From Octopus vulgaris (Eukaryota), in contig OX597815.1 of NCBI GenBank assembly GCA_951406725.2, forward strand, positions 82,770,001 through 82,834,000: a stretch of 64,000 bases of DNA, written 5' to 3'. Each line of letters begins with the position of its first letter. The stretch's first letter is position 1. Of this stretch, positions 1 to 64,000 are shown piece by piece. The notes beneath the pieces are model-generated. The model had not been told where the DNA came from. It did not search any database and was given only the letters and a program-made list of their open reading frames with translations. Position numbers and translations under genes: made by a program.

Positions 1-2166
1 GTACGAAAATAGTTTCAGGCGTTGATTGTACAATAATTTACATAGAACTTGTGAATAGTAATTAAACTAACATTGAGAAGATGACATGTATATGATTCCA
101 CGGACGTTCAAATTGTGGTTTTTAGTAAGTATTAGAAAATTGTATCGATTAGACCATAGTGATTGTGGTAATCGGGGATTGTGCTGTTTGTGATGAGGGA
201 TGGTATTAATAATGGATTGCTGAAGGCACATAGACCCCATCAAATTATTAATTCCAATGAGATACACCTTCGTGTATTTCATGGTGAAGGAAAAGTTGAA
301 GAGACACTTGCATAAGAGAAAAATCAAAATACGAACAGCAACATTAGCAGTAGCAAGAGTAACCACCACCACCACAATAACCACAACAATAACAACAAAT
401 GGATGGAAACAGTAGTATGTATGTAAGAAACAGATGGCTTCCACGCTTTAAATGGGTCTGCAGTTATTTAAAGCAATTTAGCTATTAGAAAAAAGTATTT
501 TCAATCTGTAGTTAAGCAGATGTTATTAAATTTAATATAAGATGAAAATATAAAAAGATGGTAGTTTTTCTTGATGAAACAGATTTAATTGAAGAATGCA
601 AGACACAAACAACAATCTTAAAACAGAAACAAAATAGAACTGAATAAATCGAATGACTGTCAATTCTGTTTCTATTTTCTTTCATACATTTGACTTTTCC
701 ATTTTCCAACTCATTAGAATACTTGTTTGGAGGGAGTGATACATTTGAGAAATGCAAACCCCTGGCTCACGTTTAACAGCTGATAATGAAACCCCCATTC
801 CACCCCGGATATTCAAGATGAGTATTAACTGCAGTCTGAGCGTCCCTGCAAAGTTCATTGGTACTGTCCTTTTTTCAAACGATCAACTGCTTAAAATAAA
901 TGTAAGATTTTGTTCCCTTTCCCTGACAAAATTGTTTTGCATTTCACTTCATAAGATTCTTGGCAAATATTTACAACATGACTAATATAAAAAACAAATG
1001 TGAGTAAAGAAATTCTATTTGTAAGAAGACGTAATCTCTGTTTCGAAAATATTTCAGACAAATCTCACCAATGTTTTTAATCGACTATCAAATACAGGCA
1101 GACTTGGTACTATTTAGCAGAATCAAGAATCTCAAGTTTTTTTTACACAACACACAATAACTAGTGAGTAAAGACGAATGTATTTGACAAACTACACGCG
1201 TTGTATCATATCTCCGAGCAAGATAATTCACCTTAAAGATGAAAATATATATGCAACGATTCGTGAGAATACTACTTGCAATAGACGAATTCATGTACTG
1301 AGCTGATATGCGTTTATTTATTTAACTAAGAGCAACTGATCAAAGCACACCCTAAGTAAATACCTCAGTGGATGAGTCTGTACCCATGTTCACCCTGCCA
1401 ACAAAATCTTACATATAAAATAAGGTAATTATTCTTTCAAATATGACATTCCACGAGGGTCGATGTTTATCTTATTATGAGAATAATGTTCTTTTCTTGT
1501 CTCGGACACTGATCTATCATAGTTAATATTTTGCAGTGTGGTGCTTACTTAATCGAAATTAAATATACATGAGAACATACTGAATTACCCATAAAAGATA
1601 TTTGCCTGTTTTATCGACTATTTATCCCTGAGCCATACAATTCACTTTCTTCAACAATTGTGTGAAATTTTCCATTTTCAGCGCCACTTTAATAATTTAT
1701 TTTCAATAGATCGAAAGATTTCGAATATTCTCCCTAGTTTGCTCCTTTCCAATAAGTTTACGAATAAATTAAAACTCAGGAGACACCTCAAAAACCCTTC
1801 GAACCTCAGGGGTTATCAGCAACGAAGTGATATCTGTAACTTTCATTAATTTTAAGCTCAATAAGGCAGTCTCTACGCAGTTTCTTGTCCTGATAGAAAA
1901 CAGCCCAGCTTCTGTCATTTTACAACCTACCTTTTTAAATATAGAAATAATCTTTAGTCAAGACAGACCCAGCTATACAAAAATAGGATTGTTAACGCTG
2001 AGATATCATCATAAAACAGTTCCAGCAGGATGAATTTGATCTTAAACAACAACTTCAGAAAGACAAACTCACTGATGATTAAACACTGGCAGTATGGATC
2101 ACTTATGTACCATATAAAATGTGTGAATGTTTGTGTGTGTGTGTGTGAATGTGTGTATGTGTGTGT

Positions 2167-2207
<41 letters not shown>

Positions 2208-2339
2208 GTATTTGGGAAATAAAATAAATGCGCATGTATATTATGACTATAAAAAAGCGTAGCAGTAAAGTAAATGCGAGAGAGTGTAGAGAAGCCATGG
2301 AGTTATATCTACTCTTTGTGATAAAAGAAAACATTTTTG

Positions 2340-3600
2340 AACAGCTAATGTTTACGTTAAAAAGTAAACCAGAATATTAGGTTTTCAAACCATACTAATT
2401 GAGTAATCGTGTGAAACCAGGCATTGGTTTGTTGTGAGAAGGTAGAAAGAGAACATCGATGGAGAAGAAAAGAAAGAAATATATCGATGTCAATTATGCA
2501 GCGTTTATAAGGAAATATTGAGTGTTGTGGAAGGCTTATATGTGAGAACGTTCATGATTAAGACAAAAATTATTAAGAGTATAATTATTTATAGGCTTTT
2601 TTGTTTACACATTTGAAATATTTGAATGAATTATACACGTTCGAACAAGATTGCTATAACTATACAGAGAAGTTAAACGTCGAGATGGAACTTGAGAATG
2701 GTGTGTAAAATGAAAAACAAGTGGAATGAAAGTATCGGGAAATTGTCTAGGTAGAAGTGAAGAGAGGTGTTCATAATTCCTTTGGAGTAATGGAGAAGTA
2801 AAATAAACGAGCAACAGATAAATTCAAATTGAGATTTATTCTACACTTGCGTTATAATTTCGATACACGTAGTACTAAAATGCAATATGGTTTGGTGAGT
2901 GAGGCTATATATTCCAGTACAATAGATTAGAGTTTGTAACTTACGAGATTTATATAATTTATGACGCCTGTTATATTTTTTGTGACAATCTAAATTATTC
3001 GGCAATTTTTGTAAGTGGTAAGCGGTAAGGGTGAGTGATAAACTGAACAAGAGGTTAATGTTTAGAATAAATATTAATTTATTAAGAATATCGAGGCTTT
3101 TACCATAAATTAAATTAAGTAATTTAATCTAAGGAAAGGTAGAAATGTTAAAGATCAGCGATGAAAAAAGAGCGGGTAATACATAAAAGATAATCAGTGG
3201 GTTTGCGGTAAAATAGATTATGTAAAAAGGTGTGTAAAGTAAACTATTATACGAATGCAAATGGTAGATAATTTGAGAGTCATGAGAATATGACATAATG
3301 ACTGTTATGGCGTGTAAGCTAATAAAATAATGGGTGTCTCTATTAGAAGAATTAATGTTAGGGAACCAGATATAGATTTATGATGTGATAGCTTTAGGGT
3401 TACGGAAAATAATTTACACAAAGCATATATTTATTACTTGATTGTTTGGGATGTGTTATCGATGTATATTATTACAAAATTGACTACCTATTAAAATAGA
3501 TGTGTGTTTTAGGGTATTTGTAAACGTCAGCTCTAATTGCAGGTCTGTTGCTAATATTTATGTCCTTATGGCATGTAAAACGGTGGTCAATGCAAATGCT
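2340..3600 (-). mobile_element. Highly decayed Penelope-like retroelement RT/thumb remnant
   Basis: Minus strand near 3190-3215 reads FYRKPTD, resembling the PLE RT C-terminal YxKPT motif. A SVYHSP-like segment follows. Many stops and frameshifts; a degenerate HHR-like motif lies nearby at about 3717-3762. Boundaries approximate. Confidence 0.4.
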
Positions 3601-5409
3601 AGGAAAGGCAATCTTTATATATATATGTTCAGTGTGCGATTAAGTATGCAGGTGAGAGTATTGTGATTGCGTGTGAGAATGTATTTTAATGGACGTATCA
3701 CAATATTGAAGACAGTAAGCTTATATGAGGAAGGCTAGATGCTCGAAACACCATACCGCTTGTAAAATTTTAAGAAATATCTACTCCACTAAAAAGTATT
3801 GAGTAATCCTTCAGTTTAATGTTGTTTTCTATATGGGGATGAATCCCCATAGGAAAAAGTGGGAGGGAATCACTTCGGGTTTTATGTATGCCGAGGAATT
3901 ATATTTGCATTAAGTGGAACGCTGAACAGCATAAAATGGTTCTAAATAATTCTATTCATTTCACAGATTTTTAAAATATAAATCGACATAAAAACAAGCG
4001 TTAATATATATATGCGCGCGCGCGTGTGTTTGGTGAGCTGACAGAATCATTGGCACATCGAACAAAATGCCTACGTCCGTCTTAATGGTCTGACTTCAAG
4101 TTCCGCCTTTGGCTTTCATTCTTTCAGGAATGATAAAATATATCCCAAAACACAAAAAGTAGAACACAAGGGAGATAACCAACATTAACATAATTCGGTT
4201 TCAAGCAGAATTCAACCAGATTTTAACGGTTTACTTAGTGTTCATTGAGTTCTTTTAAAATTCCAACAAGATGCATTTCCCGAAATGTAGACATAAAGAA
4301 AATTTGTTCTTTGAATTTATATACTCATTGGAGGTTCTCAAGTTTTTTAATAGATACAGCCTCTCAAGAAAAATCTAAATCTAGATATAACAACGATCTT
4401 TTGAATTTTAAGTACCGTGATAAGAGATATTTAACAATCCTTTCGACTTTAATCTGGAAACTTAAAGACGATGAGAAAGATATAGATATAAATGTCCAAC
4501 CTTACTCCTTGTTGACTCCAATTTTTTCAATTATCTATTCACACACGACAGAAGCCCTAGCGCAAATCTGGTAGTACCTATAAAACTACTACTGGATAGA
4601 ACAGGGTGAAATCTGATGGTGGATGAGCTTTGTACTGCACTCTACTACGTTCTAAACAGAATATACCGCAACTATATATATATATACATACACGTGTATA
4701 AACGTGTGATTTAAGGGGATGTCGCTGATAAACTAAAATTGGAATGTGTATAAAAATAAGTATTAGTTAAGTTTAGTGAAAGTGGAAAACGAAACGAAAC
4801 ATAATAGCCAGGTACTATACATTCGTAATTACCATTCCTATCCATTATACACCAACTGTGTAGTATTCCAGTAGATAGTGGAACATAGATTTAGAGTATA
4901 TTATGACAAGAATAGTTCGTATATTTATAAGAACGGTAGGGCGGCTGAGTTAGTATGAATAAAGTGGAATGAAACAAAGGAGAAGAAAATATTTGAAGTT
5001 AATCTAAATGGGTGTAATAGAAGAATGGAAGAGACAGTGACAAAAAAAAAAATGGATTGCCTATTTTGGAAAGTTATTCGAAAAAACAACTATTTATATA
5101 GAAGTATATATTGCTAAAGAAAGCATAAAGAACTAAAGAGACATTTATAGAACCTAATGAAAGCATAAAGAACTAAAGAAACTCATTTCATAATACACAA
5201 TGCAACTATATAGTTATGCAAATATGACATCTGTAAAAAAGAATTAAAAAAAAATAACATTATGATGTTAATTAAATGAAGGAGAATAAAAACATACGTC
5301 CATATTTTCCATCTGATACTGTGTCCATGTATCATTCTTATTACCGATAAACACACATTTTTACTCCCACAGGTGTATGCAATCCCCCAGATACTACGAC
5401 TTTGTTATA

Positions 5410-6120
5410 TACAAGGTGCAAAGGGTATTTGAGGTCATATTTGGTAACAGAGTAAAGCAACTCCAAACTAGCATAAACCAAATGTATTTTCATGATATGT
5501 TGTGCATATGGATTTGACAAGTTTCCTTACAAGATTATTTATAGATCTGTATTTAGTTTCTTGGCGGCTTCAATGGAGGACCGGAATTGTTGACACGCTT
5601 GCTCTAAAATGTCTTTGTTTATTTCGGATATTACATGAATATGACGGCTTTCAGGGAAGCTGTGGTATTGTGATGTCTGTTAGCCTTCTTTTCAATAACA
5701 TTCTAAATGCAATAGTTCATAAAATCTAAATCTGACGTGTTTCGAGGTCACAAGTTTGGTGTTACATGATGGGGAAGATTGTCCCATATCTTTTCTTGAG
5801 CTACTTGGGCTTTGTGAGAAGATGCTGTGTATTATTGAAATACGCAGTTTTGCACTGCGTATTACATCTATCGAGTGGCTTACAACTGTCTACAGCATTT
5901 CAATGTTTCCAACAGCATTAATTCTAAAACCGTGTGGAAATGTGTGATGTGACATGACATGACCAATGTTATTCACAACTATTGAAACCATCAAAGACGC
6001 CGAAAGCATTTGTACACAATTCTGTCATTTCTCCTGTTGGACTTTTGGTCTTGGTCGAAGGTTTTCCTCATCAAAGTAAAACCACGTACGCGAAGAATAT
6101 TCTTTGCTCTTTGATAAAGT
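5410..6120 (-). mobile_element. Decayed Tc1/mariner-superfamily (DD37D/maT-like) transposase remnant
   Basis: Minus strand about 5700-5830 translates TASSHKAQVAQEKIWDNLPHHVTPNL*PRNTSDLDFMNYCI*N. This matches the AP(S/A)H...WPPNSPDLNPMDYxxW catalytic-region pattern. Boundaries approximate. Confidence 0.55.
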
Positions 6121-6240
6121 AAATATCCCAATAACATCATATGTTCTTAAAATTTAAATCCACATCTTTGTCTGTATATCTTCCTTCTCTATAATGTTGC
6201 CACTTGATTTGAAAATTTTTGTATTAATAGAAAACCTCTA

Positions 6241-6333
6241 TAATTGGCTGATGAGTACTAAGCATCTTAAATCTGTTGTAATACTTACAGCATTTAATAA
6301 AATGATGTAGTACGAAACGATCGTACCAAATTA
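6241..6333 (+). ncRNA. Type I hammerhead ribozyme, canonical core
   Basis: Stem I UAAUUGG/CCAA(A)UUA; CUGAUGA at 6248-6254; stem II GUACUA/UAGUAC with an extended inner stem; GAAA at 6314-6317; palindromic stem III ACGAUCGU; predicted cleavage after GUA (A6325). Confidence 0.88.
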
Positions 6334-6363
6334 CCGGAGTTATTCTTGTTACTTATTTTGATG

Positions 6364-6408
<45 letters not shown>

Positions 6409-7241
6409 TCGAATATGTGCCTATATAAATGTATATACATATATAGGAGAAATTGTTTTGGGGTTTGAAACTGCATGTGAATCTGAAAAACGTGTACTCT
6501 TTTTTAAATAGACATATCTACATACCAAATGCGTTTCGGCAATTTCTTGCTTATGAATGGTAGAAGTATATATATATATATAAACGAGGGGATTAGGAGA
6601 GTTTAACATTGCAAGGTAAACATTGGACATACATGTTTAAACCATCTAGTGTTCAAATGTTCACAGAAATTTCACTGCGTTTCACAGGGATCGATAATAT
6701 CAATGTAAACGTTCGGTGAAGATCATAACAAATGTACATTATTGAAAGTTCAGTAAAAATTGAGTTTCTAAAACATAAGTGAAGAAAGAAAAAGAGAGAG
6801 AGAGAAAATAAGTTTGATTTTTACAATTTGTCGTGGTGCATATAGTTATTTTGTTTTTCAATTTCACTTCCAGTTCACTGATCTCTTCACCTTTCAAGGC
6901 TTGTTGGAATCGGAAGTTATTTTGTGTTCAATCATTTAGTATATATACGCGTTTACAGGAAAGGTCTAATTTTTGATGTGTTATAATTTTAATGAAGTCT
7001 TATTCTTTTCTAGTGGATAGTTTGGTTCAAAAATATATGTTTGTTTTGGCAAAGTTTAGTGCTTTGTTTGATTGGCTTCTTGGGGACGACCATGGTCAAG
7101 TAATAAGTTCTTATTGGTTGTAGGTTTCTTGACATCACTTTCCTCTGATCAGGAATATTTTTCGTTTCGGACAACCTATTTTTGGTTTGGTTAAATTCAG
7201 TGATCTGCTTGGTTGACTTCCTGGTAGGGGCTCGTCCTTAC

Positions 7242-7274
<33 letters not shown>

Positions 7275-7298
7275 ATATATATATATATATATTTATGC

Positions 7299-7334
<36 letters not shown>

Positions 7335-8848
7335 GCATATATGGTATTGCCCAGGTGTCAAAAGCATAGTGATATCCATGGGGCAGCTGTTGATGGCCGT
7401 GTGTTAGGTTGTTATGGCAGAATAGTTTTATATGACATCCATTTGATATGTGTGTGTGTGTACACATACATGCATACACACACAGATACACACATACAGG
7501 CACGCACGCACGCACAGGCATACACACACACACATTTATAAATATACGGATATGTTTGTATTAGTATATTCACAAATACATATACGCTCACAAACATATG
7601 TACATGTGTGTGTATGTATAGATACTCGCTTCTTAATTACATGTACACATTTAAGAGTAACAGATACAATTATAACTACACAGACATAGAAATTACTGTA
7701 CAAATGCGAATAAACAGAAATGTAAACACGTTTCACACAGAAGAATACCTCACATCAATTAGTATCAATCAAATATGTTGACCTTTAAAGGTCATTTCGA
7801 GTTCATGTCGGCGTTTTAAATTCACTAGCTAGATTCTATAGCCACCGGTCAGGGCCAACGTTATCTCTAGGGTCAGCTTAACCCCCATAACTATATTTGC
7901 CAAAAACACCATCAAATACCTCAGGCCATCAATTCTATCAGTTTCTAAATTTCTCTGTTACAATGCGGAAATATTTATGACAAAAGCGAGGCTCTCTATC
8001 ACTCGCTTTTTAACTATTTCTTTCTCTCTCTCTGTCTGCCTTTCTGTCTGTTTGTCTCTTTTTTTGCCAGTATGTGTGTGTATGTATGCGTGCATGTGTG
8101 TGTGCGTGTGTGCGCGCGTGTGTGTAGGTGTGACACGCATAGGTTTTAATTCCTCTCTTTAACTGAAAATGAATGAAAAAATTTTCGCATTAAAAATTTC
8201 CTGCCTAAATTATCAGACACAGCATTCAACGCAGATCTTGAATTCTGAATTTACTTTTGGGACGTTAATTTTATCTGTCTATCTGTCTGTCGGTCTGCCT
8301 ATCCGTCTGTCTGTCTGTCTGTTTGTTTCTCTGTCTATCTATCTATCTGTATATATATATATATATATATATTTCTATCTATTTTGCAAGACACGTAATC
8401 GATCTTATAGACTCCGTACTTGACTGGTACTTAGCTAAATACCTTTGGAAATATTAAGCGCAAAAGCAATCTCCAAAATATCTGAATCTGAACTCAGGAA
8501 GAAAATCAACGGAACTGAATTCAGCAAAGCACTTTTCTTTGTCGCTTCAACGCTTCTATTGCTCTGTGCTATAGATAAATAAAATATATATTTTACATAC
8601 AATAATAACAGATAGCAGTTTTCTGCCGCAATATAGATATAAGCACTGAGGCAGAACTGAATGCACTAAAGGTTGCAATGTGCTTAGAAATTGTTTCACA
8701 TATTCTCTTCTACATTTAAAGAATATATTCCATAAGGTATCTCCCTCTTCCTCTTTGGACCTTGCATTTACATCTTCCTTGACTCCAAGACACGCAAACA
8801 CACACATACTGAGGCAAAGACACACATATATACACATACGCATACGCA

Positions 8849-8851
<3 letters not shown>

Positions 8852-8942
<91 letters not shown>

Positions 8943-8948
8943 TATACA

Positions 8949-9029
<81 letters not shown>

Positions 9030-9321
9030 ACACGCACACATATACGTACAGGCATTAAATCTACCTTCAAGCGTCTTTATTCAGCATACTATATGTATCT
9101 CATTGCACTTACTTCAAAGGCAACATTCATCTTTTTCATATATACTTAGATCAGAAAACCTTTTGCAATCGCTGAGTTGCATCAGACAATAAAACTGGAA
9201 ACCATCTTCTAGTGCACCCGCTTTACATAAGATAAATGTTAGGAAAGGATTTATTGCCGAGATAGGAGCCACTGAAGTACTTTGACTATGTATGCATGTA
9301 TATATAGGCACATACATACAA

Positions 9322-9361
<40 letters not shown>

Positions 9362-9431
9362 TATTATTTATAAAAACATACACGCACATATGCATCATAT
9401 ATATATATATATATATATATGTGCGTATATG

Positions 9432-9476
<45 letters not shown>

Positions 9477-9705
9477 ATATATGTATATGTACATGGATAT
9501 ATATTTACCCATATATATATGTGTGTATACATACATATATATATGTATGTATATATGCATGCACACACACATATATATTTAGGTAAATATATATCCACGT
9601 ACATGCATCAGGATGAGTATTCATAGATGACATGCAAAAAATATATGAATATATGTACATAATATATATATATATTGACACGCACATATATCTACATATA
9701 TCTAC

Positions 9706-9777
<72 letters not shown>

Positions 9778-9792
9778 TATAGATATATCATA

Positions 9793-9839
<47 letters not shown>

Positions 9840-9840
9840 A

Positions 9841-9878
<38 letters not shown>

Positions 9879-9936
9879 TAACTGTAAATTATATACATTA
9901 TATTTGTGTAAATATACACACATGTGCGCATATGTA

Positions 9937-9975
<39 letters not shown>
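8852..9975. repeat. Large compound (TA)n/(TACA)n/(GATA)n microsatellite field
   Basis: Long direct runs of TA, CA and GATA repeats. Representative of dozens of such tracts across the window. Confidence 0.95.
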
Positions 9976-10324
9976 ATAGATAGATATATATGCACGTTGT
10001 TTTATTAGTCTTTCTGTTTTCATACGTAGTTTTTTTTTCTGCAACTCTTTTAGTCTTTTATATTTTATATTCAAGAATGTTCTTCTTTTGTTGCTTTTGT
10101 ATATAAACAATGACAATGACAGTCATTTAGTGCTACTTCCATTTCAGATTCTTTCTCTCTTCTCTTTCTCTGTCTCATTTCTCTCCTCTCTCTCTCTCTC
10201 ATCTCTCCTCTCTCTCTCTCTCCCCCGCACACACACTTTCTATTTTACACACTATTTTTACCTGCTCGCCTGCCTCTCTGCGTGTTTTTCTGTGTGGGAC
10301 CACTTTTTTCAACATTCCATGTGT

Positions 10325-10357
<33 letters not shown>

Positions 10358-11039
10358 ACGCGGAGTCTGTGTGTGTACATAGTTATATAAACAATACATT
10401 TATACATACAACCATTCACTCAAACATACCCACATGCATTTCACTGCAGTGTTCGTTTATCGATCCGTTTTTTTACATGTGTATAATTTGGGAACTTAAT
10501 ATATTTTAAATAGTTCCATTCGTACTCCTGCGTGCGTTCTCCATATCATAATCTGGTCATTTCATCCTCATATATTTTGATTTACAGCTAAATAAGCTAT
10601 CTTTGTGCGTAAACATTACCACATGACCTCTTTTAGATTGTTTTTTTTGCTCAAGTATGGCGGCAGTTAAGAAACGTATTGGCAAGAGGTTTATATTTGA
10701 AAGTTTGTATGTAAGGTCATTTATAACTTACGTGTACATAGTTTGAGTAAAAAGCGTTAACACAATGCTACGGGTCCGCTTTGCTGGAGTGGAATGTTTT
10801 CAACATATTATAAGAGATTTATATAAGGGATAGAAGATAGAAACCCATTTCCTCTTTTCTTGGTCCCCTCACCTTTACTCTCTCCCTCTCTATCTCTCTC
10901 TCTCTAAAACGAAGGAAGGACATGCATTTATATAGCATTCATAATGTTAGTGGTAATGTATATCATGATGAGGAAAATTAATGCATTGGCTAACTGCACA
11001 AAGTACCCGTAACTGGCTTGGGTTTTCATGAGGATGGCT

Positions 11040-11225
11040 GAATTCTTTTATTCTTTTCCTTGTTTCAGTCATTTGACTATGGCCATGCTGGAACACTGCC
11101 TTTATTCTTTGTATGGCCAGTACTTATTCTATCGATATCTATTGCGGAACCTCCAGATTACGGGATCGTAAACACACTAACATCAGCTGTCAAGCGATGG
11201 GGGTGGGACAAAAAGACACACACAG
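11040..11225 (-). mobile_element. Short interspersed repeat (SINE-like) fragment
   Basis: Its end (GCATGGCC...AAATGACTGAAACAAG..AAAGAATA) recurs on the + strand at about 17608-17655. Flanked by (TACA)n. Confidence 0.55.
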
Positions 11226-11270
11226 AGGCGTACATACATACATACATACATACATACATACATACATACA

Positions 11271-11302
<32 letters not shown>

Positions 11303-11429
11303 CATAGATACATATATATATATATATATATTGATAAAACGGTAAGATAACAAAAGAAAGAAAGAGACCTCAATATTATGTAAATAGAGGAAATTTATCT
11401 ATACAATATGTTAGATTACTCGGTAGTCA

Positions 11430-11492
11430 AGATAAAACTCTGAGTTTCAGATGCCGAAGTGGAAATCCACAACACCATCTCTTCGGTTATCT
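11430..11492 (-). ncRNA. Hammerhead-like motif (mirror copy of 12038-12100)
   Basis: Reverse complement of the right-arm motif. Confidence 0.55.
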
Positions 11493-12037
11493 GGCTATTT
11501 GAAAACGTTATGAAAAAATACCGTTAAATAAAGGGAAATTACTCTGTTATAACTCTGCTTGCCTGCGTACTTATACATTGCTCGCATTTTTCGTCATAAA
11601 AATTATATAAAAATACATAAAAAATATATTAAAAAAATATATAAAAATATATAAATTCTTCTTGGGACATAACATAGAAAGCATTTCTATCTGTTTTCTT
11701 TAGGGTACCAAAAACGTAATAGACATTTAGTCACATGTGGGCATGTTCCGAAAAGCTAAATACAAGGACAGAGCTTTTCGGATCATGCCCACATGTGACT
11801 AAATTTCTGTTACGTTTTTGGTCCCCTAAAGAAAACAGATAGAACATGCTTTCTATGTTATGTCCCAAGAAGAATTTATATATTTTTATATATTTTTTTA
11901 ATATATTTTTTATGTATTTTTATATAATTTTTATGACTAAAAATGCGAGCAATGTATAAGTACGCAGGCAAGCAGAGTTATAACAGAGTAATTTCCCTTT
12001 ATTTAACGGTATTTTTTCATAACGTTTTCAAATAGCC

Positions 12038-12100
12038 AGATAACCGAAGAGATGGTGTTGTGGATTTCCACTTCGGCATCTGAAACTCAGAGTTTTATCT
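12038..12100 (+). ncRNA. Hammerhead-like motif, variant core CCGAAGA
   Basis: Stem I AGAUAA/UUAUCU; CCGAAGA (U4 to C); stem II GAUG/CAUC plus an extra U; GAAA; stem III ACUCAGAGU; GUU triplet. Confidence 0.55.
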
Positions 12101-12122
12101 TGACTACCGAGTAATGTAACAT

Positions 12123-12184
<62 letters not shown>

Positions 12185-12185
12185 T

Positions 12186-12341
12186 GACGGGCTTCTTTCA
12201 ATTTCCTTCTACCAAATCCACTCAAAACGCTTTGGTCGGCTCGAGGCTATAGTAGTAGACACTGGCCCAAGGTGCCACGTAGTGGGACTGAATAGGAGAA
12301 CCATGTGGCTGGGAAGTAACCTTCTTACCACACAGTCACGC
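12186..12341 (-). mobile_element. tRNA-type SINE, family A
   Basis: Homologous to 15471-15640 and 61987-62137. tRNA-like head with A-box-like TGTGTGGTAAG and degenerate B-box; ends in (TA)n. Confidence 0.8.
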
Positions 12342-12569
12342 TGAATGTTGACAATATTTCTCTGTAACCGTATGATTTGGGAATTAGTCCCATTAAGCAG
12401 TACCTTGTGTAAGTGCCTCTCACTATATATACATATATTTTCCTTATAGACATAATTATATATTTATGTTAATGTTTACCTATATGGTTTTTTTACATGC
12501 TGGCCATTGATACGATGATTAATTGATTTCATACTTACTTATATGTATAAGGATTTGCAACACAATACA

Positions 12570-12932
12570 TCTCTCTATATATAAACGGCAAAATGTCTGC
12601 GTCGTGTCCTTTATACAAATCCACAATTAATCAGTTAGAGGGCTCGCACTTTCTATGGTCATTCAAAACCGTCCAAGGGTGGTCGTGCACATCTTTACAT
12701 TTCCCCAGTCACCCCGCAAAGCCATTAAAAAATCAATAGAATTGACTTTTTTGTGAATTTTCTATCCAAAACCCAATCAAAATGCCCGAAACTTGATACA
12801 CCAATTGAATGCCAGCTAGCTGTATGTGATTGGTCGGAGATTTGGACAGTACTCGCGTGTATGTGTGCACGCACGCAGCTGTATATGCATGCACTAGCAC
12901 TCTAACCCGGCAACGCCGGGCCATAGTGCTAG
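12570..12932 (+). mobile_element. Non-autonomous Helitron
   Basis: A|TC 5' end, CTAG|T 3' end, subterminal hairpin CCCGGC-AAC-GCCGGG just upstream of CTAG, no TSD. Confidence 0.85.
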
Positions 12933-13799
12933 TTAGTAATAATACCTTTTCCAATATTATGCGCATACTTATTTACATGAACTAATATTTGTATCATGAC
13001 GCGTATTAATTTCTGTCTTTTGTATATATCTTTATTTGTATGTTGCACTTAGAAAACTTTGTTGAAAAGCATTTTGTTTTTAGGTACATGAGTGCTCGAC
13101 ACTCTGTGTTACATAGATTTAATATGGATAGCAGAAATCAACGCTATGCCACTTTCATACACGAAAAATCTTAACGTTTAGTGGAAAATGCATAATTGTT
13201 GCCTTTTTTATGATTAATATCCACGCAATAGCAAACGATTTCAAATACGCAAAGAAATTTCACACTGCTTTCCACACCATCTCCTTCCCTTACCCCTCCT
13301 CCTGTATCTTTCACTCATGACGGGACACGAGGTAGTCGATTCTCACTTTGCGTCACATAGGTTGATGCAATTTATCTCGTGTTGCATAAAATCAATACAA
13401 TAGTGTGATGTATGATATATATATAATTCAATATTCGTTTTACAGTCCTATTTTGAAAACGATCTGCCTTTTCCATTGCTTTGAAGCATAATGCATTTAC
13501 AATGGCACATTTAAAGTATTGTGCATCTTGCGAAATATGTGAGCTGATATTTGCATTGGAATATATTCTGCTTTGTGATACATACATACATACATATATA
13601 TGTATGTATATATACGTATATGTATACATATATAGATGTATATTTATATATGTATATATATGTATGTATACATATATACATATATATATATATTTACATA
13701 CATATATATATATATATTCGTAAATATATCTATGTATATATGTGTGTTTGTGTGTATAAAAAAATATATATGTGTATGTATATGTATTATACATAATAG

Positions 13800-14018
13800 C
13801 TTCAAAGCGGTCGGATAGAGCGGCTTTTAAGCTAACTTCTGTACAACATTGGAAGCTCTCCTGGGTTCCGATTGTTCTAGTGTTTCTGAATCCCTTACTC
13901 TTCTCATTGGAACCTCTTCTAGATTCAGTTTGTTCAGGTGTTTGTAATGCACTTTCTCTCCTCTTGGTAAGAGCATTCGATGCTCTTCTGGATGCAGCTT
14001 GAAAATTGATTGCTGCAT
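13800..14018 (-). other. Possible Helitron Rep N-terminal charged-repeat fragment
   Basis: Minus-strand frames give ..SRRASN..LQTPEQTESRRGSN..SETLEQSEPRRASN, resembling ET-x-EQ-xx-RR repeats seen in Helitron proteins. Resemblance only. Confidence 0.3.
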
Positions 14019-14023
14019 TTAAG

Positions 14024-14310
14024 TAAAGGGTAAAGACCCCCTTCGGTCATGAATGACCATGGGATTGCACCTAGAAAGTTACCCTCCTAGACACAAGTCC
14101 GGGCAAGGTTGTTTATGGAAGACCAGCAGTCGTCCATGCATACTAGCCTCCCCTCTCCACACCACCAGTGTTATCCAAGGGAAAGACAAAGGTCGATACA
14201 ACTTGGCACCAGTGACGTCGCAACTCATTTCTACAGCTGAGTGAACTGGAGCAACGTGAAATAAAGTGCCTTACTCAAGAACACAACACGCAGCCCGGTC
14301 CGGGATTCGA
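14024..14310 (-). mobile_element. 5'-truncated SINE with RTE-like 3' tail
   Basis: Starts at a B-box-like TCGAATCCCGG, followed by GCGTGTTGTGTTCTTGAGTAAGGCACTTTATTTCAC. Tail GGTGCAATCCCATGGTCATTCATGACCGAAG...TTTACCCTTTAC. Confidence 0.7.
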
Positions 14311-15343
14311 GCATTTAAGTATTACATTAATATTTAAGCCAACATTTTAAAAGTTCAACGATAATTTCTGCCACCACTTAATTTAAAGATAATTTGATGT
14401 ACGTAGGTCCTTAATTTTCATACAAATAATTAATTCCATTTCATGGTGACTTTCGCTGGATTTTGCAATTTATTTCGATTATTCACAAATTTATTTCCAT
14501 ATTATAAATTTTTTTTCTACTAATATGCTAATATCTACGTAGTTACATACGTATCTGGGTGTGTGTGTCACACTTAGTTGAAAGGTAATAGAGGGAAATG
14601 TAACTTTCTATGTATAGTTGAAGTAAGAGGCAAAGTAGCAAGGAATAGAGAATAAGAGGGAGTGAGAGAGTGGGAGAGGGAAAGAGAGAGAGAGAGGACA
14701 TTGATAACTCTGAGAGGCAAGAGAAATATACTGCATTAAACGAAGGAGAAAGGTTATAGGCAATTCTCTGAGGAAGCTATTTTCTGAAAGAAAAAGATGC
14801 AAAACTTTTCGCTTTGGATGTATATGATAACGCTATTGTGACAGTTATTCTATGCCGTTTGAAATGTATTTGTATAAAATTTCATTAAAAAAATATCAAT
14901 TTTCCTGAAAGTTATGAAGCGGAAACTTCAACTCCCATCCCTGGACCCTCGGAATCTTTGTTTTCCAACAAATCATAGCATGCACTCAATCAACAGGAAC
15001 TAAGGGATTAATTATGAAATTTATGAGGCAACAAAGTCGGTGGGGTATACATTTGTAGACACTACTTACATTTCTTATATTTTCCGTGAAGTCTTCACGG
15101 GTTCAGCTACTAAAAGTTTTTTATCACCGAAAAAGTCCCTGTAATAAAAACTTGCGATTCCAAAATTTCAGGATTGCGTGTCCTGATACGGCCCGGCACG
15201 TTTTTACTTACGGAGTCGGATGATTCCAAAATGGTATGATATGTTAGGCTACGGCGTTTAGGAATAATGTTGAAAAAGTGTGACACACTGATATTCGCAT
15301 GTATTATATTTGATACGTGTGTGTGTATACACAACATACATAG

Positions 15344-15383
<40 letters not shown>

Positions 15384-15389
15384 ATGCAC

Positions 15390-15470
<81 letters not shown>

Positions 15471-15471
<1 letters not shown>

Positions 15472-15640
15472 GCGCAGACGTGGTTGTGTGGTAAGAAGAA
15501 TGCTTCTCAACCACATGGCTCTGGGTTCAGTCCCACTGCGTGGACCTTGGGCAATTGTCTTCTGCTGTTGCCTCGGGCCGACCAAAGACTTAGTGAATGG
15601 ATTTGGTAGATGGAAACTGAAAGAAGCCTGTCGTCTATAT
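15471..15640 (+). mobile_element. tRNA-type SINE, family A
   Basis: A-box-like TGGTTGTGTGGTAAG and B-box-like GGTTCAGTCCC; three copies in the window. Confidence 0.85.
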
Positions 15641-15644
15641 GTGT

Positions 15645-16026
15645 TGGTTGGTTGGCATCCTTTCTGTCTCGGGAGACAATGGAGTTGCGCATAAAGTAGT
15701 CTAGTCCGGCTTTTATATTTCATGTCCTGATACATTTCCTGCTGTGGCTGTGTAGTCCTATCCTGGACAAACACTCCCTCTGGCAGGTACCGCAAATGTA
15801 GCGAAGACTGTTCCTGGCTGGTTGTAATGCCATAGTCTCTCGTTGACGTCTCTTCTTTTCTTTCCATTTCTCCTCTCTCTCTCTGTCACTCCTTTGTATT
15901 CCCTCTTTTACGGTACGTCGCCATTCTCCACGGTTGCCAGCAACTGCATCCCAACCGCTAATATTGATGTTGCAGGCCTTCATGTCCCTTTTGCAAACAT
16001 CCTTGTAACGTAAGATCGGTCTACCC
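15645..16026 (-). mobile_element. 5'-truncated RTE-clade LINE (C-terminus plus 3' UTR)
   Basis: ORF 15720-16040: GRPILRYKDVCKRDMK...W...A.NR..WR..V..G plus a C2H2-like CGTCQRECLSRIGLHSH, typical of RTE C-termini. Short (CCAA)n tail. Confidence 0.85.
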
Positions 16027-16674
16027 ATGGTCTTTTCCATACCGACAAATCTACTAGGTGAAATTGATTAATTTTATTAAATTAATTATATTCCACCCTT
16101 TATTGAATATTGAATACTTTTGCTCCCTTACAAGTTATCTCCGAATTTTTCGTTTCGTTGGTAATGTTTTTGTAGCTCACGTGGTAGATTTTGGAGGGAA
16201 ATATGAATTCGCATGTCGTTATAGATGTACGAATGCTAGCAGTTCCGTTAAGCCGTCCGATGTTGCAGATCGTACTGGTGTAACGGGTAAGTTTTTTCCC
16301 CTAGCATTTCTAGATCTATAGGAAATATTATATTGACAAGGAAATGAACCTTCGGTTCTAATCCAGAAACGAGTCGTCTATAATTAATCCAGAGGCTGGG
16401 TTTTCGTTATTTTCTGCCTTTTTTTTGCCATATACAGCTTACAAATTCTGTTTGTTTGTGGAGACTTTTTACTAGTAGAGGAAATACTGACCAATTTTGG
16501 CTGCTATTTCTAATATTTTCGGTATGTGGTTTTGAGCAACTTGTTGCATTTAACCCTTTATTATAATTATTATAACCCTTACCAAATATGGTCTTTTCCA
16601 TACCGACAAATCTACTAGGTGAAATTGATTAATTTTATTAAATTAATTATATTCCACCCTTTATTGAATATTGA
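16027..16674 (+). mobile_element. Partial-tandem (retrozyme/PLE pLTR-like) unit: 561-bp period, 87-bp direct repeat, decayed HHR
   Basis: 16027-16113 is repeated at 16588-16674, then (TA)n. Internal HHR-like motif at 16327-16384. Confidence 0.65.
16327..16384 (+). ncRNA. Degenerate hammerhead motif
   Basis: Stem I AUUAUA/UAUAAU; core UUGACAA (cf. CUGACGA); stem II GGA/UCC with inner GAAC/GUUC hairpin; GAAA; stem III ACGAGUCGU; GUC triplet. Confidence 0.55.
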
Positions 16675-16742
<68 letters not shown>

Positions 16743-17412
16743 GGGGGTGAGAGAGAGAGAGAGAGAGAAAACGAATGGTGTAATTTGTTCTTAAGAATCA
16801 ACAAGCGAATATCGCTAGTTTTTTGTTTCTTTTCTCTACGTCTAACCCACCGAGATATTTCAAAGCATTAACGATTTATTTTGTGTTGCCTCCAACATGT
16901 CTCGACGTAAGTATTCACTTTCACAGCCATTAGTTCATTTCAGATGTTTCTCTTAATTTTGTGGTAATCTTACAAATTCCGTTTGGTAAAAAATTATGTT
17001 TTAAACTCTACCAATAATGTCATGGAAAAACGTGTCGAACAACAAGGATCAAATATTCGTTGTACTTACATAGACTTTCAGTCTTCTTGAAATTGTCTCT
17101 CTTTAACTTTGGTTACAATATTTTTGTTGACAACCATTCAGTTTTGAATTATTTTTGAAAATGATGGAGAATTTATTTAAAAAAAGAGACTTGGGCTTTA
17201 TTAAAATTTAACTTTGATGGAATGTTTGTATTTACGTCATTCTAAAATAGTTTTAAAGAGATGTAAATTAAAACATTCTATCAAAGTTCCATTTCTATCA
17301 TAATTTGTTTTCGTATATTCTTTATTTGGCATCGAATTATTTTGTGCAGCACTCACTACACTTCGGCATAACTTGTATGTGTGCGCGCATGTGTGTGTGT
17401 ATGAGTGTGAGT

Positions 17413-17492
<80 letters not shown>

Positions 17493-17499
17493 TTATTTA

Positions 17500-19930
17500 A
17501 TTTATTTCAAGATTTCTTGCCAACAGAGAAAGAGTCGGTTTCCAACCTAGAACCAAGGCTCCTTCGGTAGAATTTCAGCAACATGAACAGGGTATTTTTG
17601 TATGTAGCATGGCCGCAGTAAAATGACTGAAACAAGTAAAAGAATAAAAGAATATCCGCAAATTTGTATGTTTTGCATTATGTTTCTATCTCATGCATTT
17701 AGTTGCATGTCTAAACATGCTCATGTATACTTAAATTATTAACTTCTGGGATGTCTTACAGATTTTTATAGTTCCATTGATGGGCTGAATCTGTAGACCT
17801 CGAATCAGCTTTCTCCTTTCTTGTTTTGAGAAGCCTAAGTTTTCACGATTGGTACTTAGTCCGAGTGTTTCATATCGCAGTGCCTCAATAATTACAGGTA
17901 TGAACCTGAACTTGTAATCTGGATAGAATAACTGTAGATTTCTCAATAGGCCGGCGTAGGTGTTTTCTTTTTCGCTGATCTTTAGCTTTATGTTAACATG
18001 CTTTGGGTAATTGATTCCCACATTTGTACACAGTTTCTCTTCTCTATTTCAAATCACTATGTCAGGTATATTATGTTTAAATGTTATTGAGATTTTCACT
18101 GGGACATTCCATCGTTCTCTTTCTAATTGAGTGACTATGACTTCTAACATACTGTGGGTTCATAATTATTTGAGCTCGGGGTTTTACTTCCAACGGATCT
18201 CATTATACACTGTCCTAATTATCTACCATGTTTCATCAGTAGATAATACTGTGATAACATTTTCAGACGACTGCTTATGATATGGGTGATATCTTCGTTG
18301 TCAACTTCCCACAGTCTCCATCATATTTTGCTGCTTTTCCTGCGTCTCTGTCCCTTTCGTGCATTAGGTATTTGATTGATATTTTCTGTTCCTGGATTGC
18401 AAATCCTTCAAAATGGGAGAGAGTAATCCAGTTGTTGGTCCATGATAGACTGCATTGATGAGCATTGTTACTGTCATCCCAGAGCTTTCTACATACACAT
18501 CAATGTACGATCTTCTACTAATATGTGTTCTTCCATTCAACTGATGATAGGTTGAGGTAGAGTCGTGCTAACATCACTCGACATGTGTTTAAGGTTATCA
18601 GACAAGGAATGCTTTCTAAGTATTATGATGTTATCAGCCCTATGTATGCAAAATTGATCAAGGGCTGCACTTCCACACTTGGTATTTAAAAGATGTTGCC
18701 GAAGGGATATGATACAGCATTCAAAGGCAATCTGGATTCGTTTTAGTTAGAGGCAGTCTACGTCACTGTTAATGTGGAAATTAAGTGTGCTGGTTAGTAT
18801 CTTCCGGGTTCTAACATCAGTGGCTCAGATTTCATCAAGCATCCAAAAGGTAGCCCAAATGTTGGTGTAAGTACTGGCATTGCAAACACATTGTGGGCTA
18901 CTGTTTTATTGAATAGAGCTCCGAGATCCATATTTTCTTTATTCGGCTGTAATATTCTTTAGTGACACGTGCTTTTGTTACATATGCCATCGTAAGATAT
19001 GTTTACATTCACCCCCTAGATAACTGTAACATTCCTCAAAAGATACAGGGGAAACAATTAAGTCATTGATAGAAATGTTGTTATTCTGGTTTACAGTTTC
19101 CCTTCTTTTCACAGATATATTGCAACATTTATCCTGGCGAAATTCCAACTTTGTGTCCTTTAAGAGTGTTGTAAACAAGTCAAGGCTCTTTTTCGTCTCA
19201 TGCATATTCATCTATAAAGAAACTGTGTGAAATTTTGGTATTTCTGTTTCTTTGTGAACCAGCAAGATACCCTTCAAATTTCCTTAACATAATCGACAAG
19301 GGGGTTACAGAAAGTATAAACAACATCACAGAGAGGCTGTACCCTTGCAATATACCCCTGCGATACTGTATACTGTCAGTCATAATACAATCACTCCTTG
19401 TATTTAACTTAAAGATGGTAGCCCTCGACGAAGACACTTTAGCTATGGCATTGACTATGCTCACTGAAGCTTTAGCAAGTCGAAAGGCTTTTAGCATCCA
19501 TGAATGGGAACAGAGTCAAAAGCTTTCTTGTAGTCCAGCCACATTGAAATTTGGTTACTTTCATGCTCCCGCACCGTTAACATTACAGTTTTGTTTATTA
19601 ACAATTGCTCAGCACATCTCCAGACTTCCTTCTTCCCAGCTACTTGTTCTGCTGTGATGATGTTCTTACTTTCGCAATGGTGTTAGAGGAAGATGCTTAA
19701 ACATACTGTATATATTTTATACATTAAGTTCTGGCATGCAATTGGCCATTGGATCTTGTTGTTATGTGAGGGATTCTGTATTTGGGGATCAGTTTTGTCA
19801 AATTTGGGATTAGTTTTGCCAAATCTAACCAGTCTGGTATGCTACTATTCCCATTGAGAACCTGCTGGTACAGGTTGATAAGGTATGGTCGGTAGGAGGT
19901 TAGTTTCCTTTATCATCATTCAACAGTCCG
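17500..19930 (-). mobile_element. Decayed R4/Dong(NeSL-like) non-LTR retrotransposon (RT, Zn knuckle, RLE)
   Basis: RT motif IQYRRGILQGYSLSVMLFILSVTPLS...ISHSFFID; EDITHIISS knuckle remnant; RLE-like WNVPV...NIPDIVI and FRFIPVII. Multiple frameshifts. Confidence 0.85.
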
Positions 19931-22900
19931 CCCAGGAACCAATGCATGAAAAAAAACATGATATAAAAATGCACAATCACCACACCCCAACATAAATAAC
20001 TCATACATATAAAAGTATGAAAGTTTTTATTAATTTAACTGCTTTCACTAACTTAAAAATATTTAAAAACCAATTTAAGGTCTGTTATCGTAACCATATC
20101 CCCTCATTCCGAAAGATAAACCGGCGACCCGCAATATCATAAGCGGACCTAATATGGAGATTAAAAGAAGGAAAAATAAAATATGAAATGAAGTGGTCAA
20201 TAATAAAAAAATGCGCGCCCTATTCGGCTTATGTGACCTGTGCCTTGAGGAAGCCTTGTGTATCCTGTCAAGTAACGAAAATTTGGTAAACAAGCAGGCT
20301 GAGAAAATACCAAGTTGCTGCCATCGCGCCAAATATGCATTTGCTAGATTCAATACAGTAAAATTATAATTATTATTCAGTGTGCGATCTCCCTTTCCAC
20401 TTCCCACTATCCATGTGTGCGTGTATCGGTTCTCTATATACGTATGCGTGCTTGTCCGCGTGTTTAGTATGCATGAATGTATGTATCTACGCAAGTATAT
20501 ATATGTGTGTGTCTGTATGTGTGTTTGCATGTGTGCGCGTGTGTGTGTGTATACACAGACTTGCGTCTGTGTATGTATATGAGTGCGTGTGTATGTACAT
20601 ATATTTGCATATGTATATTTATGTGAGTGCGCGTACATACCCGTATATGTGTGCGTCTATATATATATATATGACAAAATAAAGTTTGGGGTTACCGCAC
20701 GAGCAATAATATAAGGGAAGGAATCTGAAATTGTAGGGGTCGTATAAAAGTATTTATTAATTTAACTGTTTTCATTTAAAAAGATTTTCAAAAGTAAAGT
20801 ATGAGGCTTTGTGTATTGTCTGTGGTGTCAAAAATTAGTTTGCATAAATTTATTCAAATTAAGTGATAGAGTCTTTTACAATGATAAGAAAAACTTTGAG
20901 GCTTTGTGTATCCTCTGTGATGAGTCAAAAAATCGTTTACATAGAAACAGACCTGGCCAACAAAGTGGAGCTGTCGCACTTCTACCTAAATGGACACCAG
21001 GAAGAAAGAGGATTTAACCAAACAACGGATATTATCCTAACACTAAACAAATTGATCAAAACCATTGAAACAAAAATGCCCCAAATGCAAGAACGTACAA
21101 CAGATTTTTTACTCAGTAAAACAGACACTAAATAATATTTGGATTAAAAAACACACAGTACGCAGGTTTTGTTTTTTGGAACTTCGTAAAAAAACACTGT
21201 AAGAAAGCAGGCATTGATGAAAAGTGGCAAGATTCCACCCCAATCACCATACCCAAAATCTGCAAATGAAACCCATCACATAGGAAACAGGAAACCAACA
21301 AAGACTTAGAGAGAAGATGAGCTTAGAAAAATTCAAAATAGAAATAGGACTGTTATGGTTAAGAAGCAATTCCATCAAAGAAAATTTCAAGGCACTCGAC
21401 AATGAAATGGAAACTCAAATTTCAAAATACTGTGAAGGCACACTCCAGTATAAAACCACCAAACTTTGGGGAAAAACTGTGAGCATGAAGAACTAACATC
21501 CCACCACCGGTGGGAATAAAATACCACCTGGTGCGTCAATTATGGAATGGATTTCAAAAGCGAACATCATACAGGTAACCCATTTTTTATAAAATTTTAA
21601 ATTGTCACACAACAAACAAAATAAGTAACAAAACATCAAACATACACTACTTCAGACTATGACAATAATAACAGAACTATTATCAATAATACCTTGTTAT
21701 CTTATTCACAAACGATAAAATGAAATGAGCAGCAGGTTAACATGTTCATGGTATTTGAATGAAAACAGACTGCAAAGTTACACATTTTACCAAACCTCAG
21801 AATTATGAATGTCAAATCTGGCACGGGTGGATTTTCAACTAGTTTTTTAAATCAACATATCTGAATATCACATCCAAACAGATCAATTCACTATCACAAT
21901 GATCAGTCTCTATCTTAGATCATCCATACATTGGAGTCTTATAACTTCGTCTTTTCCCAGTCCTTTCTCAACAAGCTGGATTTTCAACCAGCCGGGCATC
22001 TCTCAACACAAATGCTTTTTTTTTCTTCTGAATACATCTACCTTCCTATGTTCGAAATGAATGAATACATGGCCGCCTTATCAGTGAAGTAGGACTCGAA
22101 CATGCTATGGTTACAATCTTGCATTTTTGCTTTTGACTAAGTTCTACATAATATTTTTTCCACCTTCGTTATTTCTTTTCGTTTGTGTGTGCGTGTCACT
22201 CTCCCACACAGGTATCTCTTGTAATCCAGACATTTATTCCTTCCTCCCTTTGTTGAATTGTACTTCTATTCATTCACATTTTATCATAAATATTTTTCTT
22301 AATTTTCTTTCTTTCCTTTCTTTTACCATTTTTCTGTCTTTCTTTCTTGCCTTTCTTTTCTTTTCCCCTTATTTTTATTTGTTTCTCTCTTTCTTGCTCT
22401 TTCTTTTCCCATATACTTCATTCCATTCTTTATTTCATTTTATTTGTTTTCATTCTCTATATCCCTACCTCTTTCCTACTCTCTTTCGTGTCAAACTTAG
22501 TCACTCTAAATTTCTTCCTACTTTCTTATTCTTCACAGCTTGTATAATAAACAAACTTTTCTCAACTTCAAAGCAACGGAATCGGCAAAACACTTTTCAC
22601 TTGGTATCAGGTAAATATTTTATACTCTTGCATTCAAAAACATTTCATTACGTTTGCAGTTAAAACAAAAACGCAAAACTTTCAGATAAACATTTTATAA
22701 CGGCCTATTTAGTTAGATTATATTTTTAATAACATATCTACACTCACAAAAAGTTCTTAAACAGTAAATAGCTTAAAATTCAGAGGATTTTAAAAAGAAA
22801 TGACTTTTTCTGCACATATGAAACAATGTTTGATCTTAAATGCATGTGTGTGTGTATATATATACTAACATGCACACGTATAATATATACATACGGACAC

Positions 22901-22956
22901 ATATACACTCTTATATGAATATATTCACTAATATATATATATGTAAACATATGTGC

Positions 22957-23012
<56 letters not shown>

Positions 23013-23389
23013 ATATGTATATACATGTATATATATACATGTATATATGTATGTATATTGATGGACATGCAAATACATGAATATAATATACATACTCATA
23101 CACATGCCTATATACTCACACCACAGACTTAAGGATGCGCATTAAGATACGCACATGCGGTTACTCAAACGCAAATTTATGTGCATATACACATATGCAT
23201 GAACATGCATTTACACATGCGTAGTGAGTCACATGTATGTTTGCAAGCTAAATGTAAGCATACATCTATATTTCTATGTGTTTATGTATCTGCTTATCTA
23301 TCTATTTATAATCACCGATAAAGTCTTTCGCTCTGTGTTTAAAACTAAACGTGTAAATTAGAAGAAATTTAAATAAAATACAGTTTAGG

Positions 23390-23610
23390 TGTATAGGTTT
23401 CTAATTGAGGGACAAGTCAATAATTTTAGGACAAGTGAGTTAATCGAGACCATTGAAATCAGTACTTGAATGGGGTTTCATATTTTTCGACATCGGAGGG
23501 ATGATATGTAAAGTTGATCTCGGCAAGAATTGAGCTCAGAAACTAAAGAGCCAGAAGAAATGTCTCAGCATTTTTTTCCCGACACTCTAAGAATTCTGCC
23601 AGCTCGTCGT
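23390..23610 (-). mobile_element. Diverged copy of SINE family B
   Basis: Degenerate similarity to 58354-58948 (GAGCTGGCAGAAT...TTCTGAGCTCAATTC..CCGAG). Other old copies at about 4030-4145, 8380-8560 and 33690-33960. Confidence 0.55.
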
Positions 23611-23870
23611 ACTATTCTATTTATATGAAATAATAAGGATTTCTAGTTTGGGCACAATGTTAGTAAACAGGAAGGGGTAGTCAATGATATCGACCTCCCA
23701 GATAAAAGACAAAGACGACCTTGTTGGAATTTGAACACAGAACATAAAGAACCGCAACAATTAGCAGAAAGATATTTTCCGACCATCTTACGATTCTGCC
23801 AAGTACAGATATATATATATATATGTACATGTATATGTATATATATATATGTATATATATATATAGATAG

Positions 23871-23947
<77 letters not shown>

Positions 23948-24052
23948 GAAGGATGTATGAAAAAGTCATGACCCTCAAAAACACAACAGATGGTACAAGA
24001 CTTCAATGCTCAAAGGCCATGAAGGCTCAAAACTTTTCATACACTCCTCGTG

Positions 24053-24104
<52 letters not shown>

Positions 24105-24105
<1 letters not shown>

Positions 24106-24489
24106 TAGCACTCCGTCGGTTGCAACAACGAGGGTTCCAGTTGAACCGATCAACGGAACAGCCTGCTCGTGAAATTAACGTACAAGTGGCTGAGCACTCC
24201 ACAGACACGTGTACCCTTAACGTAGTTCTCAGGGAGATTCAGCGTGACAAATGGTGTGACAATGTTAGCCTTTTGAAATACAGGTACAACAGAAACATGT
24301 GAGAGAAAGTGTGAGAGAAAGTTGTGGTGAAAGAATACAGCAGGGTTCGCCACCAACCCCTGCCGGAGCCTCGTGGAGCTTTAGGTGTTTTCGCTCAATA
24401 AACATTCACAACGCCCGGTCTGGGAATGGAAACCGCGATCGTTTGGTAGCGAGTCCGCTGCCCTAACCACTGGGCCATTGTGTCTCCAC
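24105..24489 (-). mobile_element. tRNA-type SINE, family C
   Basis: Head GGAGACACAATGGCCCAGTGGTTAGGGCAGCGGACTCG...CGGTTTCCATTCCC, shared with 57850-58143. Ends in (TA)n. Confidence 0.8.
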
Positions 24490-24490
24490 A

Positions 24491-24526
<36 letters not shown>

Positions 24527-26375
24527 TGTATGTATGTATGTATGTATGCATGTATGTATGTATGTATGTGTGTATGTATGTGTGGTCATGTGTGTGAGCA
24601 TCTGAATGCGTACGAAGGGATAACTAAATATCTTATAAACATTAAACATTATTAAACATTCCTTTATGATTTGTTTTACTTTCTATGCGCATGCGCAAAC
24701 ACACAAGCACATGTATGCGTTTACACATTCAGTTGAACGTCGGCTACGCTTCGCTGTCAATTGAATGGGGTAATCTCTATATCCATCTCTTAGTCTTCTC
24801 TTTCCATTTAATTGTTGACCACATATTTGTTAATATCTCTTTTTATTTTTAGATGATTATCGTAAATGTGCAATGAAAATCAAACGTATTAACCTTAAGT
24901 CCAACACATCAAAAAAAAAAAAAAATACAGTAACTAAGACAATCTAGAGGAATATCTATAAAGAGAAAGTGAAAATTAAGGAAAATGTATGAGTAAGAAT
25001 TTTCAAAATAGGGAAGAAGCAGAAATTGAATAAAAGACATGGGAGATAATATAGAAGAAAAATATGTGTTTGTTTACAAATGCTACATAAATAATGTTCT
25101 ATTGGCCTACTGTTGAAGCTAGAATTCCATAGAGTTCAATTGATATCAATAAGGTGAAGTGTAAAGTGAAACATAAAATATAAGGGTAAAAAAATGTGAA
25201 AATATGAAATAAATATGGTGAGAGAGGGGTAAAAGACGGGAAAACATTAAAAAATATAGAAAAATCATGAATACAAAGAGTTGAAATTAGAAGAAATGGC
25301 TGGTTCCTATGCAACAGAAAAGAGGAATTGCAAAAAGATAAACAGAGAAGAAATTAGTCGAAATTATATATGGTTAGAAATATATAACCTGATGATTGTA
25401 AGTAAACGATGAACGTTGAAGGGAAGACAAGAAAACTGAAATAGAGAATTAAATTAATAGGACAGGAAGAGTATGACCTGAGAATTGTAGGAAGAGACAC
25501 GACAGAAGGATGAATACAGATAAAAGAAAGGTTAAAGAAGTAAGAATAAGATGATATAGTCGAACATTGAAATGAAAATAGAAAGCTGGGAATGAAAAGC
25601 GAATATAAAAAATGAAAAGGAGAAAGGAAACTATATAATATTACGTCAGGAAACTACATGAGAAGCGAGAAGAAATTAAAAGAATTATGTAGGAGAGGGA
25701 TCAGGAGGAAAGGATAATGCAGAAAATATGCAATGAAATAAGAATTAAGATAAGAAAAAGAAAAATGATAAAGGGCAGCAATGAGAAAATGAGATGAGTT
25801 GGCACATACACACAAAAAAGAAAAGGACAAAAAAGGAACATAACAAAGAAGAAAGGGGATATAGGGAAAAAGTTTTAAAAAATAAGAATAGGACAAGTGA
25901 AGGAAAAGAAATGCGGGAAGATGTTGGATAAAATAAAAGAAATGTTTTGCCAAGACAGAAAAAAAATGGAAGGGAAAGGTCGGAGAAACACTTAAATAAC
26001 GTGAAGAGATAAATCAAAAGTAATAGTTAATTAAGGAAAAAGAGATGAGCGAAGGAAACTGAAATCGCAAAGACAATGATTTTTCTTTTTCTGTTTGCTA
26101 ATCAAGACAATACAAAAGGCTCAATGGAGCGAAAATATATAAATTCCTTCTGGAAGCATCAGTAAATGGATTGACGATACAAGCAAGACCAGAAAACTAC
26201 TAAAAACTTTTAAAAAGTTTCGACGTTTTGTGAGGCATTTTGGAAGAATCCCAAATCGAAGTTTTGTGAAGTGCACTTCGATCGTTCCGAGGACAAATAG
26301 TTTAAAACACTTTGGTTATCAAATTTTAAAACAAGGCGTGTTTTTTTTCCCTCAAACATTTTGCAAGCCATTTTA

Positions 26376-27228
26376 CGTTGTCTGATCAAAAAGTATCCGG
26401 ACTGTTGCAATTGTAACGAAGCTAAAGTACGCAGAGTGAAGCCGCTTGGTACAGATTAAACCTGAACTCTGTTGAGCATGTGCACTAAGTTTTAACCTTT
26501 TAGTTCACTTCCGCTATTTCTAACTGTGCTTGAAAAGTGTGTAGCATGTGATCGTTTCCTTGAAAGTTGAGCAGAGAATATGCATCTAATTTTGCCAAAA
26601 GCTTGGCGATACCTGCTCAGAGGCTTCTCTACAAAGTTTTCAAGAAGTTTTCATCGTTCTCGATTCAATCGAAGTTATTTCATGCAACTGAAACCCGAGT
26701 GTCATTTTGGTCAGCTGAAAGCAGTTCTGGCACAAACTTGACAGACTAGTGTCTCATACCCAAATCTTCAGTGACAATGGACTGAACTGAATCGCAACTG
26801 TATATCATCTGATAAATCATGGATGGTGATTCGATGATTTCTCCACACAGTTGCACGCATATCTACAATGTTTTTCTCAGTTCTGCTGACAGGTCTTCCA
26901 GAACGTTCGTCAATATCGACATTTTTCAGCCATCTTAGACACGTGTGAACAACTCGTACACTGTGGGCGGCTCATAGATTCTCTCCATGCACTTTCTGCA
27001 ACTTTGTGCAGGCCTTTGAACAGGTATCGCCCTGACAACTTTATCATGATCACACACTATATACTTTTCTTCCAAGCACTGCTGTAAACAGCGGAAGTAA
27101 GCTGGAACGTTAAAACCTACTGTGCATGCATAGCAGAGTTTAAGGTCAATCTGTGAGAAGCGGCTTTACTCCGTGTGCTTTAATGTCCTTACTATGGCAA
27201 CAGTGTGGACACTTATTGATCAACCTCG
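26376..27228. mobile_element. Non-autonomous mariner derivative with long imperfect inverted ends
   Basis: TA|CGTTGTCTGATCAAAAAGTATCCGGAC ... GGACACTTATTGATCAACCTCG|TA. Inverted similarity extends at least 140 bp. Internal minus-strand transposase remnant SVQSIVTEDLGMRH*SVKFVPELLS. Confidence 0.8.
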
Positions 27229-28114
27229 TATAGGAATTAAGACAGAGATGTATAAAATACATGCGCTCTGGAGCAAGGATATCTACTGAACAAGCTCAAG
27301 TCTTCTTCTGGCTCACTATGGGTTTTCTTATGGGTTGCCTGTATCAAGTAGCATGACAATACTGTTTAGGAAATATCAAGAACTGAGACGTATGCACTAT
27401 CTTTCAAGGAACAGATGGTAAATTGAGGGTCAAAGAGTGGAGTTGACAGTTTTTGCAGAATGATGATCTGGACAAAAGCTAGAAGGCCGAAATTCTGCAG
27501 GCATCTAGAAACGATATTATAAGCATCTCACTCATTAGTAATAGCGGGTGACAGGAGTGGTTATCGATACCATATACATATATATAGATGTTGTTTTCAT
27601 TAGGTTAACCGAGAGGGGACGCTGTATGTTGTTCACAGTTTAGTATAGCTGGCTACACAACCCACCAAATTTTGCACGGACAAGTCATAAAATATTAGAA
27701 TAAAAATTTTAAAATGAGGCTCCGAATAGTAGAAACCGAATGCTTCTATCGTATCACAGATATTTCAGGAACTGGACTGCCGAATTACTGAGAATTGAAG
27801 GGTAGGATTAAGTTGTAGATGTCTATAAAAAATAAACCTAGTGTATAATACTGGTCAACAAACTTTTTGCTGACTTCGGTTTTGTGGTTGCTTTTAGTTA
27901 ATTTTGAGGAACTGATTTCAAATATGACATCCATTTTTCTAACATATCCGTATTTCATGATGTGCTGTATAAATAATTTACTTGGTCAGGATAGTTTACT
28001 AAGTCTTATAGCTCAAACCATAAGTTATAATATCTATAGAATGCGAAATGATAAATGAAATGTAAGAAATCATCACGTTTTACTAAATACATACTGTTCA
28101 TTTCATTTACATTT

Positions 28115-28165
28115 TTACATTGTCTTTCGGCTGATTTACTCTCCAGCCTGCGTCAGGTTTCCTTG
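28115..28165 (-). ncRNA. Degenerate hammerhead motif
   Basis: CUGACGC-A-GGCUG-(10 nt)-CAGCC-GAAA; stems I and III eroded. Confidence 0.4.
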
Positions 28166-28230
28166 TAGACGTTTCAACCCAACCCTAGGTTCCCATTCCC
28201 AGGGTATTTTTTGCTGATGCTGTTGCTGTT

Positions 28231-28265
<35 letters not shown>

Positions 28266-28381
28266 TGTTGTTGTTGTAGTAATAGTAGTTGTTGTTGTTG
28301 TTTTGGTGTTATTATTACTATTATTATTATTAATATTATTATTGTTATTATTTATTATTATTATTATTATTATTATTGTTA

Positions 28382-28429
<48 letters not shown>

Positions 28430-28482
28430 TATTATTATTATTATTATTATTTATTATTATTATTATTTTCATTATTATTATT

Positions 28483-28790
28483 GCCTTTGCACAGCTTCAA
28501 ACGCTGGAGATGTACTACAGTGTCAGCTGTTCACTACCAGCAAACTAAGATAATATCTCTTATTTTTCGAGTACCTTCCAGTGTATACGAGCGGTTCCAA
28601 GCAGTGCCATTTTCTGCAAGTGCTGCACCCTTATTGCAGCCCCTATTTGACAACCTTGTTGTCAGTTGGGCATGCTATGTCTATGATCCAGCATAGTTTA
28701 TTTTCTTTCTCAATTAAGACTATGTCCGGCTTCCTATTCTCTAACTCATGGTCGCACTGAGTCATAAAATCCCATAGTATCTTTGCATTT
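28483..28790 (-). mobile_element. 3' end of an R4/Dong-type retrotransposon (RLE domain) abutting (TAA)n
   Basis: KILWDFMTQCDHELENRKPDIVLIEKENKLCWIIDIACP and LQKMALLGTARI. The 3' end runs into (TAA)n at 28305-28482, consistent with Dong-type TAA targeting. Confidence 0.85.
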
Positions 28791-30097
28791 AATGTACAGA
28801 ATTCCTCATCTCTAAAATATAGAACAATATACTGTTAATTCTCTAATATGACGGCTAAAACACTAACCATTAAACTCATACCTTCATATTCCCAGAACAA
28901 ACTTCCGCTTGTGAGAGCATCTGGAGTGTTTCTTGTCTACACAGTCTGTTTGAATACGCCAGCAGTATGTGTGATCCCTCAGCCTTGATACCTCGCCTCC
29001 ATAATTTTGATTGCTTGATGCAAACGCTCACTATGCGTATTGCTCATATCTCTGAGATTAGCAGGAAATTCATCGAGATGGCTGTGGAGGAAATGAAGCT
29101 TTGCGCTCATGTTGCTACCTAAAATATGCAAGTTTTCAAGTAATGTCTCCACTAAATCCTTGTAGCTTTCAGCCTTTTCACTCCCCCAAAATCCTTTCAC
29201 ATCAGCCACAAATGAATCCCATGCTCTTTATTTTGTCAGCCATCGAGCGCGAGAAAGTCTAGCATTTCATTAACTTTCTGATTTGTAGCCTATCAAAAAC
29301 ACCAGCCGTTATTTTATCATAAATTAGGCCAGGAAATGTTGCACGTCTGAATTGGAGACAGTTACCCTCCCCATTAAGAGCTTTGACAAATTGCTTCATT
29401 AGTCCTAGTTTAATATGAAGGGGTGGAAAGATGATTTTCTTTTACTCAAACAAATACTCGGTGTATGCTATTCTTCTCCCCAACAGCCAAACATTTCCTA
29501 ATTGGCCAGAGTTTCTGTTCCCAATGTTTGTCTTTCACTCGGCTATCGCACAAACGCAAGATACAAGGATATTTTGTATACCTTCCATGTTCACCAAGTA
29601 AAACGTTGACCATTTTTAGATCCACGCATATGAACTATTTGTGTTCATCATACTTGAGTAAATCTTATATAACTTTTATGTTATTATAATTGTCTTTTAA
29701 GTGCACAGAGTGACCAATAAAGCGATCCGAACAAGTTTCCATCATGGAGTAATACGCATTTTAGACTCATTTTTGAATTACCTACAAGAAGATTCCATTT
29801 GCTAGGATCATACTGTTCAGCACCCATCCTTTTAACAATCCCGTTACCTTACAATAGTAAACAAAATTTTTTCCAATTGTGAAGAATGCCAAAAGATCTT
29901 TTTCCCTGTTCCAATAAAAAGCCACGTTTGTTTCTTTCTGCAACAAATTTTTCTCTTTCAGCCTAGAAGCTAACAGTTCTGATAACTCTTTTGGCAGTAC
30001 TAGGTCTCTAACTAATTCCTTAAGTTCTGCCTTGGTTAAAGTTTTCACGTTCATTAGTTAATGTTTCTACACAGTCTGTATCACTACCATGTTCATA

Positions 30098-30138
<41 letters not shown>

Positions 30139-30759
30139 AGTAACACACTGTGGGAAAGAAATCTTTTAAAGGGGTGTGTTTTAAACATCCAATTCACTGG
30201 TACGTCAGTTGAATACCATATAATTATTGGTATAATGAAAATTAAAAAATAAATCGAATAGAGAGATACTATTGATATTCCAATAATTTATGTATATTAT
30301 AATGTTACATAATAAATTATGAATATAATGTAACATAACATAATATTATATAACATAAAAAATGATTAAAACCATACAAGGCCAACAAATTGTTTCGGCT
30401 TATATATATTTTTCTGATATATATAAAATAATAACAGTTTCCTTATATATAGATTTACTTCAGGGTCATGGTTTAAATATAGACGAAATTCCGTGTGAAG
30501 GGACAGGTGCATTGTAAATATATATCTATATATATTGATATATATTGATATATATATTTATATATATATATATTTATATATATATACATCATCCACACAC
30601 ACACACACACCTCAAGGTCACTAGTCCCCTTCCACAGGCACATACACGCTCTCACATACACACACATGCACCCCTTCGTTTTGGGATCATCACTACTTAT
30701 TATCTCTCCTTCTTCCTAGCTCTCCTGTGTCACCCCTTTGTCTGGCATTCGCCATGATA

Positions 30760-30930
30760 GATTGCTAACCACTAAACCTTTTCGTATTTCCTCTCCCTGT
30801 TTATTTCTGTGTTCCTTTCTGTCGAAGAGCGTATGATCGAAACGTAAAAGACTTTCTCACTTCCCGAGCGTTAAACTATTACATCTGTTTTTTTTATTTA
30901 CACACCCGGCTTCGTCTTTTGTTTTTTCCC
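30760..30930 (+). mobile_element. PLE-terminus-like repeat with HHR-like GAAGAGC..UCGAAACGU motif
   Basis: Homologous to 62170-62330 (minus), where the stem GAGC-GUAG-GCUC precedes GAAA. Both abut (TA)n. Confidence 0.5.
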
Positions 30931-31115
30931 ACTATATATTGTGTATACACACACACACACACACATATATGTATATATATATATATATATATAGTTGAGT
31001 ATAGAAATTCGGGGTGAGTACTTGATAATTATAAGCACCTGTGTATACCGTTTGGTGGTGTAGGTGGTGGAGTAAATTGATCAAAATAAAATAAAAACAT
31101 GATGCGAAGGATTCA

Positions 31116-31193
31116 GCGGTACATATGTTTCGGGCCTTTATTAGACAGATTTATAACAATGCATAATGTATGTCTGTGGCCTTCTTCAGCCGC
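31116..31193 (-). ncRNA. Type I hammerhead ribozyme (A-C mismatch at the base of stem II)
   Basis: Stem I GCGG/CCGC; CUGAAGA; A-GGCC...GGCC-C with inner ACAGA/UCUGU; GAAA; palindromic stem III ACAUAUGU; GUA cleavage triplet (position 31120). Confidence 0.75.
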
Positions 31194-34100
31194 GCACAAC
31201 AGCTTCCGCAAGGACATGTGTTACATCAAAAATTCTTGGTTGGGGATGCAAATCCTCTCATTTACGTACGACATAATGCGGCAGCAGCATAGAATTGAAG
31301 CGTCCATCTCTTTCTTCTCTCAATGTAGAAGAATATATATATATATATAATTTTCATCTTGCAGTGAAGGTAGATCCCTGAAAACGGTTACTGGTATTTC
31401 ATTTGAGTGAAGCACCGGACGAATTGCCGAATTCAGATGCGGGTAACTTATTTTCTGTCGCGGTCTCTTGCTATGACCAGACATCTTAATGAGACAAAAG
31501 TTATCGTTCTTTGGCTCCCGCCAAACCATAGGAATGTCAAATGTTCTTTGTGTCCTTTGCTCATTGGCATAGATTTTCGACACAGGGTTTACATCCACTG
31601 TGCGGTGCCCTCCATTTATCCTGATCTCCAATTTTAATCTTAAAGTAAGCCAAACAAGATCTTTTCACAAAGTCACTAATGCTCATTGTTTGACTTGGTA
31701 CTATAAAACACCCACATATATAACAATAATATTTCCTTCGCAATGACGCCATACTAGTGAAGCCTCGTGTTATTTCATTAAATAAAAGTGAAAAGAGAGA
31801 AAAAATAAAGAACATTTTTATATATCTAGGTTTGTCTAAATCCATGTCTAAATATATAGATAAAATAAATATTCAACAGAAATGTTTAACTATGTTTAAC
31901 TATGATATTTGTTATACATTTTTTGATAATAATAAGAAATTAGCATTGCAGATTAAGACAATCGAGCGTTCGAGCGCACAGTTATGAGGAAACACACTTC
32001 TACACAGGTATATATACTACGCTGACAGAGCGTCACAATCTCACTCAACGAATATGCAACTGACACTGGAACTTTTACCTTTCAGATACTCTATGGAAAA
32101 CACATCGAGAAATTTCTGAAACATGGAACTACAACTGGGACCAATATGGGTCAGCCCATAGAAAAAGAAAACTCGATGTGATAGAAAAACACTATTGTCA
32201 TTTTAAAACCCAGTGACTCCAAATTACCCCGAAACAGGTCTCAAACTGAAGAAAATGTTGGAATTTGATGGCCAGTGTAAGAATAGAGAATAAGAATTGG
32301 AATTTGTTGGGAAAGCTGTAAGAACAGAGAACAGAAAAATACAGAAGGCACTAAATTAGGAACATTCTGTATCGTGTGAGCCGAAGTACGGTGATGCTAT
32401 TCAGAAATGAACCGGAAAAGGGAAGCATAATTGGGGACTTTAGATGCACTTAAGATTACATGCAGAGTTTTTCTTCAAGTGCCTGGTAGTTTTCATTGAC
32501 AGTACAGTTGGATACTAATGAGATATATTCAGAATATTCTCCACCCCATGCAACACATCCTAGAAGGCATTAATTTGTAGATCTGATTATGTTGGGTCTC
32601 TGCTCAATTTACATTAGCCTTAGATGCACTATATAGTCTGTCTTCTCTATTTAAGGTGTGACAGGACTGCAATCTGAGATAATGGATCAGTACAATATGT
32701 GGCGGCATTTGTTCAGTTGTCAAAATAAACGGAACTGCATTGCATAGCGTGCTCCATTTACTGGAGGCGAAACCTCGCGCCTCTTCTGTATGTTTTGGTG
32801 CTGAGCCCTCTACTATGAAGTGTGGCGGTGTTCAGATGTTCCTCACTGAATCTAAGGGGTAAGAGCGCTCCCTCTCTGTGATGTCGAATTAATCGAAAAT
32901 TCTGGAGCGCAGTACACTTCTGAAGGAGTATCAGAATGTGACTGTTGCATTAACCATGGAAGAGCTGGTGCGTTTGCAATTCGATACATGGAAAGACAAG
33001 TTTATGCGAGACGGCTGTTTCTCTCGCTGAAACAAGGGTATGTTCTAAGGTAAATAAAATCTAGGAAGATATGGTGAAAAAGTTGGCAGTCTCACTCAGA
33101 ATTGGACTTTGATGAGGCTATCACCGAGAGGTTAAATGAAAGTAACTAATATGTATACTACTTTGTCCCTATACCACCCACCACCCTGACTGTCTGGCTT
33201 TTCTCAGGAAACAACCAACGAGATTAAGGGAATGGATAACAGAGATTTTCCTCTTCGTATTCAACAGTATCCATGAGAAAGATAGAATAGAGAGAGATAT
33301 GTTGCTCTTCATTAAGCAGCCTGAAAATATGTGACATTGACTTACTTAAGGCTGAACGGTCTGTTCTGAATCTGTGATTAAAGACCAGACGCATCAAGCT
33401 CGAGAGTAATCGTATATTTGTCGGTTTTCTCATTCGCTCTCAGTGTTCCACCGTTACGACCCCAAACACCAAATTTTCAATATATTTCTCTAGTCTCTAT
33501 ATTTCTCTACAGTCTCTAAATTTTCAACATTCTTTACCCGTGTATCCTTTACTTTCCCTCATCCGCTGCCTTTTGACAAATTAAACAAACAACTATTTAC
33601 TAATATTCATATTGAGTGCGACTGATATGTAGAAGGTTTATGCTGAACATATAGAATATATTTATTCCGGTCTATTACTTTCTGAGATTAAATCTCACAG
33701 AAGTCAATCTTGCCTTTCATCTTTCTCATTCAGAAAAGGAGCTTGGGTGGCATATAATTTGATTGACTCCTTCCGACAAATTTCTGATACTGTGCTTATG
33801 TTAGAAATTATGTGTGTGATTGAGTTTAGCAGAATCGTTAGGACCTCAGGAAAATTGCTTTGCAGTATTTTGGGTCGCTTTACACTAAATGTTCAAATAC
33901 TGCCTAGGTCAGCTTAGGTTTTTATTGTTCTAAGGTTGATAAAATAAAGTACCAATCAATGATTTGTGTCTATATCAAAAAATATTCACACGAAATTATT
34001 GAAGAAAATTTTATTATTATGATTACTAGTAATAATCGTTGTCGCGGTCATAGTTGATTCCGTAGTAGTTATAGAAATAGGATTAAGAGTTGGTTGTTGC

Positions 34101-37100
34101 AAACGCAACATTAAAGGCAGCGAAGAGGAAGGAGGTAAATGGAAAGTATAGCGTTGATGAAAGGAGAAGAGAGCGGGTACATAGCGTAATCGTATCCAAT
34201 ATCTCCCATAGTTAAGCAAATTTCAACTTCCGGAATGTCAAGCCGACCCAGCTGATTAGATTCACATACCCACCTACACATCTTTTCTTACTCTGTTAAA
34301 TATATTCCTTTCTCATTTCTATTTTCACTTTCACTTTTCTCCTTGTCTCTCAATCTTTTCATTCCCTCTTCGTTTCTCATTCATTTTCTCTTGTCCTCTT
34401 TCTATCTCACTCGTTATTTTTTCTCTTCTACCCTTTTACTCTTTGCTCTCATTTTAACCTCAATAGTCACCTACTGTACCCGCTCCTCTCTTCTCGCTTT
34501 CACCTACAATACTCCAAGAACATCTTCACCATTATTAGGTATTATCCGTTAACTTATTTATTTCCTCGTCGTCGAAGCAACCACCACCCAACAAACATCG
34601 ATATCATTTCCCACCCCTTTCTCCTCTTTTTCTCTTCCAACTCTTCGCGTTCTTTTTACTCCACATCAATATCTTCACCGTTGTCCGTATCACATAAACT
34701 ACTTCCTTTATTTCTAATTTCCCCTTGTGCCACCTCTATCTCCACGTCTTATCATTAACATGGTAATCCTATTCTTCTTACTCTCCCTCCTCACAACCAA
34801 CATCATTATCATCGTCGTTGTCGTTGTCGTCGTCTTCTATTGTTCCATAGATCTTCCATCTTTATGCAAAACCAAATATGCCAGGTAATCAAGGACAACA
34901 AAGCAAATTTATTACTAATGTTGTTGTTAATAACATTATTGCTGTTTTTGTATTTATTGCGGTCGACGTAGTTGTTATTGTTAATGTTGCATCTATTATT
35001 GTTATTGCTCATTTATCATATGCTTCTTGGTATATATTCTCCTTGTCTCTCATTTTCTTTCTTTCACTCACACACATACATACGTGTGTGCGCGCGTGTG
35101 TGTCTGCGAGCGTGTGTGCGTGTGTATTAATCACCTATCGTTCGTGTATTGTTTTACTGTACTCATGTGGCAGCAGAACAGCTGGATTCTAATTTTGGAA
35201 TATTTCTTACTTTCGCAAAACATTCATATACAGAAACATTTCTATATATATTTGTATTTTTATCAATTATTAGAATCTTCCTACCATGAGATTTCCTAAC
35301 AAAGAAACAAAGCTGTTGCGATGTGGATTATATACTGTACTTTAGGAAAATTTTGCACATTTGAACAGTTCTACTTACAGATTGAAGTTAGAATTCTTGT
35401 TAGGAAGTCACTCCATTTGCTAGATAATCGTAGCTTCTCCAAATTGTCACGTAAATATTTACGAACATTATGATTAATACAATATGAATTTCTAATCAAA
35501 GTAGAGGGGCTGCCGGCTTCGAAGCAGCTTTTTGTAAATATTTTCTTTCTCAGACTGCTATAACAGGTGACCACATATGCAGGGCCGCTAACTTCTGTAC
35601 ATAGACTTTCTTCTCTATTCTAACCAACTATAGTAGGCCTTTTATGTTTGCACATGGTAGAATTTTTATGGAACTCTTTCGCCAATACTCCTTGCGTTGA
35701 TATCTATGTTTTTTTTGTAACAGAGATACTATCATTATTTAAGCGAACGCCGTTTCTCATACCGGTGGTAATTTCTACTCTTTTGGCAGCATTTATCGCA
35801 AGAGGAGGGAGCAATTTTTGTTGATGTTTATTAAATATCTATTGTCCTCCACAGAAGAATGGCATTGTCGATACTAATGCTTGATACTGGAGGTTTAATG
35901 GCTTTAGTGTCTGGTTTGTTCATGAGATATTCATAGCTAGTTCTTGCTTTTGGATTACAAAAGCATAACCCCCGAGATATAATGCGACTCGTAGGTCACG
36001 AATTTTATATAACATCAAAATATATGTAACAATGAGTTCCTCTGATATAGAAATAGATTGCTCGCAGTATTCTAGTTAATTTATTCAAAATTAATTAGTC
36101 AATTTGTAAGAAATGTATGAAGCTTGTTTTGGAATTAATAACAGCAAGGAAATTAGGCTCACTAACATTTATACCAGTCGATCAAAATTTTCTCAAAACT
36201 TTTCAAAGAGAATAGCAGGCCTCAGCTTCAAGTATGTTTTGAGAGATTTTGCGTATATGAAATATTGCAAAAATTCTTAATTTCCATAATTTCTGTCACA
36301 ATTTGCTCTGCATCTGTATGTATAGATATTTTAGTTACTCTTACATTAATAATTACCAACATAGATTCCAATAATTTACAATAATTTTGCATAAAATAAA
36401 AAGTATTTCATTTGTATTCCAGACGTATCTATTACTTTTAAATATAGAGATGTATGCATTTATATATCAATTATGTTTAACATTGTAGACAGAGGTTTCT
36501 CAATGGGAATTTTGTGTGTATTTTGGTGGCTGCTAAGGTCGGGATAATCGATATATATATGTTTAATCAAAGGGATGTGATAGTACCCGTTTTTTTTAAT
36601 GTGAAACAAGTGTTGTATGCATACAATGCGTGATATCTACAGGAGAAAACATTTGCACTGGCTTATGTTGTGGAAATAAACGAAAATGATTTGTCTGAAT
36701 CTTTCTATATGAATTGTCATTTGGCAACGGAATATTCAGCATTCATGTGATGAACGTATCGGAGATGTGAAAGCAACTGGCAAGCTATAAATAAAAGAAC
36801 ACAAGTGTTTTCAAAGTATTATGTGTGTGTGTGTGTGCATTCGTGTGTGTGCGTGTGTGTATGTTTGTGTCTGTGTGTGTTTGAGTCTATATATATATAT
36901 ATATATATCTATATATATATATACATATATTGGGTAGCTCTCGTATAGCTCTGAGTTCTTCATCCTCAGTATTCTCGTGTATACATACATACATACATAC
37001 ATACATACATACATACATACATACATACATACATACATACATACATACATACATACGTGTATATATATATATATATATATTTCGAGTCATTCCTGTGCAA

Positions 37101-37188
37101 TTTCGCCTGTAGACAAATGGTCATATAGTTAGGGCTAATCATTCGTGGAGATACGATAAAATGCTATGCTACTCTTGGCGTGTATACG

Positions 37189-37286
<98 letters not shown>

Positions 37287-37339
37287 CGTGCGTGTGAGTG
37301 TGTATGTGTACGTGCGTGTGTGCACTTATGTATAAATAT

Positions 37340-37785
37340 CTATCTAGGGCGGGTAAAATTTCCGAGATCCATGGACGAGTTCTCTCCAGCGGTATTTGTC
37401 CTTCATCATCGCTGCCATGTCCTATGGCTTCCAGAGACCAGCATATGTCATCCTCGTTCACCCTCTTCTAGTGTGCCTATGTAGGAGCTCCCACGGGAGC
37501 ACTGAGTACAGTATCAACTCTAAATGACGGTGAGCACGTCCAGCTCACCTTAATCTCTTCTGTGTTGTTTGCGAGCTAACTATTGGGAGGCTTTCATATA
37601 GCTGTGGGCTCTTCATCCTCAGTGTATGCTGATTCATGTTCAGAGTGATCCTCAGCATTCTCGTGTAGCATCCCACCTGACTGAGTTTCTTGGTCAGTGT
37701 CCAAGTCTCAGACATGTACAACAGCACTGTCTCAACTGCAGAAACATGGAGACCAATTATCAGGTCTTTGCGAAGATCAGCCTTC
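37340..37785 (-). mobile_element. 5'-truncated RTE-type LINE fragment
   Basis: SAVETVLLYMSETWTLTKK...GCYTRMLR...LY..LP.VS....RLR*AG, the typical RTE post-RT region. Confidence 0.8.
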
Positions 37786-38161
37786 ACTGAATGTATAAAG
37801 GCAAGGATGTGTGCGGGCGGCGAATATAAAGCAAAATTCGTCTTACCTCCAGAAAGAACGTGAGAGAAATGGACAATCTATTAGGCGAGTTTCGGACTAT
37901 TCACAATACGTTTGTGATCGTAAAACTGATCGGACCTCGTCAGCTAGGTGCACCAAAAAGACTATATTTAAACTATCCGCTACATCAATGGATGTATTCT
38001 CAGCCAATTGCCCCAGCCATAAACAGAACCGAGATCAGTGAAGACGTTTTATATGAAAATATAAATATCATTACAATACAATGTAGGGGATATTTTAGAT
38101 TCATTCTTCTTTTCTAAATTCGCCGCCTGCTTATATATTTGCCTCTATACATTCAGTGAAG
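37782..38161. mobile_element. 380-bp unit with ~44-bp imperfect inverted ends containing a decayed HHR
   Basis: CTTCACTGAATGTATAAAGGCAA...GGCGGCGAAT (37782-37825) is inverted at 38118-38161. Minus strand 37878-37947 has CUGACGA-GG..UCACAA/UUGUGA..CC-GAAAC. Confidence 0.6.
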
Positions 38162-38228
38162 CTTTGCCTTGTGTCGAAGGATTATCGCCTGCTATTTCCA
38201 GTAAAAATTGGTACTTTGTTGTGCCCCA

Positions 38229-38297
<69 letters not shown>

Positions 38298-38333
38298 GCA
38301 TGTATGTATGTGTGGTGTGTGTGTGTATGCATG

Positions 38334-38371
<38 letters not shown>

Positions 38372-38843
38372 ATACATACATATGTATATGGTAATGTGTC
38401 TGGATTTCATTAGATCCACACACACACACGCACACACACATACACACACATATGTATTATATTATTATATTATCTTTCACTCTGCCATATTTAACGAAAG
38501 CGATAAGTTAATCCTAAACAAACTTAAAGTTCATGAGAATTTATCTGAGGGGGCAGCGTTCAGATTTCTACGTCTTTGGTAATATTTGTTGCTCACTTCT
38601 GTGAAATACAGTACAAATAAGGTGAAACTTGAGACACTTCACTCGATTTAAGCACTATCATATGTTATTCTATTATGTCTATACTATTGATGGTCCAAAT
38701 TTGATAAGTGTCTTGTAATGGTTCTGGTATACGATTTAATAGAAGACTTCTTTGTCTAGCCTCTACTCTTTCTCTTTTTTACCAAGGAGACAAATGACAC
38801 AGAAAATTCGATAAGCGTTCTCCTTGGAAGTAAGATAAATATT

Positions 38844-38889
<46 letters not shown>

Positions 38890-39080
38890 TGTGTGTGTGC
38901 GTGTGCGGGTGCGTATATATGTACTTATGTGTGCATGCATATATGTTTGTATGTGGGTGTGTGTGTTTGTCTATGTATATATATATATGTGTGTACACTT
39001 ATGTATATGTATATGCGTGTGTGTATATATATATATATACACACACACCTACATACACAAATACATACATATGTACATTA

Positions 39081-39306
39081 AGGGTTGGTCAACAGTCACC
39101 TGACTGTAAACCAAAACCATTCAATTCCAAGACTTATTTACGTTTAACAACTGAATGGATTTAATAAAAGCATCTAAATATGAAACATCATGAAAATTGT
39201 TCAAGCTGAAGCCCTTCTTGAGCGACACATTTTTCGATTCGAGTCAATACAGAATTAATATTTATGGAATTCTGATTTACTGTCAGGCGACTCTTGGCAA
39301 ACCCTG
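39081..39306. mobile_element. Tc1/mariner-type MITE
   Basis: TA|AGGGTTGGTCAACAGTCACCTGAC ... GTCAGGCGACTCTTGGCAAACCCTG|TA. Retains a transposase C-terminal remnant RIEKCVAQEGLQLEQF on the minus strand. Confidence 0.7.
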
Positions 39307-39727
39307 TATATATGTACACACACACATACATACATACATACATACATACATACATACATACATACATACATACATACATACATACATACATACATACATG
39401 CATCCTTAAGCTTTGAATTGCTGAAGTAAACCAGCACTGACGTGTTACTTCACTTGTGGAGTATAGTGCTAAGTTTCCGGACGAGGACTACGCAACGACA
39501 GAGACCATTGCAACGGAACAAGCTAAACCGATGACCTACAAGTATGGAAACATAACTGAAGAGAATAGATTGCTAGTACTATAAAAATCTTAGTTGGGGG
39601 AAATGCTGCACGTACTCTGAATAGTTTTTGAAGCTGAGAAATTTTTCTCAACTTTACTCCATATAATCATCTCCTTCCATGCAATATATCTCTTTCGGAA
39701 CTCTCTTATACACACATGCGTACATAT

Positions 39728-39793
<66 letters not shown>

Positions 39794-39878
39794 CTATACG
39801 TATATATATACACACATATATATATATACATAGATATAAGAGTGTGTGAGTGTATGAGTGTGCATATTTATGCATGTA

Positions 39879-39909
<31 letters not shown>

Positions 39910-40799
39910 CAACATCTACTATATTTTGCTCTGTCAGTTGCTTTTGTTGATTTCCATATACATTTGCACTTGTAAAGTTCGCATAACACACACACACACA
40001 CACACAGAAACTCACGCGCATACACACATAAACACACACATATGTTATACGTGTGTCTATTTATATATGTATATTTTATGTATTTTTGCATACCGAGAGA
40101 AAAAGACAGTGAAAGAGAGAGAGGGGGGAGAGGGAGAAAGAGTGAGGATAAAGGGAAAGAGAAAGAAAGAGAAAACCATTACTGCAGCCAAGAGCAGCAT
40201 TTTCTCGTATCTCCACAATTGATTAACCCTATCTATACGGCCATTTGTCTGCAGGTGAAATTGCACTGTAATGGCTCGTAACATATTGCTCTACGATGCG
40301 ATCATTTTGAGTGCATATCGGCTGCAATTTGTGCTGCACTTGCAAAGATTGGCATTGATGTCCAGTGCAGGACTTGCAATTATTGGCATTGATGTTCAGT
40401 ACTGCACTTTGATACATAGGGGATTGCCTTAATTATATTTGCTGATCAAAGCAGTATTAAGATGAATTGAGCGGAGAAATATTGTAACTTTCTCTTTCCT
40501 TTAAAACCAATTCTCTCTTCTTTTTCTCTATCTAACTCGCTCCTGCTCTCCCTCTCTCTCTCTCTCTCTCAGTAACTGACGCTCATTCGAATTTCGTTCC
40601 ATCAGTCAGCATCTATCATTAAGTTTAACTATCTATATATATCATTTATGCCCATGTACGTATACTTCATTTTTAATATTCATGTTCACCATTCATAGAA
40701 GAAGATGGTTTCAAATAAAGAAAACTCAATCACTTGAATTTGGATAACAAAATGTTTATATTCAGGTATTTTTCTATTCTTTTTTTAAAGATAATTTGA

Positions 40800-41400
40800 A
40801 AGGAACCTTACTAGCTGGATACGTTCTTCTGAATATCTTTTCTTCATGAGATTGTAATTTAAAAACTTATCACAATAATTATAAATCTATAATCAGGTTA
40901 GGGAATGGCGTGTTTTGAAACAATTGTCCATAAATATTCTCCCTCTGGATTTTGGAATACAGGACAACTGAACATTATAATAGCACTTGAGTATTCTTTT
41001 CTATCTCAAACAAATATATCAGTTCTGTCATGTTTCTATTTGGTAATGTCCCATCAATAACCCTATAGATCGCATGTATATTTGCGTCCAATAACAGGAC
41101 TTTGTCCATATTTACTCTACTACCACAACCCACATGGAATCTTACCTATAGTTCACATTGTATAATTGTTTTATCTATAACAACATGTGGCAATAGGGAT
41201 CATATATGTAATATTTTCCTAAGAAATTCGATATAATCGACATATTCGTTTATAAATTAGTAGATTGAAGTATATCGGATTAATTTCAAGTAGATTTGAA
41301 AACAACTTCATGTTATATACATGTATTCACCTCTGTTCACTTAAATACATACCAGGTAATATGTATACATAAGCATATTTATGTAAGTGGCAATAAACAT
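40800..41400 (-). mobile_element. Possible decayed PLE GIY-YIG region
   Basis: Minus strand near 41100-41150 reads KIPCG....YGQS, resembling Y.IPC.CG..YIGQT. Very degenerate. Confidence 0.3.
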
Positions 41401-41919
41401 TACTTCTCAGTATAATTACAGCTTTCATCTCTTATAGAGATCTTCTAACTAGCTGTTTTTCTTATTACACACAGACGCACACATGTATATAACTGGTATC
41501 AGTGAGAGGAGTGGAGATTTATTCACATCCAAAATTATATTATTAAAAACTTTTCTACAGCCTATATAACACAGACCGACATGTTTTGACTGAAGCGACT
41601 GCACATTGCTCTGTATGCAATTATGCATCCTAGTCGCTGCAATTTCATCAAGGGTCCATCACTCAAAGTGAACTGATTCAAACAAGCGCCTTACGTTGCT
41701 ATTTAGTTGAAGGTGATAGCATTACTTTTTAAATCCAATGGCATTCTGGTCTTAAAATAAGCTCTACTGGTATTACATTGAAGCGTAGTTTTAAACTATT
41801 TATTCAGATTTCAATTAAAGTGTGGCAGTTTTGTTTACATTTCGATGTGTGGAGCACATTACTTATTCAGAAATATGTTACTTATGGGTTTATATCATCA
41901 ATTGATATTATTGTTATTA

Positions 41920-42760
41920 TTATTACCCTGCGCGCGTAAGCAAAAGCAGGATATTGTAATCACTCGTCTTTGTCTGTGTGTTTGCTAAGTTACTGGAACA
42001 CGGCAGAACGGTTTTTCACTGCATTTCACAGAAATACTCATTGGGTGAGTGGCTCGAAATGACGGACATTTGGTTTGATTATGATAAAAAAAAAGAGATG
42101 AAATTTTAAATGAACATAGAAATTTCCCGGCAAGCAAGTGGTCATATTATTTTGTTCACTTTCTTTTTCTTATGAGTCGACATTCTTTTGCATGTGTATA
42201 GATCATGGTGTATCTATGCGCGTAGACACGTGTGTGTACGTACGTACGTACATACATATATGCATACATACATACATATATACATACATACATAAATACA
42301 TAGATATGCAACTTTGTGTGTGTGAGTGTGTGTGTGAGCGTGTATGTATGTGTGTGTGTGTGCGTGTACAGTGACGGAGTCGAGGGTTTCGTCTATTTAC
42401 GACTTGATTTCTTAATTTCACCGGAGTGGTGATACTTAAATCGAACTTACAAATTTCCCGATAAGCAAATGGTCATATTATTTTGTTCACTTTCTTTTTC
42501 ACATGAATCGACCCTCGTTGCATGTAAAACGACCATGGTGTACCTATGCGCGTAGACAAGTCTGCATACATACATACATGTACACACACATACATACATA
42601 CATACATATATACATTCATATATATATACATACATGCATACATACATATGCGAGAACCCTTCCCCCCACCCACACATGTGTTCTTACTTTTTCTATGTGA
42701 AACTTTAATACCGTATTTGTGATTGGTACAGATTGCCAGACGCATCGACCCGCTTTCTGT
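41920..42760 (+). mobile_element. Helentron/HINE(DINE-1)-like non-autonomous element with internal duplication
   Basis: Starts TTATTACC in a T-rich target with GTCT/GTGT microsatellite near the 5' end. About 42120-42235 is duplicated at about 42450-42560. Confidence 0.45.
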
Positions 42761-44041
42761 TTATAATTTGTGGTTCCCAAAGCAAACAAATTTAACGGTT
42801 TTCATGACGAATAGAAAGAAGAACATTTTGCTTTTTATGATGAAAATCATGTCACTGTGCAGGAATTCCAGGTCAAATAGGAAAGTCTACGTTATTTCTT
42901 CCGAAACAAACATTTCCTGCCTTTGACAGACCATGAACATCAAGGATTCATATTTTGCAATTCATTTGAGGTTTCTCGATGTGTTATCAAACGTAAAGCA
43001 AGCTACATTGATAATTTCACTACATCTGTTTGATCTGTGAAATACTTGTGGCAGTTGTATTCTATCAATACAGATTTTTATGGTATTTTCCTAAAATCCT
43101 GCGTCTCAAACGAAAAGTATCGAGTGTTTAATTGGACAAGCGTGGAAAATGTTTGTGATATGCTGTATTTAAATACAATTTATGAAACGATCGTGCTTCG
43201 TTAAACAAATAGTTTAACAAAGTATCTCACGAGAGCCAATTACTCTTATTAAGAATACATTTACTTATCTGAAAGTGTCCCGTCTTCGTTAATAGTTACT
43301 TTTACTAAAATACGTGGATACATGATTTTTGTTTGTGTGTCCAGAAAATATGCGCACTGACGCTTCGCATTGAGAATAGTGTGACTAAATTATGCACACT
43401 GCTTAAAGGTTACCATACATACCAGCCTGTATGCCTGTCCATCTATGCAGCCATATATATTTACTCTAATGTTCTTTCTACCTTGAAAACCGGGAGCCAG
43501 CCAACTAATCAACCAACCAACTAAACCATCCACATTTGTCTTAGGTAATGAAAACTTTGGTCATTTTTAATGAAATTACAGGAAGGGTTTTAGATTCTAA
43601 AAGTAGAATTAAAACCTGTTGCAAACAAAATAATAACGTTTAAAAAAAAATAAAGGTATGTTAGTTAATAGTGTTCTACACGCATTTTATTCTGAAGAAA
43701 GAAGGAATGGTAAAGGCTGGGTCACTTTGATCGTAGATTTGCTACTGCCTGGAGAGCTAATGCTAGTGACACACCAAAATTTAACCCCTGAATACTGTCA
43801 GAATCAGGAATAATACGATCAGTAATATCACAAATGATATTTTTATAATAATCGTTTTCCGACCCCTCTGTCTCGCATTTGTGTTTAATTAAATGCCTAT
43901 TCCAAATTTGCCATGGCTTGATTCTTGAAAAAAAATCTTTGTGTTGAACCTTTCTTTAGCTTAAATTATGCTTCGGGACTGGGATTCTGTCCTCGAATAA
44001 TTTTTTAATCTCTTTCTCTTTTTCTATCACGCACTCTCTCA

Positions 44042-44072
<31 letters not shown>

Positions 44073-45801
44073 CCTCTCTCTGTTCCCTTAGATTGCTCAC
44101 AGTCTATGGAAATTCCCTACAAATTATCGCATTCACAAGACTGACAGCCTCTTTGATTCTATTAACTACCCACACTCCTAGCTTCTCAACTTTTCTGGAG
44201 ATTGTCTCAAGTAATTCTCTCCTAAATCATCAATATTACAAATGCTTTCTTTTAGCAAAACAACAGTTCCAGTAGTACCAGCTCTCTAATTTCCATTTAA
44301 AATAGCCATATTGCTAGATTTACCAGAAATCTTTTACTCACCTGCATGACATACCAATGTCTTGCTCTCGAGAAATTAGATGAAACCAATGTTAGCGTCC
44401 TTGATACCAGCAAAGTATTTAACGTGTTTGGCCGAGAACGTTCGGAATAAGTTTTCCACTTTTGCGATGCAGCCGTCTTTCACATCTTACGTCGGCGGTT
44501 TTCTCAGCAGCAGTTCTTCTCAGTGGCAGTTTTCCTTATAACATTCTTGACAGTAAACTGTAGTATCACAATATAAATCTAGTGCGTTCTAGAGCTCGAT
44601 TATGATTTCCAGACAGTTTCATTAAGTACCATGTTACTGTCATTCTGTGCATCAGTCTCCATAATTCATTCCTTTGAATTTCTGCACAAGTGAGGTAATC
44701 TACATACTGCGAAAGCATCTTACACTTGACTTGCAGTATCTCCATCTACAGAAACTTCGAAATCATATTCAAAAGAAGAGGTTTCACTCTAATCTCTTTC
44801 AATAGTACTTATATAAATACTACGCATCACTCACTTCTTTTATCATAGACACGTTCGATCAATTCTGATCTGAGTACAACAATAAAAAGAATACAAGGAT
44901 CTTTCAAAGTGACGTATGTTACGTTGAAGAAGGTGCATGTTAAATAGGAATTGTTAATAAGTCTAGAAAATAATTCAGCTTCAATTAGTAGCTCACGCTT
45001 ATATAAAATCCACAAAGAAGTACTGCTCATGTACATGCTATAGTTTTATTCAGAAAAATTTGAGGCTTTACACAAAACAAGGTAAATGGGAAGATAAGTG
45101 CATGTTACAACTGGATCACTGATATGGCGATCTTTTTCGCTGTATAAAACTGTAACTATGGCCAGTACCACAACCAGCATCATCATCATCATTATTATCG
45201 CCATGTGTTACAACCATCACCTATACTCGAATGCCCCATCTTCATACCGCCACAGCGAATGTAACCATGACGGACTTTTAACCCGCTACAACCAACGCTG
45301 CTGTAACAATCATCACCGACCATCTCATAAACCATATTGTAAACAGCCACTTCCGCTACCACCGCTAACACTACTACCGAAGCCGCAGACGACACCATCA
45401 CAAGGACAATCACCACCACCGCCGCCGCCACCATCACTACCATCACCATCACCACCACCAGTAATTTAATGTCCTGGTGCTGCTATCATTATCACAAGTC
45501 TAACCTTCACTTCTACTCACCCTTACCATTAGCCACCACTACCGGTACGATTACCAAAATGCCATATGCTTGACAATCGGTTTCACCTGGAGTGCAAATC
45601 CGTTAACCCAGATACGCCAATAGCTGGATATCACAGTGATAACTGCACACAAACACATGCATGAATACACAATACGTGCATGCGCGCATGCATACACACA
45701 CACATACATACGCACATGCACAAATAGACGATAATAATAATAATGATGATGATAAAAATTAAAAAAAAAAAAAATAAATAATAATAGTAATAATAATAAT
45801 G

Positions 45802-45847
<46 letters not shown>

Positions 45848-45867
45848 TAATAATAATGATAATAATC

Positions 45868-47505
45868 AATTCTTTTATTAGCCACAATGGCTCACATGCA
45901 AAAACATTAAATGACATACAACAACATAAAAGACAAAAGCAGGATGATGCAATAGGTTTTACAGCGTGTAAATAATATAAATAACAACTAGAATAAAACA
46001 AATTAAAACTCCCAATAGGGGAGGCGCTTGAAGGTCCTCGTGGAAAACCCCAGAAAAGTCACGGGTGCCTGATCAACAGAGCACGAGCCCTCCTCCTTTT
46101 TACAGTTGATGAGGGCTTGGCCAAAGAGAAAAGTGTCTGTCTTTAGCCCTTTCAAATGGGTCTATCATACTACCTCTTTCGCTACAGCCACTAGATAAAT
46201 AGAACTTGCCTGTCTCTCCCAACCAAAAGAGGGCGGTAGGGAAATCTTCACAATGGATTCAGCTGATAGCCGGATCCGTCCTACACGCCACAGCAGGTGT
46301 TCGATATAAATCCACAGGTCAGCAATTCTCGGGCACTGTACTAGGGCGTGCATAACGGTTTCAACGGTTTGTGGGCGCACCTCGGGTAGGCCAGGCTGAC
46401 GGCACTTCCGTGCTTGTAAAGTTAATTCCGAGAAGGCAGCGCCCCTCGGTAGTTCTGCCAGGCAAGGGATTTCTGGAAGTCATCCATAGGCCAAGGCCCG
46501 AAAGTTCTCCGAAACAGACCGGTTAGTTGATCGACACCCACAGTTTCCCCGAGAACATCGCCGCACTTACCCTCCACTAGTCCTCTATAGAACGCTAGAG
46601 TGGAACTACCACCGTCCGCATTGCCCGCCAGGTGGACGGCTGTGAGCGTTTGACGGCACTCGGGGTGCCAAGCGCCTCACCTCGGTCTACGCAAATCCAG
46701 GATTGCAGCTTAGTCAAAGAGACGGGCAGTAGAAAAGTGTCTTTTGCAAACGGTGACCCTCAAAGAAACGCTGGACATGCCGCAACATCAGCGCATGTCT
46801 GCACATCAGTAACCACGACATGCCCAGCACTCCATTCAGCGGCTGTTGACAGCAGATGGAACGCCTGACCAGTGGAATGCACCCCTTCCACAGAAAGCGG
46901 AAGAGTAAGCGCACCAGCTTGGTCAACCAGCAAATAGGGCAAGGGACGACAGTCAAGTGGTAATAGATGACGGATGCGATGTACACATTCGCCACCTCCG
47001 CTCGACCTTTCAGGGACAGCTTCTTCTCAGCTCATTTCTGGTTGAGATTGGCTACCATGCTCGTCATCTCGCCTGGAAGTCCGGACCAAACCAGAGTCCG
47101 AGCAACTTAATGGGACCGTCTGACCAGTGCCCCACGACGCTGTTGGACGGTATGGAGTTGTGTCTCCAGGTGCCGAGTTGCAAGCCCACTGAATTTTCTG
47201 AGGTTATGTTTGCTCTTCTCACCGCTTCATGTTCTTGTAGTATGTCGCCAACCAGGTCTATATGCCTGTGGCTCGACACTATGTTGGTGACATCTTCAAC
47301 GTAAGCAGACACTTTTTCCATATCGTAGATCACGCAGGACGCCGCTCAAAGCCTCCAACTTAGGCAGTAATGGCTCAAGAGTCATTACATACAGAAGGGA
47401 GGAGAGAGAGTACCCATGACAGACTGAACGCAAGATGCTGAATGGCTCCGACAAGTGACCATTTACCCAAACAACAGAGCAGGTGCCGCTGTACAAAGCA
47501 GCAAA
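45868..47505 (-). mobile_element. 5'-truncated L1/Tx1-clade LINE
   Basis: VWVNGHLSEPFSILRSVCHGYSLSSLLYVMTLEPLL, VSAYVEDVT (YADD-derived), IKLLGLWFG, LFRFLWKG, ETVMHALVQCP (zf-RVT). AATAAA signal followed by an (ATT)n tail. Confidence 0.88.
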
Positions 47506-47899
47506 TTGCTTAAAGAATAAGATTGATATCTTGCTAGAAGGTCACAGTTTTCAATTTTTATTCATATATGAACAAATTGGCTGTTTGCAGCCTCGTTTAT
47601 TTATGTAATAATGCTGTTATTGGTAGAATCATAATACTTGGTGTTGTTGTTACAGTTGTCGCTTGCACTTGGTATTGTTCTTTTTTTTGCTGTTGTTGTT
47701 TAGCCCAAGGTCTTAATACAATAAGTCAACCATAACTTTTCTCTTTTCAGAGGTAATGCGTCTAAGTACTAGGTAAGATGTTTCTTCTTTATTAAAGACA
47801 GTGGTTATTATAATTATTTAAGACGTCACACAATATCTAATATTATGATGTTGTCGATTGTGTCTGCCAGGAGTTTGTACTCTCTGTCAAGTCACAACA

Positions 47900-48850
47900 A
47901 GGCCCTCAAACTGACAGTAATTTATGCAATATGCTTGCAGTTGCAACTATTTTTGCAATACACCTAGATTATAGTGTATGTCTAAAGTTTCCAGATGTTT
48001 CTTCGAGTGGGGTTGTTTTGAACTCAATACTCCGATGACAACAGGGAAATACTTTATGTCTGACTCTCGTAGTTGCCACGTCTTGGCAATCTCAGTTTTC
48101 AGGTCTCAATCTTTTCTCTTCCTTTCATGATGATATACTTATCTCCTGGCACTGCCACGTAGATTATTAGGCACTCTTGTTTGTCCCTTCTAAAGGTTAT
48201 TATATCCAGCCTTCGGTGCTCTAACGCCTTATCTGTCTGGAAGTTAAAGTGCCAGAGAATCTTTGCCTTCCTCTTTTCGCTCATTACATTTCCCGGTGTA
48301 TGTAGGCACCAAACATCCGTTACCTTGTATCCATACTTCCGCATGGTAGACATTGAAAATTTTGGGCTACCTTGTCGTATCCACGCTTGTACTTTTTCTG
48401 CACAAGTCTTTCACAAGCACTAACAATGTGAGTCACACTTTCGACTCTCTTCCCACACATTCTGCAGAGGTTCATTGTCCTTGGACGGTATATATCCTTT
48501 TTCACTGAGTTGATCTTCAATGCCTGATCCTGGGCATAGATGATTAGGCTTTCTTTTTAATGTCACCTTTGATGCGTGATCGCCATGATGCTTCCTGATC
48601 TCGTTGGCTATTCGTGATCGAAATTCATTAGCATTGTTGGTAAATCCTTCTGCATTAGCAACATACTGTACAGGTCTTGTTTGCTGCTTACCAAATACTC
48701 TGCTATGTTTCTTCTTTCACTGTTGATGCACACCTGCTCGCCAATCAGCTCACGTCTACCTTACACCTCTTCATTTAGGGCCTGTGTGCATTCGCCTTCG
48801 GCTGCAGGCCACCATGCTTTGTCATTGTCTTTCAGGTGATGCAATCGATT
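47900..48850 (-). mobile_element. R4/Dong-type retrotransposon 3' fragment (CCHC knuckle plus RLE)
   Basis: CRMCGKRVESVTHIVSAC..L....YK..YDKVA; KILWHFNFQTDKALEHRRLDI...CLII.VAVPGD. Confidence 0.85.
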
Positions 48851-50287
48851 TGGTTAATCTCATCTCGTGTCTATTTCAGAACAGGAGCACTATAGCGGAC
48901 CACAGCAACAGCCCTTATGTTGATGGCAGTCACAAGGTTAACAGAACGAACATCGCCAGAGCTAGTGTCCCTCTTCGTTTGAATAGACCGGAGGTACTTT
49001 CGCACATCGCACATGTGTTGTGTCTATACGTGATATGGACCCGGGAGTAGAAGGCGAGTGAATTTCTGATATCCCAATTGTGTGCAGTTGGCTGCAAAGC
49101 GGTCAGTAAAGTCAGAGGTTTTCATTGCAAGGATGCTTGCTGTTCACAGGATCTTAGATGTTTACAAATAGGGAGAAAGAGTTTTCTGCTAAATTGAGAA
49201 ATATCCTTTTGGCAAGAATTCACAAAAATTGGCTAGTTTGGAAAGTGGTGTTTTTGTAGGAGGATTGACAGGATGGAATTCTGCTTGATTCTCCCATCCA
49301 ACGAAGTTAGCTTTCGCAGATGGATACTGGTTTGGTGTTGCATTTTTGGGAAAATACTACTCAGTTCATTGGGATGGATTTCTCTGGTTGAAAGACTTGC
49401 ATTCTGGCTGAACAGCTTCATCACAGCTGTAAATGAAACAACTGTGGGACTTGAGATTTGAGATTTTGTTGTGCGTAGGATGTCGAGAGGACATGCATGA
49501 AAGGAGAGATTTGGTCACCTCTCTTGCTTTTTCTGTTAGGACAGAAGTAAAGCTATTATTCAGACAGGAATAGTTGGTAAAAAAAAAAAACACTTGGCGT
49601 AAATCTACGTAGCTGGCTGACATGAAGGGCCGTAGAGTGTAGGATGTGGGGGCGTTGTATGGTATGTAGCTGTGTGTAGGGTTGTTTCGATGTGGGTGTG
49701 GTCGGATGAACTGATATATACAGAGGCAGTAACAGTTTGGTTTGTAACAGTTACGGTAGATAGTATACTTGGAGGTAAAAATGTGGTAACTGTGTGTCGC
49801 TCTGACATGTGTGTAAGATATAACACAACTTCATGTAGATTGTTGAAGATTACCAAAGATATTTCTAAACATATCTATATCTATATCTGTCTACATCTAT
49901 CTATCTGTCTATCTAAACATCGAGTAGATGTGTGTGCGCATACCTGCGTGTGTATGTGTGTGTGTGTGTGTGTGTGCGTGAGTGTATTTGTGTATCTATA
50001 TGTATTAACACGGCCTCACTTGATATATCTGTACAAAATGATACAAAATATGCTATTCTATTATCCAGACGAGACTAAGGAGCCGTAACTTCTACACTTA
50101 TTACTCAAAACGGATTAATAATAGTTGTGTGTGAGTGAGTACGTGCGTATTTATGTGAGCTAGTGTGTTTCATGCAGTGTCCACACACATAACCTCTTGC
50201 AAGACTACAGCGCAAAGAAATAAAATCTCAAATATATTATCTACGAAATATCACCAAAAGGAACAATTCTAATAGAAAAAGACCGCC

Positions 50288-50324
<37 letters not shown>

Positions 50325-50335
50325 CTCTCCCCCAA

Positions 50336-50423
<88 letters not shown>

Positions 50424-52811
50424 GTAGGTAGATATGCACACATAAACTCACAAACACACACGGATACATACATACGCACACACAAACACATACAAAAACG
50501 ATTCCAGCATATTTTACAGCACGGTCGTGGAATTCTTCATTTACTATCAAAATAAAAATATATGGGTGTGGTTGGACTTTCTATACGTGACACTTTCAAT
50601 ATTGGTTTCAATCTACCCTACATTCCATCCCAAACCCCCATCCAAGCATAGATTTTATTTTTTCCTTTACCGTGTCTCTTTTATTCTCCCCTATCTTTCG
50701 TCACACCCGCCCTTTGTGAGGTTATGCAACTGTTTGCGTAAAGACGACCTGCTTTCTAGTGTCTATAACGATATATTACGGTGGGGTCGTTCCCTCTGGG
50801 AGAGCTATGGCGTTTACTTTAGTGAATGAGTGTGTCTTTTGGAAGGTAGCATGAGTTGTGTATGAGTGTTGCTTCGGTGAATGAGTGAGTTTAATTAAAA
50901 ACAGTGAGTGTGTGTGAATCTGTGAATGTGTGGCTTGTGATGTGTGACTTGTGTGTATATTTTTGCCAACGTCTGTTTCACTCTGTATGTATGTGCAAAT
51001 GTAAGCGTTTATATATGTGCGCGAGTTTATATATGTGTGCGTGTGCATCTCTGTGTGTCTGTGTGTATATGAACTTATATACGTGATCTTGTGTGTATTT
51101 ACTTTGTTTTGGCAAAAGGGAGTGGCTGGCTGCAAGCCGTTTGCTATTGGACGTAATTTTATTGTTATTTCTTTTTATTGTTGTGCGGTGCCAAGCCTTG
51201 TTGTTGCTGTTATTATCATTGATATATCATGTGTTTTTACTTTTATACTTGTGATGTCATATGTTGTGCTATGTATTATTTTTGTCTCTGTTGTGATACA
51301 TTTTATATTTCTTATGTCACTTGTTATTTTGTCATAACGTCTCGTTGATTTTTGTTACGTCATCTGTTATTGTTGTTTTATATCATGGTATATCATTTGG
51401 CATTGTTGTTTTCGTCAATTTATCTTACTGTACCTTATAGTATTACTGTATCTTATGGAATTATTGTATCGTGTAGAATTTTCTTGTTGCTACTTCTGTT
51501 ATATCATATGACGTAGTTTTAGTATTATTCACTAAGATTGTTGCTCCATCTATATTCGTATTCTATATGATATTGATCTTGATTATTGATAATTGTTTCA
51601 TTATTGATGTTACGGTAACGACATTTTATATGAAATTGCTCTCTTTCCAAATTTTCAGGGTAACTTTTTTACTTTGTTCACTGTTGATGGATGGTTCTGT
51701 AAAGTTTGTTGCAATTTCTTTGCACGACGCAGTTGGTTTTGGTACCATAATTCTTATTCTTCAGTGTTGATGCAGGCGACCTATGATTTAAAGCATTCTT
51801 ACTGTAAATAACCTATTTCCTGGTAGTTTGTTTCTGAACAGATTTATAATATCAATCGCTGTATTTTAAAAATTCTATTAATTTTATTCTTTTGACTGGT
51901 TTCAGTCAAACCTAACAGCTAACAACAGTTTCATTGTTTATATTGTTTCTGGAGGATGAAATACAGAGTTGCCTCTAGCATTGAACTTTCCAACTCTATC
52001 ACTGTCCTTACTGAACAACAATAAATAGAAGCCTATGAGATTGTTTACAATTTGTGAATCGTGTAAGCGATCTCATAGGTGCCATGCTACCTCCATTTTA
52101 ATATCATCTCGTATTGTTGTATTGAGAGCATATTGCTCTACGTAGTTTGTTATTTATTTCCTTTTTTATTGATCGTTGCATAGAATAAGTAGAATGGTAG
52201 GAATGTCATTGATACCACTCTCCTACTGCAAATTCATTACAAATGAGTGAGAAAACTAAACATTCGATTTTGGAATTTCAATGGTTACCGCATACAGGTA
52301 CAGAAATTACCGTTAAAAGTGGAAGCCAAAAATGCGTACACGCATACAATAACACACACACATATGTATGCGCGTGCGCATTAACACATACGCATGCGCA
52401 TGCGCACAAACACACAACTCATAAAACCAATTCAAACATTTTTAAAGTTACAATTTCATGTAAGGGTACTAGAAGCAGAAATTTTGAGGGCGGGATATCG
52501 ACAGTTATATCAACTGCCAGTACTTGACAGAAACACTGTTTAACTAGCCCTGGATGACTAAAACACAAAGGTGTTTCCCAGATGGATTTTAAAGTAGACA
52601 GCAAAAGGTCATCACTAAATGCTACGTAACATATTGTGAATGACATTTCTACCATTCAAAATACTTGATAGAAAACGAAAATATCGGGCAAACAAATAAC
52701 AGTCTACGTAGATGTTCCACATGTAATTAGGTCAAATCGATCTGAAATTATATCATCATGTATTAAAACAATTGAAGAATTCTTAGATAATCCAGTTCAC
52801 GATACACAATA

Positions 52812-54271
52812 CGAGGGACGTTTATTAGAAAATAGAAAATTAAAAAATATTTTTGTTGTTTTTGTAAAATCTCAGAAAATAATTAAAAATTCACATTTTT
52901 TATCAAATTATTTTGTTATATTTGTCTATCTATCCAACTGTAAACATTTTAAATATTTCACTAACTTTTGGTAAAAGGGTACATATTTTGCCAAAAATAT
53001 GTACTTATTTGACCCGCTTGCAGTTGTTTGATCTAGCTGAAATTTTGCATGTGCAATCATTTATATCTCTATAGAGTAAGTGGCAAATTACAGATCTGAA
53101 TTGATTGTGGTTTTTGATTTACAGGTGTTTGAACCGAGTCAAGTGGGAAATGGAGCCTGTTGAGTGTCGAGCAGTGATCCGGTTTTTGTATTTGAAAGGA
53201 CGCACACCACGGGAGACTTTTGATGAAATGAAAGTAACTTATGGTGATGATGCCCCATCATATGACCTTGTAAAACGCTGGCATCATGAATTCAAACATG
53301 GTCGGAACTCTGTGGAAACAGCTCCCAGATCTGGTCGCCCCTTCTGCCATTGATGAGGCATCTGTCCGTCAGGTTGAGGCTGCCATTTTGGAAGATCGAC
53401 GCATAATTATTCGCCAAATAGCCCATGAGGTCAAGATTAGTACCGGGTCTGTGGAAACTAGCATTCATGACCATTTGCATATGCAAAAGGTGTCTGCAAG
53501 ATGGATTCCCAGGTTGCTCACGCCTTTCCAGAAGCAAGAACGCGTCGAGTGCTCGAGGGTGAATTTGGAGATGTGCCAAGAAGATGAGTCAAAATTTTTC
53601 AAAAGACTGATTACACAGGATGAAACCTGGGTCCATCACGATGATCCAGAGACCAAAGCCCAGTCAATGCAGTGGAAACACCGTGACTCACCCCCTCCAA
53701 AGAAGGCAAGGGTGCAGCCCTCCGCTGGCAAGGTCATGCTCACAGTCTTCTGGGACCAGGACGGTGTAGTGATGACAGATTTCCTGGCAAAGGGTACCAC
53801 AATTGCAGGAGCCTATTATGCTTCACTTTTGAGGAAATTAAGAGAAGTTATCAAAATCAAGAGGCGGGGCAAGATCAGCAAAGGCATCCTCCTCCTGCAG
53901 GACAACGCTCCGGTCCACAACTCGCTTGTCGCCAGATCAGAAGCACAGGCATATGGCTATGAACTCCTCCCCATCCCCCTACTTTCCTGACCTTGCACCC
54001 TCTGATTTTCACCTCTTCCCAGTCATGAAGTTGTTCTTGAAAGGAAAGCGTTTCCCAGATGATGCAGCCTTGATTTCTGAAGTCACGTTCAGGTTGGAGG
54101 ACCAAGCTGGGGTCTTCTACAAAAACGGTCTCCAGAGCTGCATCAAGCAATGGGAGAAATGCATAACTCTAGGTGGTTCATATGTAGAAAAAGACTAATA
54201 AGTGTGCCAAGTTTCGTTGCTCTACTGCTATGGGAAGTGGGTCAGGGGCATTACTTATTGAACGCCCCTCG
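52812..54271 (+). mobile_element. Mariner transposon, near full length
   Basis: TA|CGAGGGACGTTTAT ... ATTGAACGCCCCTCG|TA (left TIR partly degenerate); encloses the transposase pseudogene. Confidence 0.9.
53150..54198 (+). pseudogene. Mariner DD34D transposase with two frameshifts (about 53340 and 53975)
   Basis: MEPVECRAVIRFL..PRSGRP, WIPRLL, TQDETWVH, QDNAPVH, PYFPDLAPSDFHLF, spread over three ORFs. Confidence 0.93.
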
Positions 54272-54382
54272 TATATGAAAATAATTTAGGATGTTCACAT
54301 TTGTAATGCCTCTGATTATAAGTTTGTTCGATCAAGACAAACCAAAAGAATGACAACATTGAAGAACAGTTGACAATCTATA

Positions 54383-54725
54383 TAAAAAAATAATATATTT
54401 CTGGATTTAATCTCGTAATTCTTCAAATATTCCAATGTCAAGTTGTCCTATTACCTGTTGGCACCGCTTAGTAAGCAGATTTTATATTTACTGCACCCTT
54501 GCCTTCTTTGGAGGGGGTGAGTCACGGTGTTTCCACTGCATTGACTGGGCTTTGGTCTCTGGATCATCGTGATGGACCCAGGTTTCATCCTGTGTAATCA
54601 GTCTTTTGAAAACATAGTAAATATAAAATCTGCTTACTAAGCGGTGCCAACAGGTAATAGGACAACTTGACATTGGAATATTTGAAGAATTACGAGATTA
54701 AATCCAGAAATATATTATTTTTTTA
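54383..54725. repeat. Perfect 110-bp inverted repeat enclosing an inverted 122-bp copy of the neighbouring mariner
   Basis: 54383-54492 is the reverse complement of 54616-54725. 54491-54612 is the reverse complement of 53596-53717. Confidence 0.95.
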
Positions 54726-55144
54726 CAAATTCGCAATGACAAAAAATATATTTAGTCACATACACAAACACCCACACACACATCGACACACACACTCGCA
54801 TACACACACATTTATAGTTATGGCATATTCTATTAAGAACGTAGTAGAGTACGGTATAAAGCTCGTCCACCTTCAGATTTCAACCTGTGCTGTCCAGTAG
54901 TAGTATTATATGTACTTCTGGGTTTGCGTTTGGATTTCTGTCTTGCGTGAATAGATAACTGAAAAAAATCTGGAGTCAACAAGGAGTACGGTTGGACATT
55001 TATTTTTTAATCGCTACAATTGTTTCAACAGACGTGCAGGTACATGATTATGCAACTGTTTCCCCCCATTATGATCTCGAGTTGTGTTTCCTCAGGCGAT
55101 ATGTAATTATTTTTTCAATTATACGTTTATATATATATATATAT

Positions 55145-55185
<41 letters not shown>

Positions 55186-55223
55186 TGCCTGTGTGTGTGT
55201 GTATGTATATACACACACATATA

Positions 55224-55514
55224 TCTTTGTATATAAAAGTGAAGTTGTGTGAGTGTCTGTCTCCTACGATTTAGATTCCTAACTACTCCCACATTTTGCG
55301 TTGCAGTTTAACCAAAAGCGAGTGTCTTATAGTCGTGATTCATATCGAGCCCTTCTGGGTGTTAGCGCGCGTCTATGATTAAAAAAAAAATTACCATCAT
55401 TTTTTCCCATTTTTAATGCATTTTTTTGCCATTATATAAGAGAAGTAACTCTCTAAAAATGCTTATATAGGTATTTCCCTTACAAACCCGAGCAACGCCG
55501 GGCGATACTGCTAG
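55224..55514 (+). mobile_element. Non-autonomous Helitron
   Basis: A|TC...CTAG|T with subterminal hairpin CCCG(A)GCAACGCCGGG, similar to 12570-12932. Confidence 0.85.
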
Positions 55515-55535
55515 TATATATATACATATATGTAA

Positions 55536-55566
<31 letters not shown>

Positions 55567-55626
55567 TATGCATATATATATATGTACATACATATATATA
55601 CATTTTTCTACATATATATATGCATA

Positions 55627-55714
<88 letters not shown>

Positions 55715-56054
55715 CGCATACATACACTTATATGTATATACGAATGAATGTGTACGTGTGCATAGATATGAGCGTGTATATGTGTGTGTTTGCGTTTGTG
55801 TGTTTCTGTGTATGCGTGCGTGTGTGTGTATGTAAATAAGAATTATATTTCCAACTGACACGAAAATTAAAACATTAAGCAGAACAAAAATGTATTAAAT
55901 CAAATATCTCATAACACCCAAAATATGTCCGGTTTATAATTCATGTATTTCTCTCATCCTCTCTCCCCACCCTTTCTATCATTACTTTTATTTTTCCCCA
56001 TCCTCGCACACATATACATCCATCCATGCACATATACGTATAGACCCCCCCTCC

Positions 56055-56089
<35 letters not shown>

Positions 56090-56178
56090 TATATATATAT
56101 ATAGGGAGAATTAGAGAGAGAGGGAGAAAGGGAGAAATATAGATAGACAGAACAGACAAAGACTGTGAGTGTATGTGT

Positions 56179-56214
<36 letters not shown>

Positions 56215-56368
56215 GTATTCATTTAATTTGGAAAGAAGGAAAATATACGCAGCTCCAATGGAGAGGTGTAATTATTCAGTATGGCTGTGCTCAAATATTG
56301 CGCTGTTTAGTTATTTGAAGATTTGTGACTCCTCTTTGATCCAGAAACATATCTATTATGAACGAGAG

Positions 56369-56447
<79 letters not shown>

Positions 56448-56863
56448 CAGTGCATGTGTCTATTATATATACATGCACGCTCCTACTCATACACTTACGT
56501 ACATAAACATAATTATCAACTCAAGTTATTATATATAATATTAGGCTTTATTTTACATTATGAGTCTTATTATGATTTAGCCTTTAAAAGGAGGATTGCC
56601 CACTGTTCTTTGCAGGGTCTTCGAGATGAGTGGGAGCAAGAAGAGCAGAGATCTAAACTCAATTACTACTGGGGTGCGTTAAAGTCAAGTACAGTTCACT
56701 GATCAAGCTCTTGCATTTTTTGTCACAATAGGTTTGGATTAAAACAATAGCATAAAGTCACGGCCAGTGGAATTTAACCTGGAATCACGCGAGTTCAAAG
56801 CACATTTGTTAGTCACCTACGAACAACTGGCATGTTTTTGACATCACATGTATGCAAATATAC

Positions 56864-57295
56864 TTTTCTATTCTAGGCACAAGGCCCGAATTTTTGTGGG
56901 GGAGGGGGGGCTAGTCAATTAGATTAACCCCAGTACGCAACTGGTACTTAATTTATTGATCCCGAAAGGATGAAAGGCAAAGGCGGACGCGGCGGAATTT
57001 GAACTCAGAACGTAAACACAGACAAAATACCGCTAAGCATTTCGCCCGGCGTGCTAACGCTTCTTATTTCTTTATTGCCCACAAGAGGCTAAACATAGAA
57101 GGGACAAACAAGGACAGACAAAGGGATTAAGTCGATTACATCGACACCAGTGCGTAACTGATACTTAATTTATCGACCCCGAAAAGATGAAAGACAAAGT
57201 CGAACACGGCGGAATTTGAACTCAGAACGTAACGGCAGACGAAATATCGCTAAGCATTTCGCCCGGCGTGCTAACGTTTCCACCAGCTCGCCGCC
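56864..57295 (-). mobile_element. tRNA-type SINE, family B (internally duplicated)
   Basis: GGCGGCGAGCTGG...GTTAGCACGCCGGGCGAAATGCTTAGCG...GAGTTCAAATTCC; two internal units. Confidence 0.88.
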
Positions 57296-57561
57296 TTTCC
57301 TGCCAGCACGCCACCTTGATGGTCATTACCATTACGACAACGGAGGAGTGGGCGGCAGATGTTGACGATTGATGATGTTAGTAATGATGAAGATGATGAT
57401 CACCATCATGATGAGAATGACGAGGAAGAGGAGAATATCGATGTAAGAAGGCGCAGGATGTTTATCATGGGGATCTTTATAATGATTACGACGACTACGA
57501 TGGTGGTGATCAGTGGTGATTGTCGTGGTGCTGGCGGCGGTAGTGATGGTGTTAGAAGTCT

Positions 57562-57597
<36 letters not shown>

Positions 57598-57849
57598 CGA
57601 TGATGGTGATGACGATGACGACGTTGACGATAATGCTGCTGCTGCTGCTGATGATGATGATGATGTTTATGTTGACGATGACAACGACGACGACGAAGAC
57701 GATAATGATGAAGATGTCGATGATGATGACAACTATCACAGCAACGACGTCTATGAGGACTGACGACAATAACAACAGCATTGCCGTTGAGGCGGCGATG
57801 GTGTTGCTACTTTCAATTTTATTTAACCCCCAGTCTCTGATGAAATTGT

Positions 57850-58143
57850 GGAAGCACGTGGCCTAGTAGTTTGAGCAGCGAACTCGCGGTCGAGGGATCG
57901 CGGGTTCGAATCTCAGACCGGGTGGTGTGTGTGTTTATGAGCGAAACACCTAAGCTCCGGCAGAAGGTAATGGCTAACTTCTGCTGACTCACTCGCTACA
58001 ACTTTCTCTATCTCTTCCCTCCTGCATCTTGCAGTTTACCTGCGACAGATCCGCGTCCCGTCCAGGTGAGGAACCTATACGCCAAGGAAACCGGGAAACC
58101 TGCCCTATGAGCCAGGCGTGGCTCGAGAATGAACGAACAACAA
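57850..58143 (+). mobile_element. tRNA-type SINE with family C head and a different tail
   Basis: A box TGGCCTAGTAG and B box GGTTCGAATC. Shares its 5' part with 24105-24489; ends GAACGAACAACAAC. Confidence 0.8.
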
Positions 58144-58353
58144 CTCCGATGAAATTGATAGATGATCAAAATCTTCCAGTCATATTGTATTCACTCCTAT
58201 ATTCAGACAATATAGTGAACATGTAGTTTTGTTATTTTCTCTCTATTGCTCTTAGTGTGGTTTTAGAGAGAATTTAACTGAAATTTCTTGCTGGTCAAGA
58301 AACTGCATATAAACTCTCGCTGAATTCATTTGTAGTTGTTTACATACATGTAA

Positions 58354-58948
58354 GGCAGCGAGCTGGCAGATTCGTTAGCACGCCAGGCGAAATGCTTAGC
58401 GGTATTTCGTCTGCCGTTACGTTCTGAGTTCAAATTCCGCCGAGGTCGACTTCGCCTTTCATCCTTTCGGGGTCGATAAATTAAGTACCAGTTACGCACT
58501 GGGGTCGATATAATCGACTTAATCCGTTTGTCTGTCCTTGTTTGTCCTCTCTGTGTTTGGCCCCTTGTGGGTAGTAAAGAAATAGGTATTTCGTCTGCCG
58601 TTAAGTTCTGAGTTCAAATTCCGCCGAGGTCGACTTTGCCTTTCATCCTTTCGGGGTCGATTAGATAAGTACCAGGTACGTACTGGGGTCGATATAATCG
58701 ACTTAATGCGTTTGTCTATCCTTGTTTGCCCCCTCTGTGTTTAGCCCCTTGTGGGTAGTAAAGAAATAGAAATAGGTATTTCATCTACCGCTACGTTCTG
58801 AGTTCAAATTCCGCCAAGGTCGACTTTGCCTTTTATCCTTTCGGGGTCGATTAAATAAGTATCAGTTGCGTACTCCGGTCGATTTAATCGGCTGGTCCCC
58901 TCCTCAAAAATTTCGCGCCTTGTGCCTAGAGTAAAAAATAATAATAAT
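58354..58948 (+). mobile_element. tRNA-type SINE, family B, three tandem ~185-bp internal units
   Basis: Unit GGTATTTC..CTGCCGTTACGTTCTGAGTTCAAATTCCGCCGAGGTCGACTTTGCCTTTCATCCTTTCGGGGTCGAT at about 58401, 58585 and 58775. (AAT)n tail. Core resembles the Meta-SINE domain (recalled, unverified). Confidence 0.9.
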
Positions 58949-58987
58949 GCGCACCATACGCGTCACTTCTTTTCTTACTCCCTGCCC

Positions 58988-59021
<34 letters not shown>

Positions 59022-59464
59022 ACACCATCAATAAAAATAACAACAGCAGCAACAACAACAACCACAACAGCAACAGCAACAACATCAGCATCAGCAGTAA
59101 CATCAATATGGTCACTACTTTAAGCAATATTTTTTTCCCTTCCTTATCAATTTTAAATTGCCGAACGATAAAATAAGTAAATAAATAAATCAACCATGAC
59201 AATTGACATAAGATACAATCATTATTATAAATGGGTTTTTTATGCGGTTTTCCATGAGCAGCCCTCGAACGTCTCCTCCCTATTGGGGGTTACACGTTGC
59301 TGATTTCTTTCCTTCTTCCATTTTTCTTTTGAATTTTGTTAGTCTTGCCTACATTTCAAAACTCTCCCAACACACACTCACACACATACTTTCTTTGTTT
59401 TGTCCTGCGTTGTCCATTATATTCTTGTGGTTAATAAAGAAAACCCTTGTGGTTAATAAAGAAA

Positions 59465-59507
<43 letters not shown>

Positions 59508-59538
59508 TTCTACTACTACTATTATTATTATTATTGTA

Positions 59539-59613
<75 letters not shown>

Positions 59614-59707
59614 GTTATTATAATTATTGTTATTATTGTCATTGTTATTATTATTATTATTATTGTTATTGTTATCATTATTATTAATATTATTATTATT
59701 ATTATTA

Positions 59708-59804
<97 letters not shown>

Positions 59805-59842
59805 CATTATTATTATTATCATTATTATTATTATTGTTATTC
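59465..59842. repeat. (ATT)n microsatellite
   Basis: About 380 bp of interrupted ATT repeats. Confidence 0.97.
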
Positions 59843-60192
59843 ATTGCAGTTATATCACCTGACAGCCACCCTGAGTTTCTCTACTTCCTTCGCTGACAGG
59901 CAAAAAATTCTTTAACACAGTACTACCATGCTCTACAGCAGTTTGTTTTCTTTTTTTTTCCCTCCTTTTAAAATTTATAGGTTATAACCGCTCCTTAAAT
60001 CAACTTCTGTGTTATTTCACTTTCGTCACAATAGTTTATAACTTGTGTGGTGGGTTCGTGTTCGAGGGTACATTTTTTTTTCTCCTTTTTGTATACGAGA
60101 GTACATGTGAGAATGCACGACCCTGTGTGCGGTTCAGACTTCCAAATATTTATTGTGAGTGATAGCGTGTAAAAACAGCGAGCATTTTTTTT

Positions 60193-60229
<37 letters not shown>

Positions 60230-60444
60230 ACACAGATATATACGAGGAGTTGAACACAATCACTCACTCAAATACACACATTCACACGGAAACATATATG
60301 CATAAACTGACGTACTTGCGATGCCACACACATACTTTTATATATGTGTGCGTGCGTGTGTGTCTAAATCCAAACACATGAACACATGCGCAAACACAAG
60401 TACGGTCACACATATATTCCTGTACATATGTATGTTTGTACATT

Positions 60445-60709
<265 letters not shown>

Positions 60710-60781
60710 CATATTACTCTACCACTGGTATTTGAGTACTCTTTTTTTCCACCTTGTTTCACATTTATGTGTTTACTCCGG

Positions 60782-60812
<31 letters not shown>

Positions 60813-60825
60813 ATATATATATATT

Positions 60826-60882
<57 letters not shown>

Positions 60883-60939
60883 TTATATATATACATTTAT
60901 ATATATACATATATATATATACTTACACATATATATTTT

Positions 60940-60976
<37 letters not shown>

Positions 60977-61524
60977 TTATATATGAGAAATAAATACTTA
61001 ATCGAGTATATGCACTACGTATCATATCGTGTATATGAATGTGTATGTCTCGGTGTGTATGTTCGTATATTAACAGTAAATACGCATACTTACTTATATA
61101 CAAAAAGTGTTAGTGTATGTGAGAGAGGAGAATTAGCGCCAACCTATAAGTAAATGAGGGGAGAAGAGAAGCAAATGTCTGTATGATGTCACTTCCATCT
61201 CATTTAGCATCACATTAGCCATACCCATTTGAAGGATTGGTTGACCTGGTACCCACACGATCCAGTGCTTTGAATGACTCGAATATGTGCATAAATAATT
61301 AATATGCCGTATGTTATTTGATTAGTGTAGACTGAAGGAGCATCTGTAGAATTTGACAAGCTCTATGCAATTACCCCTCCCCCACATCTGAATATATAAG
61401 TTAAACGGAACAGAGTCAGTTATGTCTGCCAAACCAGAGTGACTCCCACTGTCTGCCTATCTGGAAGGCTGTCTTTTTCTCTTTCTTCTTCACCTATTTT
61501 ACAAGCTTGTGTGTGTGTTTGTAC

Positions 61525-61598
<74 letters not shown>

Positions 61599-61986
61599 AT
61601 CTATTTCTTGGTATATTTGGCTAACTGCCTGTTTGTCTGACTGCCTGACTATCTATCTTTCACCCTCACTCTCTCTCTCTCCTTTTCTCTCTCTCTGTAT
61701 TGTATATATATATATATGTATATATATATACATATACATAGACACATATGCATGTATATATGCATATGTATGAACATAATACAAATACACACGCATACAC
61801 ACATACTTGCATACACACATACACGCACACATTATGAACTACTTCCAAGAGTTGATTTCATTATATTTATCTAAGACTTCGTTGCTTATGCATTGTTTAT
61901 TTACATTTTAATATACACATAGGTATATACGTATACATACATACAAACATAGAAATATATATATATATATATATATATATACCACT

Positions 61987-62137
61987 GGCTTCTTTCAGCT
62001 TCTGTCTACCAAATCCACTCCCAAGGCTTTGGTCAGTCCGAGGCTATAGTAGAAGACACTTGCTGAAGATGCTACACAGTGGGACTGAGCCGGAACCATG
62101 TGGTTGGTAAGCAAGCTTCTTACCACACAGACCACTC
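61987..62137 (-). mobile_element. tRNA-type SINE, family A
   Basis: Homologous to 15471-15640. Confidence 0.82.
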
Positions 62138-62169
62138 ATATATATATTTATATATATATATATATTTCA

Positions 62170-62330
62170 AATGTACAGAAAACAAATAAAAACGAAGACA
62201 GGTGTAAGAACAACAAGCAAGTGTATTAGTTTACTGCTTGGGAAAAATGGGAGTCTTTTACTTTTCGAGCCTACGCTCTTCGACAGATATGATTAGGAGG
62301 AGAAATAAATAGAGTGAGAATGAAAAAACC
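62170..62330 (-). mobile_element. PLE-terminus-like repeat (second copy of 30760-30930)
   Basis: Minus strand CTGTCGAAGAGCGTAGGCTCGAAAAGTAAAAGACT...AAACTAATACA.TTG.TTGTT; abuts (TA)n. Confidence 0.55.
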
Positions 62331-63211
62331 GGAGTTCAACGTTCCAATATGGCGATGTGTCTAGAGAAAGAGGTTAAATGAAAGGGAAATAATTATAATG
62401 ATAATGGTAAAGGTAATGGTGACCCCCAACAAACTAAGGTGCGCAAGCTTGTGTGCATATGTGAGAATGATGTGTGTGAGTGAGTATGTGTTAACGTGGA
62501 GCGAATGAGTCTAACGTGTGTGTTTGTATGCGTATGTGTGTGTGTTGTGTTTAGCAGTTGATGTTTTGTTTCTTCAGGTGGTGTGTGCACATGCGTATGT
62601 GCGTATGTATGTGTGTCTATGAGGAAATAGTGTGCATGTGTATAGTGTATGTTTGTGGACGAAAGTTATCATTGTCTATGCGTGTTGCATGTGTTGATGC
62701 GTGTTGCGTGTATGTGTATATATTGCTTGTGTTTAGGTATTATGTGATTGTATGGGTGTGTGAGTATGGATGATGGTGTATGTTATGTGTACAGAGTTAA
62801 TCAGTGTGTATTTGGTTGCTCGTATAATGGTATGTGTGGTGACGCTATTGAAGATTGTGTGTGAATGTAGGTAATGGTGTGTGATGTGGGTACTGTTCGG
62901 TGTGTTTGGAGTCGGAAATGTTTGTGGGTGTAGGTGTAATGGTATGAGAAGAGAGTGATGAGTTAAACAGTGTGTATGGGTGTTTGTATAGTGGTGTGTG
63001 TGATGGGAGTATCGAGTAGGCAGCATGCAGATGTGTAGATGAAGGGGCAGTTGGATTTGGGAGGTGTGTGGTGTTACTGCCAGATGTAGAGAGATAGGGA
63101 ATTGAGCCCATATAGCACAAGGGAACGAAGAGAGAAGATTAATCCGTGTTCACTGTGGCTTCTGTGCAGAGAGAGTCCGAACACAGTATAAGTAAGTATT
63201 TCACTTATTAT

Positions 63212-63262
<51 letters not shown>

Positions 63263-64000
63263 TATATAGATAGATAGATAGATATATAGATATAGATATA
63301 TATACATATATAAGTATGTATGTATATGTGTGAGTGTGTATGTCACATCTGGCGTTGCTTTGCTTACATCCCCGTAACATTAGCAGTTCGGGTAAACGTA
63401 GAATATCTGCCAGTTTTAAAAATAAATACTGCGGTTGAATTTTTCAACTCGATCCTTCAAACCAGTATCCCGGCATGACTGCATAATAGATATATGGAAG
63501 CTGATTGAGTGTGTGTGTGGTATGTGTGAGTGTGTGCGTATGTGTGCGCACATGCGCACTATACCATACGACAAACTCTATTCTTGATATTGCTGATATG
63601 TTATGATCATACATTCATTGATAATTTTGATATTTAGCGATTTGTAGAAATACTACTATTTAGGTAAAACTAAATAAAATATAAACCACCTGCCCTTGAA
63701 GCATATTTACGTATGACAGGGTTAATGCCATTCGTAAGAGACGTGTGTATATCGACCAGAGAGCATTTGTTTCTTATAGCCCACTAATGACCAATATTTG
63801 GTATCTATTAACTAATTCATTCCGAACTGAGCTGGTGTAACTTACAGATAGAATATGAAATGTTGCGCAGTAGAAATGTGTACATACATAACACTTACAT
63901 ACATAAAACTTCACATATATATGTATATACATACATATCTATACATACACACACGCGTGCACTCACAAACAAACACATACACACATAAATATTAATATAA

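Follow-up and report, generated by a model that had tools for sequence, protein, structure and literature searches.

Three retroelement tail fragments of different age lie among TA repeats within an old transposon copy of Octopus vulgaris

Results

Anatomy of the insert

The window, by which we mean the whole 64-kb stretch of Octopus vulgaris DNA that was analysed, contains a copy of an old DNA-transposon-like family interrupted by a 1,245-base insert. The insert consists of three 5'-truncated retroelement tail fragments (A, B, and C) and four TA-rich tracts (T1 to T4) (Table 1). Every fragment retained the 3' end of its own family and lacked the 5' part, which is a hallmark of target-primed reverse transcription, and all three 3' ends adjoined a TA tract. 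A previous sequence-only reading of this locus had described (TA)n at both edges of the insert and more TA/CA tracts separating the pieces inside it. Both descriptions were borne out, the edges by T1 and T4 and the inner tracts by the stretches at 30518–30610 and 30947–30993. The CA-rich stretch of B itself includes (CA)8 at 30594–30610. Perfect TA tracts made up about 3% of the 64-kb window.

Table 1. Features of the interrupted transposon copy and its insert (positions in the window).
Feature	Position	Strand	Description
Host repeat, left part	28830..30100	-	Old DNA-transposon-like family; ORF remnants on minus strand
T1	30101..30135		Pure (TA)17.5, 100% matches; adjoins 3' end of fragment A
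Fragment A	30136..30517	-	Old, unclassified retroelement-like family; 380 bp at its 3' terminus; 3' end on the left, 5'-truncated at 30517
T2	30518..30586		Imperfect, AT-rich, period 2, 79% matches; bordered by A and B at their truncated 5' ends
Fragment B	30587..30934	+	3' terminal part of a second family; 5'-truncated near 30587; 3' end ..CCCACTA at 30934
T3	30935..30993		Compound (TA)(CA)9(TA)14; 3' end of B on one side, 3' end of C on the other
Fragment C	30994..31332	-	Very young Penelope-like element; final ~337 bp of its terminal repeat (pLTR); 3' end at 30994, 5'-truncated near 31330–31332
Hammerhead-like motif	31116..31193	-	Inside C; core CUGAAGA..GAAA; own motif scan
T4	31333..31349		Pure (AT)8.5; separates C, at its truncated 5' end, from the host
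Host repeat, right part	31350..31729	-	Defined by paralog alignments

The three fragments belong to three families of different age. Identity to other copies was 76–86% for A (1119 first-look candidates), 85–90% for B (3586 candidates), and 98.5–100% for C (at least 1757 candidates), so the insert is not the single cassette that had been proposed. The fragments came in at different times, and the TA tracts therefore served repeatedly as a landing place, as the sequence-only reading had suggested. It is extremely improbable that the whole block moved as one DNA piece, by capture or ectopic repair, and made a 7-bp duplication. The single pair of flanking repeats is the sole point in favour of such a move; no second composite copy was found, and the best non-self matches of A (86%), B (90%), and C (100%, to many copies) indicate three different ages at one place.

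Families of fragments A and B

Copies of the A family shared a constant left terminus adjoining microsatellites and had variable 5' ends, the longest copies reaching at least 1.3 kb. Eleven head-to-head inverted pairs were present among the 51 A matches listed, while the 40 B matches contained none. Neither an ORF nor a hammerhead motif was found in the A family. Longer B copies extended upstream into an ORF with a GIY-YIG motif, which was visible by eye in four copies. In one of them (L055:654–1097, plus strand), the ORF upstream of B matched the Pfam GIY-YIG family (PF01541) with an E value of 0.018 and 15.8 bits, below the cut-off of 22.6. The pieces of the insert had been described as resembling the termini of Penelope-like elements (PLEs). 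All of them are indeed retroelement termini, two of which (B and C) have a link to GIY-YIG Penelope-like elements; A has none.

Fragment C and its full-length element

Other copies of C extended beyond the truncation point of the window copy on the 5' side. In a full element (L096), C sequence was located on both sides of the ORFs as a terminal repeat, and the ORF of this copy was broken in two. A Pfam search of the L096 ORFs returned no match, GIY-YIG included. The modelled structure of residues 309–434 of the ORF L096:2815–4146 (minus strand) matched I-TevI with a Z score of 9.2 (rmsd 2.4, 90 aligned residues), followed by T4 EndoII (Z 7.2) and the N-terminal domain of UvrC (Z 6.1–6.6). The top ten rows of this search were all GIY-YIG proteins, and the next unrelated row had a Z score of 3.3. 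Foldseek also ranked the same GIY-YIG folds first, only at an E value of 0.27, and the ESM Atlas led from the C-family ORF to clusters with PF01541. From the modelled structure, the C-terminal domain of the C-family ORF is predicted to be a GIY-YIG endonuclease. For the reverse transcriptase, no Pfam family was found in either ORF or in 10 homologues, and a PDB profile search gave nothing below an E value of 0.13. The aligned homologues contained a conserved GLYRDDGL block and an ADKT block, both candidate PLE motifs.

A hammerhead ribozyme had been proposed within C. Hammerheads are defined by a CUGANGA core, a GAAA, and a cleavage-site triplet, framed by three helices. The core with three stems was found at exactly the proposed coordinates, with a 4-bp stem I, a 4-bp stem II that has an A.C mismatch at the first pair and a 51-nt insert, and a stem III of 2 bp capped by the palindromic loop AUAU. 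Our scan for hammerhead cores, which combined a regular expression with pairing, yielded three matches in the window versus 0.22 per shuffled window (maximum 2). However, no Rfam hammerhead was detected at E ≤ 1 in 27000–35000, at E ≤ 10 in 30994–31332 (339 nt), or at the gathering threshold in the whole window, and the 101-nt stretch did not fold better than its shuffles (z −0.28). C thus carries a hammerhead-like motif, and self-cleavage is putative.

The host transposon copy and its empty site

The host family had 42 genome matches that were 77–87% identical to a 351-bp probe. The sequence-only reading had assigned the host copy to Chapaev3 (CACTA-Mirage-Chapaev), a label that is putative. 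When 12 ORFs on the minus strand of the window and two ORFs of a better-preserved copy (L012) were searched for a transposase domain, none matched a Pfam family. The 32 homologues of the host ORF came from various invertebrates and were all unnamed, without Pfam domains except for one kinase fusion. As the sequence-only reading had noted, removal of the insert restores an open minus-strand frame (..PSLQDENYEHGSDTDCVETLTNERENFNQ..) without a stop. Compared to L012, which reads ..LQGESHVCEVDINHDHDSD.. at the site, this frame nevertheless has an in-frame gap of eight codons, and the window copy carries stops and a frameshift close to the site.

In BLAST alignments, the host paralogs covered 28830–30108, that is, 7 nt into T1, and resumed at 31343 inside T4, covering 10 nt of it. 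The alignment to paralogs that had been proposed as a check of the empty site did not confirm it. In the 33 scorable paralogs, which are a proxy for the true empty allele, the two host flanks were not adjacent but about 24–27 bp apart. Counted by eye, 12 of the 33 had ATAT at the left junction and 20 had a TA run of at least 6 nt at the right junction; none had TA longer than 8 nt at the site. The empty site had been thought to be free of (TA)n, a view that a TA tract in the family consensus would contradict, and it is contradicted in part, since host paralogs carry short TA runs just inside both junctions. In the subfamily to which the window copy belongs (TCATCTT to the right of the site), all nine copies had ACAT rather than ATAT at the left junction (by eye), so the left "seed" requires a substitution.

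The heptamer ATAATTT does occur at both 30095–30101 and 31347–31353. However, its two copies align to separate places in the host, some 24 bp from each other, and it is likely not the 7-bp target-site duplication it was taken for. The two host 7-mers already agree at five of seven positions in the family majority, and three substitutions relative to that majority are needed for the perfect pair. We also counted how often a 7-mer other than pure TA was common to the junction windows of unrelated TA-tract flanks in this window. Such 7-mers arose by chance in 5–10% of flank pairs (557 of 5402, or 10.3%, for all flanks; 83 of 1548, or 5.4%, for clean flanks only). We infer that the 7-bp repeat is a coincidence. 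A flanking repeat of at least 6 nt outside the TA blocks was found in none of the seven C copies tested, several of which have uncertain 5' ends.

These observations bear on the original proposal, which would need the 24–27 bp to have been lost beforehand; the first element would then have entered a TA-free target with a true 7-bp duplication and with (TA)n at both ends, and B and C would have followed later. The 7-mer is perfect and the gap is a multiple of three. Moreover, paralog L104 has lost 33 bp between short repeats at the same site, although nothing is inserted there, so a prior deletion is not far-fetched. We nonetheless consider this course of events improbable. The insertion must have hit the exact scar of the earlier deletion, the lost stretch must by coincidence have started and ended in TA-type runs where the tracts of the insert do, and the TA beside the truncated 5' end of the first element is left without a source. 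The chance frequency of shared 7-mers and the lack of flanking repeats at the seven C copies also count against it.

TA tracts at other insertions

Apart from the window, 19 of 21 C loci had TA at the 3' junction, and the remaining two had (GA)n next to TA (by eye). Five head-to-head inverted pairs were found among 48 C matches, with further pairs at L040/L153, L036/L154, and L032/L185. In such pairs both outer ends are 3' ends, and TA was present at both. Where the upstream terminal repeat of a full element meets the interior there was no TA, indicating that the element encodes no TA tail. Truncated B copies were TA-rich at the 5' junction too (6 of 7), where the element's own RNA cannot have been the source.

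Scoring other insertions for new (TA)n, as the sequence-only reading had suggested, gave a mixed answer in a small survey whose loci were picked by hand and in which paralogs substitute poorly for the true empty allele. In four of six informative cases (the window, the left junction of L036, L058, and L040), the tracts were much longer than at the paralogous empty sites. The young C pair at L040/L153 had (TA)8 and (TA)26 at its 3' ends, while four of nine paralog arms had no TA. The B copy in L058 had long TA flanks, and its single paralog had just a 9-nt imperfect TA run. On the other hand, the C pair in L029 sits in a tract that was also present in all four paralogs, and the tracts of L029 and L042 belong to a SINE-like family itself. 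Long tracts were also found without an element, as (TA)9 at the L036 site in L008, (TA)28 in a SINE-like repeat in L060, and (TA)9 within a host-family copy in L014, showing that TA seeds can grow without any element.

Discussion

Proposed serial entry into a TA tract, or possible TA made by integration

The explanation we favour, with about an even chance of being right, is that three separate tail fragments of different age entered one (TA)n serially and that this tract had grown from short TA runs of the host. The TA would then likely originate from the old transposon's own runs and not have been delivered by an element. A would have entered first, B second, and C last, and each entry would have split the tract on its right. 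The element nuclease may nick TA repeats, whereupon the TA target end could pair with the U/A-rich RNA and prime the copy. Roughly nine host bases between the two TA runs would have been lost at the first insertion or during tract growth; simple tract growth does not explain these missing bases. Serial entry into a tract grown from host runs would be refuted by an empty allele in which ..CATAATTT is joined directly to TCATC.., with a single ATAATTT and no TA tract.

A rather unlikely alternative is that integration itself lays down or lengthens TA, so that the elements nick at very short TA motifs and the long tracts are products of insertion. At the 3' end, the source of the TA could be (UA)n that the template RNA had gained by read-through, or a U/A-rich template that was copied over and over; on the other side, an aborted second-strand copy could leave TA alone. 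In the window, the short host runs would be the nick sites and the bases between them would be lost. Host bases between two TA sites have indeed gone missing, about 9 to 24 bp of them in the window, 117 bp at L036/L154, and 28 bp at L058, and both the tracts that exceed the paralogous empty sites and the TA at the two 3' ends of head-to-head pairs agree with TA made by integration. So does the scarcity of TA in the host family, where only one embedded TA tract of at least 10 bp occurred in 32.1 kb of sequence, compared to 76 in the 64-kb window, indicating that spontaneous tract growth is rare there. The ends of C copies point the same way. The last 6 nt were absent from 20 of 41 near-full C matches, so that the TA tract continues directly into the element's own TATA. 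Early ends in an A/T-rich stretch with TA directly after were found in the downstream terminal repeat of L096 and in the inverted partners in L153 and L154, and L026/L027 contained C 3'-end stubs of 54 nt and 44 nt with TA tracts between them. The published insertion bias leaves room for such a process, as Craig et al. 2021 (PMC8557442) infer it from flanks, and the part of their text drawn on here makes no mention of empty sites.

Against TA made by integration, the TA-rich 5' junctions of B copies demand an extra assumption, a C copy in L034 has merely (TA)5 at its 3' end, the insertions in L029 and L042 lie in the SINE-like family's own tracts, and no TA tail is encoded by the element. The related idea that Penelope-like elements partly create their (TA)n "insertion bias" themselves, each 3' end being laid down with a TA tract (by read-through, or by copying U/A-rich RNA over and over with a TA target end as primer), is one we raise tentatively and regard as unlikely.

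Significance

The locus is an ordinary nest of Penelope-like fragments stacked in a TA microsatellite within a dead transposon, a pattern already in print. Its value is as a test bed. Copies of the numerous C family are so alike that individuals and sister species should differ in whether a given allele is filled or empty, and such alleles would directly show whether TA precedes or accompanies insertion. If TA comes with insertion, the reading of microsatellite-rich invertebrate genomes would change; if the bias is self-made, elements and TA microsatellites would multiply each other, helping to explain the TA content of the window. If TA does not accompany insertion, the finding is closed.

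Comparison with known systems

Telomerase and the endonuclease-negative PLEs at chromosome ends have related reverse transcriptases. The sequence-only reading invoked a mechanism of this kind, in which a short template is copied again and again. In contrast, the families described here carry an endonuclease and lie inside chromosomes, with no sign of reiterative synthesis.

The closest known systems are the endonuclease-positive PLEs. Craig, Yushenova, Rodriguez, and Arkhipova (2021; PMC8557442) report that PLE clades are biased towards (TA)n when they insert, describe head-to-head inverted, 5'-truncated partners for Penelope-like elements, and, in the part drawn on here, list the mechanism of this preference for microsatellites among the questions still to be answered. 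Penelope-like elements that inserted serially into (TA)n have been described before. The elements they describe share with those studied here a GIY-YIG nuclease behind a Cys-rich linker, a terminal repeat on both sides of the ORFs with a hammerhead-like motif in it, 5'-truncated copies with head-to-head partners, and termini in (TA)n without clear target-site duplications. They differ in that here the reverse-transcriptase part has no Pfam or PDB sequence match, the hammerhead fails Rfam, and fragment A has no coding link.

Animal non-LTR retrozymes are, according to the portion of a preprint used here (bioRxiv 10.64898/2026.07.22.740005), small hammerhead repeats that are non-autonomous and stem from the terminal repeats of PLEs. 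C resembles them as a non-coding, hammerhead-bearing piece of a PLE terminal repeat, but it represents one truncated terminus from a family that is autonomous, and not a tandem array. TRF found no long-period repeat in 28000–34000, and with one motif in one truncated unit instead of tandem head-to-tail hammerhead units, we rejected C as a retrozyme.

Birth of microsatellites at retroelement 3' ends has been reported for RTE elements in Lepidoptera (Tay et al. 2010, PMC2887409) and for L1/Alu (Grandi and An 2013, PMC3812793). As far as the passages used here go, these cases also involve 5'-truncated 3' pieces beside simple repeats, with slippage during retrotransposition proposed as the source, which is how the delivery of (TA)n by the first element would work. 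In those systems the repeat sits in the element's own 3' UTR or tail, whereas here no TA is encoded and TA is frequent at the 5' junction as well.

Structure of the insert

The insert consists of three tail fragments of retroelements (A, B, and C) nested in a TA tract, which in turn lies within a copy of an old DNA-transposon-like repeat, here called the host repeat. Each unique piece was used as a separate query against the genome (2.8 Gb, 227 contigs), in which the window occupies G000:C2:82770001-82834000. In window orientation, the end common to family copies was on the left for A and C and on the right for B, with the opposite end variable, and most copies of the three families extended beyond the truncation points of the pieces in the window. 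One constant and one variable end is the 5'-truncation pattern of target-primed reverse transcription. Read from these constant and 5'-truncated ends, and with T1 to T4 as the TA-rich tracts, the order is host, then T1, A with its 3' end on the left, T2, B with its 3' end on the right, T3, C with its 3' end on the left, T4, and host again. A TA tract adjoins every 3' end, and B and C have their 3' ends toward each other on either side of T3. Since the fragments belong to three families and are of three ages, they represent three insertion events.

The sequence-only reading had described a de novo cassette bounded by (TA)n, with further TA/CA tracts inside and the word ATAATTT at both margins. 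All of these strings were present, with 1,245 bases between the two ATAATTT copies, and the minus-strand reading after removal of the insert and one 7-mer was ..PSLQDENYEHGSDTDCVETLTNERENFNQ.., as it had described. Transfer of the whole block as a unit was excluded because the composite had no second copy in the genome.

Among 24 sequencing runs found, four (X1, X4, X19, and X20) were compared with the window and gave short contigs whose alignments were broken at TA tracts. None of the 15 joints listed out of 75 for these four runs joined a contig across the insert, a result uninformative on the empty allele. One X1 contig matched 31301-31872 with no differences, and the C/T4/host junction therefore exists in that run.

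Features of the insert and of other sequences in the window
Feature	Position	Strand	Observation
ATAATTT, left	30095-30101		
(TA)17.5	30101-30135		left edge of insert
A	30136-30517		76-86% identity to other copies; 1119 first-look candidates in genome search
TA/CA tract	30518-30610		inner tract
B	about 30587-30934		85-90% identity to other copies; 3586 first-look candidates in genome search
TA/CA tract	30947-30993		inner tract
C	30994-31332		98.5-100% identity to other copies; 1757 first-look candidates in genome search
Hammerhead-like motif in C	31116-31193	minus	A.C mismatch at first stem II pair
(AT)8.5	31333-31349		right edge of insert
ATAATTT, right	31347-31353		
Second insertion	31730-32110		about 380 bp, same host copy
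Trinucleotide arrays	28104-28823		(GTA)n and (TTA)57, the latter at 28221-28482
Hammerhead-like motif	6244-6329	plus	core CUGAUGA; stem III loop GAUC
TA tract	6368-6402		3' side of the motif at 6244-6329
Hammerhead-like motif	55010-55100	minus	core CUGAGGA; stem III loop AAUU
TA tracts	55128-55182		5' side of the motif at 55010-55100
TA tract	12127-12178		SINE-like repeat in flank (by eye)
TA tract	61955-61981		SINE-like repeat in flank (by eye)

Families of the three fragments

At two loci (L031 and L096), same-strand ORFs came after C and were themselves followed by further C-like sequence. L096 (G000:C8:66763000-66768500, minus strand) is a near full-length copy of a young Penelope-like element (PLE) family with the terminal repeat on both sides. 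Its ORF is in two parts of 377 and 443 aa separated by a 59-nt gap (a break or a retained intron), and its downstream repeat is ~80 nt short and gives way directly to a TA tract; inverted partners at two further C loci, L153 and L154, stop early in the same A/T-rich stretch.

The 443-residue ORF had 47 homologues, most of which carry the precomputed domain PF26215, and their alignment (A1) showed GIY/YIG-type blocks behind a Cys-rich linker. The AlphaFold model had a mean pLDDT of 63.9, with values of 80-97 over residues 310-420. In structure comparison, GIY-YIG nucleases filled all ten best rows (I-TevI, Z 9.2; T4 EndoII, Z 7.2; UvrC, Z 6.1-6.6), the next unrelated row having Z 3.3; Foldseek alone on the same model gave E 0.27. 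The reverse-transcriptase part was not recognised by Pfam or by PDB sequence (profile) search, and neither Pfam on the PLE ORFs and their homologues nor a "longer" homologue search for the PLE ORF returned anything useful. For B, four longer copies reached an upstream ORF that bears a GIY-YIG motif (Pfam E 0.018, below the cut-off), and for A no ORF was found.

Adjacent inverted pairs, an arrangement described for PLEs by Craig et al. (2021, PMC8557442), were joined 5' to 5' in all 11 cases for A among 51 matches listed (two of the 11 being copies of one duplicated locus) and in five cases for C among the matches listed; B had none among the matches listed. At L026/L027 (G000:C1:19710647-19714537), two C-family 3'-end stubs of 54 nt and 44 nt, each with TA tracts on either side, sit between two long copies with opposed 3' ends. 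The stubs have the look of integrations that were repeated or aborted within a single tract.

A hammerhead-like motif in fragment C

The window was scanned with a custom search for hammerhead core words and three helices, with 50 block shuffles of the window as control. A match in C fell at exactly the position that the sequence-only reading had assigned to a hammerhead ribozyme, and the window held three matches versus a mean of 0.22 in the shuffles (maximum 2). In all three motifs stem III is 2 bp long and closed by a palindromic 4-nt loop, and stem II carries a long insertion; the two motifs outside fragment C have canonical cores. Three Rfam scans recognised none of the three, their sole matches being TA/CA sequence that resembles mir-297 and mir-3149 and scores far below the gathering thresholds, and a fold of a 101-nt stretch lacked the three-way junction (z -0.28). 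The motif in C is a credible hammerhead candidate. It did not recur in the scanned A or B loci. A scan match at another locus, L006, was probably spurious, and the insertion there lacks TA.

The host repeat and the paralogous site

A 351-base probe from the left flank of the insert had 42 genome matches at 77-87% identity. We fetched 19 paralogous loci and then 20 further short stretches, of which 16 and 17, respectively, could be scored (n = 33), with TA counts taken by eye from printed rows. No paralog had an insertion at this site. The family-majority sequence was ..CATGATTT / ATATCTACTTCACATATAT CAC / TTTCACC.., and the paralogs had ~24-27 bp between the sequence left of 30101 and that right of 31354 (alignment A2), contrary to the earlier proposal of a TA-free empty site with adjoining flanks. 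The stretch absent from the window's host copy amounts to eight codons (SHVCEVDI in the paralog L012), and the reading frame stays open for this reason. One paralog, L104 (G000:C5:67296699-67297099), had a 33-bp in-frame deletion and no insertion; the deletion is flanked by the short direct repeat TCAT and spans exactly the stretch replaced in the window. This paralog counts in favour of the earlier proposal.

ATAT stood immediately at the left junction in 12 of 33 paralogs (by eye), mostly with ACAT in the remainder, and a TA run of at least 6 nt stood immediately at the right junction in 20 of 33 (by eye). TA runs at the site reached 8 nt at most in the paralogs. The host family thus already carried TA at the site as short runs, and the earlier assumption of a host without a TA tract stood for longer tracts only. 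BLAST alignments between the window and the paralogs continued past the host flanks into the TA tracts, by 7 nt on the left and 10 nt on the right, which left ~6 host bases without a counterpart. All nine copies of the subfamily that has TCATCTT in common with the window had ACAT at the left junction, which counts against a TA seed on that side.

The 7-bp duplication, one pillar of the de novo cassette, did not survive comparison with the paralogs, since the two words align to different host positions: the left ATAATTT to ATGATTT, the right to ATCACTT ~24 bp further on. These host words agree at five of seven letters. Paired left and right flanks drawn from unrelated TA tracts of the window served as a null: 557 of 5402 pairs (10.3%) shared a 7-mer that was not pure TA, as did 83 of 1548 (5.4%) with flanks lacking dinucleotide runs. 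The perfect pair requires three substitutions, which counts against coincidence. In seven C copies, several with uncertain 5' ends, no repeat of at least 6 nt was found outside the TA blocks, and one 5-mer was found.

Pfam searches of the host ORFs returned nothing useful. Long trinucleotide arrays and the second insertion also break up this host copy; that insertion is absent from at least ten paralogs and has no TA at either end.

TA tracts as target or product of insertion

Two readings of the TA tracts were weighed in a small, hand-picked survey of insertion loci, with paralogs standing in for the true empty allele. In one, the tracts precede the PLE insertions. Consistent with this, the 3' junction had TA in 19 of 21 other C loci and (GA)n beside TA in two of 21 (by eye), the 5' junction was also TA-rich in six of seven truncated B copies, and the inner junction of the full element lacked TA. 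C pairs at L029 and L042 lie inside a (CA)n(TA)n tract proper to a SINE-like family, and at L029 the corresponding position held 6-56 bp of TA in all four paralogs. Seeds can also grow without an element, as indicated by (TA)9 at the L036 site in L008 and by (TA)9 in L014.

In the other reading, which we hold to be rather unlikely, integration itself lengthens TA. The C pair at L040/L153 has (TA)8 and (TA)26 at its 3' ends, the host restarting 9 nt on; four of nine paralog arms had no TA at this site and two of nine had TA-rich tracts at the same point. The left junction at L036/L154 lies at a (TA)3-4 seed, with 117 bp of host lost, and the B copy at L058 has long TA flanks where its single paralog has only a 9-nt imperfect run, with 28 bp of host lost. 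The last 6 nt were absent in 20 of 41 near-full C matches among those listed, which start in the element's own TATA. TA tracts are rare in the host family, with one in 32.1 kb, versus 76 perfect tracts of at least 12 bp in the window (1,998 bp, 3.1% of 64 kb; GC 35.4%). At L032, TA was absent in eight of nine paralogs, and no continuation of the host turned up within ~7.5 kb. Four other flanks gave no usable empty site: at L034 the repeat begins 66 nt from the junction, at L053 the junction is at the repeat's end, at L022 the flank is the 3' end of another element, and at L028 few paralogs extend to the junction.

The SINE-like repeat, which contains a (CA)n(TA)n microsatellite of its own, was seen at L029, L042, L048, L056, L060, and L076, and its TA length is highly variable (6-56 bp in four copies). 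This TA carrier, independent of PLEs, may be the source of some of the genome's microsatellite load. Within the window, TA tracts are often part of compound TA/CA/GATA arrays. The repeat struck by the L040 pair (L040/L141-L152) is of a foldback or MITE-like kind: it often consists of two inverted arms with 24-48 bp between them, and in three of ten copies a TA-rich tract lies at the same inner arm end.

The very young C family makes the question of whether integration lengthens TA testable in this genome; the part of PMC8557442 on this point makes no mention of empty sites. According to the same part of that paper, several PLE clades insert preferentially into (TA)n, and this targeting often makes target-site duplications impossible to discern. 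The earlier idea that a TA tract serves as a landing pad for further insertions holds here and is already known, and the nest is a new instance of this known pattern.
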